Shown here: piece after piece, positions 1 to 15,248 of the stretch | How the letters are laid out: every line of letters starts with the position of its first letter | Position numbering within the stretch: position 1 is the first letter of the stretch | IMG/VR virus record: IMGVR_UViG_2675903575_000011 | Length of the DNA: 15,248 nt | Reading direction: 5' to 3' (one strand) | Source: a virus | Taxonomy: Duplodnaviria; Heunggongvirae; Uroviricota; Caudoviricetes | Translations under genes and position numbers: made by a program | Notes under the pieces: model-generated | What the model saw: only the letters and a program-made list of their open reading frames with translations | Told to the model about the DNA's origin: nothing | The model's database searches: none

Positions 1-1059
1 TTAAATGCGCTGGTCATTTGATATAGGTAAAATGCTTGTAAAGAGTTTTTCGTCATATAGTGCGTACTCAGGTATGTAATCACCATTGCTTTTACCTGTT
101 TGGAAGATAGAGGGGTCCTTGTCGATTAAAACATATAACTCAATGAGAATATTTCTTAGTCCCCAAAGCATTTGCTTTAGTTGTTTTTCATCATTGAATG
201 AGATGCTTATGGCTTCCGTATCTGGTTTTGGATGTTCAAGAATTATTGAGAAAAGATGTTCTTGGTATTTATAATCAATTCCAAGTAGTCTGCAAAGTTG
301 AATTATGTTTGATTCTATGAGTTGTAGGCTAACTAATTGGTCGTCATGATTTTTGTTGTTGGACTTAAGCGATTTGTTTATGTTGTTATAATGATTTGTT
401 GTTTTTCGAATAAAATCTTCTTCGACAACGGTGCTATAGCCATTATCAATGGAAGATGATTTGAAAATATTTTTATAAAGAGTGTACGGATGAACTACAG
501 ATAGTTCAATACTGTCTATATCACTAGTTTCTTTATTTAATCTTGATAATTTAAATGTTGGTAGTGTTTGGAATATATCAGCGAAGCTTTTCAGATGTGA
601 GTAATATGAATCAGTGGTATTTTTTTCAATAACAAGATTGATTTGCTTTTGTGTTTTTTCTATTTGGTTCTCTGTTTGTGTGGTTCTATGTATATTGTTG
701 ACGATTGCTGCAAGAGGTACCGAAGAAGCTAAAATAAATAATGGCAATTTAGAAATGTCAAGAAAGTGATTAAAACCGTCTGATGTGAAATTTAAATCGT
801 GGCCTTTCCAAGCCCAGAGGCCATACAAAACAAACATTTTTAACGGTACGATAATAGATGCTATGAATAATGGTTGTTTTAATAGATTTTTCTCATTTAG
901 TTTAAGCCAATTGAAGCAATAGAACATAAGTATCAATCCAAGTATATAAGCTACACTAAAGAAGATAAAAACTCTTGGACGATTAGTGTATATCAATGCT
1001 AAGGCAATTAAGATAGTAATGATTGCGTAGGTAATGATTAATGTGAGCTTTTTTTTCAT
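1..1059 (-). CDS. AT-rich membrane protein of unknown function (about 352 aa; 4 predicted N-terminal TM helices plus about 230-aa soluble C-terminal domain)
   Basis: Complete ORF on the minus strand (stop TAA at 1..3). Preferred start is ATG at 1057..1059 (MKKKLTLIITYAI...), 4 nt after the int stop, rather than the upstream in-frame ATG at 1101 that would overlap int. Hydrophobic stretches LTLIITYAIITILIALALIY, VFIFFSVAYILGLILMFYCF, LFIASIIVPLKMFVLYGLWAW, LPLFILASSVPLAAIV. Composition is markedly more AT-rich than the phage core by eye. Confidence 0.5.
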   Translation of the reverse strand: MKKKLTLIITYAIITILIALALIYTNRPRVFIFFSVAYILGLILMFYCFNWLKLNEKNLLKQPLFIASIIVPLKMFVLYGLWAWKGHDLNFTSDGFNHFLDISKLPLFILASSVPLAAIVNNIHRTTQTENQIEKTQKQINLVIEKNTTDSYYSHLKSFADIFQTLPTFKLSRLNKETSDIDSIELSVVHPYTLYKNIFKSSSIDNGYSTVVEEDFIRKTTNHYNNINKSLKSNNKNHDDQLVSLQLIESNIIQLCRLLGIDYKYQEHLFSIILEHPKPDTEAISISFNDEKQLKQMLWGLRNILIELYVLIDKDPSIFQTGKSNGDYIPEYALYDEKLFTSILPISNDQRI

Positions 1060-1063
1060 TCTA

Positions 1064-2080
1064 TTAAACCAAATTATGTAAAGGATTTTTTGTAACAGCA
1101 TCTTCTAGATGGTCTGGAGAAAAGTGTGCGTAAACCATCGTCATTTTTATATCGGCATGGCCCAATATTTCTTTAAGGACAAGAATATTCCCGCCATTCA
1201 TCATAAAATGACTGGCGAATGTATGACGCAGCACGTGGGTGCATTGGCCCTCTGGTAGCTCGATGCCTGCTCGCTTTACTGCTCGTTCAAAGGCTTTTCT
1301 GCACGGTGTGAATAGTTTCCCTCTGTTCTTGGGGAGTTCATCATACAGATTTTGAGATATCGGCACGGTACGATTTTTCTTACCTTTTGTCTTGGTATAG
1401 GTGATCCGGTATTTTGATAACTGATGGCCCTGCAAGTTTTCTGCTTCACTCCATCGCGCACCAGTAGCCAGGCATATTTTTGCAATCATTAGTAGGCTGG
1501 TGTTTTGAGATTCGGCGCAGGCATTAAGCAGGCGTTTGATTTCGTCCGTGGAAAGAAAAGCCAATTCACCTTCAGCAATTTTGAAGGTTGGAAGCCCTGC
1601 CAGCGGGTTTGGTGCGGACCAGTGCCCTAGTTTTTTCAATGTACCGAACACCGATGACAGGTTACGCTGCTCAAGATTAACTGTGCGAGGTTTAACGGGT
1701 GACATGAACGAGCCGTCTTCATTTTGGACCTCCCCCTTTAATCTGGCTTCCCGATATTTTGTGAAATCACCTGCTGTCAGCTCAGAGGCGATGGGATCGC
1801 CTAGACCATTACAGATAATTCTAAGTTTCGCCATCAGGCGTTTGGGGTCTGCGAGTGTTTGACCATATAGGGAATACCACTGCTCAATCACTTCTGATAA
1901 TCGCCGCCGATCTTCCTTCTCACCAAGCCATGGCTTTTTGTTTACTTCGTCCATGGTGAAGCTTTCAAATGCAATGGCTTCGCCTTTGGTAGCAAATTGC
2001 TTACGCACGCGCTTACCATTGCGTCCATTGGGATAGCACTCACACAACCATTTTCCGTTCGGCTGTTTTCTGATGGTCAT
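1064..2080 (-). CDS. int: Tyrosine-type site-specific integrase (P2/186 Int family)
   Basis: 338-aa ORF with a C-terminal catalytic region typical of tyrosine recombinases (…HVLRHTFASHFMMNGGNILVLKEILGHADIKMTMVYAHF…: the R, H-x-x-R and Y residues). Lies directly downstream of the repressor gene on the same strand, as in 186 (cI-int operon). Confidence 0.9.
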   Translation of the reverse strand: MTIRKQPNGKWLCECYPNGRNGKRVRKQFATKGEAIAFESFTMDEVNKKPWLGEKEDRRRLSEVIEQWYSLYGQTLADPKRLMAKLRIICNGLGDPIASELTAGDFTKYREARLKGEVQNEDGSFMSPVKPRTVNLEQRNLSSVFGTLKKLGHWSAPNPLAGLPTFKIAEGELAFLSTDEIKRLLNACAESQNTSLLMIAKICLATGARWSEAENLQGHQLSKYRITYTKTKGKKNRTVPISQNLYDELPKNRGKLFTPCRKAFERAVKRAGIELPEGQCTHVLRHTFASHFMMNGGNILVLKEILGHADIKMTMVYAHFSPDHLEDAVTKNPLHNLV

Positions 2081-2083
2081 AAG

Positions 2084-2722
2084 TTAGAGGTTCTTGATTA
2101 CTTTGACTGCACGTCCTACGACTTCCACATCATCTACAGAACATTCAAATGAAGTGTCATCTTGGTTAACTACTATTTTGTTTCCGGGTATGCGCGCAAT
2201 TTTGACGATGCTTTTAACTCCGTCCATATCGACTAACCAGAAGCCATTACTGACTTGTTTAACGGACGTATCCACTACAAAGCTATTATTAGCTGTTTTA
2301 ACAAATAAAGCGTTGGATGAGTCACCATCGAGCAGGCTGCTATCAAGAAGAATTTCATCACTTGCCTGCAGTTCGCCGTTCTTCAGTTCAACACGTTTGA
2401 TGCTAGGAGCAACGATCTTAGAAAGTGGTCTTACAGTGACGGGAGGTTCATTTTTGAGATTTGTTTCTTCGTTCTCACACGCATACATATCTCCTTGACC
2501 AGTAGCCAGCCATAGAAGGGAAGCTCCTGTTTCAAGGGCACATTGAATTACCCATTCGGCAGGAAAGCTATCCCTTAAGTATCTGTTAGCCATAGTGCTT
2601 TTGGATACCTCCAGATGTTCGCAGAGCTGCTGTCGTGAGCTGAAGTTGTAAGCCTTAATAAGCCTGTTAATTGCATCGCGCCCACCACTATCATTTCCCG
2701 CCTTGATCAAACTCATAATCAA
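2084..2722 (-). CDS. cI: Phage immunity repressor CI (186-type: N-terminal HTH, C-terminal LexA/S24-like beta-barrel)
   Basis: 212-aa ORF divergent from the apl-cII lytic operon. N-terminal HTH-like segment (SSRQQLCEHLEVSKSTMANRYLRD; CALETGASLLWLATGQG). C-terminal segment NGFWLVDMDGVKSIVKIARIPGNKIVV resembles the LexA C-terminal domain as recalled from memory. Confidence 0.8.
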   Translation of the reverse strand: MIMSLIKAGNDSGGRDAINRLIKAYNFSSRQQLCEHLEVSKSTMANRYLRDSFPAEWVIQCALETGASLLWLATGQGDMYACENEETNLKNEPPVTVRPLSKIVAPSIKRVELKNGELQASDEILLDSSLLDGDSSNALFVKTANNSFVVDTSVKQVSNGFWLVDMDGVKSIVKIARIPGNKIVVNQDDTSFECSVDDVEVVGRAVKVIKNL

Positions 2723-2727
2723 ACCCC

Positions 2728-2756
2728 TTGACGTATATAAAAAGTGATCCTAATAT
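2728..2756 (+). promoter_or_regulatory. Near-consensus sigma70 promoter (TTGACG-17 bp-TAATAT) facing the apl-cII operon; pR-like lytic promoter
   Basis: TTGACG at 2728..2733, 17-nt spacer, TAATAT at 2751..2756, about 75 bp upstream of the apl start; position equivalent to pR of 186. Confidence 0.5.
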
Positions 2757-2776
2757 CCATTTATGGTTTGAAAAGC

Positions 2777-2817
2777 AAAACCAAACCACATAAAACAAGA
2801 TAAAACGAAACCAAACT
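2777..2817. promoter_or_regulatory. Direct repeats AAACCAAAC (2778..2786 and 2808..2816) with interleaved TAAAAC repeats (2791..2796, 2801..2806) in the cI/apl switch region; candidate repressor or Apl operators
   Basis: Repeats at about 10- and 30-bp spacing between the lytic promoter and the apl start codon. Confidence 0.3.
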
Positions 2818-2832
2818 AAGAGATACTGCACT

Positions 2833-3075
2833 ATGAGTACTGATATTTCAATTCGTGTACCAAAAGAGATGGCTACGCCTGCAGAGTTCGCGGAATGGGA
2901 AGGTATCTCCCGCGGCTCCGTGTATCAAAAAATTCACCATGGTCAGCTTGCTAAATACATGGTCAAGAAAGAAAAAAACAAAGGCCGCGTAAGCCTGCGT
3001 TATTTAATGTACAAAACCGATCAGGTCCGTGAATCCCTCGGTCATTCCAACTTCCGCGTCATTGTTGGTAAGTAA
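2833..3075 (+). CDS. apl: Apl/Cox-like small DNA-binding protein (excisionase and lytic-switch regulator)
   Basis: 80-aa basic ORF that is the first gene of the rightward operon, between cI and cII, exactly where 186 apl and P2 cox lie. RBS aagaga precedes ATG at 2833. Confidence 0.65.
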   Translation: MSTDISIRVPKEMATPAEFAEWEGISRGSVYQKIHHGQLAKYMVKKEKNKGRVSLRYLMYKTDQVRESLGHSNFRVIVGK

Positions 3076-3107
3076 GTTCAATTATGAGAACTTTCTAAGG
3101 GGGTAGC

Positions 3108-3617
3108 ATGTTTGATTATAAGATTTCCAAACACCCGCATTTTGATGAAGCCTGTAGAGCTTTTGCACTTCGTCACAATATGGCGAAGCTGGCAGAACGT
3201 GCAGGAATGAATGTCCAGACTCTGCGAAACAAACTCAACCCAGATCAACCGCATCAGCTCAATGCGCCAGAAATCTGGCTGCTTACCGATCTGACTGAAG
3301 ATTCAACGCTGATAGATGGTTTTCTGGCACAGATTCACTGCCTGCCATGTGTACCGATTAATGAGGTAGCAAAAGAGAAACTGCCGCATTACGTCATGAG
3401 TGCAACCGCAGAGATCGGGCGTGTTGCTGCAGGTGCGGTATCTGGCAATGTAAAAACCAGTGCAGGTCGTCGTGATGCTATCAGCAGCATTAACTCTGTA
3501 ACACGACTGATGGCGCTGGCTGCTGTTTCATTGCAGGCCCGTTTACAGGCTAACCCGGCGATGGCGAGTGCAGTTGATACCATGACTGGCCTTGGTGCTT
3601 CATTCGGTTTGCTGTGA
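3108..3617 (+). CDS. cII: CII-like transcriptional activator of lysogeny establishment (186 CII family)
   Basis: 169-aa ORF, the same length as 186 CII, with an HTH-like N-terminal region (ACRAFALRHNMAKLAERAGMNVQTLRNKL). Strong RBS (aagggggt) before ATG at 3108; position after apl. Confidence 0.75.
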   Translation: MFDYKISKHPHFDEACRAFALRHNMAKLAERAGMNVQTLRNKLNPDQPHQLNAPEIWLLTDLTEDSTLIDGFLAQIHCLPCVPINEVAKEKLPHYVMSATAEIGRVAAGAVSGNVKTSAGRRDAISSINSVTRLMALAAVSLQARLQANPAMASAVDTMTGLGASFGLL

Positions 3618-3624
3618 GGTGCTT

Positions 3625-3825
3625 ATGCTTACGAAAGAACCATCATTTGCATCGCTGCTGGTTAAACAAAGCCCGGCAATGCACTACGGTCACGGCTGGA
3701 TCATGGGTGAGGATGGTAAACGCTGGCATCCGTGCCGTTCACAAGATGAATTGCTGGCAGAACTATCTACGAAAAAACGGGGGAACAAATGGCTATTGAA
3801 GGCGCTGCGGCGACTGTTCCATTAA
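3625..3825 (+). CDS. Small early-operon protein of unknown function (66 aa), at the position of 186 fil/dhr-type genes
   Basis: ORF with GAGG upstream of ATG at 3625. The alternative overlapping frame 3614..3799 has off-frame-like composition (C/W/R-rich). Start codon is uncertain. Confidence 0.4.
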   Translation: MLTKEPSFASLLVKQSPAMHYGHGWIMGEDGKRWHPCRSQDELLAELSTKKRGNKWLLKALRRLFH

Positions 3826-4130
3826 GCCCCGGTCAACGCCTGAATGGACTTAATCACATTGCGGAGTTAAGGGCGAAAGTTTTTGGTCTGAATATTGAGT
3901 CAGAGCTTGAGCGGTTTATTAAAGATATGCGTGATCCACGCGATATTAATAGCGAACAAAATAAACGGGCACTGGCTGCCATATTCTTTATGGCAAAAAT
4001 TCCAGCTGAACGTCATAGCATCAGCATTAATGAGCTGACCACTGACGAAAAGCGGGAGTTGATTAAAGCAATGAATCATTTTCGTGCAGTGGTGAGCTTA
4101 TTTCCCAGACGGCTAACCATGCCGAATTAA
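3789..4130 (+). CDS. Hypothetical early protein (113 aa)
   Basis: ORF with RBS (cggggga) 5 nt before ATG at 3789; overlaps the preceding ORF by 37 nt; balanced amino-acid composition. Confidence 0.45.
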   Translation: MAIEGAAATVPLSPGQRLNGLNHIAELRAKVFGLNIESELERFIKDMRDPRDINSEQNKRALAAIFFMAKIPAERHSISINELTTDEKRELIKAMNHFRAVVSLFPRRLTMPN

Positions 4131-4197
4131 CCAACTAATGAAATTAATGGCGTAAACCCGCCGGGCATCCCTTTATCTAAATTCAGGAGAATTGATT

Positions 4198-4431
4198 ATG
4201 CGTAATATTGAAACCCTCTCGACTAAAACCGGACCGGATGACGCAGGGCTTAATATTTTACTGACAGAGGCTCGTCTGGAAGAACGCCGGGCAAGGGCTG
4301 AAGCAATGGCAGCTCGCCTTGATAGCCTGGCGTGTCATATCACATCCCGCCAGCTAAACCACGTCGAAGCGGCAGAACTGCTGCGTGTAACTGCTGAAGC
4401 AATCCAGAACGAAGCGCAGGAGATCCACTAA
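4198..4431 (+). CDS. Hypothetical early protein (77 aa, predicted helical/coiled-coil)
   Basis: RBS caggaga at 4184..4190, then ATG at 4198; its stop overlaps the next start (TAATG at 4429..4433). Confidence 0.45.
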   Translation: MRNIETLSTKTGPDDAGLNILLTEARLEERRARAEAMAARLDSLACHITSRQLNHVEAAELLRVTAEAIQNEAQEIH

Positions 4432-4658
4432 TGGCTGATGCAATGGATCTCGTACAGCAGCGCGTTGAAGAAGAACGCCAGCGCCATATTCGTGCTGCCC
4501 GTGCCAAAACACCGGGCGTGTCTCGCGTGCTTTGTATTGAATGTGAAGCGCCAATTCCGCCAGCACGACGCCGCGCCATTCCGGGAGTGCAGCTTTGCAT
4601 TACCTGCCAGGAAATCGTAGAGCTGAAAGGCAAACATTACAACGGAGGTGCTGTATGA
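4431..4658 (+). CDS. TraR/DksA-family C4 zinc-finger protein
   Basis: 75-aa ORF with CxxC-x17-CxxC ([26 protein letters not shown]), the architecture of the DksA/TraR zinc-finger family that is common in P2-like phages. Confidence 0.8.
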
Positions 4659-4957
4659 CAAGGGCAGTGCGTATCCATCAATTAAAAATTGCACCTAAGT
4701 ATTTCAACGTTGTGGTTGCAGGTCAAAAGACGGCTGAACTTCGTAAAGACGATCGTGGCTATAAAGTTGGTGATGTTCTTTCTCTTTGCGAATGGAAGCA
4801 TGGCGTATTTACGGGTAGGGAATGGGCCGCTGTTATCTCTCATGTGCTTCCGGTTAATGACGTCATGGCAGTTTCAGAACAATGGGTGATGCTATCAATT
4901 CGCCCATTAACCCCATTAGAAGCTTTAGGATATGTTATTGCAGGAGGTGCTGTATGA
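4655..4957 (+). CDS. DUF3850/ASCH-like small protein
   Basis: 100-aa ORF starting at ATG 4655 (ATGA overlap with the TraR stop). N-terminus [33 protein letters not shown] matches the conserved DUF3850/ASCH signature as recalled. Confidence 0.6.
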
Positions 4958-5811
4958 GCACCATCCTGAAATGGGCGGGTAATAAAACTACCATTATGTC
5001 CGAACTGAAAAAACATCTTCCTGCTGGCCCGCGACTGGTTGAACCTTTCGCGGGTTCCTGTGCTGTGATGATGGAGACGGATTACCCCAGCTATCTTGTT
5101 GCGGATATTAATCCTGATTTAATCAACCTCTATAAAAAGGTTGCTGCTGATTGTGAATCGTTTATATCTCGCGCCAGAGTTTTATTTGAGATCGCAAACA
5201 GGGAGGTGGCTTATTACAACATAAGGCAGGAGTTTAATTACTCAACTGAAATTACTGATTTCATGAAAGCGGTATATTTCCTGTATCTCAATCGTCACGG
5301 TTACCGTGGTTTATGTCGCTATAACAAGAGCGGGCATTTCAACATTCCCTACGGTAATTATAAAAATCCGTATTTCCCTGAAAAAGAAATTCGCGCATTT
5401 GCAGAAAAGGCCCAGCGAGCAACGTTTATCTGCGCCAGCTTTGATGAAACGCTGGCGATGTTGAAGGCGGGGGATGTGGTGTATTGCGATCCGCCGTATG
5501 ACGGTACGTTTTCCGGCTATCACACTGATGGTTTCACTGAAGATGACCAGTATCACCTGGCATCCGTTCTTGAACATCGGTCATCAGAAGGACATCCGGT
5601 CATTGTTTCTAACAGTGACACATCCCTGATCCGTTCGCTGTATCGCAATTTTACTCACCACTACATCAAGGCAAAACGCAGCATCGGCGTAGCAGCTGGT
5701 GAGAGTAAATCTGCAACAGAAATCATCGCTGTTTCTGGGGCACGCTGCTGGGTGGGATTTGATTCTTCGCGTGGCGTGGATAGTTCTGCCGTGTACGGAG
5801 TGCGTGCATGA
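4954..5811 (+). CDS. dam: DNA adenine methyltransferase (Dam-like, D12-class N6-adenine MTase)
   Basis: Motif I region ([11 protein letters not shown]) and catalytic DPPY motif ([11 protein letters not shown]); N-terminus LKWAGNK typical of Dam. Start ATG 4954 overlaps the upstream stop (ATGA). Confidence 0.9.
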
Positions 5812-8228
5812 GCCATGCTGATATGAACAACTGCAGCGGCTTTAACGAGGCCGCCGCAGCATTCTCATGGAACAGCCCGAAAAAGGCTATTAACCCTTAT
5901 CTGGACCCGGCGGAAGTTGCGCCGGTTTCTGCGCTTTCAAACCTGATCACTCTGTACGCTGCCGATAACGAGCAGGAACAACTGCGCCGCGAGGCACTGA
6001 GTGATCAGGTCTGGGAGCGTTATTTCTTTAATGAATCCCGTGATCCTGTCCAGCGCGAAATGGAGCAGGATAAGCTTATTAGCCGGGCAAAGCTGGCGCA
6101 TGAGCAGCAGCGTTTTAATCCGGACATGGTCATACTGGCGGACGTTAACGCCCAGCCTTCCCATATCAGCAAGCCGCTGATGCAACGTATTGAATACTTC
6201 AGCAGCCTGGGCAGGCCAAAGGCTTATTCCCGCTATTTGCGTGAGACGATTAAGCCATGTCTGGAACGACTGGAGCATGTACGCGACAGTCAGCTATCCA
6301 CTTCTTTTCGCTTTATGGCAAGCCATGAAGGGCTGGACGGCCTGCTGATCTTGCCTGAAATGAGTCAGGATCAGGTGAAACGCCTGTCTACTCTTGTCGC
6401 TGCGCATATGAGTATGTGTCTTGATGCCGCTTGTGGTGATTTGTACGCCACCGATGATGTTAAGCCAGAAGAAATCCGCAAGACATGGGAAAAGGTGGCA
6501 GCAGAAACCCTGCGACTGGATGTCATACCGCCTGCGTTTGAGCAACTCCGCCGGAAAAGAAACCGCCGTAAACCCGTGCCCTATGAACTCATTCCGGGTT
6601 CGCTGGCGCGTATGTTGTGCGCCGATTGGTGGTACCGGAAATTATGGAAGATGCGTTGCGAATGGCGGGAAGAGCAGTTGCGTGCTGTTTGCCTGGTCAG
6701 CAAAAAAGCATCTCCCTATGTCAGCTATGAAGCCGTGATGCATAAACGTGAGCAGCGCCGTAAGTCGCTGGAGTTTTTCCGTTCTCATGAACTGGTGAAC
6801 GAAGACGGCGACACGCTGGACATGGAGGATGTGGTAAACGCCAGCAGCAGCAACCCTGCGCATCGCCGCAATGAGATGATGGCCTGTGTTAAAGGTCTGG
6901 AGCTTATCGCGGAAATGCGCGGTGACTGCGCCGTTTTCTACACCATCACCTGTCCGTCACGTTTCCATTCCACGCTAAATAACGGCAGGCCCAACCCGAC
7001 CTGGACAAATGCGACGGTAAGACAAAGCAGTGATTATCTGGTCGGCATGTTTGCTGCATTTCGTAAGGCGATGCACAAAGCCGGGTTGCGCTGGTATGGC
7101 GTGCGGGTGGCTGAGCCGCATCATGACGGCACAGTTCACTGGCACCTGTTGTGTTTCATGCGCAAAAAAGACCGCCGCGCCATTACTGCATTGTTGCGTA
7201 AGTTTGCTATCCGTGAAGACCGCGAGGAGCTGGGTAATAACACGGGGCCACGCTTTAAGTCTGAGCTGATAAACCCGCGCAAAGGAACGCCGACTAGCTA
7301 CATCGCGAAATACATCAGTAAGAACATTGACGGGCGTGGTCTGGCTGGCGAGATCAGCAAGGAAACGGGTAAATCTCTGCGTGATAACGCTGAATACGTT
7401 AATGCCTGGGCGTCTCTGCATCGTGTTCAGCAATTCCGCTTCTTTGGCATTCCGGGGCGTCAGGCTTACCGTGAACTGCGATTGCTGGCTGGTCAGGCGG
7501 CAAGGCAACAGGGTGACAAAAAAGCAGGTGCGCCGGTACTGGATAACCAGCGCCTTGATGCCATTCTGGCTGCAGCTGATGCTGGTTGTTTTGCCACCTA
7601 CATCATGAAGCAGGGCGGCGTACTGGTTCCCCGTAAATATCACCTCATCAGAACCGCTTATGAAATCAACGAAGAGCCGACCGCCTATGGCGATCACGGC
7701 ATTCGTATTTATGGCATCTGGTCACCCATTGCAGAGGGCAAAATCTGCACTCATGCAGTGAAGTGGAAAATGGTTCGTAAGGCCGTTGACGTTCAGGAGG
7801 CGGCAGCCGACCAGGGCGCTTGCGCCCCTTGGACTCGGACTCGTGGCAATAACTGTCCCCTTGCTGAAAATTTGAACCAACAAGGGAAAGACAAATCAGC
7901 TTATGGGGATACCAGAACGGACATTACCCGCATGGATGACAAGGAGTTGCACGATTACCTGCACAGTATGAGCAAAAAAGAGCGCCGGGAACTGGCTGCA
8001 AGGTTACGCCTGGTGAAACCGAAACGGCGTAAAGACTACAAACAGCGAATTACAGACCATCAGCGACAGCAGCTCGTCTATGAGCTGAAGTCCAGAGGAT
8101 TTGATGGCAGCGAGAAAGAGGTCGGTTTACTCCTTCGCGGCGGCAGTATTCCGTCAGGAGCAGGCCTGCGTATCTTCTATCGGAACCAGCGTTTGCAGGA
8201 AGATGATAAGTGGCGGGATCTGTATTAA
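5808..8228 (+). CDS. A: Rolling-circle replication initiation endonuclease (P2/186 gpA family)
   Basis: 806-aa ORF in the gpA position after the early genes. HUH-type motif ([10 protein letters not shown]) with downstream Tyr-containing region (YIAKYISKN). Start ATG 5808 overlaps the dam stop (ATGA). Confidence 0.9.
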
Positions 8229-8320
8229 TTACGCGGGTTAACAATTCGTGCTCTTAATAATACCAGGCATATCAGGCTGATGAACGTAAAAAAACGTTTT
8301 ACATCAGTAAGATTATTATA

Positions 8321-8340
8321 TACTGTAAATATAAACAGTG
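8321..8340. promoter_or_regulatory. LexA operator (SOS box) TACTGTAAATATAAACAGTG
   Basis: Matches CTGT-N8-ACAG with an AT-rich spacer, close to the TACTGTATATATATACAGTA consensus. Overlaps a candidate promoter (TTTACA at 8298..8303; TATACT at 8319..8324) 40 bp upstream of ORF 8381. Confidence 0.7.
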
Positions 8341-8380
8341 GTTATGTATACAGTATTGCTTTGGTGTCATAGGAGGAAAG

Positions 8381-8569
8381 ATGCAGGACTATTTTTTGGA
8401 GTCTTTGAAGCTCCAGCGCATTGATTTTTTTCTTAAGCTTGTAGCGGCTAGTGAGTGTAGTGATGAAGAGAAGGGGCTGGCCCTGCAGTGGGTTTCTGAA
8501 CTAACAGATGAACTCATGGCAAAAATCAGAACCCACGAATACAACCGCTCAATGGATGTCATCAGCTGA
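8381..8569 (+). CDS. Small SOS-controlled protein (62 aa); candidate Tum-like antirepressor
   Basis: RBS aggagga at 8371..8377, ATG at 8381; first gene downstream of the LexA box, in the position of the 186 tum operon. Function is inferred from context only. Confidence 0.4.
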   Translation: MQDYFLESLKLQRIDFFLKLVAASECSDEEKGLALQWVSELTDELMAKIRTHEYNRSMDVIS

Positions 8570-8579
8570 GGTGACTTTT

Positions 8580-8813
8580 ATGCGCATTGAAATAATGATC
8601 GATAAAGAGCAGAAGATTAGCCAGTCTACCCTGGACGCTCTGGAGTCCGAGCTTTACCGCAACCTGCGCCCCCTGTATCCCAAAACGGTAATTCGTATCC
8701 GCAAAGGTAGCTCTAACGGTGTGGAACTTACCGGACTGCAACTGGACGAAGAAAGAAAACAAGTGATGAAAATTATGCAGAAAGTGTGGGAAGACGACAG
8801 CTGGCTGCATTAA
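8580..8813 (+). CDS. dinI: DinI-family protein
   Basis: 77-aa ORF, MRIEIMIDK...LDALESEL...WEDDSWLH, closely parallels E. coli DinI as recalled (MRIEVTIAK...IDALAGEL...WESADDWF). RBS gaggtg at 8567..8572. Confidence 0.8.
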   Translation: MRIEIMIDKEQKISQSTLDALESELYRNLRPLYPKTVIRIRKGSSNGVELTGLQLDEERKQVMKIMQKVWEDDSWLH

Positions 8814-8948
8814 GAAACGTTGCTGGCGTCTGAACTTGCTTCTGGCGTCAGCAAGGTTGAACAACGAGCCCTTGCGAGGCGTTAGCTCTGTAGTGCATGT
8901 CTATGCCGCATGAGATCGCATGATCGTTTGAGGATCGTTTTTGCTAAG

Positions 8949-8972
8949 GCCCGCCAGAACTGGCGGGCTTTT
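8949..8972 (+). terminator. Rho-independent terminator closing the LexA-controlled operon
   Basis: Perfect GC-rich inverted repeat GCCCGCCAG / CTGGCGGGC (8949..8957 and 8960..8968) followed by TTTT (8969..8972). Confidence 0.7.
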
Positions 8973-9017
8973 GCGTAGATCATGCAGGTGCATGAAAACC
9001 ACTGCATAAAGCGGGCA

Positions 9018-9036
9018 GGCGTGGCGGGGATACGAG
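9018..9036. other. Putative cos (cohesive-end) site
   Basis: GGCGTGGCGGGGATACGAG; the first 13 nt match the P2/186 19-nt cohesive-end sequence as I recall it (GGCG[A/T]GGCGGGGAAAGCA[C/T]). Located between the replication/SOS region and the portal gene, as expected. Confidence 0.4.
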
Positions 9037-9137
9037 CGCGCGCAACAGTGTAACAATCTGGATCTAATGTGATATAGTTACTGTAAATATTATTAACTAT
9101 TCTTATATGCATTATTAAATATTTTAATGGAGCGTTT

Positions 9138-10811
9138 ATGGAAAAATATCAAGATGAGGAATATGTAGATGATTTAACTGAGCGTGTTTTTCTCATTAAG
9201 CAACAACTGGAAGCGGGAAAACTAAAAATAGCTCATCATCTTGTAGAAGGTTTTATTGAAAGTTTTAAAAGAATAAGGCTGCGACAGGATGGTAAAGTTG
9301 ACCCTTCTACTGTTGATGGCAGAATAAGGGCTATGGGAGCAGCGGTTAATCACTTTTTAGAAAGAGAAGATATAAAAAACAAATACTCTATTCAGGACTT
9401 GCAAAGTTCTTACTTTAATATTCTTTTTAGTAATTTTGGCGAGTTGTTTTATCTGATGAAAAAAACTAATGCAACGCCACATAAAGCATCAAGTTTTTTT
9501 TCTCAACAAGAAGAATATGTTAAGCAAATAGAAGATATTTTTCCTGAGTTATATAATCAGGTAATAGAGTTTTGGCAGGTAACATCCGATATTGGTGTAA
9601 TACATTTGCAGGATGGTTCTCAGTTTAAAGCTAATTTTTCTGGTGACTTATTTCCTGCATTTGATGAGAATGCTGTCTCTATTGCAGGGTTGTATGTTGA
9701 TACTATTTCACTTCCATGTCCTATATTAAGAGTCGGTCGTCTCTATGAAAAGTCAGATAAGGCTGAGTTTACAAGGATACTTCTGAAGCATGTCCTAACA
9801 TGTATGACATATAAAGAAGTAGCGCTTGAAGATATAGAGCCAGCAATAGTATTAATTTTGCCGGATAGAAGAGATTTTGAAACTGAGAGCAAAAAAAATT
9901 TGATGAGTTTTTGTGAGCCTTATGCTCTGACTCATGCGCAATATCTCTATGATCGACGGTTCGAAAGCTACGATGAATTTCGAGATTTTAGTTATTCGAT
10001 GAATGATATTGATGCTGTTCTTAAAAATATTAAGAGAGCAGATAGACTTATTTTTGATACAGCATGGGGGCTAAATCCAAAAACTCAATTAGAAAAACTA
10101 CTATCTGATAAAAAAAGAATATCACGTAATGTTGTTGGTGATCATGCTGGAATGGAGGTTTTCCTTTCCTGCATTGGAAGAATGCCGCAAGCCTATTCAG
10201 CAAAATGTAATGCACAAGAACTTGGTAGTACTCCATATATAAATGCAGACACATCTTGGCTCTATTATACTTGGCTTATTGAGTACGAATCTCTTAATTT
10301 TGATGTCAATGATATTGAACTAAAAAATTTGCATATGGTTCATGCGTTATCTGCTGGTATGCAAGATGGTTTTTCATGGTTAGGAAATGTACCGGTCAAT
10401 AAAATAATTGAGTTGAGACGTAACAAATTGATGGAGGATGTAAGATCCATCTTATCAAATGGTGTTGACTCTTTAATCAATTCTTCGGCAGAGAGCTTTT
10501 CGAGGACAACGCAAAAAGTAATTGATAATGTAGACCGGGCTTTTATTGAACATCAAAGGATTCTTGCAAAAGCCCAAAAAGAGAAATTGAGAATTTACGG
10601 ACTAGATGTCCTACCATGTATCGCAAATGGTGCTATAGCAATTGCTGGAGCGCTGACTGGCAATACTACTTTAACGGCGTTAAGTGCAGGCCTTGGAGTA
10701 ATAGGTATTCCGAGTATTAGTGATATCAAATCTAAATTTAAGCAGAGGCAAGAGAAGCTTGATGCCTATCAACGTTCTGTTACAGGTATACTCTTTAGCC
10801 ATAAATCTTAA
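9138..10811 (+). CDS. Orphan AT-rich 557-aa protein, unknown function; candidate phage-borne defence/exclusion protein (soluble N-terminal region plus C-terminal glycine-rich hydrophobic hairpin)
   Basis: Long uninterrupted ORF with RBS (ggag at 9129..9132) 5 nt before ATG 9138. Composition visibly AT-rich versus flanking phage genes. No Walker A or other motif I can recognise. C-terminal ANGAIAIAGALTG...LSAGLGVIGIPSI is hydrophobic and glycine-zipper-like. Convergent with the portal gene and ended by a hairpin. Confidence 0.7.
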   Translation: MEKYQDEEYVDDLTERVFLIKQQLEAGKLKIAHHLVEGFIESFKRIRLRQDGKVDPSTVDGRIRAMGAAVNHFLEREDIKNKYSIQDLQSSYFNILFSNFGELFYLMKKTNATPHKASSFFSQQEEYVKQIEDIFPELYNQVIEFWQVTSDIGVIHLQDGSQFKANFSGDLFPAFDENAVSIAGLYVDTISLPCPILRVGRLYEKSDKAEFTRILLKHVLTCMTYKEVALEDIEPAIVLILPDRRDFETESKKNLMSFCEPYALTHAQYLYDRRFESYDEFRDFSYSMNDIDAVLKNIKRADRLIFDTAWGLNPKTQLEKLLSDKKRISRNVVGDHAGMEVFLSCIGRMPQAYSAKCNAQELGSTPYINADTSWLYYTWLIEYESLNFDVNDIELKNLHMVHALSAGMQDGFSWLGNVPVNKIIELRRNKLMEDVRSILSNGVDSLINSSAESFSRTTQKVIDNVDRAFIEHQRILAKAQKEKLRIYGLDVLPCIANGAIAIAGALTGNTTLTALSAGLGVIGIPSISDIKSKFKQRQEKLDAYQRSVTGILFSHKS

Positions 10812-10816
10812 TGTAG

Positions 10817-10837
10817 AGGGCCGAGGTATTCGGCCCT
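10817..10837 (+). terminator. Hairpin between the convergent 557-aa gene and portal gene; likely terminator
   Basis: AGGGCCG (10817..10823), 7-nt loop, CGGCCCT (10831..10837), followed by TAGTTTTAT on the plus strand. Confidence 0.5.
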
Positions 10838-10842
10838 TAGTT

Positions 10843-11874
10843 TTATATGAAACTGTATGGCATGAATTTTATTATGTCATCTTTGAGCCATTTATTGAGT
10901 TCTTCTATTCTGTTTTGTAGCGGTATCAATTCATTACGCATAAAAACCTTACTAGCCTTCTCCACATCCCCAAATCCCCCAACATTATTCGGCATTATCC
11001 CCATCATTTGCGGCGGCACTCGGTGTGCTGCCATCATGTCATCCCGGCTCACGTTCTTGATATTCAAAAATTCATCCTTTGCCGCGACTTCTGACAGAGG
11101 AATAATCTGAAGCCCGTCTTTTTTGCCGTTAGGCGAGTACATAAACAGGTTGCGGAAGTTGCCTGGACCTTTGGCGCTTTTCATCGCGTTACGGAGATTG
11201 TTTACATCTTCCTGGTTCTGCGCGGCGTCGGTCATGTACATGATGAAGCCTGCATGGCTGCCGTTGATGTAATACTTACGGCGGAACAGCGTGGCGGACT
11301 CGTTGAGCAGGGCTGACGGAATGGCAGAAAGATAACCGGGCAGGCCGTAGATCTCCTGGTTGATATCTGGTTCCATCAGATGAAAAATGCTGCCTTTCGT
11401 GAACTGATACGGTTGCGTGGTCATACCGTATTGCACAAACCAGTAGGTATCCAGGTCTAACCCGCGTCGGGTATATTTTGCCAGGGCAGGCTCAAGAGCG
11501 ATAATTTCACCGAACCGGTTCGTGCGTTTCTCCAGATAGGCGTTACCAAATACCAGATAGTCCTGCACAAAACGTGAAAAAGCCTGCTGGCTGAGCAGCG
11601 GGTGAGGGATGTAGGTGCTGGTCAGAATGTTGCACTTTACTGCAATCGGGGAACTATGATGAACGGCAGCGCGGAAGGTGCGCGCCAGTCCGTCAAAGCT
11701 GACGGGCGGCTCATACCAGCGGTCCATCTGTACGCATTCCACATAATCCAGCAGTTCTCGGCGGTCCAGAACAGGAACGGGATCGCCGAAGCTGAATGCT
11801 TCGGCTGTAGTTTGACTTTTAAGCTGGATCTGTTTCGTCGCCGCAGCGCGGTTCTTCTTACTCTTTCCCATCAA
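10843..11874 (-). CDS. Q: Portal protein (P2 gpQ family)
   Basis: 343-aa ORF, the size of P2 gpQ, immediately downstream of and overlapping (ATGA) the large terminase gene on the minus strand, as in the P2 PQ operon. Confidence 0.85.
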   Translation of the reverse strand: MMGKSKKNRAAATKQIQLKSQTTAEAFSFGDPVPVLDRRELLDYVECVQMDRWYEPPVSFDGLARTFRAAVHHSSPIAVKCNILTSTYIPHPLLSQQAFSRFVQDYLVFGNAYLEKRTNRFGEIIALEPALAKYTRRGLDLDTYWFVQYGMTTQPYQFTKGSIFHLMEPDINQEIYGLPGYLSAIPSALLNESATLFRRKYYINGSHAGFIMYMTDAAQNQEDVNNLRNAMKSAKGPGNFRNLFMYSPNGKKDGLQIIPLSEVAAKDEFLNIKNVSRDDMMAAHRVPPQMMGIMPNNVGGFGDVEKASKVFMRNELIPLQNRIEELNKWLKDDIIKFMPYSFI

Positions 11875-13385
11875 AAAAACTCCACAATATTGCTGGTATT
11901 GGCGGATTCGCCCTGCAGCGGTTCGTTAAACAGTGCGTGCATCGTTGCCCAGGCCAGATCGGCGTGGCTGGCTTCTTCGCTGCGGCTGGCTTCATAGGTC
12001 GGGCGGTTGCCACTGGCGGTGGTGGCGCGACGGATTGCCATAAAGGACTGCGCTATGTCGGTGTGTCCGGCGTCAAACTCCAGACGGCGGTGGCTGATAA
12101 TGTCGTAGGCCTTGAGTACCAGGGCGTTTTTAACGTTGGGGTTGTAGACAAACTCCCGGACGGCAGGAAAAAACGCTTTCACGTTCTCGTAAACCCCGTG
12201 ACCAACGCCGGTTGAGTCGATACCGATATAGGTCACGTTGTACTGTTCGGTCAGTTTTTTGATGGCGTCAGCCTGGGCGCGGAAGTCCATTCCGCGCCAC
12301 TGGTGACGCTCAAGAATGCGGAACTTACCGCCCGGCACGGCTGGCGGCGCCACCACCACGCATCCGGCGCTGTCGCCGTTCTGCGTACCTTTCGCCGGGT
12401 CATATCCGATCCACACTTCGCGCCAGCCAAACGGGCGCAGGGCCAGTGCATGAAAGTCGGTCCAGACTTCCCAACTGTCCACCATGCACGCCTGCAGCTC
12501 GCTGAGTGGGAACACAGACGCGAGATCGTCCACGAACTCACACATCAGCAGGTTCTGGTATTCGTCCGGGCTGTACTCCATGCGCAACTGGTCGAGGTCG
12601 AACAGGTTACAGCCGCCGCGCACCGCATCTTCCACAGTGACTATCTGGCGGTACTGCCCGTCTGCGCACAGCAGGCCGGGGGCCAGATTGCTGTGGGACA
12701 GGTCGATGTCCACCTTATCGGCTTTGTTGCGCCCTCGGTTGAACAGCGCACCGGACCAGAACGGATAAGCACTGTGTGTCAGGCTGGATGGCGTGGAAAA
12801 ATAGGTTTGTCGCCATTTTTTGTGAATAGCCATACCGGAAGCCACTTTGCGCAGCTCCTGGAATTTCGGTATCCAGAAATATTCATCCAGATACAGGTTG
12901 CCGTGGTAACTCTGGGCCGTGCGGGCATTGGTGCCGAGGAAGTACAGCGTGGCCCCGTTAGGAAGCACCATCGGATCGCCTTTCAGCTCCACCTCCACTT
13001 CTTTGGCGAAGTCGATGATGTACTGCTTAAAGACGTGGGCCTGAGCCTTGCTGGCGGAAAGGAAAATCTGGTTACGCCCGGTTAGCAGGGCGTCAATCAG
13101 GGCTTCACGGGCAAAATAGAAGGTCGCGCCGATCTGGCGTGACTTCAGCAGGTTGCGGATGCGGTTGGTTTTTCCGGCTTCCCACCAGTGGCGCTGGTAG
13201 TTGAACATGGAGGAATGGAAGATTTCTTCCAGCTTCTCAATCTGTTCATCGGTGAAAACGTTCTTTTCCGGCTGACGGCGCGGGCCTTTGTTGCGGTTGG
13301 CGACGTTAGGGTTTAAGTCGGCTTCGTTGCCGCCATTGTTAAACTTGCCGATCCGCGCATGGCGCTCCGACTGGCGCGCCAGCAG
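11871..13385 (-). CDS. P: Terminase large subunit (P2 gpP family), partial: N-terminal coding end lost in the assembly gap
   Basis: 504 codons of continuous ORF reading into the N-run; size and position upstream of Q and divergent from O-N match gpP. The N-terminal ATPase motifs would lie in the gap. Confidence 0.85.
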   Translation of the reverse strand: MLARQSERHARIGKFNNGGNEADLNPNVANRNKGPRRQPEKNVFTDEQIEKLEEIFHSSMFNYQRHWWEAGKTNRIRNLLKSRQIGATFYFAREALIDALLTGRNQIFLSASKAQAHVFKQYIIDFAKEVEVELKGDPMVLPNGATLYFLGTNARTAQSYHGNLYLDEYFWIPKFQELRKVASGMAIHKKWRQTYFSTPSSLTHSAYPFWSGALFNRGRNKADKVDIDLSHSNLAPGLLCADGQYRQIVTVEDAVRGGCNLFDLDQLRMEYSPDEYQNLLMCEFVDDLASVFPLSELQACMVDSWEVWTDFHALALRPFGWREVWIGYDPAKGTQNGDSAGCVVVAPPAVPGGKFRILERHQWRGMDFRAQADAIKKLTEQYNVTYIGIDSTGVGHGVYENVKAFFPAVREFVYNPNVKNALVLKAYDIISHRRLEFDAGHTDIAQSFMAIRRATTASGNRPTYEASRSEEASHADLAWATMHALFNEPLQGESANTSNIVEFF

Positions 13386-13901
13386 NNNNNNNNNNNNNNN
13401 NNNNNNNNNNNNNNNNNNNNNNNNNNNNNNNNNNNNNNNNNNNNNNNNNNNNNNNNNNNNNNNNNNNNNNNNNNNNNNNNNNNNNNNNNNNNNNNNNNNN
13501 NNNNNNNNNNNNNNNNNNNNNNNNNNNNNNNNNNNNNNNNNNNNNNNNNNNNNNNNNNNNNNNNNNNNNNNNNNNNNNNNNNNNNNNNNNNNNNNNNNNN
13601 NNNNNNNNNNNNNNNNNNNNNNNNNNNNNNNNNNNNNNNNNNNNNNNNNNNNNNNNNNNNNNNNNNNNNNNNNNNNNNNNNNNNNNNNNNNNNNNNNNNN
13701 NNNNNNNNNNNNNNNNNNNNNNNNNNNNNNNNNNNNNNNNNNNNNNNNNNNNNNNNNNNNNNNNNNNNNNNNNNNNNNNNNNNNNNNNNNNNNNNNNNNN
13801 NNNNNNNNNNNNNNNNNNNNNNNNNNNNNNNNNNNNNNNNNNNNNNNNNNNNNNNNNNNNNNNNNNNNNNNNNNNNNNNNNNNNNNNNNNNNNNNNNNNN
13901 N
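13386..13901. other. Assembly gap (516 N)
   Basis: Uninterrupted run of n; length is consistent with the X counts in the ORF track. Confidence 1.
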
Positions 13902-13903
13902 CA

Positions 13904-14473
13904 ACGGAGTCCCTGGTGGAACTGGTGAAAAAAGGCCAGAAATTATTCACCTCTATGGAAGTCAGCCCGAAGTTCGCTGATACGGGCAAAGCCTATCTGG
14001 TCGGCCTGGCTGCCACTGATGACCCTGCCAGTCTGGGTACGGAAATGCTGACATTCAGCGCCAGTGCAGCCCATAACCCGCTGGCAAACCGCAAGCAGAA
14101 TCCTGCCAATCTCTTTACCGCTGCAGAGGAAACGGTGATCGAACTGGAAGAAATCCAGGACGACAAACCGTCCCTGTTTGCCCGCGTCACGGCGCTGTTT
14201 ACCAAAAAAGAGCAGTCCGATGACGCCCGGTTCTCTGATGTGCATAAGGCCGTGGAGTTGGTCGCCACTGAGCAGCAGAACCTGAGCGCACGCACCGAAA
14301 AATCCCTGTCTGAGCAGGAAGAACGCCTGTCTGAGCTGGAGACTGCCCTGCAGGCACAGCAAACCGCCTTTAACGAACTGGTGGACAAGCTGAGTCATGA
14401 AGACAGTCGCCAGGACTACCGCCAGCGTGCAACAGGCGGTAACGCCCCCGCTGACACTCTGACCAATTGCTGA
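13904..14473 (+). CDS. O: Capsid scaffolding protein (P2 gpO family), partial: 5' end in the gap
   Basis: ORF reading out of the gap, ending 16 nt before the major capsid gene. Acidic coiled-coil-like C-terminus (EQEERLSELETALQAQQTAFNELVDKL) typical of scaffolding proteins; position between P and N. Confidence 0.6.
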   Translation, partial: TESLVELVKKGQKLFTSMEVSPKFADTGKAYLVGLAATDDPASLGTEMLTFSASAAHNPLANRKQNPANLFTAAEETVIELEEIQDDKPSLFARVTALFTKKEQSDDARFSDVHKAVELVATEQQNLSARTEKSLSEQEERLSELETALQAQQTAFNELVDKLSHEDSRQDYRQRATGGNAPADTLTNC

Positions 14474-14489
14474 TGGAGCACAAAACCCG

Positions 14490-15248
14490 ATGAAGAAGAA
14501 TACCCGCTTTGCTTTTAACGCTTACCTGCAGCAGCTGGCGCGTCTGAACGGTGTGGCAGTTGAAGAACTGTCCAGCAAGTTCACCGTGGAGCCGTCTGTG
14601 CAGCAGACGCTGGAAGACCAGATCCAGCAGTCCGCCGCATTCCTGACGCTGATTAACGTCACGCCAGTGACTGAGCAGTCCGGTCAGCTGCTGGGGCTGG
14701 GAGTTGGCAGCACCATTGCCGGAACCACTGACACCACCGCGAAAGAGCGTGAACCTGTCGATCCGACGCTGATGGTCGATGTGGAATATAAATGCGAGCA
14801 GACCAACTTTGACACGGTGCTGACCTACGCGAAGCTGGACCTGTGGGCGAAGTTTCAGGATTTCCAGGTGCGCATCCGTGACGCCATCGTGAAACGTCAG
14901 GCTCTGGACCGCATCATGATCGGCTTTAACGGCGTGAAGCGTGCGAAAACCTCCAACCGTAGCGAAAACCCGCTGCTACAGGATGTGAACAAAGGCTGGC
15001 TGCAGAAAATCCGTGAAGATGCACCGGATCACGTCATGGGCAGTACCACCACGGGCGGTGAAACCACACCGGGTGCGGTGAAAGTCGGGAAAGGTGGCGA
15101 ATATGCCAACCTGGACGCCGTGGTGATGGATGCCGTCAATGAGCTTATCGATGTGGTCTACCAGGACGATGACGATCTGGTGGTGATTTGCGGTCGTGAA
15201 CTGCTGTCTGACAAGTATTTCCCGCTGGTCAACAAAGAGCAGGAAAAC
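14490..15248 (+). CDS. N: Major capsid protein (P2 gpN family), partial: runs off the window end
   Basis: ATG at 14490 with RBS ggag at 14475..14478; open in frame to the end of the window (253 codons); N-terminus MKKNTRFAFNAYLQQLARLNG... resembles P2-type major capsid proteins as recalled. Confidence 0.8.
   Translation, partial: MKKNTRFAFNAYLQQLARLNGVAVEELSSKFTVEPSVQQTLEDQIQQSAAFLTLINVTPVTEQSGQLLGLGVGSTIAGTTDTTAKEREPVDPTLMVDVEYKCEQTNFDTVLTYAKLDLWAKFQDFQVRIRDAIVKRQALDRIMIGFNGVKRAKTSNRSENPLLQDVNKGWLQKIREDAPDHVMGSTTTGGETTPGAVKVGKGGEYANLDAVVMDAVNELIDVVYQDDDDLVVICGRELLSDKYFPLVNKEQEN

Follow-up and report, generated by a model that had tools for sequence, protein, structure and literature searches.

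The left end of the 15,248-nucleotide stretch of viral DNA analysed here (the window) raises the question of whether the AT-rich reading frame that directly follows the integrase gene belongs to the phage and, if it does, what it contributes to the lysogen. The window represents the left part of a 186/Fels-2-like (P2-related) prophage integrated at ssrA. SopE-phi and Fels-2 are ssrA-integrating P2-like phages (PMC3448106). At the left end of the window, orf353, int, and cI are read leftward. Rightward after cI lie apl/Rha, cII, fil, a TraR-like gene, dam, and replication gene A, followed by an AT-rich 557-aa ORF, while the right part harbors the portal (Q) and terminase (P) genes in leftward orientation and then the scaffold gene (O) in rightward orientation.

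The orf353 reading frame

The features of the leftward region that bear on the question are the following:

1..1059, minus strand: orf353, gene for a 352-aa membrane protein (TAA = 1-3, ATG = 1057-1059), almost certainly accessory cargo of the int-attL slot
1060..1063, minus strand: int-orf353 spacer of 4 nt (TAGA on the coding strand)
1064..2080, minus strand: int, 186-type tyrosine integrase with Int_N and Phage_integrase domains
2084..2722, minus strand: cI immunity repressor with Phage_CI_repr and Phage_CI_C domains, first gene of the proposed leftward lysogenic operon cI-int-orf353
2723..2832, no strand assigned: cI/apl intergenic switch region, expected site of the face-to-face pR and pL promoters

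The orf353 frame comprises 352 codons and a stop. The int stop codon (1064-1066) lies 4 nt before the orf353 start, so that the measured spacer agrees with the preliminary description of this DNA, which had placed the ORF 4 nt past int on the same strand. An ATG at 1101, inside int, is also in the open frame of orf353; the alignment of homologues begins at the MKKK start at 1059, which is likewise the RefSeq start in the near-identical copy from Escherichia coli KE58.

The gene was also said to be strikingly AT-rich, and its GC content of 31.5% (GC3 29%) is indeed well below that of int (46%), cI (43%), and repA (53%). At this base composition, the probability that 352 stop-free codons occur by chance is ~4e-12. 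Compared with an allele that is 82.8% identical in DNA, orf353 has a dN/dS of 0.13, with values of 0.08 for codons 1-160 and 0.19 for codons 161-352; the dN/dS of int is 0.033. On the basis of the selection measured and the improbability of the open frame, orf353 is a real gene under purifying selection.

Position within the prophage

The window contains no tRNA, tmRNA, or ssrA att core. The preliminary description had seen no tRNA-like or att-like sequence between int and the ORF and had concluded that the prophage boundary must lie beyond the window start; both statements hold. In the prophage of E. coli KE58, which is 99.8% identical over window positions 1-2100, the attL core is an exact 46-nt copy of the ssrA 3′ end located 113 nt past the orf353 stop, and the real ssrA, with the same 46 nt at its end, is found 35 kb away beside ogr. 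Since the att core follows the gene in this way, orf353 lies inside the prophage. Strain BE2-5 carries a deleted remnant with both att copies within 5 kb.

Comparison with related prophages, proposed earlier as a means to place attL, gives the same arrangement throughout, with the att copy located beyond whatever genes come after int, both in KE58 and in 17 of the 17 sibling E. coli loci checked. An attL between int and the ORF, as would be expected of a host gene, was not found. The chromosomal neighbors outside orf353 vary (ypjA, a CP4-57-like integrase, or glaH) with the link to int retained, and the linkage between int and the orf353 homologue is also kept across genera. This is not the pattern of a host gene conserved at one chromosomal position, the other outcome that had been named as speaking against phage cargo. 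That the window ends at the orf353 stop codon and leaves the boundary outside could suggest a host gene, or part of an abutting CP4-57-like island. However, all 17 loci have the att core on the far side of the gene, and orf353 stays with int while its outside neighbor changes. A host origin is thus rejected on the att positions, with hardly any probability left to it.

In the plasmid collection, the orf353 family is absent apart from one record, a 37-kb “plasmid” that contains chromosomal ssrA-smpB-recN. This sole match is a mis-assembled chromosomal segment rather than an excised phage, and therefore provides no evidence for orf353 packaging.

The int-att slot in sibling prophages

The attP arm beyond the slot is ~113 nt long and conserved in all 17 sibling loci. 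It ends in two 9-mers (TGYCGCCAY) that are 11 nt apart and recur on the other arm, making them candidates for arm-type Int sites; the similarity between loci stops right past the last 9-mer. Strain NQ3 has nothing in the slot, and its arm adjoins the int stop directly. Because this empty slot joins the two, the cargo of the other prophages is inserted exactly between the attP arm and the int stop.

Ten siblings, evenly spread down the int similarity ranking, were sampled for the content of the slot. Three carry diverged alleles of the orf353 family, one an annotated GapS1 family protein, and five unrelated AT-rich genes of unknown function, while one is empty. An annotated anti-phage dCTP deaminase occupies the same slot in 20-25 complete genomes. 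The orf353 allele of the window is present in six complete E. coli genomes and the 83% allele in another count of six; two further alleles of the family occur in five and two complete E. coli genomes, respectively. The slot is thus hypervariable, its content being replaced rapidly from one sibling phage to another.

According to a survey of P2-like phages published in 2026, 3% of P2 systems are found in the int-att interval, which is classed there as a minor hotspot of defence (PMC13586616), the main P2-like defence hotspots having been described by Rousset et al. 2022 (PMC9122126). The survey text contains neither the word “transmembrane” nor any of four family-member accessions, and the orf353 family is not described there; the same four accessions are absent from paper texts and from the DefensePredictor supplements. 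At the present locus, orf353 lies inside the att limits, the flanks are conserved around variable content, an empty state exists, and annotated defence genes occupy the slot in siblings. There is accordingly very little doubt that orf353 is cargo of the P2-like int-att hotspot. The case for defence drawn from this location is circumstantial, as the genes sampled in the slot have no known function in half of the cases.

Proposed expression in the lysogen

In phage 186, cI and int are transcribed from pL. The leftward lysogenic pL of 186-type phages faces pR in the cI/apl intergenic region (PMC7498355). A rightward promoter-like site is located at about positions 2728-2756 of the corresponding region of the window, and, by analogy with phage 186, pL would be expected in the same interval.

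Across the int/orf353 junction, the coding strand reads ...TTTAATAGAATGAAAAAAAAG, and no good Shine-Dalgarno sequence precedes orf353 in this junction. No promoter-like or terminator-like site was seen between the two genes. Among homologues, the spacing to int varies from +4 to -4 nt, which suggests translational coupling to int. Because the spacing is near zero, a Shine-Dalgarno sequence is missing, and nothing resembling a promoter or terminator intervenes, orf353 most likely rides the pL transcript as the third gene of cI-int-orf353, with its translation coupled. Co-expression with cI and int is consistent with each of these features.

Protein architecture and topology

The orf353 product has hydrophobic segments at about residues 5-24, 29-49, 63-84, and 104-122, and can be divided into the following parts:

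694..1047, minus strand: four predicted transmembrane helices (codons 5-122; residues 5-24, 29-49, 63-84, 104-122)
571..912, minus strand: conserved family core (codons 50-163), consisting of loop 2, TM3, the outer loop, TM4, and the juxtamembrane helix
4..570, minus strand: C-terminal alpha/beta domain (codons 164-352), fast-diverging and predicted to be cytoplasmic

An AlphaFold2 model built on 39 homologues (mean pLDDT 80.7) places the N-terminal helices at residues 2-24, 28-48, 63-84, and 94-111. The fourth runs almost directly into a single long helix (113-163), which is followed by an alpha/beta domain (169-335). Residues 90-108 are conserved, yet modeled with low confidence. The four N-terminal transmembrane helices and the soluble domain of the preliminary description are therefore matched both by hydrophobicity and by the model, and the protein is probably located in the inner membrane. 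The topology prediction called for earlier returns the same four helices with loop charges that favor an N-in/C-in arrangement, because the N terminus and loop 2 are net positive and loop 3 is net negative. In this predicted topology, the variable C-terminal domain is cytoplasmic, and it is proposed to act as a sensor or specificity domain.

Comparison with solved folds (PDB) yields no informative structural neighbor for the full model or for the C-terminal domain, and a profile search of PDB sequences with the family returns only designed coiled coils (E ≥ 0.018).

Conservation within the family

Conservation is distributed unevenly along the protein. The mean pairwise identity within the family is 82% in TM4 and ~55% in loop 2, TM3, the outer loop, and the juxtamembrane helix, but 22-24% in TM1 and TM2 and 21% in the C-terminal domain. 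The invariant residues are G80, W84, G95, F99, K104, P106, L107, L110, A111, P115, I119, N122, H124, R125, T126, Q128, Q132, N147, and K157. The juxtamembrane helix harbors the conserved motif NxHRTxQTxxQ, and the consensus of the transmembrane/juxtamembrane module is GF..F...K.PL...A...P...N.HRT.QT..Q. Between genera, Int is 92-94% identical, in contrast to ~36% for the adjacent orf353 homologue.

Family size, annotation, and genomic contexts

A word-indexed search yields 52 relatives of orf353, all from Enterobacterales and all named “hypothetical”. The full profile search against 1.8 billion cluster representatives identifies 929 clusters (50% identity) at E ≤ 1e-3, of which 173 are at E ≤ 1e-30; the named members are from Enterobacterales, Morganella, Proteus, Providencia, and Pseudomonas. 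A scan of genome contigs for the family gives five loci. Residues 32-267 of orf353 match phrog_17460 (E = 2.4e-48), a PHROG without known function.

Neither Pfam nor NCBIfam provides a convincing domain for orf353 or for 43 distant members. PADLOC-DB 2.0.0 has no family that matches orf353 at E ≤ 10, and across 44 family members it gives only faint matches, each in single members. An NCBIfam RoaM match that scored 18 bits, where the cut-off is 400, and a Longin_2 match in one homologue were set aside, since both look like composition or coiled-coil noise. All members are named “hypothetical protein” in the databases except one UniRef entry, “Phage abortive infection protein”, which belongs to a 73%-identical cluster; this name is reproduced by no Pfam or PADLOC model, and its source is not traceable. 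The family matches none of the searched Pfam, PADLOC, or NCBIfam models and is without a solved relative; the kind of protein and the hotspot are already known.

Homologues are found in several genomic settings. In 186-like prophages of Klebsiella, Enterobacter, Citrobacter, Lelliottia, and E. coli, the homologue always follows int at +4 to -4 nt, and in some of these prophages a second gene (397 aa, function unknown) is located downstream of it. A family member (profile E = 5.9e-14) is also encoded by a 14.6-kb PM2-like (Vinavirales) temperate element of Vibrio, where it follows the stop codon of a LexA-like repressor gene with a 0-nt gap; the integrase is encoded at the other end of the element. 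The Pseudomonas member resides in a defence island, between AbiTii, Lamassu-type (LmuB_C), and Mrr genes. The Proteus member is at a prophage end with PRTase-CE and DUF4747 genes nearby, and the Dickeya member adjoins ICE-type genes (DUF3577, DUF3275, DUF6094, and an SNF2-like helicase).

Proposed function

The orf353 product is probably a lysogen-expressed phage-resistance protein, because the slot holds known anti-phage genes in sibling prophages. An anti-phage function of some kind is reasonably probable. The preliminary description had offered exclusion or abortive infection as a guess, which is now backed by the sibling slot contents, the hotspot reported in PMC13586616, and the neighborhoods of distant homologues.

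A possible course of events can be formulated as follows. orf353 occupies the interval bounded precisely by the int stop codon and the attP P-arm. In the lysogen, transcription from pL would yield cI-int-orf353, with orf353 translated by coupling to int. The conserved TM3-loop-TM4 segment and the juxtamembrane helix (NxHRTxQTxxQ) may form a common working module, serving as effector or anchor, while the fast-diverging C-terminal domain of ~190 aa may confer specificity. This domain would sense a phage component in the cytoplasm, upon which the membrane module would damage or gate the inner membrane, resulting in an abortive-infection-type outcome that protects the lysogen.

The parallel with lambda cI-rexA-rexB and with the transmembrane effectors of other systems favors an abortive-infection-type mechanism, and so does the division of the protein, in which the conserved membrane core probably acts as effector or anchor while the variable cytoplasmic domain probably determines specificity. 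The specific model of a sensor coupled to a membrane effector is nonetheless tentative. When slot cargo, lysogen expression, and membrane-anchored protection of the abortive-infection type are taken as one statement, a compromise across these levels leaves it evenly balanced between true and false.

Alternative explanations

P22 SieA, T4 Imm, lactococcal Sie2009, and Streptococcus thermophilus Ltp block the entry of phage DNA, and an inner-membrane orf353 product could likewise exclude superinfecting phages at the envelope, preventing incoming DNA from entering without killing the cell. Such a role would suit a membrane protein encoded in a lysogeny operon beside int, where the ltp gene of phage TP-J34 is likewise reported to lie (PMC3952083). 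The fast divergence of part of the protein could reflect adaptation to phage ejection proteins, and the reasoning of the preliminary description fits a DNA-entry block equally well. However, the variable domain is predicted to be cytoplasmic by the positive-inside rule, and only ~19 residues (85-103) would face the periplasm, in a loop that is conserved rather than variable. The Pseudomonas members are moreover located in a chromosomal defence island together with abortive-infection and restriction-type genes. A DNA-entry block is thus the main rival, but a rather unlikely one, disfavored mainly because the sole periplasmic part is a short conserved loop. The sensor model is preferred to it and can also be set against two explanations that do not involve resistance. 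AT-rich genes next to int and attP are, in temperate phages, also in the classic position of serotype-conversion and fitness genes, and orf353 could alter the physiology, envelope, or fitness of the host, with surface modification, stress tolerance, and colonisation as examples. That orf353 matches no defence model, and that half of the sampled slot genes have no known function, would agree with lysogenic conversion of this kind. In contrast, Pfam detects no glycosyltransferase, acyltransferase, GtrA, or transporter domain in orf353; the conserved core and variable C-terminal domain, next to a nearly unchanged Int, point to an arms race; and defence genes are annotated in sibling slots and surround homologues elsewhere. 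Conversion unrelated to phage resistance is therefore improbable, and more so than a DNA-entry block.

The tight coupling to int in many 186-like prophages of several genera would also be expected of a membrane factor in the life cycle of the phage itself, acting in the control of integration and excision, in lysis timing, or in induction. Against this stand the sibling in which the slot is empty and those in which unrelated genes fill it, as well as family members that lie apart from int, near ICE-type genes, on a chromosomal island, or in viruses of an unrelated order. A life-cycle function is accordingly very improbable, and abortive-infection-type protection is retained as the preferred reading.

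Implications

If orf353 has an anti-phage function, a widespread single-gene family is added to the defence repertoire of Enterobacterales, Morganellaceae, Vibrio, and Pseudomonas. The int-attP slot of 186-like phages would then be systematically used for lysogen-expressed immunity, because the genes in it ride the cI-int transcript. A more specific proposal, put forward with considerable reserve, is that the members are single-protein, membrane-anchored immune sensors, composed of a conserved module and a fast-evolving cytoplasmic recognition domain without a solved relative, and encoded in repressor operons. If so, unrelated temperate viruses (Peduoviridae and the PM2-like Vinavirales) and other elements use the family in repressor operons, and it would constitute a new abortive-infection or exclusion class with a membrane mechanism not yet described. 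The contrast between the conserved core and the variable C-terminal domain provides an experimental handle for mapping what is sensed. Such genes affect the host range in phage therapy of E. coli and Klebsiella, and the orf353 family is a good candidate for experimental testing.

Comparison with known systems

Serotype-conversion proteins of the Gtr/Oac type usually have at least nine transmembrane helices, whereas orf353 has four, and no GtrA/GtrB, glycosyltransferase, or acyltransferase Pfam domain is present in orf353; a faint Acyl_transf_3 match (E = 0.0012) occurs in one of 44 family members.

Lactococcal AbiC, encoded by one AT-rich gene of ~340 aa, carries transmembrane helices at its N terminus and causes abortive infection. 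The orf353 family resembles AbiC/putAbiC in the name “Phage abortive infection protein” given to the UniRef entry of the 73%-identical cluster. No AbiC-type model of Pfam or PADLOC is detected in orf353, in the protein so named, or in two close relatives at E ≤ 10, nor in 43 distant members at E ≤ 0.01.

The transmembrane effectors of CBASS and Pycsar resemble orf353 in that transmembrane helices at the N terminus precede a soluble domain at the C terminus, and the long helix that continues the last transmembrane helix in the orf353 model could transmit a signal. In contrast to these systems, orf353 has no cyclase or partner gene and no SAVED, cNMP-binding, or CARF domain. KwaA of the Kiwa system also has four transmembrane helices; its model does not match orf353 and is matched by one of 44 family members at E = 0.004. 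No KwaB-like (DUF4868) gene neighbors orf353, as the attP arm follows directly and leaves no partner gene.

The lambda cI-rexA-rexB operon encodes RexB, a membrane protein with four helices, and in the Rex system a cytoplasmic sensor acts with a membrane effector to bring about abortive infection. Like RexAB and SieB of lambda/P22, orf353 would be a four-TM membrane protein co-transcribed with the repressor, although for orf353 this is proposed. The sensor and membrane parts, separate in RexAB, would be fused in one protein of 352 aa. No partner gene accompanies orf353, and the comparisons with PADLOC, Pfam, and the PDB gave no match of this kind in sequence or structure.

Ltp (TP-J34), Sie2009, and Glo (of the P2-related Vibrio phage K139) are envelope-associated exclusion proteins whose genes lie next to int or repressor genes (PMC3952083, PMC4870250). 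These are lipoproteins, single-span proteins, or periplasmic proteins that act outside the cytoplasm, in contrast to orf353, the bulk of which is predicted to be cytoplasmic and which is not homologous to them.

As an occupant of the P2-like int-att hotspot, orf353 matches no PADLOC-DB model. The slot and the hotspot agree in the following: both are located between int and att, both have AT-rich, hypervariable content between conserved flanks, and dCTP deaminase and GapS1, annotated in sibling prophages, occupy the very interval that harbors orf353.

Contents of the int–attL slot in relatives

The interval between int and attL, occupied in the window by orf353, the gene of the 352-aa membrane protein, holds other genes in related ssrA-integrated prophages (siblings), including an annotated GapS1 family protein and an annotated anti-phage dCTP deaminase. 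A 375-aa homologue of the orf353 product (hereafter, a family member) is encoded in the slot of Klebsiella aerogenes and E. coli ZYS9073, and after it the slot contains a second gene, encoding 397 aa.

Slot genes and a distant family member (L numbers denote compared loci, each with its own coordinates)
L036 1465-2985, same strand as int: annotated GapS1 family protein
L018 1872-3605, strand opposite to int: annotated anti-phage dCTP deaminase
L004 7184-8377: second slot gene, 397 aa, after the 375-aa family member
L042 603-1796: second slot gene, 397 aa, after the 375-aa family member
L032 12824-14506: distant family member, Vibrio phage 10N.286.54.C7_PE001 (PQ189345.1)

The 397-aa protein has neither a Pfam domain nor a hydrophobic segment, and together with the 375-aa family member it possibly constitutes a two-gene variant of the system. 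The distant family member resides in a temperate, PM2-like (Vinavirales) element of 14.6 kb and has only two hydrophobic segments; its start codon begins at the base immediately following the stop codon of a LexA-like repressor gene.

Attachment-site arms and flanking DNA

Both arms of the attachment site carry the 9-mer TGYCGCCAY in pairs with a spacing of 11 nt, and in the right arm one copy is inverted. The first base of the orf353 stop codon falls within the last copy. These pairs are probably binding sites for Int (arm-type) or Apl. A leftward gene of 160 aa, conserved in siblings, lies between ogr and ssrA; therefore, accessory genes flank attP on both sides.

Features of the two prophage ends
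L001 7982-8001: TGYCGCCAY pair just beyond window position 1
L031 25851-25900: TGYCGCCAY pairs at the other prophage end
L031 25342-25824 (strain KE58), leftward: 160-aa gene
L002 11835-12317, leftward: 160-aa gene

Past attL, a second island that targets ssrA is arranged in tandem with the prophage (L002 6434-7663; L003 5403-6632; L001 3102-7682); it comprises a CP4-57-like integrase, a serine recombinase, and two ParB-like genes, or is reduced to a remnant with ypjA.

The 37 kb record CP019275.1 ("plasmid p13P477T-2", L030) is entered in phage and plasmid collections alike. Besides the prophage, it contains chromosomal ssrA, smpB, ratA, bamE, and recN, with frameshifts in many genes, and it resembles a mis-assembled copy of part of the chromosome more than a replicon or an excised phage.

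Terminase gap and second cargo gene

The open reading frame of the terminase large subunit (P) cannot be read through because it contains 516 consecutive N (window 13386-13901), representing masked or unresolved sequence.

Second cargo gene
window 9138-10811, + strand: AT-rich gene (35% GC), 557 aa, flanked by replication gene A and the portal gene

In the near-identical KE58 prophage, this position is occupied instead by genes for a hypothetical protein and an AIPR family protein. The 557-aa protein lacks Pfam domains. Its residues 195-452 weakly match the PADLOC model for DitB of the Aditi system (E = 7.3e-10); a DitA-like partner was not seen. The site of the gene is the classic P2 old/tin defence hotspot.

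Follow-up and report, generated by a model that had tools for sequence, protein, structure and literature searches.

A repeated 15-nt stop/start junction borders an optional DUF3850/ASCH gene between TraR and Dam in P2-like prophages

The gene of a small DUF3850/ASCH protein, situated between the TraR and Dam genes of a P2-like prophage of Escherichia coli, is an optional cassette, and the two identical 15-nt junctions at its ends mark to the base the borders at which related phages have or lack it. The picture which, taken as a whole, probably explains these observations best (a probability of about 0.7 is assigned to it) has several parts. The 15-mer would serve as a translational-coupling junction of the operon, with a strong Shine-Dalgarno sequence, a 6-nt spacer and an ATG placed on the upstream TGA, encoding at the same time Gly-Gly-Ala-Val; it is present twice because an optional 284-bp ASCH body with its own 3' junction copy sits between TraR and Dam. 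This junction may be considered a member of a family-wide linker ending every optional gene at the TraR-Dam spot. The Dam-proximal copy would moreover pair, as the 5' arm of a hairpin, with Dam codons 2-5 and so hide the Shine-Dalgarno sequence of Dam; Dam would then be translated only when a ribosome terminates inside the hairpin, and any gene able to adjoin Dam upstream, TraR included, would be forced to end in the linker sequence. Homologous recombination in the flanks would redistribute the presence and absence of the cassette among phages, and the exact 15-bp repeats may additionally permit precise deletion or unequal exchange.

The window, i.e. the whole stretch of 15,248 bp that was analysed, comes from a 186/Fels-2-type Peduoviridae prophage of E. 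coli, of which it represents the early (replication) operon, and the chromosome of E. coli strain 2824 is 100% identical to it; in that strain the ASCH gene already carries the annotation 'DUF3850 domain-containing protein'. On the upstream side, Pfam domains of the integrase (Int_N/Phage_integrase), of a 186-type CI repressor (Phage_CI_repr/CI_C) and of CII (Phage_CP76) were found together with DUF5347, and on the downstream side those of the portal protein (Phage_portal), the large terminase (Terminase_6N/6C) and the scaffold protein (Phage_GPO), in the order Q-P-O. The rolling-circle initiator gpA sits 3' of small orf80/orf82-like genes, as is characteristic of the early operon of Peduoviridae, and identical gene order is annotated in phages RE2010, Cartapus and L-413C. 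The features of the TraR-Dam region are collected in Table 1. The overlaps which, according to an earlier note on this DNA, join these genes into one chain can all be read in the sequence (TAATG at 4429 and ATGA at 4655, 4954 and 5808), the last of them being the place where the gpA start overlaps the Dam stop; its junction, GGAGTGCGTGCATGA, is not of the type found at the TraR-Dam spot. No promoter or terminator consensus stands out in a scan of TraR-ASCH-Dam, at either junction or elsewhere, which fits a single transcript, and Rfam and tRNA scans over the window gave zero matches. Two further reading frames of the window are mentioned here for completeness. An ORF of 557 aa (9138-10811, + strand) between gpA and the portal gene has no Pfam or PHROG match and gave a weak PADLOC match to DitB (E=7e-10); its location, which is that of the old/tin defence hotspot classically known from P2, makes it a candidate anti-phage gene. 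A DinI-like ORF (PF06183; 8508-8813, + strand) lies 3' of gpA, at the position of the 186 Tum antirepressor.

Table 1. Features of the TraR-Dam region, in positions of the window
Feature	Position	Strand	Basis or remark
DUF2732 gene, P2 orf80-like	4198..4431	+	Pfam PF10809, E=3.4e-29
TAATG, TAA of DUF2732 overlapping ATG of TraR	4429-4433	+	sequence
TraR/DksA-type zinc-finger gene, P2 orf82-like	4431..4658	+	Pfam PF01258; PHROG 54
Left junction copy GGAGGTGCTGTATGA, last 15 nt of TraR	4644..4658	+	
DUF3850/ASCH (PUA-like) gene, 100 aa, optional cassette	4655..4957	+	PF12961, PF04266, PHROG 986, PDB 3iuw
Unique cassette body, 284 bp	4659..4942	+	body plus one 15-mer make the 299-bp indel
Predicted mRNA hairpin CAGGAGGUGCU-GUAUG-AGCACC(A)UCCUG	4941..4968	+	MFE and centroid
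Right junction copy GGAGGTGCTGTATGA	4943..4957	+	
D12-class N6-adenine DNA methyltransferase (Dam) gene	4954..5811	+	Pfam PF02086, E=9.6e-77; PADLOC orphan MTase
gpA replication initiator/nickase gene	5808..8228	+	Pfam PF05840, E=1.4e-127

The assignment of the optional gene is based on several profiles. Its product scores 80.5 bits against PF12961 (gathering cut-off 22.9) and 23.4 bits against PF04266, the ASCH family (cut-off 21.2), and it matches PDB entry 3iuw with E=2.6e-9. The annotation of PHROG 986 is 'RNA-binding protein', which at this annotation level gives a hint of a predicted activity. DUF3850 has been described as a domain of the PUA-like superfamily that is enriched in phages (bioRxiv 10.1101/2025.10.10.680097). 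PADLOC returned zero matches for the ASCH protein, and a search of genome contigs with it found only two close relatives and distant DUF3850 genes of Firmicutes and Collinsella, in unrelated contexts.

The pair of junction copies has been confirmed at the exact coordinates at which it had been noticed, at the passage from TraR to ASCH and from ASCH to Dam and with unlike flanks. It is the sole exact direct repeat of at least 15 nt in the window, with a start-to-start spacing of 299; because the bases adjoining the copies differ (c and a before them, c and g after them), the length of the repeat is exactly 15 nt, and no further copy was found in the window when up to two mismatches were allowed. 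The left copy holds the Shine-Dalgarno sequence GGAGG, a 6-nt spacer and the ATG of ASCH (4655) with the overlapping TGA of TraR (4656-4658), and the right one holds the Shine-Dalgarno sequence and the ATG of Dam (4954) with the overlapping TGA of ASCH (4955-4957), so at both places a stop/start overlap is preceded by GGAGG 6 nt before the ATG, inside the coding end of the upstream gene. As expected from the earlier note, both upstream proteins end in the same residues: TraR terminates with ...YNGGAV* and ASCH with ...VIAGGAV*, and the last four codons are common since they fall inside the 15-mer. By chance 0.02 matches to the 15-mer would be expected, and two or more matches were met in 0 of 200 dinucleotide-preserving shuffles, though with some 9 of the 15 positions fixed by function through GGAGG and ATGA the meaningful coincidence lies in the other six bases. 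These six functionally free bases vary at the same junctions in other clades.

Relatives that lack the module and keep one 15-mer, foreseen when the repeat was first noted, do exist and are exactly 299 bp shorter. In a megablast search of positions 4200-6000 against phage records, 45 records matched in two pieces with exactly 299 bp omitted, at 94-98.6% identity; Salmonella phage RE2010 (locus L001), Escherichia phage Cartapus (L002), Fels-2 and dozens of Klebsiella phages are among the relatives with the empty site, and the identity of their flanks is 96-98.6%. RE2010 and Cartapus read ...ggcaaacattacaacGGAGGTGCTGTATGAgcaccatcctg..., i.e. the left flank of the window, one 15-mer and the right flank of the window. 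The empty form prevails also elsewhere: of the 80 IMG/VR loci nearest in their Dam, 71 are empty and 9 are filled, with a disrupted ASCH gene in one, and among 5426 complete E. coli genomes the region is matched in 1239, of which 77 have the ASCH form, about 94% of the matching prophages joining TraR directly to Dam by one 15-mer. Both borders of the indel carry the direct repeat in exact form, and its empty allele retains a single copy. In the close clade of 122 loci both copies are identical in 48 of the 49 filled sites and the same 15-mer occurs once in 72 of the 73 empty ones; altogether 169 of 171 junction copies are identical, versus 16-22% of segregating sites in the flanks.

Single loci of these sets show some peculiarities. 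In L008, L010 and L027 a C before the right copy extends the repeat to 16 nt, the right copy of L029 is GGAGGTACTGTATGA (a minor variant of the close clade), and the empty site L119 has the junction GGAGGTGCTGTTTGA, in which the ATG of Dam is changed to TTG. Some prophages are decaying: L039 and L043 have a frameshift in Dam, and residue ~212 of the Dam of L042 is fused by a deletion to the C-terminus of gpA. In L076/L124 (IMGVR_UViG_643348545_000015) an IS1-family element has inserted into the ASCH gene (~2233-3009 of L076); its ends are GGTAATGCTGCCAACTTACTGAT..., it is accompanied by a 9-bp target duplication, GGAAGCATG, and the insert amounts to 777 bp in total.

In more distant relatives the module is found at the same place and its borders have diverged. 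Among the ASCH relatives in IMG/VR the order TraR-ASCH-Dam is kept down to 59% identity of the ASCH protein; in distant clades both junctions still resemble GGnGGnGCnnnATGA, and the copies differ mutually at 2-7 positions. As an example, the clade at 80% identity, which includes Yersinia phage MLG42, has GGAGGTGCAGTATGA at the left and GGGGGAGCTATATGA at the right border. The ASCH module at the TraR-Dam site is thus an old resident and no recent arrival, and the likeness of its two borders is ancestral. Since distant relatives have the same-site module with diverged junctions, perfect identity of the copies is a trait of the clade of the window, where it would reflect either ancestral retention or later homogenisation. 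Hybrid junctions were sought at empty sites in clades with unlike copies, the 80% clade for example, and none was found; the empty sites nearest to this clade carry GGGGGTGCTGTATGA, which is no simple hybrid of its two junctions. In clades with unlike copies the right junction remains linked to ASCH and shows no conversion to the sequence of the empty sites. Conversion of the right copy to the empty-site sequence by recombination on the Dam side was considered and rejected as a general rule: in L068-L074 the Dam 5' regions are 92-96% identical to those of empty loci and the right junction differs from theirs at 5-6 of 15 positions, from which it follows that the junction moves together with the gene on its upstream side.

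Between TraR and Dam lies a small hotspot of cassettes that have a linker in common, ASCH being one of several genes that can occupy it. The other cargo comprises a 194-aa DEDD (RNase_T) exonuclease (Exo), a second DUF3850 type (45% identical) and a 61-aa ORF, which occur singly or as ordered arrays, and all architectures observed are ordered subsets of TraR-Exo-orf61-ASCH-Dam; related layouts are present in ESSI2_ev040 and Yersinia phage MHG51. Each optional cassette ends in G-G-(A/G/V)-x-stop at a junction of the form GGnGGnGnnnnATGA. This pattern was found at 322 of the 336 ATGA junctions of the hotspot versus 0 of 500 other ATGA overlap sites of the same loci, the control set consisting of spurious in-ORF overlaps together with real junctions; within the window it occurs only at the two 15-mer sites, and P2 proper (L-413C) is without it. 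From the two counts and from the lack of the pattern in L-413C it can be concluded that the linker is specific to the TraR-Dam spot and is no general requirement of overlapping genes. Junctions that are not adjacent to Dam (Exo to orf61, orf61 to ASCH, TraR to ASCH) also bear the motif. No description of a variable spot between TraR and Dam was found in the literature searched.

Particular cassettes can be assigned to loci as follows: Exo to L169, L171, L195, L197, L220, L223 and L239, ASCH-B to L179, L207, L222 and L241, and further alternative cassettes to L172 and to L167/L056/L249. The last of these, L249 (QAKE01000041.1, 'MAG: Bacillota bacterium'), is a 7.4-kb contig with a TraR-Exo-orf61-ASCH-Dam array of enterobacterial type and is probably a binning contaminant. 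Variation is not confined to this interval. A second variable spot, between Dam and gpA, holds 340-1330 nt extra in L009, L010, L055, L186, L061, L066, L068-L072, L178, L179, L237 and L243, and ~220 nt extra are present between DUF2732 and TraR in L063-L065.

ATGA stop/start coupling with the downstream Shine-Dalgarno sequence held in a hairpin is a classical feature of bacterial and phage operons. Such a structure is predicted at the junction of ASCH and Dam, where CAGGAGGUGCU pairs with AGCACC(A)UCCUG, i.e. Dam codons 2-5, the Shine-Dalgarno sequence being buried and the AUG exposed in a 5-nt loop. The 95-nt fold around this junction has -26.1 kcal/mol (z=-2.05), and 7 of 200 shuffles fold as well. 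Folding of the junction between TraR and ASCH predicted no sequestration of the Shine-Dalgarno sequence. The earlier suggestion that translational coupling is identical at both junctions is hence correct as regards the Shine-Dalgarno sequence and the overlap and does not extend to the predicted occluding hairpin, which is confined to the Dam-proximal copy. In 48 distinct Dam-adjacent junctions, whatever the upstream gene, 7-11 of the 11 pairs can be formed, and 84.8% of the hairpin cells are paired versus 37-52% in slid registers; two of the 11 pairs are broken in the clade at 80% identity. A test of covariation showed none beyond the level of shuffles, its score being reached by 115 of 500 of them and the percentage of paired cells by 375 of 500, with both arms of the hairpin being constrained by coding as well.

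The predicted hairpin offers a reasonable but unproven reason why the genes directly upstream of Dam, TraR included, may share this ending. If the rule is right, a cassette inserted upstream of Dam necessarily creates a direct repeat, the upstream neighbour of Dam must end in a sequence pairing with the first codons of Dam, and it would be explained why accessory genes of tightly coupled operons already bring the ribosome-binding site of their neighbour with them. The presence of the motif at junctions away from Dam would, under the same model, be explicable only through history or allele exchange.

How the presence and absence of ASCH moves among phages can be judged from the flanks. In NJ trees of either flank filled and empty loci interleave, with a minimum of 11-13 state changes versus ~29 for random labels. 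None of the 55 left/right haplotype pairs within +/-120 nt is common to both states, and two are at +/-60 nt; one filled and one empty haplotype agree in every base of a 447-nt left flank, and 0.35% is the smallest difference met between right flanks. A filled and an empty locus identical on both flanks were found neither among the 122 IMG/VR loci nor among 1247 E. coli genomes, and therefore no recent event of gain or loss was caught; a search of 5,426 E. coli genomes with a synthetic 'deleted' query gave 97.9% over 2313 nt as the best empty match. The diversity of the ASCH body (pi 1.5%) is lower than that of the flanks (3.2-4.5%), which fits one cassette allele spread onto varied backgrounds. 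In clades with unlike copies filled and empty loci nevertheless have alleles in common, either of TraR (up to 98%) or of Dam (up to 96%). Homology between filled and empty sites begins and ends inside the junction copies. Because the flanks are mosaic and their alleles are common to filled and empty loci, ordinary homologous exchange in the flanks is sufficient for the polymorphism.

A more direct role of the repeat was proposed in the earlier note, namely that recombination between the copies allows precise gain or loss of the module. In its strong form this would mean that ASCH is gained and lost chiefly by recombination or slippage between the 15-bp repeats, 299 bp being removed, or being added by unequal exchange or by re-integration of a circle. 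The composition of the empty site, exactly the left flank, one 15-mer and the right flank, and the interleaving of both states on the flank trees are what such events would leave, as are the architectures, which form ordered subsets of one maximal array in the way that deletions between linker copies would yield; furthermore, in a clade with unlike junctions, in which Dam starts with ATGACC, some 16 filled loci are accompanied by zero derived empty sites. A precedent is given by the PeSL repeats of T4-type phages, which release mini-circles (PMC2839356). Against this stand the lack of any filled/empty pair identical on both flanks in the genomes named above, the chimeric junctions that were sought and not found, and the TraR or Dam alleles that are common to filled and empty loci even where 4-7 positions distinguish the copies; the polymorphism can therefore move between backgrounds without identical repeats. 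RecA-dependent recombination works efficiently only above 15 bp of homology, for which the repeat is short. As the chief route, recombination between the 15-mers is possible and rather doubtful. What can be retained of the proposal is that the repeats mark the exact borders of the indel; no event mediated by the 15-mer was caught, flanking exchange would suffice, and deletion between the copies is plausible but unproven. A wider version, in which the 15-nt junction is a genuine recombination linker and optional cassettes (the exonuclease, orf61, the two DUF3850 types and Dam) are gained, lost and rearranged by recombination between its copies, possibly by way of excised circles of a few hundred bp, is a little more tentative still; if true, it would provide a counterpart of the T4-type PeSL system that is built on a translational signal, and the modular theory of phage evolution would have a testable example of its old 'linker' version.

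It may be argued on the contrary that the identity of the 15-mers is due to functional convergence or plain retention, the six remaining bases matching by ancestry or by chance, and that it has no role in gain and loss of the gene. The Shine-Dalgarno sequence and the overlap dictate most of the repeat, the right junction inferred for the ancestor already agreed with the left one at 11-14 of 15 positions, and the predicted pairing with Dam codons 2-5 further constrains the right copy. Such convergence is nevertheless unlikely, since other ATGA overlaps of the same phages are without the pattern (0/500, and the junction of Dam and gpA is clearly of another type), the six free bases do vary in other clades, and the borders of the indel match the repeat to the base. 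Least credible of all, and indeed highly improbable, is the view that ASCH was inserted by a mobile element or a site-specific recombinase, the pair being the target-site duplication or the att-like site that resulted. A short exact direct repeat around a discrete insert has this appearance, but the 299-bp unit has no transposase, integrase or terminal inverted repeats and its 284-bp body encodes the ASCH protein only, ASCH is found at the same site down to 59% identity with degenerate repeats, and every neighbouring cassette has the repeated sequence as its own coding and regulatory end; the genuine IS1-family insertion of L076, with its 9-bp duplication and inverted ends, looks unlike it. 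A transposon or target-duplication origin was accordingly rejected, no transposase or inverted repeats being present within the duplicated target. The reading given at the outset, i.e. a coupling junction, an optional cassette and a family linker with the predicted hairpin as its reason and with flanking exchange as the means of spread, is preferred to these alternatives.

The TraR-ASCH-Dam polymorphism is ordinary phage gene gain and loss at a gene boundary, and it can be said to be a well-resolved case of a known phenomenon. For the debate on phage mosaicism the locus is an example resolved to the base, with filled and empty alleles, degenerate older pairs and at least three other cassettes sharing the linker. 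The practical value is modest: a small, previously unnamed variable spot in Peduoviridae becomes easier to annotate, and DUF3850 and the DEDD exonuclease are flagged as optional partners of phage Dam methylase.

Comparison with known systems puts these features in context. With classical translational coupling the locus has in common the ATGA overlap, GGAGG 6 nt before the ATG and a predicted stem that buries the Shine-Dalgarno sequence of Dam; it differs from classical hairpin coupling in that the Dam hairpin is without support from covariation, the left copy is not predicted to be sequestered and the coupling itself is a prediction. Accessory hotspots have been named in P2-like phages, i.e. 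old/tin between gpA and the portal gene, Z/fun and tail-CI (bioRxiv 10.1101/2024.10.15.618418). The TraR-Dam spot resembles them in its variable cargo at a fixed position of a conserved Peduoviridae genome, whereas it is unlisted there and its cargo consists of small, translationally chained genes in fixed order and of no independent defence islands. The mosaicism of phages has been attributed either to modular recombination at short conserved sequences or to illegitimate recombination followed by selection (De Paepe et al. 2014, PMC3945230). Like the mosaic boundaries of temperate phages, the TraR-Dam interval has an accessory gene present or absent at a precise gene border, short conserved borders, mosaic flanks and synteny; unlike them, it has as its border, in place of an intergenic linker, a coding 15-nt unit of Shine-Dalgarno sequence and stop/start overlap, at which exchange is inferred from sequences. 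P2-like phages, furthermore, are not known to carry a Rad52-like recombinase.

The closest mechanistic analogue of the TraR-Dam spot may be seen in the PeSLs of T4-type phages, repeated promoter-terminator cassettes that flank optional genes, mediate their shuffling and release mini-circles (PMC2839356, 2010; Comeau et al. 2014, PMC4122927). In both cases the small optional genes of a hyper-variable stretch are each flanked by copies of a short expression signal, and the indels and replacements that distinguish close relatives are bounded by the repeat. PeSLs, in contrast, are intergenic units of promoter and terminator that are far larger than 15 nt, whereas the TraR-Dam repeat is a translational, coding signal inside a single transcript and has no sigma-70 promoter with terminator stem-loop. 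Recombination between PeSL copies and the resulting mini-circles have been demonstrated in T4-type phages, whereas at the TraR-Dam linker such recombination is a possibility.

Follow-up and report, generated by a model that had tools for sequence, protein, structure and literature searches.

A split tumA–tumB operon behind a predicted double LexA operator in a Fels-2/186-like prophage

The 15,248-nt stretch of tailed-phage (Caudoviricetes) DNA considered here (IMG/VR record IMGVR_UViG_2675903575_000011, in its entirety "the window") is from a Fels-2-like prophage with a 186-type CI repressor. Directly 3' of its replication gene A (5808-8228, Pfam Phage_GPA) and before cos lies an operon of two small genes, tumA and tumB, with predicted LexA boxes ahead of it and a conserved 3' element and a terminator-like hairpin behind it (Table 1). 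A cos-like sequence, GGCGTGGCGGGG, runs from 9018, and the right end of 186 aligns to 8952-9017. The order A–tum–cos is equal in 186, PSP3, Fels-2 and the window; an earlier interpretation of this DNA, made from its letters without database searches (the sequence-only reading), had placed the operon at the position of the 186 tum locus, and the presence of gene A directly upstream, as for tum in 186, bears this out.

Table 1. Features of the operon and the repressor gene discussed in the text (nucleotide positions in the window).
Feature	Position	Strand	Details
Putative -35 of the tumAB (p95-equivalent) promoter	8298..8303	+	TTTACA; by analogy with 186 p95
LexA box 1 (distal), predicted	8321..8340	+	TACTGTAAATATAAACAGTG; contains putative -10 TACTGT (8321-8326)
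LexA box 2 (proximal), predicted	8336..8355	+	CAGTGGTTATGTATACAGTA; 5 mismatches to the consensus
tumA, antirepressor candidate	8381..8569	+	62 aa; ATG start; SD AGGAGG (8371-8376)
tumB, DinI-family gene	8580..8813	+	77 aa; own SD GAGGTG (8568-8573) overlapping the tumA stop codon
Conserved 3' element	8816..8885	+	17-bp hairpin (8816-8858), invariant GGTTGAACAACGAG (8855-8868) ... GCGAGGCGTTAG (8874-8885)
Intrinsic terminator-like GC-rich hairpin and T run	8946..8972	+	probable transcript end
cI, 186-type immunity repressor, presumed TumA target	2084..2722	-	assigned by Pfam

The distal LexA box departs from the palindromic consensus TACTGTATATATATACAGTA at 3 positions and is the only match of its quality in the window; none of 200 shuffles gave one, and the pattern CTGT-N8-ACAG occurs in the window a single time, at this box. 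Since the hexamer TACTGT forms its first six nucleotides, the -10 element would lie inside the LexA box, and the near-consensus operator over the operon promoter that had been claimed from the letters is indeed present and unique in the window. The promoter itself is a putative assignment drawn from the parallel with p95 of 186, which is annotated as TTCACA-18-TACTGT, whereas the window has TTTACA, a 17-nt spacer and TACTGT; the sequence TTTTACA is kept in Fels-2, SopEPhi and a Klebsiella phage. A simple sigma-70 consensus scan did not call the tumAB promoter, the hexamers of which are weak by consensus. Among relatives, 16 of 20 other bacterial genomes have a LexA box of the strict pattern CTG-N10-CAG 32-66 nt 5' of their tumA homologues, and a box was found upstream of tumA in every phage locus examined, i.e., the box is conserved across Enterobacterales and phages.

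The second, proximal LexA box, which overlaps the first by 5 nt, had been missed by the sequence-only reading. At the level of sequence, the arrangement is that of a colicin-type double SOS operator, i.e., two 20-nt boxes that share approximately 5 nt and contain ...ACAGTGGTTAT...TACAGTA. The combined 35-nt operator follows the pattern ACTGT-N-CAGTGGTTATGT(A/G)TACAGTA and aligns column for column with the colicin N, pesticin and cloacin promoters; it is 86-90% identical, in register, to the operator regions of those plasmids, and a single nucleotide distinguishes the proximal box from its colicin N counterpart. Colicin operators are bound by two LexA dimers and very tightly repressed (PMC2994835). 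The likeness has its limits, however, as the -35 region upstream and the leader downstream of the operator are unrelated to their colicin, pesticin and cloacin counterparts, and the operator drives a bacteriocin in those systems, but a candidate prophage antirepressor in the window. The predicted double site would lead one to expect tighter and later induction than with the single box of 186 and, if it is a true one, a colicin-type LexA operator would give the tight, late-firing control needed by a lethal switch.

The first gene of the operon had been put forward from the letters as the candidate antirepressor, with no family that could be named. Searches of Pfam, NCBIfam and PADLOC indeed gave no family for the 62-aa protein, but it matches PHROG 698 (E 3.6e-38), a family labeled "unknown function", and it is 98% identical to STM2728 of Fels-2. 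Its homology to Tum of 186 depends on a family profile and one bridging sequence: direct BLASTP of the window protein against 186 Tum gave no alignment, whereas a profile of 27 TumA-family sequences matched Tum residues 5-45 (hhalign probability 94.5%, E 7.6e-8), and the bridging family member, P0147, is 41% identical to Tum (BLASTP, E 7e-11). The alignment to 186 Tum that the sequence-only reading had proposed as a check is thereby provided by the family profile, and the protein can be assigned to TumA, which is the N-terminal domain of Tum (PHROG 698). Homology to the N-terminal, non-DinI half of Tum also strengthens its standing as a candidate antirepressor. The PSP3 TumA is weakly linked to the family (hhalign E 0.005, probability 7%). 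The gene is under purifying selection (dN/dS 0.04-0.09), and an AlphaFold2 model of its product is a two-helix hairpin (pLDDT 86), for which a Foldseek search of the PDB returned generic helical hairpins only, all with E > 0.7.

The records and literature on the relatives of tumA are in keeping with this assignment. The tum gene of 186 is annotated "expression repressed by LexA; inhibits CI DNA binding", and tumA of PSP3 is annotated "similar to 5' end 186 tum; UV induction of prophage". In both Fels-2 and PSP3, tum is split by a stop codon (Lemire et al. 2011, PMC3121763), and the same authors cite a personal communication that the upstream gene of PSP3 provides antirepressor activity. A literature search with the names tumA and tumB returned nothing relevant. 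In the RefSeq and phage records examined, the 62-aa gene is a "hypothetical protein", and the value of the assignment for annotation is that it can now be named TumA.

The DinI-like nature of the second gene, recognized at the outset, was confirmed: tumB matches Pfam DinI (PF06183) with E 6.6e-23 and 81.3 bits (cut-off 24.2), across profile positions 1-63 of 63. Its product is 41% identical to residues 71-145 of 186 Tum, the DinI-like C-terminal half, and 100% identical to a DinI-family protein of Fels-2, the record of which cites PSP3 TumB; the latter is annotated "similar to dinI and 3' end of 186 tum". Against the NCBIfam DinI equivalog, TumB scored 42.7 bits, below the cut-off of 111, which marks it as a DinI-like paralogue rather than the host's own DinI. 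As with tumA, it is under purifying selection (dN/dS approximately 0.05).

A frameshifted fusion of the two products had also been suggested; a +1 shift within 8508-8569 would join TumA and the DinI-like frame into one 186-Tum-like polypeptide, and in 186 the two halves do form a single 146-aa protein. The observation behind the idea was confirmed, in that no stop interrupts the DinI frame for 25 codons 5' of the tumB ATG, as far as another ATG at 8508, so that this frame, +1 relative to tumA, overlaps its 3' end. The junction, however, varies even among close relatives: the gap and relative frame are 10 nt and +1 in the window and Fels-2, but 11 nt and +2, with an extension of only 14 codons, in SopEPhi and in Klebsiella ST512-KPC3phi13.6, whose TumA proteins are 84-89% identical; 3 nt and frame 0, with a stop between tumA and tumB, in PSP3; and 15 nt and frame 0, again with an intervening stop, in Mixta and Pantoea prophages. 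Every tumB is provided with an SD of its own, and its ATG is where DinI proteins begin (MRIE...); many tumA genes are without any downstream DinI gene, and of 66 representatives of the TumA family (50% clusters), none matches at its N-terminus with room left for a C-terminal DinI domain. Reading the overlap by eye also revealed no prfB-type +1 slippery site. Because the gap and frame are unconserved, the tumB genes have their own SDs, no representative matches at its N-terminus with space for a DinI domain and stand-alone tumA genes are common, the fusion was rejected, and we accord it next to no probability. A hairpin at 8558-8575, over the tumB RBS, was also considered as a means of translational coupling and set aside, its z-score of -1.0 not being significant and the structure not being conserved at junctions of the SopEPhi type.

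Of the strong terminator said to end the operon, the hairpin proved real (dG -23.4 kcal/mol, z -4.9; none of 200 shuffles folded as well), and it is kept in Fels-2 and 813R9. Its adjacency to the operon did not stand, since it lies 133 nt past the tumB stop codon and 46 nt before cos.

The repressor on which TumA would act is encoded on the opposite strand. The cI product matches both Phage_CI_repr (E 8e-33) and Phage_CI_C (E 5e-40) of Pfam, shares 30% identity with 186 CI along the full length (E 3e-37), and has no S24 peptidase (autocleavage) domain by Pfam. Taken together, the homologies to the N-terminal half and the DinI half of Tum, the 186-type CI lacking an S24 domain, and the literature support the central proposal of the sequence-only reading, i.e., that this prophage, whose repressor cannot be cleaved via RecA, carries a 186 tum-type antirepressor module under SOS/LexA control. 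Very probably, the locus is the operon, in split tumA–tumB form, through which a Fels-2/186-like prophage (Peduoviridae) is induced by the SOS response. What the analysis shows directly is the sequence anatomy, the homologies, the conservation of the LexA box among relatives, the purifying selection and the independence of the two cistrons; LexA binding, the TumA–CI interaction and the role of TumB we infer from the work on 186, PSP3 and Fels-2.

A mechanism can be proposed on that basis. In an undamaged lysogen, host LexA would occupy the double overlapping operator (8321-8355), which would cover the -10 region of the promoter and the transcription start and keep the operon silent. Upon DNA damage, RecA would be activated, LexA would cleave itself and the operon would be transcribed. 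TumA, as a small helical hairpin, would then bind the 186-type CI non-covalently and stop it from binding its operators, with the result that the lytic promoter would be derepressed and the prophage induced without cleavage of its repressor. TumB, translated from its own RBS, would be expected from its family membership to modulate the activity of RecA filaments and thus potentially the strength or duration of the SOS signal. As summarized in PMC12626290, Bunny et al. (2002) found that all surviving lexA-null isolates of LT2 had lost Fels-2.

One identical TumA allele, overlooked by the sequence-only reading, occurs beside CI repressors that are 35-98% identical, among them the CI proteins of Kp4860-7 and Kp4845-2, 35-57% identical to that of the window. 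This would be unexpected for a specific binder, unless it is the conserved N-terminal domain of CI (approximately residues 1-80) that is recognized, and a single allele serving divergent CIs therefore points to that domain as the target.

The pairing of an identical TumA with very different CI proteins could also be read as a sign that the operon is solely an accessory that modulates SOS through the action of its DinI-like protein on RecA, with the 62-aa protein not an antirepressor and some other factor responsible for induction; further in line with this, it is only the DinI part that has a curated family, PHROG 698 being of "unknown function". Against such a reading, it is the non-DinI part of 186 Tum to which TumA is homologous, and in many genomes a LexA-boxed tumA stands without DinI at the same position after gene A. 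As tumA is often alone at the locus, TumA is the constant part and DinI the optional one. Moreover, with no LexA box elsewhere in the window and no autocleavage domain in CI, an alternative route for SOS induction is not visible, and we consider a purely accessory role quite unlikely.

Equally to be weighed was whether the module is a decayed remnant, its LexA box and ORFs persisting in a defective prophage without function. A 100% identical 911-bp locus does occur in one E. coli genome whose prophage is clearly degraded, with truncated terminase and tail genes, and the orf97 of 186 and Fels-2 is absent from the window. However, neither gene is disrupted and purifying selection on both is strong; the operator, both SDs and the terminator are likewise intact; int, cI, cII and A of the window have family matches, and ORFs of portal and terminase size, as judged by their length, follow downstream. 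In addition, the exact TumA sequence is present in at least 80 viral contigs, and relatives of it are encoded by 593 stretches of the same collection. Decay is, on this evidence, hardly credible.

Tum-type modules have precedents. The p95-tum-orf97 region of 186 has the same position, after gene A and before cos, and its LexA box lies over a TACTGT -10 element, as in the window. The differences are that 186 Tum is one 146-aa polypeptide with internal starts, whereas the window has two cistrons, 10 nt apart and in different frames; that 186 has a single LexA box, whereas the window has two that overlap; and that orf97 and the t95a terminator of 186 are missing from the window. The two-gene architecture is shared with Fels-2 (STM2728 and STM2726.1) and PSP3 (tumA and tumB). 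Fels-2 has the same promoter and double operator as the window, but after its tumB comes an orf97-like gene, without the 3' hairpin-motif element, whereas the window has the element and no orf97. In PSP3, TumA is very divergent and in the same frame as tumB, with TAG and 3 nt between them, and there is a single LexA box. A more distant parallel is provided by Gifsy-1/2/3 of Salmonella, in which LexA-repressed dinI-antirepressor operons (GfoA, GftA) act on a non-cleavable repressor that is inactivated by binding (PMC3121763). Like the window operon, these place a DinI homologue and a small antirepressor under LexA, but with dinI first, in lambdoid phages, and with repressors of a different family. 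A LexA-repressed antirepressor paired with a DinI-like protein is, therefore, already known from 186, PSP3 and Fels-2, and the window operon is a real but ordinary instance of it.

The locus has matches in 1280 of 5426 complete E. coli genomes. The single-protein scan of viral sequences returned only 100% identical copies, and the sequence diversity considered here was obtained through a sub-alignment search of bacterial genomes. The significance of the module is that it accounts for the response to DNA damage of a common prophage family whose repressor is not cleavable, which is of relevance to the induction of prophages by antibiotics, e.g., fluoroquinolones.

Downstream of tumB, and also missed by the sequence-only reading, is the 3' element, a conserved, covarying hairpin together with an invariant motif. 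In an alignment of 44 sequences, 93.8% of cells were paired and compensatory changes were found in 12 of the 17 pairs, for a covariation score of 0.48 vs. at most 0.17 in slid controls, and a covariance model of the element scored 84 bits on the + strand, as against 20 bits on the opposite one. No Rfam family matched within 8150-9200 (E up to 1), and a literature search with the motif strings led to unrelated PCR primers only. The 24 in-frame codons after the tumB stop were considered as read-through coding, which was rejected because PSP3 has the motif in another frame and the stem shows the covariation of a structure. Neither is the element a canonical intrinsic terminator, as a U tract is missing and the 186 copy precedes the annotated t95b. 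It follows tumA and/or tumB in 53 of 58 distinct loci, and in many phages it supplies the RBS of the next gene. A tentative and rather doubtful suggestion is that tum-bearing P2-like phages have in it a cis-acting RNA or DNA module not described before, by which exchangeable accessory genes are brought under SOS control or have their mRNA processed. It may mark the 3' junction of the genes of the SOS operon and, in PSP3, the element is duplicated and flanks one gene on both sides, like the boundary of a cassette.

The window covers the early/immunity half of a P2/186-like prophage (Peduoviridae) that resembles Fels-2, and the stretch 8230-8990, which holds the two genes at issue, is 94-98% identical to many P2-like phages of Klebsiella, Escherichia and Salmonella, Fels-2 among them, and was matched in 1280 of 5426 complete E. 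coli genomes. Comparison with these relatives identifies the module as the split Tum (TumA/TumB) SOS operon already known from prophages of the Fels-2/PSP3 type, of which it is a near-identical copy. In the 186 record, tum is annotated as LexA-repressed and as inhibiting CI DNA binding, with shorter internal products annotated as modulators of SOS induction, and the PSP3 record describes tumA as "similar to 5' end 186 tum; UV induction of prophage" and tumB as "similar to dinI and 3' end of 186 tum". Lemire et al. 2011 describe tum as split by a stop codon in Fels-2 and PSP3 and, citing a personal communication, place the antirepressor activity of PSP3 in the upstream gene (PMC3121763). The observation of the sequence-only reading is confirmed, and its main proposal, an SOS/LexA-controlled antirepressor module of the 186 tum type, is supported by TumA-Tum homology, the LexA box and a 186-type CI, in which no S24 peptidase domain was found by Pfam. 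The operon itself is known, and the side observations are a double colicin-type operator, one TumA allele that occurs with many CI types, and a structured 3' element, the last being the most worth following up.

Features of the window and copies of the 3' element in relatives
Feature	Coordinates	Strand	Remarks
Integrase	1064-2080	-	Pfam
186-type CI repressor	2084-2722	-	Pfam Phage_CI_repr + Phage_CI_C
186-type CII	3108-3617		Pfam
Dam methylase	4882-5811		Pfam
Rolling-circle replication protein A	5808-8228		Pfam
tumA	8381-8569	+	62-aa ORF after AGGAGG 8371-8376
tumB	8580-8813	+	77-aa DinI-family product, Pfam E 6.6e-23
3' element	8816-8885	+	17-bp hairpin 8816-8858, then GGTTGAACAACGAG 8855-8868 and GCGAGGCGTTAG 8874-8885
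Terminator-like hairpin	8946-8972		dG -23.4 kcal/mol, z -4.9
3' element, 186	L003 8336-8421		
3' element, PSP3	L004 7548-7632 and 7952-8037		two copies

The 62-aa ORF, for which the sequence-only reading could name no family, matched no family in Pfam, NCBIfam or PADLOC and falls in PHROG 698 ('unknown function'), but its product is 98% identical to Fels-2 STM2728 and can be linked to the N-terminal part of 186 Tum. Pairwise BLASTP gave no alignment between window TumA and 186 Tum; the link came through a family member, P0147, which is 54% identical to window TumA and 41% identical to Tum residues 5-43 (E 7e-11), and through a 27-sequence family profile that aligned to Tum residues 5-45 (hhalign probability 94.5%, E 7.6e-8). 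The family consensus is ESLALQRIELVARLVAxSxCSxxDKELALxWIAELT and its 186 counterpart EHVMIERVEMIARLTAEGTCQERDREIALNLIAEIA, with PSP3 TumA aligning weakly in the same register (E 0.005). The AlphaFold2 model of TumA (pLDDT 86) is a two-helix hairpin (helices 2-22 and 28-61) whose turn contains the conserved Cys26, and a structure search with it was uninformative. tumA is under strong purifying selection: all differences between alleles at most 7 nucleotides apart are synonymous, and more distant alleles give dN/dS values of 0.04-0.09.

The LexA operator proposed to overlie the operon promoter is present as box 1 (TACTGTAAATATAAACAGTG, 8321-8340), the sole match in the window at three or fewer mismatches to the palindromic consensus, a level reached in 0/200 shuffles, and the single occurrence of CTGT-N8-ACAG. 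A plain consensus promoter scan did not call the tumA promoter; the assignment is by analogy with 186 p95, annotated in the 186 record as TTCACA-18-TACTGT with a LexA box over the -10 element, a layout shared by the putative window promoter TTTACA-17-TACTGT. In addition, a second LexA-like 20-mer, found in the Fels-2 clade, shares 5 nt with box 1 (box 2, CAGTGGTTATGTATACAGTA, 8336-8355; 5 mismatches, left half-site GTG, not CTG), whereas only one box is present in 186, PSP3 and the loci with stand-alone tumA. A 51-nt query spanning the operator matched 214 plasmid records, and in the three small plasmids inspected the genes directly 3' of the match were those for colicin N, pesticin and cloacin. 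Their operators align in register with the window operator over both boxes, the colicin N proximal box being 1 base apart from box 2. Colicin operators bind two LexA dimers and are repressed very tightly, and the colicin N boxes have heterology indices of 7.55 (distal) and 11.61 (proximal) (PMC2994835). By this likeness the induction trigger in the Fels-2 clade may be held tighter, and fired later, than in 186, although no paper in the literature consulted, which excluded Bunny et al. 2002, was found to say so. As summarised in a 2025 paper (PMC12626290), Bunny et al. found that all lexA-null survivors of Salmonella LT2 had lost Fels-2.

The second gene is, as had been claimed, clearly DinI-like, its product also being 41% identical to 186 Tum residues 71-145. 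Its frame does stay open upstream to 8508, which had made a frameshifted Tum-DinI fusion of tumA and tumB seem possible; 25 open codons before the tumB ATG are shared by the window, Fels-2 and 813R9. The junction is not kept among relatives, however: in those three the gap is 10 nt with tumB in frame +1, in SopEPhi and Klebsiella ST512-KPC3phi13.6 (TumA 84-89% identical) it is 11 nt in frame +2 with just 14 open codons, and in PSP3 (3 nt, TAG) and Mixta and Pantoea prophages (15 nt, TAA) the genes are in frame 0 with a stop codon in between. In all cases compared, tumB is preceded by a Shine-Dalgarno sequence of its own and its ATG coincides with the DinI start (MRIE/MRVE/MQVE), and in most other genomes found a LexA-boxed tumA stands alone. 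Together, these variable junctions, independent tumB starts and stand-alone tumA genes rule out a conserved programmed frameshift, and the fusion is rejected in favour of two separately started genes.

HMMER, run exhaustively over 1.84 billion cluster representatives, gave a TumA family of 66, mostly 52-77 aa, none of which matched at its N-terminus with space for a C-terminal DinI domain. tumA stands alone in 18 of 20 bacterial loci, in ESSI-2-like phages, and as a Yersinia phage gene annotated 'tum protein'. Given the many LexA-boxed tumA genes without a DinI-like neighbour, the DinI half of the module is optional and TumA is its fixed component. LexA-boxed stand-alone tumA was seen in many Enterobacterales genomes and phages (loci L085-L100, L103-L104 and L107-L109), e.g., Yersinia vB_YenM_06.16-2.

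Window CI and 186 CI share 30% identity along the full length of the protein. Among phage records, an identical or 98% identical TumA allele adjoins CIs that are 97.6, 62, 57, 44, 42 and 35% identical to window CI, and since the identical allele sits beside CIs of 35-62% identity, the antirepressor is not paired one-to-one with immunity type. When these CIs are aligned, the N-terminal helix-turn-helix domain is best conserved, and divergence is seen in the linker and in the greater part of the C-terminal domain. We infer that TumA may recognise a conserved CI feature, most simply the DNA-binding domain, a target that would suit an antirepressor blocking operator binding.

The operon had been said to end in a strong terminator; the hairpin is indeed strong, but it lies 133 nt beyond the tumB stop codon. 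orf97, which in 186 prevents infection by that phage when expressed from a plasmid, follows tum in 186 and Fels-2 and is absent from the window (8814-8945 vs 2085-2925 of relative's locus L001), where tumB is followed by the 3' element and then directly by the terminator. The 186 right end aligns to window 8952-9017, placing the operon terminator 46 nt ahead of cos; a cos-like cohesive-end sequence, GGCGTGGCGGGGATACGAG, occurs at 9018-9036, its first 13 nt being the 186 left end. Between cos and a portal-sized ORF is a 557-aa ORF (9138-10811, + strand) with no family in Pfam, PHROG or NCBIfam and a weak PADLOC match to DitB, a candidate defence protein (E 7e-10); it probably represents accessory cargo, in the variable region that holds old and tin in P2. 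A 366-aa ORF (1-1101, - strand), 3' of the integrase gene and overlapping its 3' end by 38 nt, is without a Pfam or PADLOC family and has a sub-threshold NCBIfam match only.

Many P2-like phages carry the 3' element at the 3' end of their tum operon. No Rfam family matched it, no mention of it was found in searchable papers, and it was not found in the A-to-cos region of P2, in Fels-2 or in stand-alone tumA genomes; it is not a canonical terminator, as it lacks a U tract and in 186 precedes the annotated t95b. Scanning viral contigs with a 14-mer gave 120 matches, 72 of which had the extended element, in 58 distinct contexts. Across 44 sequences, 93.8% of hairpin cells are paired, 12 of the 17 pairs show compensatory changes, and the covariation score is 0.48 (at most 0.17 with partners slid; 0/500 shuffles as high); the invariance of the two motifs is partly imposed by the sequence collection, but the hairpin covariation is not. 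The structure is on the sense strand, as indicated by frequent G-U pairs and a covariance model scoring 84 bits on the plus strand vs 20 bits on the minus.

In 53 of the 58 loci the element is preceded by tumA and/or tumB, where tumA can be of any of three highly divergent types, and the motif starts 43-55 nt past tumB, 48-76 nt past stand-alone tumA, or beyond orf97/orf37-like genes; in PSP3 and one other contig, two copies lie one on either side of orf37. At about a quarter of loci (including L117, L128, L136, L137, L147, L164, L170 and L171) an 85-107-aa ORF begins 2-3 nt past the GTTAG of the element, which makes the GAGG of the motif the ribosome-binding site of that ORF. The recurrent ORFs are of 85-93 aa starting MGSKDSNYQVVYRGE, or of 107 aa starting MGFPSPAQDYVE, and would share the transcript of the SOS operon.

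Follow-up and report, generated by a model that had tools for sequence, protein, structure and literature searches.

A conserved GATC pair in the left flank of a P2-family cos site

In the left flank of its cos site, a prophage segment of the P2/186-like type (Peduoviridae) carries a cluster of four GATC sites, and comparison with related sequences indicates that this cluster is composed of two different parts, namely a conserved GATC-N7-GATC pair (sites 2 and 3) and two young lineage-specific sites (sites 1 and 4) that are consistent with chance. The segment analysed, hereafter the window, is one strand of 15,248 nucleotides, and judged by the window alone the cluster is real yet marginal, barely going beyond chance (scan P ~0.05); it is because of the conservation in relatives that the cluster becomes significant. 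The cos core itself is known, and what appears to be new here is the conserved GATC pair in the flank of a P2-family cos. In the literature we found nothing on GATC, AGGATC repeats or Dam at P2-family cos sites or their flanks, and nothing relevant on undermethylated GATCs in P2-like prophages.

Regarding the gene context, the integrase and the repressor of the window lie on the minus strand, and the early operon is arranged in the order dam, gpA, a small ORF and the dinI-like gene (Table 1), after whose stop (8813) a 324-bp intergenic region extends to the next ORF (9138). Portal Q shares the minus strand with the large terminase P (PF03237/PF17289), which is followed by the scaffold O (GPO), and close relatives in the phage collection have an identical gene order with annotations that agree. 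It had been predicted that the GATC cluster is non-coding and stands next to a putative cos, and that the phage encodes a Dam of its own, and all of this holds: the sites fall between the dinI-like stop and the ORF at 9138, a cohesive end of the P2/186 type follows 40-104 bp to their right, and the dam gene is of the D12 class. No RNA family was found by Rfam, either in the whole window at the gathering threshold or in 8560-9140 at E<=1. Two minus-strand ORFs (8882-9112 and 8901-9056) were considered and rejected, since they run through cos into DNA that is not homologous and show no codon-like conservation.

By its cohesive-end consensus, its shared core and its gene context, the region is, as far as can be read from the sequence, a member of the P2-family cos sites. 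The predicted cohesive end follows the consensus GGCG(A/T)GGCGGGGAAAGCA(C/T), of which the family form is GGCG(A/T)GGCGGGGA; 15 of its 19 nt are those of P2 cosR, its first 13 nt are the same as in the 186-type phage RCIP0057 (GGCGTGGCGGGGA), and the linear record of Salmonella phage SEN8 terminates at the equivalent of 9017, one base before the cohesive end. The cos-core pattern TGCATNAAAACC-N8-AAGNGGGCNGGCGNGGCGGGG matches the window, P2, 186 and P4 as well as 120 genome loci, which comprise both phages and satellites. As in P2, 186 and P4, the cohesive end has an AAAACC-N8-AAGCGGGC block on its left and CGCGCGC on its right, and the site lies between the gpA side and portal Q, in company with a P2-type terminase and by the defence-gene hotspot that adjoins P2-family cos (PMC9122126).

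Table 1. Features of the window that bear on the GATC cluster and the cos site
Feature	Position	Strand	Remarks
Phage dam, D12-class N6-adenine DNA methyltransferase	4882-5811	+	PF02086, E=1.2e-76; directly upstream of gpA
Replication gene A (gpA)	5808-8228		PF05840
dinI-like gene	8580-8813	+	PF06183, E=6.6e-23; DinI annotation in relatives; last gene before cos flank
Conserved left cos flank, ~125 bp	8893-9017	+	Starts with GTGCATG at 8893; contains all four GATCs
TGCATG repeat 1	8894-8899	+	93% conservation among related modules; also in P2, 186, P4
CGCATGA repeat 2	8907-8913	+	GCAT in 92-100% of modules
GATC site 1	8914-8917		Begins 104 bp left of first cohesive-end base; lineage-specific, recent
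CGCATGA repeat 3	8917-8923	+	Overlaps GATC site 2
GATC site 2	8922-8925		Begins 96 bp left of first cos base; first half of GATC-N7-GATC pair
GATC site 3	8933-8936		Begins 85 bp left of cos; motif AGGATCG, second half of pair
Central inverted repeat GCCAG-N4-CTGGCG, then T-run	8943-8976	+	Arms 8943-8957 and 8960-8974
GATC site 4	8978-8981		Begins 40 bp left of cos; lineage-specific
TCATGCA / TGCATGA, TGCAT repeats 4 (inverted) and 5	8980-8995		85-100% conserved
cos core	8996-9046	+	AAAACC, short inverted repeat, 19-nt cohesive end, CGCGCGC
Predicted 19-nt cohesive end GGCGTGGCGGGGATACGAG	9018-9036	+	Aligns with annotated P2 cosR and P4 left end
Cargo ORF, AT-rich	9138-10811		Beyond cos
Portal Q	10843-11874	minus	PF04860

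The core is preceded by a conserved left flank, of which 41 sequence variants share the block behind at least six unrelated upstream flanks; on the other side, homology with relatives ends at ~9046 in the alignment from the dinI stop to cos of seven phage relatives. The layout of the flank is that of P2, 186 and P4, in which three TGCAT(G) repeats spaced 10-13 bp apart at about -125 to -95 are followed by a ~50-bp spacer, usually with a GCCAG-N4-CTGGCG inverted repeat, and then by one or two TGCAT at -40 to -25; between these and the cohesive end stand AAAACC and a short inverted repeat. Unlike these three, the window has, in the part from the third TGCAT repeat to the central hairpin, the pair and two further GATCs. 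We infer that the TGCAT repeats are putative terminase-binding or architectural sites, and no paper naming a protein that binds the P2-family TGCAT repeats was found. According to those passages of PMC9594776 that cite Ziermann and Calendar (1990), a 55-bp cos core is common to P2 and its satellite P4, and flanks longer than this core raise cosmid transduction; the GATC cluster is located outside the published 55-bp core and inside the extended conserved flank. The flank module is present in 1,272 of 5,426 complete E. coli genomes, and among the matches listed 10 of 12 modules are without an annotated feature, with an overlapping CDS in the other two. The flank was also surveyed at 84 loci, consisting of the window, seven phage records and IMG/VR contigs with identical DinI; as the dinI-based search gave only loci with 100% identical DinI, this set suits the study of recent variation and not deep sampling.

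As had been claimed, the GATC sites flank a hairpin, with GC arms and then a T-run, and this hairpin probably acts in the window's clade as intrinsic terminator for the rightward SOS/dinI operon. Its GCCAG..CTGGCG core is kept in P2-like and P4-like modules, and the T-run is restricted to that clade. A perfect LexA box at 8323-8338 suggests that SOS transcripts enter the cos-flank region and would stop at the hairpin. The promoter/terminator scan missed this hairpin owing to its short loop. The terminator t95b of 186 was considered as its counterpart and rejected, for in 186 the first TGCAT repeat comes only to the right of t95b, and the central repeat lacks a T-run.

Within the flank, the positions given for the four GATC sites in the original prediction proved exact, and so did the direct repeats in which they are embedded, i.e., the two copies of CGCATGA and the two copies of GATCGTTT at 8922-8929 and 8933-8940. 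The pair reads GCATGATC-N5-AGGATC with its sites 11 bp apart, and the methylatable A of site 2 is at the same time the final base of the third GCATGA repeat. In addition, site 4 yields GATCATGC, in which the GCATGATC of 8918-8925 recurs perfectly in inverted orientation. Some other candidates for the cluster were inspected by eye: a leftward promoter TTAGCA-17-GATCAT agrees with the consensus at 8 of 12 positions only and its -35 is not conserved, the Fis +/-3 positions and the IHF motif ATCAA..TTR do not fit at GATC-N7-GATC, and no OxyR-like or Lrp-like sites were seen at the cluster.

How unusual such a cluster is depends on the way of counting. The expectation of well under one site per 68 bp, on which its prominence had been based, is right for a stretch chosen beforehand (0.22 sites), but four sites within 68 bp or less arise in 5% of random placements, and three within 23 bp or less in 8% of trials in which 50 sites are placed in 15,248 bp. 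GATC is not enriched in the window as a whole, where 50 sites are observed vs 50.7 expected from shuffles, or one per 305 bp; its density is raised locally, the 324-bp intergenic region having 15.4 GATC per kb vs 1.8-3.4 per kb elsewhere, an excess of about 5-fold. Within the window, many other tetramers form tighter clusters.

For a comparison among relatives, one genome per bacterial species was scanned for the cos-core pattern, which gave the 120 loci, and 118 sequences (including the window and P2) with at least 135 bp left of cos were kept. By flanking homologues of gpA/Q or of P4 alpha/psu they were classified into 77 P2-like cos regions (including the window), 26 P4-like satellites and 15 unclassified loci. 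The GATC-N7-GATC pair is found in 32 of the 77 P2-like regions, and in 30 of these 32 carriers its offset from cos is the same as in the window. SopEPhi, the prophage of Salmonella SL1344, has its sites 105, 96 and 85 bp left of cos. As a guard against circularity, a narrower set was defined by at least 70% identity to the window outside all GATC columns, which contains 31 P2-like modules; the 8922 site is present in 29 of them, the 8933 site in 28 and both in 27, one or both having been lost in the remaining four. The eight GATC bases of the pair are 94-100% conserved in these modules (97-100% in the 8922 columns and 94-100% in the 8933 columns), whereas the first five of the seven intervening bases are 45-58% conserved, with 16 different heptamers, and the 11 bases following the second site have a mean conservation of 67%. 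At the second site the conserved unit extends to AGGATC, with the A at 94% and the G at 87%. Moreover, the pair persists across gpA types (35% and 80% identity), across Q types (57-90% identity) and in unrelated upstream contexts.

The conservation seen in the cluster applies to the 8922/8933 pair, but not to the two outer sites, since site 1 is found in one and site 4 in none of the 31 comparable P2-like modules. At the position of site 1, relatives have GAAATC, GAATCC or GAGATT instead of the window's GAGATC, and at that of site 4 they have TATGTCATGC; both sites toggle by 1-2 substitutions in recent relatives from E. coli and Klebsiella (TAGATCATG to TATGTCATG). GATCs additional to the pair amount to about six in 32 modules, or one per ~680 bp, where the background alone would give one per 305 bp. 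The idea of a cluster of four acting as a unit is therefore not borne out.

Furthermore, the pair is confined to part of the family. P2, 186 and P4 have zero GATC in the last 190 bp before cos, and the pair occurs in 0 of 26 P4-like satellites and 0 of 15 unclassified loci. Five satellites and five unclassified loci are as similar to the window as the phage modules are, yet none of them has either site of the pair; these ten modules keep every TGCAT repeat, with GCATGAGTC... replacing the pair. Because P2, 186, P4 and all satellites are without the pair, the GATCs would lie outside the basic cos recognition code of the P2 family. That the satellites mimic the remaining module without the pair argues that the pair is not required by the helper terminase, and its absence from them fits a regulatory or negative role, the loss of which would benefit a satellite.

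A related arrangement is seen in another lineage. The cos core, together with the GCCAG..CTGGCG repeat, recurs in a Tolumonas prophage, in Aeromonas phage LPM4 and in four IMG/VR relatives. The TGCAT triple repeat is lacking in the five Aeromonas-type sequences, and the Aeromonas-type flanks have three conserved (A/G)AAGGATC(T/G) repeats 126, 107 and 95 bp from cos, behind upstream flanks that differ; in the Tolumonas flank, TGCATGA and AGGATC motifs are interleaved. Taken together, the AAGGATC repeats of Aeromonas and the AGGATC of enterobacteria suggest that GATC-containing repeats at this place are old and recurrent, and a conserved unit that exceeds GATC points to a sequence-specific protein.

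The original prediction tied the cluster to the phage's own dam, and this tie turns out to be weak. Judged on those loci that had an assessable stretch upstream of gpA, 11 of 12 phages with a Dam homologue there possess the pair, as do 10 of 18 that lack one (Fisher P=0.049, ignoring phylogeny and linkage, with dam only ~4 kb from cos). Where the pair occurs without dam, the ORF preceding gpA was by inspection unlike a methyltransferase, and in one Aeromonas-type contig with GATC repeats the 12 kb before cos, gpA included, contain no homologue of D12 Dam. The P2 genome annotation has no methyltransferase gene, and 186 has a PAPS-reductase-like gene at the position of dam. Hence phage dam seems at most loosely associated with the pair and would not explain it. 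On the side of the hosts, those of the pair are all Enterobacterales or Aeromonadales, orders that are known to possess Dam. No GATC is present at three Sphingomonas loci that share this cos core, and Dam-type GATC methylation is not known in alphaproteobacteria.

As for what the pair does, our tentative explanation, to which we would give somewhat less than an even chance, is that it serves the cos flank as an accessory element, specific to phages, to which a protein binds, and that the binding is most likely sensitive to methylation. A packaging-linked and methylation-readable role is plausible because the pair is constrained at a fixed distance from cos, and such an element would stand outside the minimal terminase recognition code. 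With a GATC core and Dam+ hosts, both sites of the pair should be methylated, and hemimethylated just after replication. Candidates for the binder are SeqA, acting on the hemimethylated pair, and terminase or some other factor, acting on the adjacent repeat. Binding of this kind would couple the use of cos to DNA replication and methylation state: occupancy at the hemimethylated pair could delay terminase on freshly replicated circles or, alternatively, methylation may tune the affinity of a phage protein for the pair. P4-like satellites, from which the element is absent, would gain from the earliest possible packaging.

A bolder version, which we consider unlikely, would make the pair, together with the Aeromonas AAGGATC repeats, a methylation checkpoint for cos packaging in the Peduoviridae. 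In that case, hemimethylated circles would be held back, e.g., by SeqA occluding the third TGCATGA repeat, so that only fully Dam-methylated DNA would be cut and packaged; the packaged DNA would thereby be safe from restriction of unmethylated GATC in the next host, and P4-like satellites would have shed the element so as to be packaged ahead of the helper.

There are some observations that count against reading the pair by its methylation. AGGATC and AAGGATC are longer than Dam or SeqA needs, and methylation is possibly irrelevant; P2 and 186 package efficiently with no GATC in the flank; and many carriers of the pair are without dam, with which the association is borderline.

A serious alternative, possible in our estimation although on the doubtful side, is that the AGGATC and GCATGATC repeats are additional sites, independent of methylation, for a DNA-binding protein of phage or host that gives the cos flank its shape, for instance the clade's small terminase subunit gpM or a bending factor; their GATC core would then be incidental and Dam without a regulatory part. 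The conservation reaching past GATC to AGGATC is as this explanation would have it, and so are the frequency of the pair among dam-less phages, its spacing in the range of 11-12 bp that is usual for tandem protein sites, and the Aeromonas-type flank, which swaps the TGCAT triple repeat for three AAGGATC in the manner of alternative protein-binding repeats. However, satellites that copy every TGCAT repeat omit the pair, which means that the helper terminase is not dependent on it, and the two enterobacterial sites have only A-N-GATC in common; besides, a protein reading GATC in the major groove would meet N6-methyladenine in Dam+ hosts, and full indifference to it would be unusual.

Quite unlikely, in our view, is the explanation that the pair has no function and is a product of chance carried along by a slowly evolving cos flank. 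It would accommodate the in-window scan P of just 0.05-0.08, the recent and unconserved state of two of the four sites, the additional GATCs that do not rise above background, and the lack of these GATCs in P2, 186 and P4. What it fails to accommodate is that GATC bases conserved at 94-100% stand beside bases at 45-58% with 16 intervening heptamers, that the offset is identical in 30 of 32 loci of different species, and that GGATC repeats arise independently in the Aeromonas lineage.

It was also considered that the pair might work in RNA, as a termination or other signal in the 3'-UTR of the SOS/dinI operon in which GAUC would pair with GAUC in a 4-bp stem with a 7-nt loop. The predicted fold does pair GAUC 8922-8925 with 8933-8936 in a region that folds more stably than its shuffles (z=-2.75), and the LexA box suggests SOS transcripts entering here, but a stem of 4 bp is very weak, there is zero covariation (it is always GATC/GATC, and the flanking bases extend the stem inconsistently), the pair is retained where the upstream gene differs from dinI, e.g., with gpA directly before the module, and Rfam gives no match; this makes the RNA explanation very improbable.

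Finally, a Dam-regulated promoter or phase switch of the pap, agn43 or opvAB kind, acting on the cargo or on an antisense transcript, is hardly credible, even though non-coding GATC clusters are typical of such switches and the cargo is preceded by a promoter-like site (9050-9078) whose spacer contains a fifth GATC (9061), given that the promoter scan finds no sigma-70-like site overlapping 8914-8981 on either strand, that the terminator hairpin and cos stand between the cluster and the cargo promoter, and that the cargo varies among phages while the pair is constant, with homology stopping at ~9046. The suggestion that the cluster controls the cargo promoter accordingly lost most of its appeal.

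Among known systems, the pac site of phage P1 is the one that the accessory-element explanation calls to mind first. In P1, seven TGATCA/G hexamers on both sides of the cut form the recognition element, and Dam methylation gates cleavage by the pacase (PMC10028697). The window is like P1 pac in having several GATCs in the target DNA of the packaging enzyme of a Dam-carrying phage, and a similar coupling logic is plausible. In contrast, its sites are one-sided and 40-104 bp from the cut, one of them only (8921-8926, TGATCG) fits the P1 hexamer, its terminase is P2-type with cos rather than headful packaging, and P2, 186, P4 and 26 of 26 satellites with the same terminase family package without the GATCs. 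With one hexamer, a one-sided arrangement and relatives that do without it, the region is, by these comparisons, not a site of the P1 pac type.

The second comparison concerns SeqA, of which a dimer needs two hemimethylated GATCs that face the same side of the helix at a distance of about one turn (PMC2691817). Like the SeqA sites at oriC, P1 oriR and replication forks, the window pair has such a form in sequence, its sites being 11 bp apart on the same face; unlike them, it is not at an origin, the P2-type ori being inside gene A, and it has two conserved sites and no dense array. In phage lambda, the terminase-binding repeats R1-R3 of cosB, an IHF bend and the termination element cosQ flank cosN. 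The window resembles lambda in that accessory short repeats and a bend or hairpin lie within 100-150 bp of the nick site and would aid the efficiency of cos, whereas there is no sequence similarity and the repeats of the P2 family are TGCATG(A).

With regard to the significance of these results, roughly one in four of the complete E. coli genomes has a P2-like prophage. The cos of P2 and P4 has been engineered into cosmids and antimicrobial transducing particles, for which the flanks of the 55-bp core affect efficiency (PMC9594776). Should the pair be inert, it would be a mere descriptive detail of a well-known cos site. If it is an accessory element as proposed, a phage-specific and Dam-methylatable flank element would refine the definition of a fully functional cos, packaging in the P2 family could sense methylation or replication state as it does in P1, and a handle would be at hand to bias packaging among helper, satellite and cosmid. 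If even the checkpoint were true, cos phages would have their own counterpart to the P1 pac switch, and helper and satellite would be competing along a new axis.

Searching for the closest full-length match to the window leads to CP019275.1, a circular record of 37 kb submitted as an E. coli 'plasmid'. Its content is a complete P2-like phage genome, in whose annotation many genes are flagged as frameshifted and the large terminase is labelled 'oxidoreductase'. Five loci among the species-representative genomes (L098, L115, L140, L192 and L198) have exact enterobacterial-type P2/P4 cos cores in records labelled as a Bacillota MAG, Vagococcus sp., a Chloroflexia MAG and a Lachnospiraceae MAG, and their homologues of Q (portal) or of the P4-like satellite genes psu or alpha are 60-75% identical to E. 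coli-type proteins. The cores under these labels are probably due to contamination or mis-binning. Three Sphingomonas matches, with a more divergent Q (47-50%), may be genuine.

Comparison of the left cos flank of the window (8893-9017) with the ends of P2, 186 and P4 (L088, L089 and L090) showed that the central inverted repeat is absent from P2's own flank. In the flank of the Aeromonas type (L213, L216-L219), three AAGGATC repeats take the place of the three TGCATG(A) repeats of enterobacterial phages, and the two types of motif are interleaved in the Tolumonas locus L196. The literature searched gave no protein that binds the P2-family cos-flank repeats.

Features of the window outside the cos flank
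Feature	Position	Remark
dam ORF as listed	4882-5811	start about 24 codons ahead of the likely start
LexA box	8323-8338	perfect match (CTGTAAATATAAACAG)
Inverted repeat	8818-8856	immediately 3' of the dinI stop
Cargo ORF with upstream promoter-like site	9050-10811	ORF of 557 aa, 35% GC, AT-rich

As for the dam gene, the Pfam domain starts at residue 31 of the listed ORF, and the stop codon shares a 4-bp overlap with the start codon of the replication gene gpA (5808), which suggests that the two genes are translationally coupled. In phage 186, a PAPS-reductase-like gene is at the position that dam has in the window.

The cargo ORF lies in the P2 defence hotspot on the right side of cos, a slot that in relatives is filled by TIR-domain, Ymh-domain or ATPase/RloB genes. 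A Pfam search with its product gave no match, and the sole PADLOC match was a weak one to DitB (E=7e-10). The promoter-like site (9050-9078) has an extended -10, and its spacer contains a fifth GATC (9061). To the left of the flank, the segment GTTGAACAACGAG..GCGAGGCGTTAG (8857-8887) is invariant across 8/8 aligned relatives, the 186-type phage included, and an annotated ORF begins immediately 3' of its equivalent in Klebsiella phage ST13-OXA48phi12.1. The segment resembles a leader with the ribosome-binding site for a cargo slot, one that holds no gene in the window.

The inverted repeat preceding this segment shows apparently compensatory changes in the alignment of relatives (TTGCGGACG..CGTCCGCAA and TTGCAGGCG..CGCCTGCAA), and its position is occupied in phage 186 by the partial terminator t95a. 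Further upstream, about 45 bp separate the LexA box from the small ORF at 8381-8569, which the dinI-like gene follows. This arrangement resembles the SOS-controlled p95/tum operon of 186. On the basis of this box and arrangement, the transcripts running into the cos flank are probably induced by the SOS response.

Follow-up and report, generated by a model that had tools for sequence, protein, structure and literature searches.

The window (the whole stretch of DNA analysed here, 15,248 nucleotides long) carries, in order, a Dam methylase gene (4882-5811, + strand, from its Pfam match), the replication gene A of the P2 gpA family (5808..8228, +; Pfam Phage_GPA, E = 1e-127), a DinI-family gene (8580..8813, +; Pfam DinI), a gene for an uncharacterised protein of 557 amino acids (9138..10811, +), the portal gene Q (10843..11874, -; Pfam Phage_portal) and the large terminase gene P, whose longest open reading frame (ORF) covers 11871..13904 (-; Pfam Terminase_6N and Terminase_6C). 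On the replication side the backbone ends with the DinI-family gene, annotated as such in CP019275, Fels-2 and SEN8. A putative DNA-packaging site, cos, follows it at 9018-9036, giving the gene order A - DinI - cos - 557-aa ORF (+) - Q (-) - P (-). A, Q and P, as well as the start of O, form long intact ORFs, and the small terminase gene M lies beyond the window. The longest terminase ORF has 677 aa and a TTG start; its annotated homologue in CP019275 has 588 aa, which suggests that the true start of P is probably near 13637; the divergent promoter region between it and O (at 13916) would then be about 280 bp long.

At 9018-9036 the + strand reads GGCGTGGCGGGGATACGAG, a 19-mer present in a single copy in the window. 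By homology this would be the 19-nucleotide cohesive-end sequence, that is, the interval between the two strand cuts, whose positions are likewise taken from related phages. The degenerate 13-mer pattern GGCGWGGCGGGGA has one perfect match in the window, and shuffled sequences average 0.44 matches even when two mismatches are allowed. The preliminary description of this DNA had recognised the 13-mer GGCGTGGCGGGGA as the start of the P2/186 cohesive end, and comparison with the annotated sites bears this out: the window agrees with the cohesive end of 186 (cos 1..19, GGCGTGGCGGGGAAAGCAT) at 13/13 positions of the 13-mer and 15/19 of the 19-mer, and with that of P2 (cosL 1..19, GGCGAGGCGGGGAAAGCAC) at 12/13 and 14/19.

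The alignment with the P2 and 186 cos regions that had been proposed as a check was made after joining the right and left ends of each genome, and the flanks fall into register along with the 19-mer. A GCATGAGAT.GCAT block lies about 110 bp upstream of the 19-mer, GGTGCAT.AAAACC and AAGCGGGC stand directly before it and GCGCGC directly after it; the elements adjoining the 19-mer are conserved in P2, 186 and P4. The satellite P4, which has the same flank blocks as the window, reportedly has nothing but the cos region in common with P2, according to passages in two papers (PMC9122126; PMC9594776). The window 19-mer is exactly the sequence given as cos for Salmonella phage SEN8, where it is described as 'putative' and derived from genome annotation (PMC5427200). 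In the SEN8 record (NC_047753) this 'putative cos site' occupies 1..19, and the last base of the record is homologous to position 9017 of the window. The same 19-mer also occurs in Fels-2, in Yersinia phage MLG42 and in p13P477T-2, a 37.4-kb circular E. coli record. Three marks of a P2-family cos are found here: an end of the GGCG(A/T)GGCGGGGA type, the flanks that make up a core of about 55 bp, and a place between the replication genes and Q in a genome that encodes gpP.

How specific is the 19-mer itself? We scanned one genome per species (596 Gb) for exact copies and obtained 54 stretches; most are Enterobacterales prophages in which gpA precedes the site and Q and P follow it. Chance alone would give about four exact matches (2 x 596e9 / 4^19), and three or four do stand in flanks without any similarity to those of the window; all others have conserved flanks. 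The site is thus defined by its flanks, not by the 19-mer alone. Across 71 distinct relatives the 19-mer is invariant or nearly so. Judged by homology, 9018-9036 is almost certainly the cos, the DNA-packaging cut site, of a Fels-2-like prophage of the P2 family.

Some of the related elements deserve a separate mention. CP019275.1 (p13P477T-2), deposited for E. coli 13P477T as a circular 'plasmid' of 37,446 bp, is a near-identical, complete copy of the phage; the prophage is also in the chromosome of this strain, and its segment of cos and cargo recurs in a 22.6-kb record (NZ_CP019279, NZ_CP019273). CP019275.1 is probably an excised or replicating form of the phage deposited as a plasmid, and it is the only hint of prophage activity. 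In the betaproteobacterial Chitinimonas sp. BJB300 and C. taiwanensis we found three to five exact copies of the 19-mer per genome, with recognisable cos flanks. One copy adjoins Q and P, one adjoins a P4-like integrase and the others adjoin neither, which suggests several helper and satellite elements with one common cos type.

We then ask how far the site extends. An ungapped conservation profile, anchored at cos and built from 71 distinct sequences of IMG/VR relatives, shows identity of mostly 0.8-1.0 inside 8893-9043 and a background of 0.15-0.6 on both flanks, with sharp edges at 8893 and 9043/9044. Phage BLAST matches begin at 8890-8895 and finish at 9043-9053. We call this 151-bp stretch (8893..9043, +) the cos module; it comprises a 125-bp upstream arm, the 19-mer and GCGCGCA, and is the likely region of terminase recognition and cleavage. 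The preliminary description had assigned that role to the whole non-coding stretch 8814..9137. As conservation is confined to 8893-9043, only that part of the proposal is retained: 8814-8892 is the 3' flank of DinI, and 9044-9137 is an AT-rich leader of the cargo gene. A 76-aa ORF with an ATG start on the minus strand (8882-9112), which runs across cos, is most likely spurious, since it extends over both the cos module, which is conserved and non-coding, and part of the variable leader.

Two elements stand out in the upstream arm. The first is a block of GCAT repeats, GTGCATG...GCATGAGATCGCATGA (8893..8923, +), which we propose as candidate binding repeats for the small terminase. GCAT or ATGC occurs seven times in 8893-9017, the highest count for 125 bp anywhere in the window (mean 1.06), and the positions are kept in P2, 186, P4 and the Chitinimonas elements. 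TGCAT was tried as the repeat unit and discarded, being without window-wide enrichment; it is the shorter GCAT/ATGC that is locally enriched. The second element is a GC-rich inverted repeat followed by TTTTG (8943..8974, +), which resembles an intrinsic terminator (RNA fold -25.1 kcal/mol, z = -4.2) and falls, in the alignment, on the annotated terminator t95b of 186. Its stem, CGCCAG...CTGGCG, is kept in 186, P4, the Fels-2-like phages and the Chitinimonas elements and is absent in P2; conservation is at the sequence level, without covariation. A scan of the whole window against Rfam at gathering thresholds returned no RNA family, so that the island is not accounted for by a known structured RNA. 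The hairpin probably halts transcription of the DinI operon ahead of cos. It may be a terminator alone, like t95b of 186, or a protein-binding inverted repeat as well.

Is the entire module then devoted to packaging? The interval 8893-9043 could instead be kept mainly as a terminator or regulator of a DinI/tum-type operon, with only the core of about 55 bp serving packaging. The strength of the hairpin with its T-run and its positional homology to t95b fit such a role; moreover, P2, which lacks the hairpin, still packages P4, which bears it, and the portions of the literature that treat the site stress the 55-bp core, credited there to Ziermann and Calendar 1990 (as cited in PMC5694545 and PMC9594776). 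However, conservation reaches 50 bp upstream of the hairpin, the GCAT repeats are common to P2, 186 and P4 despite unrelated upstream genes, and the island is intact with or without an adjacent DinI. Longer cos flanks also improved the transduction of P2 cosmids by orders of magnitude, as described in part of PMC9594776. We therefore regard a mainly regulatory role of the module as unlikely, and favour a packaging module of the full 151 bp.

The right-hand breakpoint of the cos island lies 7 bp past the cohesive-end sequence. At 9044 the GC content falls from about 0.5 to 0.31-0.36, and conservation collapses at the same position. The leader that begins here (9044..9137, +) is AT-rich and has, by consensus match, a promoter-like site at 9050-9078 (GTAACA-17-TATAGT, TG) and a GGAG before the ATG of the cargo gene. 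At the other end, a terminator-like hairpin (10816..10838, +; 10-bp stem with six GC pairs, T-rich tail) stands between the stop codons of the cargo gene and Q, and sister loci have other hairpins at this place. We rejected the idea that another cos might separate the cargo gene from Q: the gap is only 31 bp and is filled by this hairpin, so there is no room for an alternative site on the Q side. The portal gene itself seems to contain the end of the variable segment. Identity of Q to its relatives is mostly 0.85-0.95, drops to 0.74, 0.65 and 0.56 over the last 100 nucleotides or so (10843-10945), and is about 0.3 past the stop. The C-terminal motif VFVRNEL.PLQ...N.W....I.F..Y is kept despite this nucleotide divergence. 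Because these last 100 nucleotides (about 30 codons) diverge along with the cargo, we place the right junction of the cassette inside Q.

The cargo protein has no match in Pfam, NCBIfam or PHROG. It belongs to a family of about 555-560 aa, mostly from Proteobacteria, whose members are nearly all unnamed or 'hypothetical'. A weak and partial match links it to the DitB profile of PADLOC (PDLC03827; E = 7e-10), covering residues 195-452 of 557 and profile positions 95-344 of 361; this profile is matched by 25 of 39 members of the family. We found no DitA partner: between cos and Q, the cargo strand has no ORF of 60 aa or more besides the 557-aa gene. The predicted fold is confident (pLDDT 82), and no relative of it was found among solved structures. 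GC content in the cargo gene is 0.30-0.42, against about 0.52 in the backbone. Of 5426 complete E. coli genomes, 17 have this cos paired with this cargo, and 1272 match some part of the query 8814-10842.

A homologue with 44% identity in Aeromonas hydrophila (6001-7683 of its locus) is part of an island that also encodes a P4-type integrase (Arm-DNA-bind_3) and AlpA, and adjoins a gene with an NA37 domain and a radical-SAM gene. A Pfam scan of its neighbours returned no family suggestive of a DitA partner. The integrase/AlpA island makes this family a mobile-element cargo beyond P2-like phages. From the partial DitB match and the neighbourhood, a role in defence is plausible for the 557-aa protein, a distant DitB-like candidate anti-phage factor; its gene stands in a documented defence hotspot (see below) and is a reasonable candidate for anti-phage testing.

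The preliminary description had also considered a cargo gene on the portal side of cos unusual, P2 old and tin being on the replication side. The sides themselves were given correctly, as both the gene order here and the layout of P2 show, and the window has no cargo of the old/tin type between A/orf91 and cos. The placement, on the other hand, turns out to be the rule among the closest relatives. We collected the best 80 IMG/VR matches with a portal protein at least 92% identical, a set of loci that are not phylogenetically independent. The 19-mer occurs exactly once in 74 of these 80 loci, and none was found in the other six. Extra DNA separates cos from Q in 73 of the 74 and exceeds 600 bp in 69; only one locus has a P2-like spacing of about 180 bp. 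The distance from cos to the stop of Q ranges from 179 to 3048 bp (median about 1620 bp), with 51 distinct lengths among the 74 loci. In the scan of one genome per species, whose matches come from about 45 species, the cos-Q distance is at least 650 bp in 23 of the 28 loci with Q in range.

The content of this slot is as variable as its length. Counting proteins of 90 aa or more, the 71 distinct cos-Q intervals yield 82 different ones, in 58 clusters. Like the 557-aa gene, all 82 of the corresponding ORFs are opposite in strand to Q and run in the direction from cos to Q. The HNH gene of SEN8, outside the census sample, is an exception to this strand rule. The cargo of sister slots includes AbiU/AIPR, a retron RT-Toprim, GmrSD, TIR, a Cap4 nuclease, SieB, DprA with a PRTase, and HEC-06. 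The replication side is filled as well in 46 of 66 loci (about 70%), and 43 loci have cargo on both sides of cos. The remaining 20 of the 66 have a minimal gap of 204 bp on that side. In the window, the distance from the DinI stop to cos is 204 bp and falls in this minimum class, so the replication-side slot is empty here.

Such hypervariable content at a fixed place between A and Q is what characterises the gpA-gpQ hotspot. A cos-proximal defence hotspot between these genes was described by Rousset et al. 2022 in the relevant part of PMC9122126, its content being of the kind listed above for the sister slots, and the cosL-gpQ interval is already termed a hotspot in a passage of PMC5694545. 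A foreign gene between cos and Q is thus a normal and already described arrangement in the Fels-2-like lineage; the 73 of 74 clade loci, SEN8, Fels-2, PhiCTX and the earlier hotspot literature all speak against calling it unusual. As a genome architecture this is not new: cargo on the portal side of cos has been described since ctx of PhiCTX.

P2 itself and its close relatives behave otherwise. A second census, with P2's own Q as query and loci at least 99% identical, gave a Q-cos gap of 156-170 bp in 77 of 79 loci (1439 and 1875 bp in the other two), whereas the 34 intervals from A to cos take 30 different lengths, between 1670 and 5669 bp. The two lineages thus differ in the side of cos that they fill: P2-proper fills the replication side only, and the Fels-2-like phages almost always the portal side and often the replication side too. 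Hotspot papers treat A..Q as one hotspot in the sections that concern it (PMC9122126; PMC13586616), and its resolution into two slots around the 151-bp cos island refines this picture modestly without adding a new type of feature.

This resolution can be taken further. The gpA-gpQ region may consist of two clade-specific slots split by the cos island, in which portal-side cassettes would be swapped as units (between ends at 9043/9044 and in the last 30 or so portal codons), each bringing its own portal C-terminus and terminator, with the DitB-like 557-aa gene acting as a single-gene anti-phage system. We put this forward tentatively, as a possibility that we would not yet call probable.

In its simpler form, the interpretation that we consider very probable is that the window belongs to a P2-family phage of the Fels-2-like (Felsduovirus) type, in which 9018-9036 is the 19-nucleotide cohesive end within a 151-bp cos module and a portal-side cargo slot lies beyond. 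The gpP terminase and the small subunit would recognise 8893-9043 and make a staggered cut on the circular genome, leaving 5' overhangs of 19 nucleotides. The recognition sequence would lie almost wholly upstream of the cut (GCAT repeats, hairpin and 55-bp core), with about 7 bp downstream. For this reason the DNA past 9043 would be permissive and form a slot before the convergent Q, nearly always holding, on our model, a self-contained cassette with its own leader, genes reading from cos to Q and a terminator. The cargo gene is internal in the prophage and would be the first gene from the left cohesive end in the virion. This agrees with the preliminary description, which had put it at the end of the chromosome: if the DNA is cut as in P2 and 186, the gene would start 121 nucleotides from the left cohesive end. 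With the virion ends and the packaging signal placed by homology, annotation and the building of cos plasmids become easier.

Does the position at the chromosome end matter in itself? The cargo could owe its place to entering the cell, or being expressed, first on infection. It lies about 120-360 nucleotides from cosL in the window, SEN8, P4 and PhiCTX, and its orientation is uniformly away from cos; both points favour this reading. We found nothing on the polarity of packaging or injection for the P2 family in the literature searched. However, P2-proper keeps equally diverse cargo on the opposite side of cos, 43 of the Fels-2-like loci fill both sides, and the permissive flanks of a short essential island offer a simpler account, so that a function of the end position seems to us improbable. 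That the 19-mer is a relic or a chance likeness, with the packaging site elsewhere or the prophage defective, is a highly improbable reading: the cut positions are placed by homology, three or four chance copies do exist in unrelated genomes and the near-identical CP019275 has many frameshifted genes (which may be sequencing errors), but none of the chance copies has similar flanks; the window, by contrast, has the complete 151-bp module at its canonical place between A and Q, with A, Q, P and the start of O intact and with the 19-mer and its flanks strongly conserved in 71 distinct relatives beside neighbours at background level.

The preferred reading, of a Fels-2-like cos with a portal-side slot, can finally be set against named systems. 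SEN8 and Fels-2 are the closest, with an identical 19-mer (ggcgtggcggggatacgag) and the same order DinI - cos - cargo - Q. The cos block of Fels-2 is 95.4% identical to the window over 151 bp, and the last 123 bp of the SEN8 record are 90.4% identical. They differ in their cargo, a 333-aa hypothetical protein and an HNH endonuclease in SEN8, which also has a gene on the replication side, and a 565-aa hypothetical protein in Fels-2. Both are Salmonella phages, unlike the window, whose host is E. coli. P2, 186 and P4 have in common with the window the GGCG(A/T)GGCGGGGA end, the flanks with the upstream GCAT blocks and the location between the replication region and Q; what differs is the final six bases of the 19-mer, TACGAG in the window against AAGCAC or AAGCAT in these three. 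P2 and 186 differ further in that Q lies within about 170 bp of cos, without cargo, whereas P4 has its variable genes gop, beta and cII just past the 19-mer, on the same side of cos as in the window.

More distant phages present a similar layout. In PhiCTX, cosL (1-21) is followed by ctx (362-1222), with its own promoter and terminators, and by the Q homologue (1417-2469); in the cosL-ORF5 region of phiRSY1, cargo with its own promoter and terminator likewise lies between cosL and a convergent Q homologue. These phages differ from the window in their hosts (Pseudomonas and Ralstonia), in their cos (21 nucleotides in PhiCTX) and in their cargo, a toxin or a Vgr-like protein. At the protein level, the central region of the 557-aa protein matches the DitB profile of the Aditi system, but the profile has 361 positions against 557 aa, and the slot is without a DitA-like partner. 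The gpA-gpQ defence hotspot, as far as the consulted parts of the sources describe it, is the nearest counterpart of the slot as a whole: it is a hypervariable region close to cos, and the sister loci of the window carry known or validated families such as DprA-PRTase, retrons and AbiU.

Follow-up and report, generated by a model that had tools for sequence, protein, structure and literature searches.

A candidate DitB-like, DitA-independent anti-phage defence gene in the gpA-gpQ cargo slot of a P2/186-like prophage

The window, by which we mean the whole 15,248-nt stretch of viral DNA that was analysed, contains a gene for a 557-aa protein between the replication gene gpA and a DinI-like gene on one side and the convergent portal gene (Q) on the other (Table 1), with the large terminase gene also downstream. 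The GC content of this gene is 35.3% (GC3 24.6%) compared with 50.4% for the remaining window. The cos region of phage P2 could be aligned to positions 8986-9030 (82% over 45 nt, E 7e-8), which, together with the position of the portal gene, places the 557-aa gene between cos and Q, in the slot that follows cos. Only 31 bp separate the gene from the stop of the portal gene, and this gap holds a terminator-like hairpin, which is possibly bidirectional and may terminate both convergent genes; its counterpart position in P2 is the tQ terminator. The gene looks like an independent transcription unit. A scan of the whole window with Rfam returned zero RNA families, so we see no retron or non-coding RNA partner for the gene. 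The preliminary description had portrayed an AT-rich gene with its own ribosome-binding site and terminator hairpin, convergent with the portal gene and located between the SOS/cos region and the portal, and each of these points was borne out.

Table 1. Coordinates of the gene, its signals, its protein regions and its neighbours in the window
Feature	Position	Strand	Basis or remark
Replication gene gpA	5808-8228		upstream neighbour
DinI-like gene	8508-8813		upstream neighbour
cos-like cohesive-end site, GGCGTGGCGGGGATACGAG	9018..9036	.	from the P2 cos alignment
Swapped cargo cassette with promoter, gene, terminator and the final codons of Q	9047..10870	+	homology breakpoints
Candidate sigma-70-like promoter GTAACA-17-TATAGT, extended -10 TG	9050..9078	+	consensus scan, 9/12 matches; promoter-like sites around 9050-9078 show no enrichment over shuffles
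Ribosome-binding site GGAG	9129..9132	+	5 nt before the ATG; read from the sequence
CDS, 557 aa	9138..10811	+	ATG start; identical to WP_024235280 ('hypothetical protein')
N-terminal helical region, aa 1-83	9138..9386	+	absent from DitB; AF2 helices 7-25, 33-45 and 61-82
DitB-like core, aa 84-436	9387..10445	+	PADLOC DitB and hhalign of the family profile
Gly/Ala-rich uncharged helical hairpin, aa 491-527, VLPCIANGAIAIAGALTG-NTT-LTALSAGLGVIGIPSI	10608..10718	+	K/R-rich helices on both sides
Basic C-terminal tail, aa 528-557	10719..10808	+	ends in the conserved motif (S/T)P(T/V)G(L/I)LF (alignments A1 and A2)
Terminator-like hairpin	10816..10838	+	10 pairs, 6 of them G-C, then a T-run (terminator scan)
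Portal gene (Q)	10843..11874	-	convergent with the 557-aa gene

Homology to related phages with other cargo stops at about 9043-9046 and restarts at about 10871-10913, which delimits the swapped cassette. Of the 1,236 E. coli genomes with these flanks, only 17 carry the cassette. In close relatives the slot is filled, in the same orientation, by a retron St85 reverse transcriptase with its effector, by an Abi-alpha/AIPR gene or by a Hypoth_Ymh gene. The region between gpA and gpQ of P2 is a published hotspot and a reservoir of defence systems (PMC9122126, PMC13586616); the locus described here lies between A and Q and beside cos, is variable, and has known defence genes as alternatives. These observations support the earlier proposal that the 557-aa gene is cargo which came by horizontal transfer into the P2-family variable locus, here of a P2-like (P2/186-like) prophage of E. 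coli, and the rarity of the cassette contradicts a syntenic core gene of P2-like phages. The preliminary description had placed the gene where P2 carries old and tin. The hotspot next to cos is the same, and the present gene shares with old, tin and other gpA-gpQ cargo its AT-richness, its independent transcription and the rapid swapping among near-identical prophages. However, in P2 both old and tin precede cos and are on the other strand, whereas the present gene follows cos, and the final codons of Q come from its cassette. PADLOC linked the protein by sequence to neither Old nor Tin nor any Rst system. WP_024235280 appears in Table S5 of PMC9122126 with the label 'hypothetical' and is not among the systems that Rousset et al. 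(2022) tabulate as tested; our literature search found no paper text naming this accession or a 'DitB-like' protein. [quoted passage not shown]

The preliminary description regarded the protein as an orphan without a recognisable family, which did not hold. The protein is a member of a family that comprises 761 clusters at 50% identity from Proteobacteria and Bacteroidota, with hosts mainly among the former, and it is always encoded by a single gene. The size of the family and the conservation of its length and motifs, together with a pLDDT of 82 for the AF2 model of the window protein, speak for a real protein encoded by the 557-aa open reading frame. Searches of the window protein against Pfam, PHROGs and NCBIfam returned nothing meaningful, and Pfam gave no meaningful or recurrent match among 47 diverse family members. 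Profile searches of PDB sequences with the family alignments A1 and A2 and with the DitB profile found nothing under E 0.04. A fold search against PDB and BFVD was also negative and suggested no activity. Three long variants (P0225, P0239 and P0198) bear an additional N-terminal domain of ~190 aa without a Pfam match, for which only one stand-alone homologue was found and which was therefore not informative.

Family membership of another kind emerged from the PADLOC check that had been proposed for the locus. The DitB model, which has 361 positions, matched the window protein through its positions 95-344 with 36.2 bits (E 7.3e-10), and it also matched 12 of the 47 divergent family members; canonical DitB scores 340 bits on the same model. 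Alignment of the family profile with the DitB profile by hhalign gave a probability of 97.3% (E 2e-11) over 319 columns, covering positions 5-331 of DitB. Judged from these profile comparisons, aa ~84-436 of the protein and DitB of the two-gene system Aditi are distant homologues. Near-invariant residues of the core are Q89, Y92, W146, H156, K164, G169, D188, T189, P193, P195, P242, R348, P366, S373, W374, R427 and R436, and the landmarks that the core has in common with DitB are IQxxY, FW, DP, ILP, AQ and TPxI. Because the shared residues are mostly aromatic or proline, they appear to be structural rather than catalytic. When aa 155-455 were re-modelled alone, the strands disappeared and the pLDDT came to 63.6; thus, the core does not form a domain by itself.

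The profile alignment takes in nearly all of DitB, and both families are alike in having no Pfam domain and no solved structure and in occurring in defence contexts. They differ in that DitB lacks the ~80-aa N-terminal region and the ~120-aa C-terminal part consisting of stalk, hairpin and tail, and it comes from Firmicutes-type hosts. Furthermore, Aditi (PADLOC PDLC03827) needs an adjacent DitA (DUF5677, ~490 aa), whereas no DitA was found by PADLOC on the tested open reading frames of the window or by tblastn with DitA in the window and 33 other related loci (E <= 1). A fusion of DitA and DitB was considered and rejected, as the comparison of the family with DitA by hhalign gave a probability below 1%. 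No gene was common to the neighbourhoods of 21 family loci. From these genomic comparisons we consider that, on balance, the family would act without a partner gene, as stand-alone proteins independent of DitA. Millman et al. (2022) list the Aditi system of Saccharibacillus kuerlensis as a verified one. Since Aditi has no described mechanism, the homology to DitB supports a defence function and is silent on how the protein works.

Outside the core, the N-terminal region (~aa 10-85) is weakly matched by the PADLOC model of Avs1c, a small protein of AVAST type 1, in 15 of the 47 divergent members (best E 2.4e-6); the window protein itself has no such match up to E 1, and the present gene has no STAND NTPase partner nearby. 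At the C-terminus, the preliminary description had envisaged a membrane-perturbing hairpin. Both strings that it cited, CIANGAIAIAGALTG and LSAGLGVIGIPSI, are present in the translated protein, and the hairpin is conserved. Among 216 full-length members, the longest uncharged run in the tail has a median of 37 aa, and the median of the best 19-residue Kyte-Doolittle mean of the tail is 1.70, with 68% of the members at 1.6 or above. The window protein itself reaches only 1.62, its hairpin arms of 18 and 16 residues have simple Hessa sums of +4.2 and +3.1 kcal/mol, and the AF2 confidence within the hairpin is 62-68. By these scales the hairpin is only marginally hydrophobic and too weak to be called a standard transmembrane helix; a role as membrane effector is plausible.

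Two enzymatic identities were examined and set aside. The PD-x(n)-ExK-like string described earlier, ILPDRRDFETESKK (aa 240-253), does exist, but its residues are not those of a conserved PD-(D/E)xK nuclease: D243 occurs in 24, E250 in 8 and K252 in 7 of the 47 members, and only P242 is conserved. Nor did Pfam, PDB or fold searches with the protein return a nuclease. A P-loop NTPase or dynamin-like protein was suggested by PADLOC, in which positions 392-509 of LeoBC, the bacterial dynamin-like protein of Eleos, matched aa 430-540 (E 0.0046). This match is confined to the C-terminus, reaches 14 bits and occurs in one of the 47 members, and the motif [AG]x4GK[ST] is not found, in agreement with the earlier reading that a Walker A motif is missing. 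The protein has no GTPase domain or P-loop. The similarity to LeoBC is probably compositional, reflecting a helix followed by a hydrophobic hairpin.

What, then, could be the function of the gene? The 128 neighbours collected from 17 family loci include ThsA/ThsB, Old, RT-TIR, a type IIG restriction-modification enzyme and PDC-S28, along with lower-scoring matches to the AriA, LmuB, PtuA and MADS models. Family members were also found in P4-integrase islands, at the end of P4-like satellites and in chromosomal islands that are not linked to phages. The location between cos and Q in the gpA-gpQ hotspot, the rarity of the cassette with its GC content of 35%, the homology to DitB of the verified Aditi and the defence genes next to other family loci all argue for defence, and from this context and the distant homology we think that the 557-aa protein probably has a defence function. 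A gene riding in the slot for other reasons, either for lysogenic conversion and fitness or as a selfish toxin of the addiction type, would be consistent with the protein having no recognisable enzymatic motif and with the roughly two thirds of cloned hotspot candidates that gave no phenotype on a small phage panel (PMC9122126). We regard this as unlikely in view of the distant homology to a validated defence protein, the repeated occurrence of defence genes as neighbours in unrelated taxa, and the location in the P2 hotspot as well as at the ends of P4-like satellites; moreover, six of eight tested loci of unknown function in the P4 hotspot were defensive (PMC13586616).

Our preferred reading, to which we assign a probability of roughly 0.55, is that the gene is a DitB-like, DitA-independent, single-protein anti-phage defence cargo of the P2/186-like prophage. 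In such a system, the gene would be expressed in the lysogen from its own promoter. The N-terminal helical region and the DitB-like core would form the cytoplasmic part that senses or binds the infecting phage. The C-terminal module, made up of a long stalk helix, the marginally hydrophobic Gly/Ala-rich hairpin and the basic tail, would provide the output in place of DitA, either at the inner membrane, by inserting there conditionally or associating with it, as in abortive infection, or via oligomerisation. The membrane step is the doubtful part of this scheme. A soluble region with a C-terminal hydrophobic hairpin able to disturb the membrane would resemble systems with transmembrane effectors (2TM-1TM-TIR and RT-nitrilase+TM in Rousset et al., 2022; CBASS, Thoeris and retron effectors), but in the present protein the hairpin is fused to a putative sensor, is rich in Gly/Ala with marginal hydrophobicity, and is not accompanied by a signalling enzyme.

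The same hairpin permits a different reading. As prophage proteins of the Sie type are commonly membrane-associated, the hairpin could tether a large cytoplasmic domain to the inner membrane, and the protein could exclude superinfecting phages at the envelope by blocking DNA entry or early steps without killing the cell. A prophage gene with a promoter candidate of its own would suit this role, the basic flanks on both sides of the hairpin are consistent with an in-in topology, and the hotspot location fits equally well. We find superinfection exclusion improbable, however, because the hairpin is only marginally hydrophobic, the homologue DitB has no hydrophobic segment (best 19-residue mean 1.32), and the family also resides in chromosomal defence islands beside intracellular systems. 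Less probable still is a factor for counter-defence or competition between phages, for example one that inhibits a system of the host or of a satellite. It comes to mind because hotspots can carry anti-defence cargo too and because family members are found in helper-type (P2-like) as well as satellite-type (P4-like) elements, but it is at odds with the length of 557 aa and the conserved multi-part architecture, unlike typical small anti-defence proteins, with the phage-independent chromosomal islands and with the homology to DitB.

A DitB-like, DitA-independent defence protein would be of interest for several reasons. Aditi is among the few validated defence systems without a recognisable domain or a known mechanism. 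A variant that is free of DitA and has a simple C-terminal module separates two questions, namely the role of the DitB-like core and the nature of the output, and a construct of one gene is convenient for E. coli genetics. The homology also gives a first hint at the function of a family whose 761 clusters are named only 'hypothetical protein' in the sources. Tentatively, the family could be a branch of Aditi that is widespread and self-sufficient as a single polypeptide, with a conditionally membrane-inserting Gly/Ala-rich hairpin taking the place of the DitA effector. If this is true, DitB-like cores would be a phage-sensing module, giving a first mechanistic handle on Aditi, and the family would constitute a new single-gene abortive-infection system in P2-like phages, P4-like satellites and chromosomal islands.

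The target is a genuine, conserved gene that is rare and moves horizontally. It lies within an established defence hotspot, and the core of its product is homologous to DitB of the two-gene Aditi system, with DitA absent. We put at roughly 65-70% the probability that it would shield the lysogen from other phages. The window belongs to a P2/186-like E. coli prophage, and near-identical DNA is present in E. coli chromosomes such as that of strain PE15, where the target open reading frame (ORF) is annotated as "hypothetical protein" WP_024235280. The preliminary description was correct in placing the ORF convergent with the portal gene Q, in noting that it is far more AT-rich than its surroundings (GC 35.3%, GC3 24.6%, against 50.4% in the remaining window) and in assigning it its own ribosome-binding site and terminator hairpin. 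Judged from these flanking signals, the gene looks like an independently transcribed unit, albeit promoter-like sites were not enriched over shuffles around the putative promoter.

Features of the window and of the 557-aa protein
Feature	Position	Strand	Remarks
Integrase	1064-2080	minus	
CI-type repressor	2084-2722	minus	
Dam-type methylase	4882-5811		D12 class orphan adenine methyltransferase; early operon, upstream of gpA
Replication protein gpA	5808-8228		
62-aa ORF and DinI-like gene	8381-8813		
Hairpin and T-run	8941-8972		read from sequence; divides DinI operon from what comes next
Sigma-70-like site with extended -10	9050-9078		consensus match only
GGAG	5 nt upstream of target ATG		
Target ORF	9138..10811	plus	557 aa
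10-bp G+C-rich hairpin and T-run	10816-10838		fills the 31-bp gap before the portal-gene stop
Portal gene	10843-11874	minus	convergent with target ORF
Large terminase			after portal gene, left-to-right order
N-terminal helical region	aa 1-83		outside DitB alignment
DitB-like core	aa 84-436		
C-terminal module			long helix aa 454-507, then hairpin and basic tail
Hairpin	aa 491-527		VLPCIANGAIAIAGALTG-NTT-LTALSAGLGVIGIPSI

The slot corresponds to the gpA-gpQ hotspot of Rousset et al. (2022; PMC9122126), which was re-analysed in 2026 (PMC13586616). Table S5 of the former lists WP_024235280, in arrangements "hypothetical + DinI + hypothetical", and the protein is absent from its table of tested systems. 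A defence candidate in this P2 hotspot is expected rather than surprising, the protein being already catalogued there as "hypothetical". The flanks were present in 1,236 of 5,426 complete E. coli genomes and the whole query in only 17, as befits variable cargo rather than a syntenic core gene. Alternative cargo in the same slot and orientation comprised a Hypoth_Ymh protein (ON470620), a retron St85 effector with a reverse transcriptase (NC_047818) and an Abi-alpha/AIPR protein (NC_049452).

The final 50 nt of P2 DNA, together with the cohesive end, aligned to window positions 8986-9030 (82% over 45 nt, E 7e-8); a cos-like site therefore lies at 9018-9036 and the target gene between cos and Q. 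The locus had been equated with that of the P2 genes old and tin. The gene is indeed inside the hotspot, but its exact site follows cos, whereas old and tin precede cos on the other strand. In comparison with relatives bearing other cargo, left-flank homology ends at about 9043-9046 and right-flank homology resumes at about 10871-10913, within the last 10-23 codons of Q; a cargo swap thus seems to exchange the C-terminal codons of Q along with the cassette. In Klebsiella relatives (L011 and L012, 813..1658) an additional insert of about 845 bp separates DinI from the cos-proximal segment (window 8811..8895), so the hotspot has a pre-cos sub-slot besides the post-cos one occupied here. The Citrobacter prophage that bears a 79%-identical homologue of the target has an additional orphan gene of 390 aa in the pre-cos part (L002, 6448..7620, minus), for which no Pfam or PADLOC match was found.

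Other parts of the prophage also deserve mention. The methylase gave strong PADLOC matches to "orphan MTase", which is ordinary in such phages and bears on restriction evasion. The composition profile shows very low GC in the large-terminase gene region, an artefact of the 515 masked N that break it up at 13387..13901. A second AT-rich orphan ORF (window 1..1101, minus; 366 aa, 31% GC) is located directly downstream of the integrase, shares its strand and overlaps it by 38 nt. It had no Pfam or PADLOC match, and its sole match was PHROG 17460, of unknown function. This ORF and the integrase occurred together in only 12 of the 5,426 genomes, and in the PE15 prophage, which has the target gene, the int-att slot is instead filled by a Panacea-domain protein and a hypothetical protein. 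Most likely this is one more variable cargo slot, and the ORF one more candidate for defence.

The target protein had been described as belonging to no recognisable family. It indeed had no Pfam, PHROG or NCBIfam match, and scanning 47 diverse relatives against Pfam yielded nothing recurrent, but it is a member of a family of 761 clusters at 50% identity (264 with E <1e-30) by exhaustive profile search, or 212 clusters at 90% identity by word-indexed search. Nearly all members have 545-565 aa, and "hypothetical protein" is the sole name given to them by the sources. One scan of representative genomes located members in Enterobacterales, Pseudomonas, Burkholderiales/Comamonadaceae, Hyphomicrobium, Candidatus Electronema and two Bacteroidota; protein searches added Aeromonas and Aquitalea. 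Conservation is strong, the mean column identity being 62% for a set of 27 sequences with identities as low as 43%. In a wider set of 47, where identity falls to about 20%, the residues conserved in at least 90% were Q89, Y92, W146, H156, K164, G169, P173, Y186, D188, T189, P193, P195, P242, R348, P366, A370, S373, W374, R427 and R436. A Walker A motif is absent, as had been stated. The PD-ExK nuclease reading of ILPDRRDFETESKK finds no support in conservation, since only P242 of the string is retained across the 47 members (D243 in 24, E250 in 8, K252 in 7). Some distant members, P0225, P0239 and P0198 (aa 1-190), bear an N-terminal domain, about 190 aa long, that matched nothing in Pfam and of which only one stand-alone homologue was found, and P0217 has an HTH-containing N-terminal extension (aa 1-300).

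The only informative library match was to the PADLOC model of DitB (E 7.3e-10, 36 bits), aligning aa 195-452 with profile positions 95-344 of 361; the same model was matched by 12 of the 47 divergent members (best E 1.1e-10). We took the two DitB sequences in the supplement of Millman et al. (2022) and collected 26 DitB relatives; profile-profile comparison then aligned family positions 81-434 with DitB 5-331 over 319 columns, at a probability of 97.3% (E 2e-11). The common landmarks (IQxxY, FW, DP, ILP, AQ and TPxI) are mostly aromatic or proline, which argues for a common fold and not a shared catalytic site. In two controls, the DitB model gave a canonical DitB 340 bits, and the DitA model gave the adjoining DitA, which now also matches Pfam DUF5677, 616 bits. 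The 36 bits of the window protein against these 340 mark it as a distant DitB homologue and not an orthologue. DitA gave no PADLOC match, a probability below 1% against the family in hhalign, and nothing at E <=1 by tblastn in the window or 33 other loci.

An AF2 model (mean pLDDT 82, pTM 0.74) predicted a mainly helical protein with four short strands. Modelled alone, the core collapsed to a pLDDT of 63.6, suggesting that it needs the N-terminal helices to fold. Sequence search retrieved no solved structure for the window family or the DitB family. The N-terminal region weakly matched the small protein Avs1c in 15 of 47 divergent members (best E 2.4e-6), and the window protein itself falls short of that model; the resemblance may serve as a lead only. 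The membrane-perturbing role that had been proposed for the hairpin is plausible. The hairpin is conserved among 216 full-length members (longest uncharged tail run, median 37 residues; best 19-residue Kyte-Doolittle mean, median 1.70 and at least 1.6 in 68%), is K/R-rich on both sides, has Gly or Ala at 13 of 37 residues, and no comparable segment was found in DitA or DitB. However, it is only marginally hydrophobic, a simple Hessa-scale sum with no position weighting giving +4.2 and +3.1 kcal/mol for its two arms (family median +3.9), and is therefore not to be called a proven transmembrane domain. This family-specific element could act as a hairpin that inserts conditionally into the membrane, as a monotopic membrane anchor or as an oligomerisation interface. 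That the DitB-like core would sense and the C-terminal module provide the output, possibly via the membrane, is a tentative proposal, less likely than not. Membrane-level superinfection exclusion is a rival to phage defence as the role of the gene.

Across 21 loci from different taxa, the family member was the only common gene, the next commonest gene cluster occurring in 3; the target gene would thus act by itself or together with host factors. The family is carried by mobile elements or islands: the same P2 slot in Citrobacter; an island with an integrase, two DUF2971 genes and an Ogr/Delta gene; an Aeromonas P4-integrase/AlpA island that lies between mutS and recA; a locus where the family gene is preceded by a PAAR protein and followed by an HTH protein and a weak reverse-transcriptase (RVT_1) match; and the end of P4-like satellites of Enterobacter soli and Pseudocitrobacter, with a DUF927 primase and a Psu-like gene. 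The satellite members (L014, 5571-11671; L026, 2166-10186) show 57% identity and accompany a Zn-ribbon/Toprim/DUF927 primase, and in L026 a convergent portal-like gene still comes after the family gene, as it does in P2. Their presence is notable because P2 and P4 are reported almost never to exchange defence genes (PMC13586616). Among 128 genes lying at most four genes from a family member in 17 loci, strong PADLOC matches included ThsA (E 6.5e-202), two ThsB, Old (E 1e-193), RT-TIR type XII (E 1e-175), a type IIG restriction-modification enzyme and PDC-S28; lower-scoring ones were to AriA, LmuB, PtuA, AbiLi and MADS models. Pfam identified integrases, TIR_2, STALD, an MmeI methyltransferase domain and IS200. 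A non-defence moron and, lastly, a counter-defence factor are the other rivals to a gene that protects the lysogen.

The Aditi proteins were reported to be without recognisable domain (Millman et al., 2022), two later surveys class the domains or mechanism as unknown, and our literature search found no published mechanism. The link of the family to Aditi is new, and so is the finding that this large family is a single-gene version which dispenses with DitA and has terminal modules of its own. In practical terms, the family offers a route into the mechanism of Aditi.
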